From contig JAHLVW010000084.1 in the NCBI GenBank assembly GCA_019058275.1, positions 1-15,297 on the forward strand: a DNA stretch of 15,297 bases. The letters run 5' to 3'. The position numbers were made by a program, and so were the translations under genes. Under the pieces are notes generated by a model that searched no databases, was not told where the DNA came from, and was given only the letters and a program-made list of their open reading frames with translations. The stretch is from Candidatus Heimdallarchaeota archaeon (lineage in GTDB: Archaea; Asgardarchaeota; Heimdallarchaeia; JABLTI01). Positions 1 to 15,297 of the stretch are shown here, one piece after another; within the stretch, counting starts at the first letter, position 1, and the number at the start of each line of letters is the position of its first letter.

Positions 1-125
1 TTCTCTTATTTTTTCAATCAATTATTTCCTCCATCCCAAACATTTCTTTAGCTGTATTGGTTCGCTTCTTTAGTAGTTTAAATACTTTACACCTCAAGTA
101 TTGTTTGATAAATTAGCTGTATTGT

Positions 126-602
126 GTGAACTATATGAAAGAAGTTTTACAAGAACATCTCTATTGGCTTAACTTCATAGAATTAATAAGAGAACGATTT
201 GGTGATGATAAATTATTCTTTACATTTGTTCCATTCAAGGATGAAAAAGTATGTGCTGAATACTATTCAACATTTGCGGATGATAATTTAGAGGAGTTTA
301 TGTATTGGGGAACATTGATGCATGCAAAACTGCTATCTGGAACAATAGATGCTATCTCTATAATTATTAGAGTCTTCTTATCAGAAAAGGTCATCATTTA
401 CGAAAAAAGACAAAAACTCATCTTACCAAAAAAAGAGCTCTATCATGTTCTCATAACTCCAGAAAAATTAATTCTATTCGCTAAAGAAGAAACTGAAAAG
501 AATCAAAATACCGATGTGATTACAGGAAAGCCCTTGAATCATCAAAAAGACCTTGTTTACAAATCATCTATTGATCTTTGTCAGCAGTTGATCAAAGAAT
601 AG
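126..602 (+). CDS. Hypothetical protein (158 aa)
   Basis: Long open frame in AT-rich DNA with a normal globular composition. The start is GTG 126 or ATG 135. No recognisable motif. Confidence 0.7.
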   Translation: MNYMKEVLQEHLYWLNFIELIRERFGDDKLFFTFVPFKDEKVCAEYYSTFADDNLEEFMYWGTLMHAKLLSGTIDAISIIIRVFLSEKVIIYEKRQKLILPKKELYHVLITPEKLILFAKEETEKNQNTDVITGKPLNHQKDLVYKSSIDLCQQLIKE

Positions 603-648
603 TATATGCTATGCTCTTTAATTGATTAATATAAACAAAAGCACATAA

Positions 649-671
649 TTCAAATTCGGCTCGATCCACCA
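649..671 (+). repeat. Degenerate tRNA 3'-end copy 1 (att-like scar)
   Basis: TTCAAAT-TCGGC-TCGATCC-A-CCA matches the spacing T-loop(7) + T-stem 3' strand(5) + acceptor 3' strand(7) + discriminator + CCA. A T-tract follows. Bases 649-673 are 19/25 identical to 1419-1443. Confidence 0.55.
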
Positions 672-714
672 ATTATTTTTTTTCTTTTGCTTGTATGTTT
701 ACCAGTAGTTTTTT

Positions 715-739
715 ATCTATGTATTACTAATATATAGAT
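715..739. promoter_or_regulatory. Palindromic operator upstream of vapB, likely the VapBC autorepression site
   Basis: ATCTATGTATTA-C-TAATATATAGAT has 11 of 12 arm positions complementary. It ends 8 nt before the vapB ATG and overlaps a TTTTTTAT TATA-like element. Confidence 0.65.
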
Positions 740-747
740 GATGCTTT

Positions 748-966
748 ATGGGTTATAAAACTCTTAGTGTTAGTGATGAAATCTATGATCTTCTTTGTGC
801 TATGAAAGAAGATAATGAATCTTTCAACGATCTCTTTGCTAAGCTCATTCGTGGAAATGGCAAATATGTACTGAAATTCTATGGTCAACTTTCTGACTCT
901 TCTGATTTTGATAGTATCATGACTCAGATTTATAATGATAGAAAGAAAGAGATGGAACGTCTTTAA
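748..966 (+). CDS. vapB: VapB-type antitoxin (archaeal DUF217-like)
   Basis: N-terminal KTLSVSDEIYDLLCAMKEDNESFNDL matches the archaeal antitoxin pattern KTIxVSDExYxxLxxxKxxxESFS/N. It lies 2 nt upstream of a PIN gene. Confidence 0.85.
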   Translation: MGYKTLSVSDEIYDLLCAMKEDNESFNDLFAKLIRGNGKYVLKFYGQLSDSSDFDSIMTQIYNDRKKEMERL

Positions 967-968
967 CC

Positions 969-1367
969 ATGTCTTCTACCATCCATTTTGATACTAATCT
1001 CATTATTGACTTTCTTAAAGGAACACTTTCTCGTGCGGATATTGAACCTTTACTCAATCAAAACATTATCATGATTAGTGTTCTTGTTGAATATGAATTA
1101 AGACTTGGTCAAAGATTATCTAAAAGTCAGACGATTAAACAATTAGTTGAAGATTTCCTTAGATCTGTTATCATAGTTCCTCTTTCATCTGAAATTGTTG
1201 GAAAAGCAAGTGAAATACAGTCTAAGCAAATTTCCTTAGGTAAGCGATTGCCATTAATAGACCTGTTAATAGGAACAACTTCATTAATTCATAATGCGAA
1301 ATTACTGTCAAACGATAAAGATATGCAGAAACTAGCAGAATATGGTCTTGAAGTTATCACCTTTTAA
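969..1367 (+). CDS. vapC: VapC PIN-domain ribonuclease toxin
   Basis: The PIN acidic residues are present: FDTN, VEYEL, LIDLLIGTT, SNDKD. The 132-aa gene is tightly coupled to the antitoxin. Confidence 0.92.
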   Translation: MSSTIHFDTNLIIDFLKGTLSRADIEPLLNQNIIMISVLVEYELRLGQRLSKSQTIKQLVEDFLRSVIIVPLSSEIVGKASEIQSKQISLGKRLPLIDLLIGTTSLIHNAKLLSNDKDMQKLAEYGLEVITF

Positions 1368-1413
1368 TTCCTTTATTAATCCATGGAAAAATTTACGCCT
1401 TTCTTTTCTTTCC

Positions 1414-1441
1414 GCTAGTTCCAATCTCGCTCGGTCTACCA
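1414..1441 (+). repeat. Degenerate tRNA 3'-end copy 2 (att-like scar)
   Basis: GCTAG-TTCCAAT-CTCGC-TCGGTCT-A-CCA forms a T-arm with 4/5 stem pairs around a TTC.AAT loop, followed by 7 nt, a discriminator and CCA. No 5' half of a tRNA is visible upstream. Confidence 0.6.
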
Positions 1442-1597
1442 ATACTTCTTCATCTCAATTTATTTATTTAATCTAAATAGTAATAACTGAATTTTTATTC
1501 GGAAATCCTTTTTAGCAATACTAATTTCTATGTTATTTGTTTATATTGATTTTAATGCACAAATAATTACATCTCTAAACAAGCAAATGGGATTAGA

Positions 1598-2997
1598 ATG
1601 ATCAACGAGCAAACTTTGGATATAATAATAGCTGTTTATCAAACAATTGTAGCTGTTTTTTTTGGGGTTGCTTGGAGAAAAAGAAAAGATTTAATTTATT
1701 GGTTTATAGGACTCGTTGTTTTTTCTATAGGCTCTATTTGACTAGTGTTTCAATATAAACATTTTATTATTGGTTATTTGTCGATTTCGTTCAATTTGCT
1801 CGGTACATTAATAATTATTATCTCTTCAGTTTTTGAATATTATAGGATTTTTCTGAAGGTTCAGGATGACAAAACGAAATTTAAGAGGGAAAAGGAATTT
1901 ATTATCATTTCAATTTGCTTAACTCTTTGTTTATGTATTATAACAATTGTTTTGATAGCTGTCTTTTCAAAAATAAATATCGTGTTAGTATTTCAAATTA
2001 TTATGACATCTATAATTATTCTTGTAACAGTGTTGGTTTTGAGAGTTTATCTAAAGCAAAAAACAATAACTCGTTTGTTTTTATTTTTCGTTTTCTTATC
2101 TAGTGTTTTTATGGGAACTACTGCGATAATCGGTTACCTCGATGTTGATTGGGCTTTAAGCTATGTGTTCAACTTTGTATTTATTACTCTTATAATGACT
2201 ACTGGTTTAGCTGCTCCTATAGAAAAAAGAATAACTGATAGTGAAGAACATCTCCGTCAGCTTAGCGAAGACCTCGAGCAAAAGGTTGTAGACCGAACGC
2301 AACAATTGAGAATAATGAATGAAGAGCTTGAAGCATTTTCTTATTCTGTTAGTCATGATCTTCGTGCACCATTACGCTCTATTACTGGATTTAGTAATGC
2401 TATTCTAGAGGATTTTTCCGATCAGCTTGGTGATACTGGTAAAGATTATCTTTTACGAATTAACGATAGTAGCAAACGGATGAATCAATTAATTGATGAT
2501 TTGCTTGAGTTCTCAAAATTATCTCGAACAGAGTTGAAGAAAGAAGTTGTGGATTTAAGCAGTTTAGTGAGTATGATTATCGAAGAGCTACAACGTGTAA
2601 ATCCAAATCCTCAAGTAGAGTTCATTATTGAAGATGGTTTATTTGCATTAAGTGATCCAATTCTTCTACGTTTAGTTCTTGAAAATCTCATTACTAATGC
2701 ATTGAAATACTCTTGTAACAAGCCAACTCCCAAAATTGAATTTGGTTCTCAGAAAAAGGACGATAAAACGATCTTCTTTGTCAAAGATAATGGTGTGGGA
2801 TTTGATATTAATTATAAAGATAAATTGTTTGAAGTCTTTCAGCGATTACATAGTCCTACTAAGTTTAGTGTTCTGGCATTGGTTTAGCTACTGTTAAACA
2901 TTTTATTCAAAGGCATGGTAGGGAGGTTTGGGCAGAAGGGGAGGTGGATAAAGGAGCAACGTTTTATTTTACATTAGCTAAAAATACAGTACTATGA
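1598..2997 (+). pseudogene. Disrupted multi-TM sensor histidine kinase (HisKA + HATPase_c, bacteriophytochrome-type transmitter)
   Basis: H-box FSYSVSHDLRAPL, N-box NLITNALKY, G1 DNGVGF and F-box LFEVFQRLH lie in ORF 1745-2887. An in-frame ATG at 1598 adds two TM segments but is cut by TGA at 1739-1741. The G2 box and C-terminus ([35 protein letters not shown]) continue in a shifted frame from 2872 to TGA 2995-2997. Confidence 0.85.
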
Positions 2998-3037
2998 TAA
3001 AAAAAGATTAATTGCTCAGCCCATAAATTTCATACTC

Positions 3038-4351
3038 TTAGAGCAGTTCATCTACACTTCTTCCTCTATTGTGTAAGCGCATTTTTAGTTCTGCCATAAG
3101 GTCTGCTCTTTTGAATGTATCTTCATCAACACCATCAGATGTGATACTTAATGCTTGATTTAGATAACGATTAAGTTGCAGGATATTACTGATAGTATCA
3201 TCTTCTATTTTTGAGCAGATAACTGTACTCATGTGCTCTGGCGATACTTTTTCAAAGAAGATATCAAATGCATCTATCTTAATGTGGCCTTCTCCTCCAA
3301 TTCTTACTTTTCCTAATTTGTTCATATATTCTTCTAAATTGATTTTTCTCAATGTTGCTTCAATTGATTGTAGAATATCTGGATTTCCTCCTTGTTGAAC
3401 AGCACCTACTACTAATTCTACATTTTCTGAATATACTGCTATTGCTACAAAACCAGCATTATTATCTAAAGTGGCTTCGATTATATCAGTTAATCTTACT
3501 GCTGTCTTTTCTCTAATTTTATCAGCATCAGTCTTTTTCATAGGTTTACTTATTGATGGTGGTGATACCATTGATTCACTTGCTTCAGTAGGCGGTGAGC
3601 TTATCGTAGGTGGCATAACTGCTGGAGGTTTCTGTGGTGGTACTGAAGGTTTACTTACAACAGGTGGTGTTACAGCTTTCTTTGGTGGTGTTTTTAGTTT
3701 AGATGTATCTACTTTCACAGGTTTCGTTAAGAATGACTCTTCTACTACTGGAGGTGCAACCTTAGTTACAGTAACTGGTGCTGTTACTGGTTTTCTTTCT
3801 ACAGTTAGTTTTGACATCTTATGTGGTAAATTGTCTAATAAAATTCTCTGGAAAATTTGGTTTGGGCTATCAGTATAGATACTCGTTATAGTTTTAACGA
3901 TTTCACCTGGAAAAATGTTATCTAGTGGTGCTAATAATTGTGCAACATGCTCTAATCCGTTTTTCAGTTGAGCTTCCATACCGGGATCGATTTTATTGAA
4001 TAGGAGATATGCTTTTACACCTTTTAAATGATTTACTACACTTTTAGTCCAAACTGAAAAGTAATTGGCAGTTTCTTGATATTTCAAAGAATTCTGAACA
4101 TCAACAACATAAACTATAGCGCATGCATCTTTTACAAGCTCAATATTGCCAATATATCCTTGCCTGAATTTTTTACCGCCTCCTGTATCAATGATTAAGA
4201 AATCAGATCTTAAGAAATCGTGATCATATTTAGCTATACCTCTTGTAGGAGGAATTTTCTGTAGTTGGGGTGGATTTTTCTTTTGGAAAAACCTTTGATA
4301 AAGTGCTGTTTTTCCTGCTCCGTCCAATCCTATTAGTAATATTTTCTGCAT
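3038..4351 (-). CDS. Rag/Arf-like small GTPase with Pro-rich linker and C-terminal roadblock-like domain
   Basis: G1 GLDGAGKT, G2 PTRG, G3 DTGGG, G4 NKID and a Rag-like G5 TSIY. Residues ~177-275 are Pro/Thr/Ser/Lys-rich. Residues ~280-405 show an alpha-beta-beta-alpha-beta-beta-beta-alpha pattern like a roadblock domain. Confidence 0.9.
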   Translation of the reverse strand: MQKILLIGLDGAGKTALYQRFFQKKNPPQLQKIPPTRGIAKYDHDFLRSDFLIIDTGGGKKFRQGYIGNIELVKDACAIVYVVDVQNSLKYQETANYFSVWTKSVVNHLKGVKAYLLFNKIDPGMEAQLKNGLEHVAQLLAPLDNIFPGEIVKTITSIYTDSPNQIFQRILLDNLPHKMSKLTVERKPVTAPVTVTKVAPPVVEESFLTKPVKVDTSKLKTPPKKAVTPPVVSKPSVPPQKPPAVMPPTISSPPTEASESMVSPPSISKPMKKTDADKIREKTAVRLTDIIEATLDNNAGFVAIAVYSENVELVVGAVQQGGNPDILQSIEATLRKINLEEYMNKLGKVRIGGEGHIKIDAFDIFFEKVSPEHMSTVICSKIEDDTISNILQLNRYLNQALSITSDGVDEDTFKRADLMAELKMRLHNRGRSVDELL

Positions 4352-4720
4352 TATTGATCACAATGGGAGGAGAGTTTTCTCACATAAGATATTCTTTTTA
4401 GAATTTTATTCTGTGTTGTGCTAAAACACTTCAAGTATTTCTTTTTATGGTCAGCTTTATTATTTTTTCCCAACTAAAAACACTTATTGTCTAGGTATAA
4501 TTAATCTTTAAATTAATATTACTTATACTCAAATTGAGCTGCTTTTCATTTATTTTAGTTACCATTCAACAAATGGTTTCAATATTTCTGCATAAAAACC
4601 AAAACTTCAGCTATGAATTTCCTATAAGGAACTATTTTTATTGCTGTTTGTCCGATTTTTATTATATCGAGAACCTATCACATTTGAAATTGAAGGATAT
4701 TCTATTCTGGAGGAAAAAAA

Positions 4721-5686
4721 GTGATCCAAGCTATATGGATTATCACTGAAACTGGACAATGTATTTTCAGTCACAAGTATGTTACACTAGATATTGACGA
4801 TCAATTGATTGCTGGTTTACTTACTGCTTTTGATGCTTTTTCAACTGAAAGTGGTATTGGTGGTGTACAACAAATCGCAGGTGAAGATAATCAATTTAAC
4901 TATGGGGCATCAGGCAAATTACTTGTTGCAGCTTTAGCAGATAAAAGTGATAATAGTAAATTAGTTGAAAACCTCATGACTAAAATTGCTGATTTATTCC
5001 AAGAAAAATATGCTGTTTATCTTCAAGATGTAGGTTTTGTTGATCTCAATGTATTTAATGGTTTTGAAGAAGAAATTGATCAGATTCTGAAACCAAAAGT
5101 TTACAGAAGAGGTGTTTTTTCAACGCTTTTTGCTACCTTTGTTACGATTGCATTAACTGCTGGTGTCTTATTTTCACTACTTAATTTCATTCAAGCACAA
5201 GAAGCAATTTTCATCTTATTCCTTGCATTCATTCCTGGGCTTTTCATTGGTGCAATAATTGCTGGTAAGAGCTCTTATGGTTTGATTTCCTCTACAATTG
5301 GAGTCATCCCCATTATATCACTAACTGCATATTATATCGTTATTAATACTATTCAAATTGCTCAAGATACTGGTGCAGATATCCCTTATGATACTATGAT
5401 CTTTACCATTGTATTAATGGCAGAGCAATTCATCACAATAGCAATATTGAGCGGTATTTTAGGTGGCGGATTTATAGATAGACGAAGATTATCGCCACTT
5501 TCTAAAAGTAGTAAACCTCTCGAAGTGTTTGCAGCAGGTGTTCCTATAACTACCCTTGATCTTGGAACCCAATTGCAACAACAACAATATCAGCAAGAGG
5601 TTGATACCCAACAGAATTATCAAACTGAATATAATGCTGAAAGTTCTTCACTTGTGGATGAACAAAAAACTGAATGGGATAGTTAA
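4721..5686 (+). CDS. Longin-domain membrane protein (longin + 4 TM + Gln/acidic tail)
   Basis: MIQAIWIITETGQCIFSHKY...DDQLIAGLLTAFDAF...IADLFQEKY...FNGFEEEIDQIL is the longin (sedlin/sigma-adaptin-like) pattern seen in Asgard proteins. Four hydrophobic segments lie at aa ~132-252. GTG start. Confidence 0.82.
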   Translation: MIQAIWIITETGQCIFSHKYVTLDIDDQLIAGLLTAFDAFSTESGIGGVQQIAGEDNQFNYGASGKLLVAALADKSDNSKLVENLMTKIADLFQEKYAVYLQDVGFVDLNVFNGFEEEIDQILKPKVYRRGVFSTLFATFVTIALTAGVLFSLLNFIQAQEAIFILFLAFIPGLFIGAIIAGKSSYGLISSTIGVIPIISLTAYYIVINTIQIAQDTGADIPYDTMIFTIVLMAEQFITIAILSGILGGGFIDRRRLSPLSKSSKPLEVFAAGVPITTLDLGTQLQQQQYQQEVDTQQNYQTEYNAESSSLVDEQKTEWDS

Positions 5687-5718
5687 ATCCCATTTGCTTC
5701 TCATTTTAGGGATGACCA

Positions 5719-6636
5719 ATGACGAATGACAAAATAACTGCTGATTCCCAATCAAAGGAATTGTTCAATGAGAATTCACAATTAGAAGAAGAGGAAATAA
5801 TCTATTCCGCTCTTGGTAGTCAAGTTAGAAGAGAAATCATTTCATTTATTCAAGGAAATGAAAAGGTAGGTTTTTTGGAGTTAAGAAAGAAGTTTGATTT
5901 GAAAGTTGGATCCTTATATCATCAATTGAATTCTATGAAGGATTTATGGCATCAAGATGAAAATAAAAAGTATTTTTTAACTGATTTGGGGAAAGTAGCA
6001 TATAATTTAATGATTAGAAATAGGGATTATATTGTAGTTTCTAATGTAAAAGCGTCAAGATCAGTTGAAGCGAGAAAGAGTCAAACCTTCTTTGGTAAAA
6101 TCTACCAAGGTCTAATTTTCTTTTTCCTTCCCCGAAAAATTATCCAATATTTGGTTTCTGAACCTTTAAGAACCTTATTTGAAGGATTAATTATTATTGG
6201 AGCGATGCTCTTTTTCTCAATTGACAGTAGTTATGTCTTAGTTGGTTTTTATCCTTTGCAAGTAGATGATTGGTATTATTGTCTTATTGGTGTTTTCAGT
6301 CTTTGGTTATTTTTAGGATTAGTAAGTGAAACCTTCAAAACCATTCTTTATAAGAGAGAATTTAATCCTACTAAATTGCTAGCAGTAACACCTTTTACTT
6401 TGATTCCAAGCCTACTGGTTTTATTCCTTCTATGGCTTCAAACAAAAGTTGTTGCGACATTCATGTTTCTTGATGGTCAAATACTTGCATTAGTTACACA
6501 AATCTGGTCATTATCTCTTATGACAACAGCAGTTAGTCAAACAGAAGAATTAACAATGAATAAATCAAGTCTAATCGTATTATTTACTTTTTATTTGACA
6601 TATGTGATATCCTTTGTTTTATATGGGATTAGTTAA
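5719..6636 (+). CDS. Winged-HTH (ArsR-like) fused to a Yip1-like 5-TM domain
   Basis: IYSALGSQVRREII...FLELRKKFDLKVGSLYHQL...YFLTDLGK is a wHTH. The C-terminal part has FLPRKII, ~5 TM helices and IWSLSLMTTAVSQTEELTMNKS, typical of the Yip1 domain. It starts 32 nt after the longin gene, so the two are likely co-transcribed. Confidence 0.8.
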   Translation: MTNDKITADSQSKELFNENSQLEEEEIIYSALGSQVRREIISFIQGNEKVGFLELRKKFDLKVGSLYHQLNSMKDLWHQDENKKYFLTDLGKVAYNLMIRNRDYIVVSNVKASRSVEARKSQTFFGKIYQGLIFFFLPRKIIQYLVSEPLRTLFEGLIIIGAMLFFSIDSSYVLVGFYPLQVDDWYYCLIGVFSLWLFLGLVSETFKTILYKREFNPTKLLAVTPFTLIPSLLVLFLLWLQTKVVATFMFLDGQILALVTQIWSLSLMTTAVSQTEELTMNKSSLIVLFTFYLTYVISFVLYGIS

Positions 6637-6650
6637 GCTTTCAGTCAAGA

Positions 6651-7352
6651 TTACTTTTTCTTGCTGGTGCTTTTTGTTGTTTTCGTTTTACTAGTTGTTT
6701 TCTTTGTGCTCTTTGATGTAGTTGTCTTTTTAGGGCTTGCTGGTTTTTTGGTTTTCTTTTTGCTTAATGGTTGCTCTGATAAAATCTGATAGACCCATTG
6801 ACCATCAGAATAGCCTATCCATCTCCCAGGGAGGATTCCAACATAAATTAAATCCTGAGTTACCCAATAGGCTTCTCCTTCAGTTACACCTATTGCTTTC
6901 TGAATATCTGGAAGATAAGCATGTGGTTTACCATCTAAAAAGTTAACAACTTTCTTAACAATTTCTGGATTCCAGCGGTCTAAAATTGCTGTTTCGGTTT
7001 CCTCGACTTCTTCAGCTCCTTTCTTTTTCTTCTTCTTTTTCTTTAGTTTTTTCTTTGGTTCAAGTTTTTCCTTAGCATCAGATTCTTTTGCATCTTTCAT
7101 TTCTGTCAAAAATAAATTTATGATACTAGGATTTTCCAAATGAGAAACAAGATACGTCCCCGCATATTCCTTTTTATTAAAATCAGCTGATTGTTGCATT
7201 AGCGTTTCCCGCTGCTTCTTTCTAGCATCCGGAGTAACTATTAAGCGGATCATCTCTTCTTTTTCATCAACAATCATTCCTACAGGTGAATCTATAAGTT
7301 CATCTGGTGTGCATTCGACTAATTTCTTACCAACTAAGGAATATACTATCAA
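6651..7352 (-). CDS. Multidomain basic protein: gelsolin-like N-domain, poly-Lys linker, wHTH, Lys/Thr/Ser-rich tail
   Basis: Residues 1-85 loosely fit one gelsolin repeat. Residues 100-111 are KKKLKKKKKKKK, ~127-192 are wHTH-like (LPDIQKAIGVTEGEAYWVTQDLIYVGILPG), and 197-233 form a K/T/S tail containing SPKK. TTG start. The ORF is secure but the domain calls are tentative. Confidence 0.7.
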   Translation of the reverse strand: MIVYSLVGKKLVECTPDELIDSPVGMIVDEKEEMIRLIVTPDARKKQRETLMQQSADFNKKEYAGTYLVSHLENPSIINLFLTEMKDAKESDAKEKLEPKKKLKKKKKKKKGAEEVEETETAILDRWNPEIVKKVVNFLDGKPHAYLPDIQKAIGVTEGEAYWVTQDLIYVGILPGRWIGYSDGQWVYQILSEQPLSKKKTKKPASPKKTTTSKSTKKTTSKTKTTKSTSKKK

Positions 7353-7500
7353 TCTTTTTCCATCCAGTATTTATTATAAAATAAATCAACAAGATGAAAT
7401 AATAGTTTTTTTATTAGGTACTTATTAAACATATTTAGGAGTTTTTATATACTCCAGAGTATATTTCCATGAAGAAGCTATGTAAAAAGTGATTGTAGAT

Positions 7501-7710
7501 ATGAGTTCAAGTAAAAAAACACCTACCAAAAAAACATCCCTACTTGATGATGAAATTGAAGCTAGCTGTCCACATTGTGGTAGTGAGCATGTTTATGGTA
7601 TTAGTAGAGTTGTAGGTTATTTCTCGAAAATTGACTCATGGAATAACTCAAAATTTGCTGAGTTAAAGCAAAGACAAAAAGGTAATTATTGGACCAAAGA
7701 TGAGATTTGA
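7501..7710 (+). CDS. Stand-alone NrdD (class III ribonucleotide reductase) C-terminal Zn/glycyl-radical domain protein
   Basis: CPHCGSEHVYGISRVVGYFSKIDSWNNSKFAELKQR matches the NrdD C-terminus CPxCG...SRxxGY...WNxxKxxExxxR. ATG 7501 is preferred over GTG 7489. Confidence 0.85.
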   Translation: MSSSKKTPTKKTSLLDDEIEASCPHCGSEHVYGISRVVGYFSKIDSWNNSKFAELKQRQKGNYWTKDEI

Positions 7711-7806
7711 TGTGTTTTTACTCTCAAAAAACGGTTCATTTTATGTCAAAATGAAAAGTCTTTAAAGTGATTTTGTCCTAATTTAAATACTGTTGGAGAT
7801 AGAATT

Positions 7807-8103
7807 ATGATTTCGCAAAAGCAATTTCAATCGACTCTTAAGAAACTTTCCGGATTTGAAGGAGTTAGAGGAGTAATTATTACGAACAAAGAAGGTTTAC
7901 CAATATCAAGTGATATTGAAACTGATAAAACAGAATCTGTTGCTGCGCTTGTTTCATCCTTAGTTGGAAAAGCAACCCAAGCAGTTGAACAATTAGATGA
8001 AGGTGAATTAAACTTCTTTACTATTGACACTACTAAAGGTGAAATTCTAGTTGCTCCTGAAAACGACTATATTCTCATTGTTCTTAAAGGTAAAAAGAAA
8101 TAA
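7807..8103 (+). CDS. Roadblock/LC7 (MglB/LAMTOR2-like) protein
   Basis: [17 protein letters not shown]...AALVSSL...[17 protein letters not shown] is the canonical roadblock signature. GGAG lies upstream of the ATG. Confidence 0.93.
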
Positions 8104-8111
8104 AAAATCCA

Positions 8112-8137
8112 GAAGCTTATAATTTTTCATAAGCTTC
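8112..8137. terminator. Hairpin between the convergent roadblock genes (possible bidirectional terminator)
   Basis: A perfect 9-bp inverted repeat, GAAGCTTAT-N8-ATAAGCTTC, sits in the 78-bp gap between the two stop codons. Confidence 0.5.
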
Positions 8138-8181
8138 ATTATCTGTTTCTTATGAGTTTTATTTGAGCAGTTATAAAGTTA

Positions 8182-8673
8182 TTAGAATTTCTCAAGTTCT
8201 TTTAGAGCTTCTTCTAAGTTGTCTTCCATGGATTCATGAGCAGCACTGGCTGCTTTTGCAGCAGCGGAGGTTGGAAATTGAATCTTTTCTGAAAGGAATT
8301 CATTTAAGAGTTTTTCAATTTCAGAAGCCTCTCTCTTTAATACTAACCGAACTAAGCCGATATTAACATCATTGTCTGTTATGACACAGAGTATCCCTTT
8401 ACCACAGCTCGCAGCAAAAATCTTACCTTTACCAAATTCAGAAGAAACGATATCCAAATCACCTAGATCAAGGTTTACACCCTGTTCTTCACTGGCAACG
8501 AAAACTGCACTGGCAATTGCTCCTACTCCATCTACATCTATTGGAAAATAGGAGAATTTTGATACGTGGGCAATTGTTAATCCAGTTCTATCAACCAGAA
8601 TTACTTTTCTTATGCCAGCTTCTGCTTTGATAATTTTACTTAAGACATTGTCGAAGGCTTTTACGTTTATCAA
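8182..8673 (-). CDS. Roadblock/LC7 (MglB-like) protein with C-terminal extension
   Basis: GIRKVILVDRTGLTIA...GAIASAVFVASEEQG...EFGKGKIFAASCGKGILCVITDNDVNIGLVRL is a roadblock domain, followed by an Ala-rich linker and an acidic amphipathic terminal helix. TTG start. Confidence 0.92.
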   Translation of the reverse strand: MINVKAFDNVLSKIIKAEAGIRKVILVDRTGLTIAHVSKFSYFPIDVDGVGAIASAVFVASEEQGVNLDLGDLDIVSSEFGKGKIFAASCGKGILCVITDNDVNIGLVRLVLKREASEIEKLLNEFLSEKIQFPTSAAAKAASAAHESMEDNLEEALKELEKF

Positions 8674-8891
8674 ATTCCTGACCTCTTGATCAGTTCTTTT
8701 AATTTAACTTTGAATTAAATTAACTTACCTTACTAATATTTTTGCAATCGGATTTATAAGGATTCATGTTTCTGTAATTTCTGTACAGATGGTTTTCGTC
8801 CTAATTTTCCACTTTGGTTACTTTTTTATTAGTATAGCTTTTATTTTAGAACTAGTTTAACAATATCTAATCATTTGGAGTTGTCATTACC

Positions 8892-9716
8892 TTGAGTAAA
8901 CCCGAGAAAGGGAAGGATACTAAATATATTATAACTGTTAGGGCACTATGTGATATTTGCAAAAATGTTGACACATTTCAGATTCCCACTAAAGATCTTT
9001 TACCTCATATTGGAGGATTATACCAAGTCTCTACAATTCATCATTGCAATGACAATAAGGAAATGGTCATAAATATTGTTCTTGATCGTAACTTTGCAGT
9101 TAGGCAATCATCTGTTTCTCCTTTTGTTGCAGAACGCGAAATTGACCGTTGGTCACCAGAGAAAGTTAATAATATTAGATTTTTAGTAAAGCAAGTCAAG
9201 GAAGCTGATAGAGTTGTTCAAGCTGTGCTTTCAAATAGAACAGTGGTTATTGCTAGTAATAATAAGACCTTTGTTACAAAGATTGTGCATACTTTAGAAT
9301 TGTTTTCACCTACAAGGTTTCCACAATCAGTAGATTGGACTGATAAAGTACTTGAGGATAAAAAAATAATTGGAACATCTCCTGCAGTAGCGAAGGATTA
9401 TAAAAATGTAGTTCTTGTCAATTTAGACACAAAAAAAGTTACCAATGTAAAACCAGCTAATTACTGTCAAACCTTCTTAGATAGTTTAGTTACTTTGGAA
9501 CCAATTGGAATGGCATATGCTGCTAGATTAAAAATTAGCAATCTTATTGAGTTTGCAAAAATGCTAATTGATTTAAGTAAAGAACCTGAGATTGGACCAA
9601 GAGCTATTGATCTTGTAAGAATGGATGTTAGTGCAGATGCTTTGGAGCTAATTCTAGAAATAGTTGATGGTTTTGATCCCACTGCTACTCAGATAATTAA
9701 AGAGAATTGGATTTAA
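8892..9716 (+). CDS. Putative DENN/folliculin-C-like protein with N-terminal Zn-binding domain
   Basis: The N-terminus has CDIC...HHC...VLDRNFAVR. Residues ~95-185 (VVQAVLSNRTVVIASNNKTFVTKIVHTLELFSP...IIGTS...VVLVNLDTKKV) follow the cDENN pattern. The C-terminus is helical. TTG start with GGAG upstream. Confidence 0.65.
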   Translation: MSKPEKGKDTKYIITVRALCDICKNVDTFQIPTKDLLPHIGGLYQVSTIHHCNDNKEMVINIVLDRNFAVRQSSVSPFVAEREIDRWSPEKVNNIRFLVKQVKEADRVVQAVLSNRTVVIASNNKTFVTKIVHTLELFSPTRFPQSVDWTDKVLEDKKIIGTSPAVAKDYKNVVLVNLDTKKVTNVKPANYCQTFLDSLVTLEPIGMAYAARLKISNLIEFAKMLIDLSKEPEIGPRAIDLVRMDVSADALELILEIVDGFDPTATQIIKENWI

Positions 9717-9752
9717 TCAAATCGACTTACAGTTCATTTCTATTTGTTTAAA

Positions 9753-10976
9753 TCATATCTCATTTAGTTTTTCTTCAATTATTTGTTCTATCAATGCAAA
9801 AAGATTCTTCGTATTTTTGATTGCTGCTTGAGCAATTTTTGGAGTGCCCCCACCTTTGTTGTTTGTTTTCTTACAATAGATCTTAATCAATTCATCCGCT
9901 GGAAGCTTCTTTTCTTCAGAAACAATTACCAATATCGGACCTTTCACAATTACTACTGCAAGTGTATTCTTTGATAATTGACCCAATTCTTGTAAAACAA
10001 ATTTCTTTTCCGCATAATGAAAATTATCTTTGATGACCTTTACTGAACCGATAGTTATGGGGTTATTCTTGACTTCCTCAAGTTTTTGCTCTAGAACGAT
10101 TTTAGTTAATTGGCTATTATTCTCTTTTAATTCATTAAACTCCTCGATTACTTTATTCATCCTTTTTCCTACTTCTGTTGGTTTTGCTAATAACAATTTT
10201 GAAGTTTTAATAACGTCCAAATTGATTGAAGCAAACCTTTCTAATGCGTTCTTTCCAAAAGAGAAATTTATTGATTCCCCTTTAAAATCATTGATAATAA
10301 TAATGCCAATTTCGCTAGTATTTTTACAGTGAGTTCCTCCGCAAAGTGATTGATCTAAATCATCAATTGAGACAATACGAACCTTTGGTGTATCAATTTC
10401 CACTAAGCTTCCTCTCAATATTGCCTTAATTTTCTCTGGGATCTTACCCTTCTCATAGAAAGCTGATTGGACATTCTTACCAGAGAGTAAAAATGAATTT
10501 GTGTTAATTAACACGGTAGATAATTCACTTTCTGAAATCTTTCTCTTAAGATAAATTACAACCTCGGTTTCATCTATTGTTGCTTTCATAGTTTTTATAT
10601 TTACTAGATTCACAATAAACGCAGACAGTACATGTTGTGAAGTATGGGCTAACATTAAGTTATATCGTCTTTTCCAATTTATCTCACCTATTACCTTTAA
10701 TCCCATCTTGAATTCAGGATCAATTTTCCCTTTGACATAATGCACAATCTCGTTATCTATCTTCTCAATTGATTTTATTGTTAATTTCTTAGATTTTTTG
10801 TTCTGCAAGATTATATGACCATGATCTGAAAATTGACCACCACCAGCTGGGTAAAAAGCAGTTCTATCTAAAATTAAAGAGTCATCTCTTTTTTCTAAAA
10901 TTGTTGCTTCAAATTTAGTAAGATACTGATCATCCCAAAATAACTGTTCTGTTAGTGTTTCCTTTGGATTCTGCAT
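9753..10976 (-). CDS. alaX: AlaX-L-type alanyl-tRNA trans-editing protein (editing domain + C-Ala/DHHA1)
   Basis: LDRTAFYPAGGGQFSDHG, Zn ligands HTSQH and LCGGTH, a coiled coil and a C-terminal KGGGTPKIAQA are present. There is no aminoacylation domain. The start is ATG 10976 or TTG 10985. Confidence 0.9.
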   Translation of the reverse strand: MQNPKETLTEQLFWDDQYLTKFEATILEKRDDSLILDRTAFYPAGGGQFSDHGHIILQNKKSKKLTIKSIEKIDNEIVHYVKGKIDPEFKMGLKVIGEINWKRRYNLMLAHTSQHVLSAFIVNLVNIKTMKATIDETEVVIYLKRKISESELSTVLINTNSFLLSGKNVQSAFYEKGKIPEKIKAILRGSLVEIDTPKVRIVSIDDLDQSLCGGTHCKNTSEIGIIIINDFKGESINFSFGKNALERFASINLDVIKTSKLLLAKPTEVGKRMNKVIEEFNELKENNSQLTKIVLEQKLEEVKNNPITIGSVKVIKDNFHYAEKKFVLQELGQLSKNTLAVVIVKGPILVIVSEEKKLPADELIKIYCKKTNNKGGGTPKIAQAAIKNTKNLFALIEQIIEEKLNEI

Positions 10977-11035
10977 TATTATCAATTACAGATAGTATGT
11001 ATTAGCTACTTAATAGTTACTAACATTTATTTTGC

Positions 11036-13309
11036 TTATAATGAAGCAGAGATTATTCCAATTAGCACAACAAAATCCTTTATAGGCAGCTCATCAACTT
11101 TTTTACTTTGCGATACTTTTAGGCTTTGAGTTTTACAAAATGCTGAAAAATTAAATAGATCCTTTGCTAATTGCTGAACTTCTCCCTTTAATGTATCAAT
11201 TACCATACTAAAGATTTCAGCAGATTTCCTTGAGTATTTTTCTGCAGCTCTAAATAGCTTCTCAGCTTTTACTCTTTCTTTTATGTTTGCAAACTCCTGT
11301 GCTTGAATAATAGCTTGACATGATTTGAAGAAAAGCATTGCTCCTTCTGTATGAGCTCTTTTCTTTTCAATATACTCCCAGTTAACTACATCTTCAGATG
11401 TGATTTGATACTTTTTCTTGTGTTTTAAAATCGCTTCATAATGAGATGTCAGTCTTTCCCAAATAGTAATCATTGAATCGAACATATACCCATGATTTTC
11501 TATTATTAAAATAGCAATTTCGATAGGAACTTTGCTCAAATCCATTGTAGCTAAAATGTCAGGTAATGTCCGAAGTAAATACCTTGCAAAGAAATATTGG
11601 TTGCCTATTTGGAGAATTGATGCTTCTTTCAAATGACTTTGAACTAAGGTTCTACTAAATTCGTATTTGACAAATTCTTGCAATTCTTCCAATACTACCC
11701 CTTTTTCGAGATTCTCATATGATTCATGTGCACTAAGGAAGCTCTTAACGAGCATACAAAGAGCTTTTGTTGAATTCTTTTCTTTCAAACCTTTGAGTCT
11801 GTAACCTTCGCTCAATAGAATATTCAATAGTACTTTACTTTTGGAAATGAGTGTTTTCCTATCTTTAACAAAGGGTGGTATAAGGAGAATCGATATTAGA
11901 ATATCTTGTATTTTTACTGTTTCAGTATCACAAAAAGCATTTTTTATTTCTAGATCAACAAGATCATCAATCCAGGGTAGTTGTAGAAAAGCTCTACCAA
12001 TGTTATCTATCCTACCCTTGAAAATTACACCTAGTCGTCTAAATCCTTTCTTTATTTCAGTCTTGATTCTTTCTTTTGTTAGGTTTTCATGTTTAGCTAG
12101 AATCTTAAGATTCTCCAAAACAAAACCGACGGTGTTCAAGAATTCGGATTGATTGTAAAATTCAATGTTTGATAGTGGCGCTTCTGATAGTGAAGTTAAA
12201 CTACTGATTCTTGCATTCAGATCCTTCTTTGTTAATTCTTCTGAAGATATTTCGATAATTGAGCATGTTAATGCTACTAATGTTGTAAATACCTCAGTAA
12301 ATTCAATGTTAACTTCAATTTGCTCAATTAGATCTTTAGAGAGAGATGATTCCACTGGTATTTGATTTATTTCCTTTAAGCTTTCATTGAATTCTTTATT
12401 TGCTAACATAAAACAATCATAAGCGTGTTGATGGTTGTCTCGCATAAGTGAATTTATTGCCAATTCAAGATAATAGGAACCGGTTGCTATTTTTGCTTGC
12501 CCTTTACAAATAGCAATTTCAAAATCAATGGTTAAAAGTAAGCTTGGATCGAGTGGATTTTTTAATAGTATCTCTCGAGCCTCTGAAAAGAATTTATCTG
12601 CTCTTGTAAAGATAAAGAATTTTAGTAATTGGTCATCCCACCAGAAATTTTCTTTGGCAAATTCCAATACTTGGGAGTAGTTGTCTTTGTATAATGTTCC
12701 TTTACATCGAAGATTTTTGATTTTTTGTTCTAATAACAAATCCTTGTGTTTATTCTTTTTACCTTTGTTTAATGATTCTAGATTTGTATACAATTGTGAT
12801 TCAAAATTTATCTTCCCAATTGAAGTCATCATTTTGAGGAATTCTTCATCTATTAGCAACTCTTTTCCTAAACTGAATAGAATTATTTCAGAAAGCTCAT
12901 GCATTTGTTGGGCATAATCATCAATAATAGGAGAATCTTTTATTGTTTTGAAAACTCCTTCCAACATAGTCTCATAATAAAGCAATGAAAGAACGCGAGC
13001 AAAGAACTCAAGAAGGATAGATTGGTCTCGAGATCTTGAGACAACTTCAAATGCCTTGGGATTACTCCTTAAGGATTTGATATTTTCGGATAATGTTTCT
13101 TGATATTCGTATCGTTCAAGCCTTGAGGCTGTAGCAATTTGATTGAGAGAGATAGCGCAAACTTTAGCAAAATCAGGCCATTTTGAACAGATTTCCTCAA
13201 TTTTCACTCCTTTAACAGAGGAAAAAATCTCCTTTTTATGTGAGTCAAAAGTAACTAAACGATCAAAAAGTTGCTCCTTCAATACATCAAATAATTCAGC
13301 TTTAGACAT
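11036..13309 (-). CDS. Large predominantly alpha-helical hypothetical protein (possible TPR-like solenoid)
   Basis: 757-aa ORF rich in L/I/E/K, with TPR-like helix pairs (HQHAYDCFMLANKEF; KAEKLFRAAEKYSRKSAEIF). No TM segment or catalytic motif seen. Confidence 0.8.
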   Translation of the reverse strand: MSKAELFDVLKEQLFDRLVTFDSHKKEIFSSVKGVKIEEICSKWPDFAKVCAISLNQIATASRLERYEYQETLSENIKSLRSNPKAFEVVSRSRDQSILLEFFARVLSLLYYETMLEGVFKTIKDSPIIDDYAQQMHELSEIILFSLGKELLIDEEFLKMMTSIGKINFESQLYTNLESLNKGKKNKHKDLLLEQKIKNLRCKGTLYKDNYSQVLEFAKENFWWDDQLLKFFIFTRADKFFSEAREILLKNPLDPSLLLTIDFEIAICKGQAKIATGSYYLELAINSLMRDNHQHAYDCFMLANKEFNESLKEINQIPVESSLSKDLIEQIEVNIEFTEVFTTLVALTCSIIEISSEELTKKDLNARISSLTSLSEAPLSNIEFYNQSEFLNTVGFVLENLKILAKHENLTKERIKTEIKKGFRRLGVIFKGRIDNIGRAFLQLPWIDDLVDLEIKNAFCDTETVKIQDILISILLIPPFVKDRKTLISKSKVLLNILLSEGYRLKGLKEKNSTKALCMLVKSFLSAHESYENLEKGVVLEELQEFVKYEFSRTLVQSHLKEASILQIGNQYFFARYLLRTLPDILATMDLSKVPIEIAILIIENHGYMFDSMITIWERLTSHYEAILKHKKKYQITSEDVVNWEYIEKKRAHTEGAMLFFKSCQAIIQAQEFANIKERVKAEKLFRAAEKYSRKSAEIFSMVIDTLKGEVQQLAKDLFNFSAFCKTQSLKVSQSKKVDELPIKDFVVLIGIISASL

Positions 13310-13431
13310 TAATAGAACCCCTAGTTAGCTTATTGTCAAATCCTTCATTCCACTCGCAGATGAATTACTATAATTATAAACTACAATTAAATCATTCCCA
13401 AGAGGCAAAAGAGTGTCTATGAAAACAAATT

Positions 13432-13623
13432 CTAATAGTAATTGTCTCGAGGAACAATCTTCCTTTCTTTGAATAGAATTATCTCACCACATACAGGACA
13501 GCTAAAGTAAATCTTTGGATATTTGAAAGAATATACTTGAAGTTTAACCAAATTACCACAAATATGACAGAACCGAAGTTTCTTAATTTCTTCATCTGCT
13601 ACTCTTTCCATTTCTGTAGACAT
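13432..13623 (-). CDS. Small zinc-ribbon protein
   Basis: CHICG and CPVCG knuckles, ATG start, AGGA upstream. Confidence 0.75.
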   Translation of the reverse strand: MSTEMERVADEEIKKLRFCHICGNLVKLQVYSFKYPKIYFSCPVCGEIILFKERKIVPRDNYY

Positions 13624-13781
13624 GTTCCTTTCTTACCTTTGCAATTGTTATTCTACATTTATTGTAAATAACCAATCTAATTAGGAGAAGTTAGACTCAG
13701 AGGGATAAACGAAAGTATCTGGATAGAACTAAACCTAGTGTTATTAAGAAAAAAAAAGATTGTTGGAAATTAACCATTAAA

Positions 13782-14309
13782 TCAGAATGGTGAATTCCAA
13801 GGTTTGATTTGAGTATCATTGAAGGCTATAGGTGCTTTGTAAAGTAGGAAATCAATTAGCAAAGAAATTTCAGCTTCGACACGCATTTCTCCGTCTTGGA
13901 TGGCTAATACAGCAATGTTAGAAGTCATATTCACCTCTAGTGCACCAGTCCAAGTATCACCCTTTGCAACATCACCGATAGTATTTTCTCCTTGACCCAA
14001 TAAAATACCATTAAGCGAACTAATAGCAAATCCTTGACCGTAGACTTTCAGAGAGATCTGTAAATCTCTAATGTTATAGAGACCACCATTAATGATTTCA
14101 AATGGAGTTTCAGTTACAATGAATCCTTCATAATCAATGCTGGGAGGAAAGATTATCACAATTTCAAAAATGTAACTAGTAATTGTCGCCTCTCCAACAT
14201 CATAGCTGACGTTATTCTTTGTATAAAGCAACGTACCAACGAAAGCACTGATCAGTATAGCCAAAATAGTTGGCACAACAATCAGTGTAATTTTAATCCC
14301 TTTTTTTAT
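13782..14309 (-). CDS. Membrane-anchored beta-rich protein (LEA_2/WHy-like, tentative)
   Basis: An N-terminal hydrophobic anchor is followed by beta-strand patterns with FEIINGGLYNI, an NxG-type motif. The frame is open upstream of GTG 14276 and gives (I)KKGIKITLIVV from ATA 14309, so the start is uncertain. Confidence 0.65.
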   Translation of the reverse strand: MKKGIKITLIVVPTILAILISAFVGTLLYTKNNVSYDVGEATITSYIFEIVIIFPPSIDYEGFIVTETPFEIINGGLYNIRDLQISLKVYGQGFAISSLNGILLGQGENTIGDVAKGDTWTGALEVNMTSNIAVLAIQDGEMRVEAEISLLIDFLLYKAPIAFNDTQIKPWNSPF

Positions 14310-14440
14310 GAAATAAATATATTCTATCGTTATAAAAATTTTAAGGAGAAATTATTTAGACAATAATCAAAGCTATTTTTTGGGAAGATTTTATTTATCA
14401 GTTTAGGTGTATTATTACTAGGAACATCGGTGGTTATTAT

Positions 14441-14623
14441 ATGTCAAAGAAAATTGAAGTGCCAAAGACGATTAAAATTGGCAATGAGCGATTTAAATTA
14501 ACTGGCAGTTTTGCAACAAAAGCAGAGGCAAAGAAAAAAGCAGATTGGCATAGGTATAAAGGAAAAAAAGTGCGAACAAAAAAAATCGGACAAAAATTTC
14601 ACAATTATACCAAGAGTAAATGA
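14441..14623 (+). CDS. Small very basic protein (60 aa)
   Basis: ATG start with GGTGG upstream. Lys-rich, with a GSFATKAEA motif. Confidence 0.65.
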   Translation: MSKKIEVPKTIKIGNERFKLTGSFATKAEAKKKADWHRYKGKKVRTKKIGQKFHNYTKSK

Positions 14624-14719
14624 AATAAAAGGAATAGTAGGTATAAGGGGTTTTGAAACCATTTGTAAAATGTCAATTAATGTCCTATGTTAAAAATTAA
14701 TCTCCCGTTCACTTATTTA

Positions 14720-15295
14720 TTATAACAAGACATAACCGTTTTCTACAGGATAACCTAGATGAATTAAAACAATTTCCTCAACGATATTCTCAGATATATT
14801 TGTAATAGAACTCAACCAGAAGATAGAAGCTTTCGTTTGATTTGCTAACAAACGATTTACTTTTTTAATCATATCATCTGTTATTCCAACTGTTTCAGAA
14901 ACTAAATAACTGGGTTCTTCCATTAGCTCAATAAACTCAGATTCATCAGGAGTTTTCCAGCAGTTGATAACAACTTTGTGAAAATTGCCTGCTTTGGTTG
15001 TAAATTTGAAATAATCCTCATAACAAGTTATTGGAGTTTCCTCACTTATTTGTTCCCTTAAGAATTCAAAATCTTCAATGTCCTTAAAGCTAATTTCTGC
15101 ATTAGTATGTCTATCTTTCCATATCATCTCATTGGGAGTAATTTTGATAGCACTACCACTAATTGATAATCTTAGTGATGCAAAAATAAGAGCTGCAAAA
15201 ACAAACCCTATACCTGCACCAATTAGCACATTGTGTTCAAAGAGCATATTGTGAAATGATTCTGTTAACCCTACATTAGCACCAATAATTAGGAA
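14720..15295 (-). CDS. Membrane protein with a bacterial-PH-like segment, probably 5'-truncated by the window edge
   Basis: A TM helix is followed by IKITPNEMIWK...EISFKDIEDF, a PH-like pattern. The frame stays open from ATG 15247 to the window end (FLIIGANVGLTESFHN). Confidence 0.7.
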   Translation of the reverse strand, partial: FLIIGANVGLTESFHNMLFEHNVLIGAGIGFVFAALIFASLRLSISGSAIKITPNEMIWKDRHTNAEISFKDIEDFEFLREQISEETPITCYEDYFKFTTKAGNFHKVVINCWKTPDESEFIELMEEPSYLVSETVGITDDMIKKVNRLLANQTKASIFWLSSITNISENIVEEIVLIHLGYPVENGYVLL

Positions 15296-15297
15296 AA

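Follow-up and report, generated by a model that had tools for sequence, protein, structure and literature searches.

Eight consecutive ORFs at positions 3038–9716 of a 15,297-nucleotide stretch of DNA from a Heimdall-group Asgard archaeon (the window) raise the question of whether they descend from an ancestor of the eukaryotic Rag, Ragulator and folliculin systems, and a first-pass annotation had indeed read them as a candidate proto Rag-Ragulator-Folliculin/DENN module. All eight ORFs of this run were confirmed in place, and within 6.7 kb they encode a Rag-like GTPase, two stand-alone roadblock proteins (here Robl98 and Robl163), a membrane-anchored longin protein and a DENN protein of the folliculin/SMCR8 type. 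Of the six domain calls, all but Yip1, which remains weak, pass our tests. Taken at its strongest, the proposal would make all six typed genes one membrane-tethered machine that is Rag-Ragulator-FLCN-like in its logic: the roadblock domain of the GTPase would dock on a scaffold of Robl98 and Robl163, the longin-TM and Yip1-like proteins would be the anchors, and the longin and DENN proteins would act on the switch as a split folliculin. At the other extreme, unrelated paralogues of expanded families would have been brought together by local rearrangement, their togetherness persisting only through the youth of the family while the partners of each gene are encoded elsewhere.

The Rag/Gtr-like GTPase gene (3038..4351, minus strand; 437 aa) was typed by Pfam, a profile search against the PDB and an AF2 model searched with Foldseek. 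A proline-rich linker some 100 aa long joins its G domain (aa 1–180) to a roadblock domain (aa ~278–437). Gtr1_RagA is the top Pfam match (E 2.3e-13; 50.5 bits against a cut-off of 22), and the profile search retrieved RagA (3e-13) and Gtr1 (9e-13), with matches spanning the whole G domain. The C-terminal 160 aa are modeled as a roadblock fold (pLDDT 79), for which the top Foldseek matches are MK-D1 Roadblock3, MglB, the C-terminal domains of Gtr/Rag proteins and LAMTOR2; the annotated small GTPase with a Rag-type G5 motif (TSIY) and a roadblock-like C-terminus was thus correctly recognized. The remaining motifs are G1 GLDGAGKT, G3 DTGGG and G4 NKID, with G3 lacking the catalytic glutamine. 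Distant orthologues, 24–31% identical over the full length, carry DLGGQ, HKFD and TSI[YF], and the window's family has DxGG[GA] at G3. Judged from these motifs, the G3 glutamine has been lost from the GTPase in the window's family, which fits dependence on a trans-acting GAP and counts for one machine of all six genes.

The GTPase gene is separated by a divergent intergenic region of 369 bp (4352..4720) from the gene of the longin-TM protein (4721..5686, plus strand), which we typed by profile against the PDB, by Fuz_longin_1 and by hydropathy. Its MON1/Fuz-type longin domain (aa 1–~125) is followed by about four TM helices (aa ~136–243) and a polar, glutamine-rich tail. The profile of the N-domain retrieves almost only longin proteins from the PDB, with MON1 as the best match (2.5e-4) and Bet5, AP-3/4 sigma, delta-COP and SR-alpha among the others, and Pfam Fuz_longin_1 was found in 9 of 19 relatives. 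These matches and the roughly four hydropathy-predicted TM segments bear out the call of a membrane-anchored longin protein. No GP motif was seen in the longin domain, which by profile appears MON1/Fuz-like and not demonstrably of the FLCN/NPRL2 type, a point against a split folliculin within one machine. The profile matches, at best E 2.5e-4, hint at a GEF-type longin domain.

The next gene (5719..6636, plus strand) encodes an ArsR-type winged helix (aa ~30–95) followed by five or six TM helices, as seen from Pfam matches in orthologues and from hydropathy. Among 17 orthologues, HTH_20 was found in seven, DUF7347 in seven and Yip1 in five (E<=1; best 6.6e-6). The TM helices and the 5/17 matching orthologues agree with the annotated Yip1-like membrane protein, but the window's own protein reaches only 15.4 bits against a cut-off of 28.6 (E 0.017), and the call stays weak. 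The Yip1 family has many prokaryotic members too, and a link to Rab binding, resting on this sub-threshold match, can be suggested only faintly. Since the longin-TM and winged-helix genes are co-directional and 32 bp apart, they probably form one transcript.

Two genes inside the cluster are not of GTPase-system type. A lysine-rich protein of 233 aa (6651..7352, minus strand) matches no Pfam or NCBIfam family, and its gene is syntenic in the window's family. The second (7489..7710, plus strand; 73 aa) is a stand-alone NrdD C-terminal tail (Pfam NRDD, E 1.9e-10) covering positions 519–561 of the 562-position profile, that is, the zinc-ribbon and the glycyl-radical tail; Robl98 follows it on the same strand after a gap of 96 bp.

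Both stand-alone roadblock proteins that had been annotated hold up (Robl_LC7 9e-22 for Robl98 and 2e-10 for Robl163), and together with the DENN gene they lie 2–4 kb beyond the GTPase, longin-TM and winged-helix genes. Robl98 (7807..8103, plus strand; 98 aa) is a minimal roadblock of the LC7/LAMTOR type that scores 29.9 bits against LAMTOR5 (cut-off 27), is 89–99% identical across the window's family and, because of its length, probably lacks the last helix. Robl163 (8182..8673, minus strand; 163 aa), typed by Robl_LC7 and by PDB profile, shares with MglB a C-terminal helix and an acidic tail. Its best PDB matches are MglB (1e-4), a component of the MglA-MglB polarity switch known from Myxococcus xanthus and Thermus thermophilus, while the NCBIfam MglB model gives 29.7 bits, far under its cut-off of 200. 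It was matched in 79 of 83 genomes of the class, most with a single match, and by these sequence criteria is a class-wide single-copy MglB orthologue. An MglA homologue (PDB MglA match 8.5e-36) adjoins the Robl163 orthologues in two other families, as examined in four genomes of f3 and one of f7; the conserved neighbors in f2, f4 and f6 are a KaiC-like gene and a gene of unknown type. In the window's family, unlike in the MglA-MglB systems, mglB is unlinked from mglA and sits between an LC7-type roadblock gene and a DENN gene. The genome's own MglA homologue is encoded on contig C11 (49941–50498; PDB MglA match 5.7e-38), with no roadblock gene within 8 kb. Because Robl163 is an MglB orthologue with MglA adjacent in two other families, its reading as a Ragulator-like dock is weakened, and with it the case for a single machine.

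The last gene (8892..9716, plus strand) encodes a Zn-binding all-beta N-domain (aa 13–77, CxxC...HxC) and a DENN domain (aa ~89–272) of the FLCN/SMCR8 type. PF27109 (SMCR8_C) is the precomputed Pfam label on most of the homologues listed. The AF2 model (pLDDT 87.7) had only DENN proteins among its top 19 Foldseek matches in the PDB, and in VIA it aligned with the folliculin DENN domain (3v42_A) at Z 14.7 over 167 residues (3.4 A), compared with Z 6.6 for the best non-DENN fold, which substantiates the annotated DENN-like fold. The longin (uDENN) part is absent. A DENN protein without its own longin domain and a separate longin protein encoded nearby would suit a single machine, as would the fact that all fold calls required for it hold.

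The annotation had asked for synteny across Asgard genomes to be weighed against the chance expectation from paralogue counts. Within this genome, random positions were drawn 5000 times for all 63 genes of the GTPase, longin, roadblock and DENN classes. Five such genes within 7 kb occurred in 0/5000 placements and four classes within 7 kb in 0.08%. Five genes from four classes sharing 7 kb therefore far exceed chance (P<0.001), and no other cluster of this kind in the genome is as dense, which counts for one machine and against mere juxtaposition. The rest of the genome holds 14 close pairs where 6.0 are expected (P 0.008) and, as a further point against juxtaposition, 9 mixed-class pairs where 4.2 are expected (P 0.03).

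Conservation of gene order stops at the window's own family, represented by 12 genomes of two genera; of the 10 from the same genus, 8 are colinear. In G011 the GTPase/longin block has the opposite orientation and lies 4 kb off, and the set remains within about 9 kb in the second genus despite an inversion, again in line with one machine. Conversely, the DENN gene stands apart from the others, 34 kb away, in G006, and the longin-TM and winged-helix genes are largely deleted in G003. The divergent GTPase/longin-TM pair is retained in every family genome where assembled, the G011 inversion included, and was seen in this family only. The unrelated AlaX and ORF757 genes, which flank the cluster, and the NrdD tail and lysine-rich genes are just as syntenic, as juxtaposition would predict; family-level synteny is compatible with selection or short divergence time alike. 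Conservation across related genomes, as expected from an ancestral module, did not extend beyond the family. No other cluster gene was found within 10 kb of 15 Robl163 orthologue loci in five families (f2, f3, f4, f6, f7), in the 10-kb flanks of three long distant GTPase orthologue loci, or, Robl163 included, within 8 kb of three Robl98 orthologue loci in two other families. With no conserved neighborhood in related genomes beyond the family, the test that the annotation itself had set goes largely against the strong reading, and the dispersal of orthologues suits juxtaposition. As had been cautioned, the orientations alternate and this is not one operon: the cluster genes are split over at least five transcription units, and no conserved 8-mer except an A/T run is common to 4352..4720 and the other two divergent promoters. 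The alternation is as juxtaposition would have it, and the many units without a common conserved promoter word speak against one machine.

Asgard DENN proteins and the FLCN-like longin-DENN architectures of Heimdallarchaea were described by Liu et al. (bioRxiv 10.1101/2020.10.19.343400), who also reported a putative operon, conserved in most Asgards, in which a LAMTOR1-like roadblock gene is joined by genes for a Rab-like GTPase and a DENN protein, and proposed a proto folliculin/Ragulator-like GTPase regulator. This conservation implies a functional cause for the tendency of the GTPase, roadblock and DENN classes to occur together, a further argument against pure juxtaposition. The genome's copy of that operon lies away from the cluster (C55, ~260.2–262.6 kb), and its DENN protein is a paralogue of the cluster DENN (28–30% identity). 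The preprint reportedly appeared later in Nature in 2021. Operon and cluster come from one organism group, and in both the GTPase, roadblock and DENN classes are neighbors. However, the cluster GTPase is a Rag-like roadblock fusion 4.5 kb off and not an adjacent Rab-like GTPase, the cluster DENN has a Zn domain, longin-TM and winged-helix membrane proteins are also present, and the arrangement occurs in one family instead of most Asgards.

Rag/Gtr proteins share the architecture of GTPase and roadblock C-terminal domain and are the nearest characterized G domains; the G5 TSIY of the cluster GTPase and the HKxD G4 of its relatives match Rag sequences. The cluster differs in having no adjacent second Rag-like paralogue for a heterodimer, no G3 glutamine and a linker of about 100 aa between the domains. 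Full-length and truncated stand-alone roadblocks recall Ragulator, but no LAMTOR1-type anchor was found here, which also disfavors one machine, and one roadblock is the MglB orthologue. FLCN, SMCR8 and C9orf72 are the nearest DENN folds, whereas the cluster, unlike FLCN-FNIP and GATOR1, has longin and DENN on separate proteins and a MON1/Fuz-like longin. The cluster implies no TOR pathway. The Rag-like GTPase-RB of MK-D1 (Prometheoarchaeum; Tran et al. 2024, PMC10933270; PDB 9jue) has the same GTPase-then-roadblock order, and MK-D1 Roadblock3 is the best structural match of the C-terminal model. As a rule, according to that study, MK-D1 does not encode its GTPases in one operon with roadblock or longin proteins (PMC10933270), which agrees with juxtaposition, whereas such genes are clustered in at least one Heimdall family here.

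Weighing these results, the stretch is a real gene neighborhood of eukaryote-like small-GTPase-system genes restricted to one lineage, and it appears reasonably likely that the grouping arose inside a single family instead of descending from a proto Rag-Ragulator-folliculin operon. Pure juxtaposition is unlikely given the clustering statistics. A single machine of all six genes is more doubtful still, its neighborhood being conserved in no family but one. Of the proposed proto-module, the part list, the fold calls and the non-random clustering stand; conservation outside the family does not. The parts are of known types in a lineage-restricted arrangement, not an ancestral operon.

For this family-restricted neighborhood, we envision that the GTPase would dimerize via its own roadblock domain and that the longin-TM protein may engage it at the membrane as an exchange-factor-type longin platform, as in Mon1-Ccz1 or TRAPP. 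With its glutamine gone, the GTPase would rely on a factor in trans for hydrolysis. The DENN and roadblock proteins might regulate it in trans while also serving other GTPases encoded in this paralogue-rich genome, and Robl163 may chiefly serve the MglA homologue on contig C11 as its MglB-type GAP. In this working model, together with the lineage-restricted reading, we place moderate confidence. The statistical clustering is strong enough that all these genes may yet act jointly in the window's family. Parts of these types in Asgards and a related operon have been published before, and this neighborhood offers candidate protein pairings for testing.

The window corresponds to contig C79 of a 4.12-Mb genome in 118 contigs (~32% G+C), and the eight consecutive genes described in the first-pass annotation are indeed present at 3038-9716, as ORFs of alternating orientation. 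In order, they encode a 437-aa Rag-like GTPase (3038-4351, minus strand), a membrane-anchored longin protein (longin-TM; 4721-5686, plus strand), a winged-helix membrane protein (wHTH-membrane; 5719-6636, plus strand) whose gene starts 32 bp past that of longin-TM, a Lys-rich protein of 233 aa (6651-7352, minus strand), a mini-protein resembling the tail of NrdD (7489-7710, plus strand), the roadblock proteins Robl98 (7807-8103, plus strand) and Robl163 (8182-8673, minus strand) and a DENN-like protein (8892-9716, plus strand). The Lys-rich protein, which contains 11 Lys within 12 residues and a K/T/S-rich tail, matched no Pfam or NCBIfam family. The 73-aa mini-protein joins a basic leader to the zinc-ribbon and glycyl-radical segment found at the C-terminus of class III ribonucleotide reductase (E 1.9e-10 to Pfam NRDD, covering positions 519-561 of the 562 in the profile); its gene lies 96 bp upstream of Robl98, and the body of nrdD was not found near it. 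Both genes are syntenic across the window's own family, which comprises 12 genomes in two genera. Upstream of the cluster we found a VapB/PIN (VapC) toxin-antitoxin pair (748-1367), which adjoins the GTPase gene in the related genome G008 also, and a membrane histidine kinase with HisKA and HATPase_c domains (1745-2887). A search for a shared 8-mer in the three divergent promoter regions of 10-11 family genomes returned only an A/T run.

The G domain of the GTPase has its top Pfam match in PF04670 (Gtr1_RagA; 50.5 bits at a cut-off of 22), with Arf at 39.2 bits. When a profile of nine orthologues was searched against the PDB, RagA (3e-13) and Gtr1 (9e-13) were matched over residues 2-188, which is the whole G domain, and Arl3 (2.8e-11) over residues 3-122, or two thirds of it; two 'GTP-binding proteins' (8yl2 and 8zla) outscored RagA and Gtr1. 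Among named proteins, the G domain is thus closest to Gtr1/RagA by profile similarity, by a modest margin. Its motifs are GLDGAGKT, DTGGG, NKID and TSIY. The G3 motif reads DTGGG in the window protein and DxGG[GA] family-wide, and is devoid of the catalytic glutamine found in the DxxGQ of Rag/Gtr proteins. Distant full-length orthologues (24-31% identity; motifs DLGGQ, HKFD and TSI[YF]) keep DLGGQ, so the G3 glutamine was lost in the window's family. Rag/Gtr GTPases pair obligately with a second Rag paralogue. No second Rag-like gene adjoins the cluster GTPase; a convergent Rag-like pair is located elsewhere in the genome (C55:246189-249174).

A roadblock-like domain had also been assigned to the C-terminus of the GTPase. 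The C-terminal 160 residues gave no roadblock match in Pfam, and hhalign against a roadblock profile returned a probability of 17%. TALE-repeat matches of this domain in the PDB profile search consisted only of summed weak matches and were regarded as an artefact. The AlphaFold2 model of residues 278-437 (pLDDT 79) shows the order alpha-beta-beta-alpha-beta-beta-beta-alpha, and Foldseek placed MK-D1 Roadblock3 first (7e-6), followed by MglB, a Thorarchaeota roadblock, SpGtr, the C-terminal domain of RagA and LAMTOR2. This check bears out the assignment, and the GTPase carries a C-terminal roadblock domain, a fold that is settled only by the structure model. GTPase-roadblock fusions have been described in MK-D1 by Tran et al. 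(PMC10933270), who also found GTPase genes to be generally unclustered with roadblock or longin genes.

For the N-terminal domain of the divergently encoded longin-TM protein, a profile of 19 relatives brought longin proteins to the top of the PDB matches (MON1 at 2.5e-4, Bet5/TRAPPC1 at 2.3e-3, AP sigma including AP-3 sigma, and delta-COP) and also found SR-alpha and Fuzzy. Fuz_longin_1 matches nine of the 19 relatives (best 4.3e-5), and an Atlas feature search for a longin domain gave a score of 0.82, which is a lead only. The domain thus shows longin profile similarity and is followed by approximately four hydrophobic helices; together, the PDB matches and these helices uphold the proposed membrane-anchored longin protein. 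Longins of the FLCN/NPRL2 GAP type possess a GP motif and an arginine finger (PMC12290439). In the longin-TM domain an early glycine, Gly12, is invariant and has no proline directly after it, and the nearest profiles in the PDB search are those of GEF-type longins. A predicted complex of the G domain, GTP and the longin domain scored 0.00 against a mark of 0.32, which is evidence neither way. The Yip1 model matches the wHTH-membrane protein below threshold, with 15.4 bits (cut-off 28.6), over profile positions 7-171 of 173 and is found at E<=1 in five of 17 orthologues (best 6.6e-6), and a precomputed PF04893 label is present on two of 54 homologues. The N-terminal half of this protein is an ArsR-type winged helix.

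The AlphaFold2 model of the DENN-like protein (pLDDT 87.7) retrieved DENN proteins as all of its best 19 Foldseek matches in the PDB (E 4e-5 to 1e-3). VIA comparison gave a Z of 14.7 for the DENN domain of FLCN (3v42; 167 residues, 3.4 A), 14.1 for SMCR8, 13.4 for C9orf72 and 13.3 for DENND10, versus 6.6 for the best non-DENN fold. Both searches sustain the DENN fold call, and the model has a cDENN plus dDENN fold of the FLCN/SMCR8/C9orf72 branch. The protein also bears the precomputed Pfam 38 label PF27109, named SMCR8_C in the Atlas table. Residues 13-77 form a Zn-type domain of six beta-strands, whose CxxC...HxC motif the family consensus retains, and contain no longin helices; the N-terminal longin (uDENN) is absent from the chain, and the Zn-type domain occupies the site where DENN proteins normally carry it. 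The locus hence shows that a DENN domain can exist without its longin half. Paralogues encoded in the same genome keep this longin half, as in a 379-aa protein on contig C69 that matches the Folliculin N domain with 25.2 bits (cut-off 23.3). The Zn-type N-domain (aa 19-84) occurs in another family as stand-alone ORFs of 78-116 aa with 32-36% identity, for example G037:C9:20868-21068 and G033:C52:258119-258319.

DENN proteins were reported in Asgards by Liu et al. (bioRxiv 10.1101/2020.10.19.343400). According to that study, the Loki, Hel and Heimdall lineages have expanded DENN paralogue families with non-eukaryotic architectures, and Heimdallarchaea possess FLCN-like proteins that combine longin and DENN. 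Its authors also described a putative operon, kept in most Asgards, that brings together genes for a roadblock resembling LAMTOR1, a Rab-like GTPase and a DENN protein; they proposed it as a folliculin-like regulator. The window genome carries this arrangement on contig C55, where a Ras-family GTPase (3.4e-33) adjoins a 504-aa DENN paralogue, and the FLCN-like protein is the one on C69. Whereas the published operon has a Rab-like GTPase and a roadblock beside DENN, the window is without any Rab-like GTPase. Because of this absence and the presence of the operon at C55, we rejected the Robl163-DENN pair as an instance of it.

In Ragulator, lipidated LAMTOR1 holds together two roadblock heterodimers, to which the Rag C-terminal domains bind. 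Both stand-alone roadblock proteins expected in the cluster exceed the Robl_LC7 cut-off of 23 (Robl98 77.0 bits, Robl163 40.7 bits), one being full-length and one short, and no LAMTOR1-like gene was recognised within the cluster. Family-wide identity is 89-99% for Robl163 and Robl98 and 50-80% for the neighbouring genes; for proteins so small, this constraint is unusually strong.

The best PDB matches of Robl163 are to MglB (1e-4). NCBIfam returned nothing beyond a sub-threshold match to its MglB model (29.7 bits, under the cut-off of 200). Robl163 is matched in 79 of 83 class genomes, mostly with one copy each. In four genomes of another Heimdall family (f3) its orthologue directly precedes a ~200-aa GTPase, followed by another roadblock, and in one genome of a further family (f7) this GTPase gene lies next to it in convergent orientation. 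This GTPase matches solved MglA with 8.5e-36, the next family following at ~1e-9. The window genome encodes an MglA homologue at C11:49941-50498 (60% identity to the f3/f7 GTPase; PDB MglA 5.7e-38), with no roadblock gene within 8 kb. Given the adjacency to MglA in f3 and f7, the MglA homologue on C11 and MglB as the best solved relative, Robl163 most plausibly represents the MglB half of an MglA/MglB switch, with the two genes separated in the window's family. This assignment fits better than a docking platform reserved for the Rag-like GTPase. At the C11 locus (L099; G000:C11:45793-50498), the neighbours of the MglA homologue include a Ras-like GTPase at a distance of ~2 kb and a longin gene at ~3.6 kb. 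In three other families (f2, f4 and f6; e.g. L052, 10267-11901), the place after the Robl163 orthologue is taken by a conserved gene for a KaiC-like ATPase and a ~264-aa gene, not by mglA.

We compared the grouping with the chance expectation from paralogue counts. Profile searches and Pfam scans yielded a genome-wide set of 63 genes (23 small GTPases, 25 longin genes of the type seen here, 8 roadblock and 7 DENN genes), which were placed at random in 5000 trials. Five genes within 7 kb occurred in 0/5000 trials and four classes within 7 kb in 0.08% of them, so the cluster exceeds random placement. Elsewhere in the genome, with the window's contig left out, close pairs number 14 where 6.0 are expected (P 0.008), and mixed-class pairs number 9 where 4.2 are expected (P 0.03). 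The clustering in this genome is real. Further groupings comprise a DENN gene with a GTPase gene on C7, GTPase and longin genes on C66 and a roadblock with a longin gene on C105. On C55, a 16-kb super-cluster (L061; G000:C55:246189-262630) contains the convergent Rag-like pair, which are the strongest Gtr1/RagA-like GTPases of the genome (120 and 84 bits), a gene for a large longin protein and then the Rab-like, Ras-family GTPase with the 504-aa DENN paralogue.

Clear orthologues of the DENN-like protein were found only within the window's family, in ten genomes of the same genus (65-95% identity) and one of the second genus (50%). The whole block is colinear in 8/10 same-genus genomes, and so are the unrelated flanking genes AlaX and ORF757. 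In the second-genus genome G011 the GTPase/longin block has been inverted and is separated from the remainder by 4 kb; G006 carries its DENN gene 34 kb away; and in G003, of the window's genus, the longin-TM and wHTH-membrane genes are apparently mostly missing. In the latter genome (L007, G003:C220, 7651-8062), the last ~65 codons of wHTH-membrane abut the first ~78 codons of longin-TM and the rest is gone, which points either to a deletion of ~1.6 kb or to an artefact of assembly. Using tblastn and profiles, we detected no other cluster gene within 10 kb at 15 Robl163 orthologue loci of five other families. Three loci of distant GTPase orthologues, all with long flanking sequence, had no cluster neighbours within 10 kb, nor did three Robl98 orthologue loci of f2 and f4 have cluster-type neighbours within 8 kb. 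Robl98 orthologues are distant from those of Robl163 in 5/5 genomes checked from three families. Outside the window's family the grouping thus disappears, with no conserved neighbourhood recovered at the loci searched. The grouping is of recent origin, its components have histories of their own, and for one of them a better-supported partner is encoded elsewhere.

With some reserve, we favour a loose neighbourhood. Within it, the products likeliest to work together would be those of the divergent unit, GTPase and longin-TM with wHTH-membrane, and the DENN protein and the roadblocks would act in trans as shared regulators. Set beside the excess over random placement on one side and the equally colinear AlaX and ORF757 on the other, a pure juxtaposition of unrelated genes seems unlikely. 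Slightly less likely still is a single machine formed by all the typed genes. Also unlikely is a genuine minimal Rag-Ragulator-folliculin-like machine in this Heimdall family, in which the longin-4TM protein would hold the Gln-less Rag-like GTPase at the membrane, recruited MglB- and LC7-type roadblocks would make the scaffold and the separate longin and Zn-DENN proteins would switch it jointly as a 'split folliculin'. If true, it would provide the first concrete pairing of Asgard Rag-like GTPases with native regulators.

Returning to the loose neighbourhood, its arrangement is new and lineage-specific, with parts that add new members to known Asgard families. The locus does not speak for an ancestral Rag-Ragulator-folliculin module. 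Since the cluster is young and its presumed MglB would pair with an MglA homologue encoded elsewhere, such clusters should not be taken for ancestral modules without deeper synteny; one 'Ragulator-like' roadblock here is best read as part of an MglA switch, which serves as a warning. The pairing of Asgard GTPases with roadblock, longin and DENN proteins has been stated as not known (PMC10933270, PMC12290439), and the GTPases served by Asgard longins were left open (PMC12290439). Gene neighbourhoods are almost the sole lead on such pairings, and for one Rag-like GTPase, from the archaeal group nearest to eukaryotes, the present locus supplies a few candidate partners.
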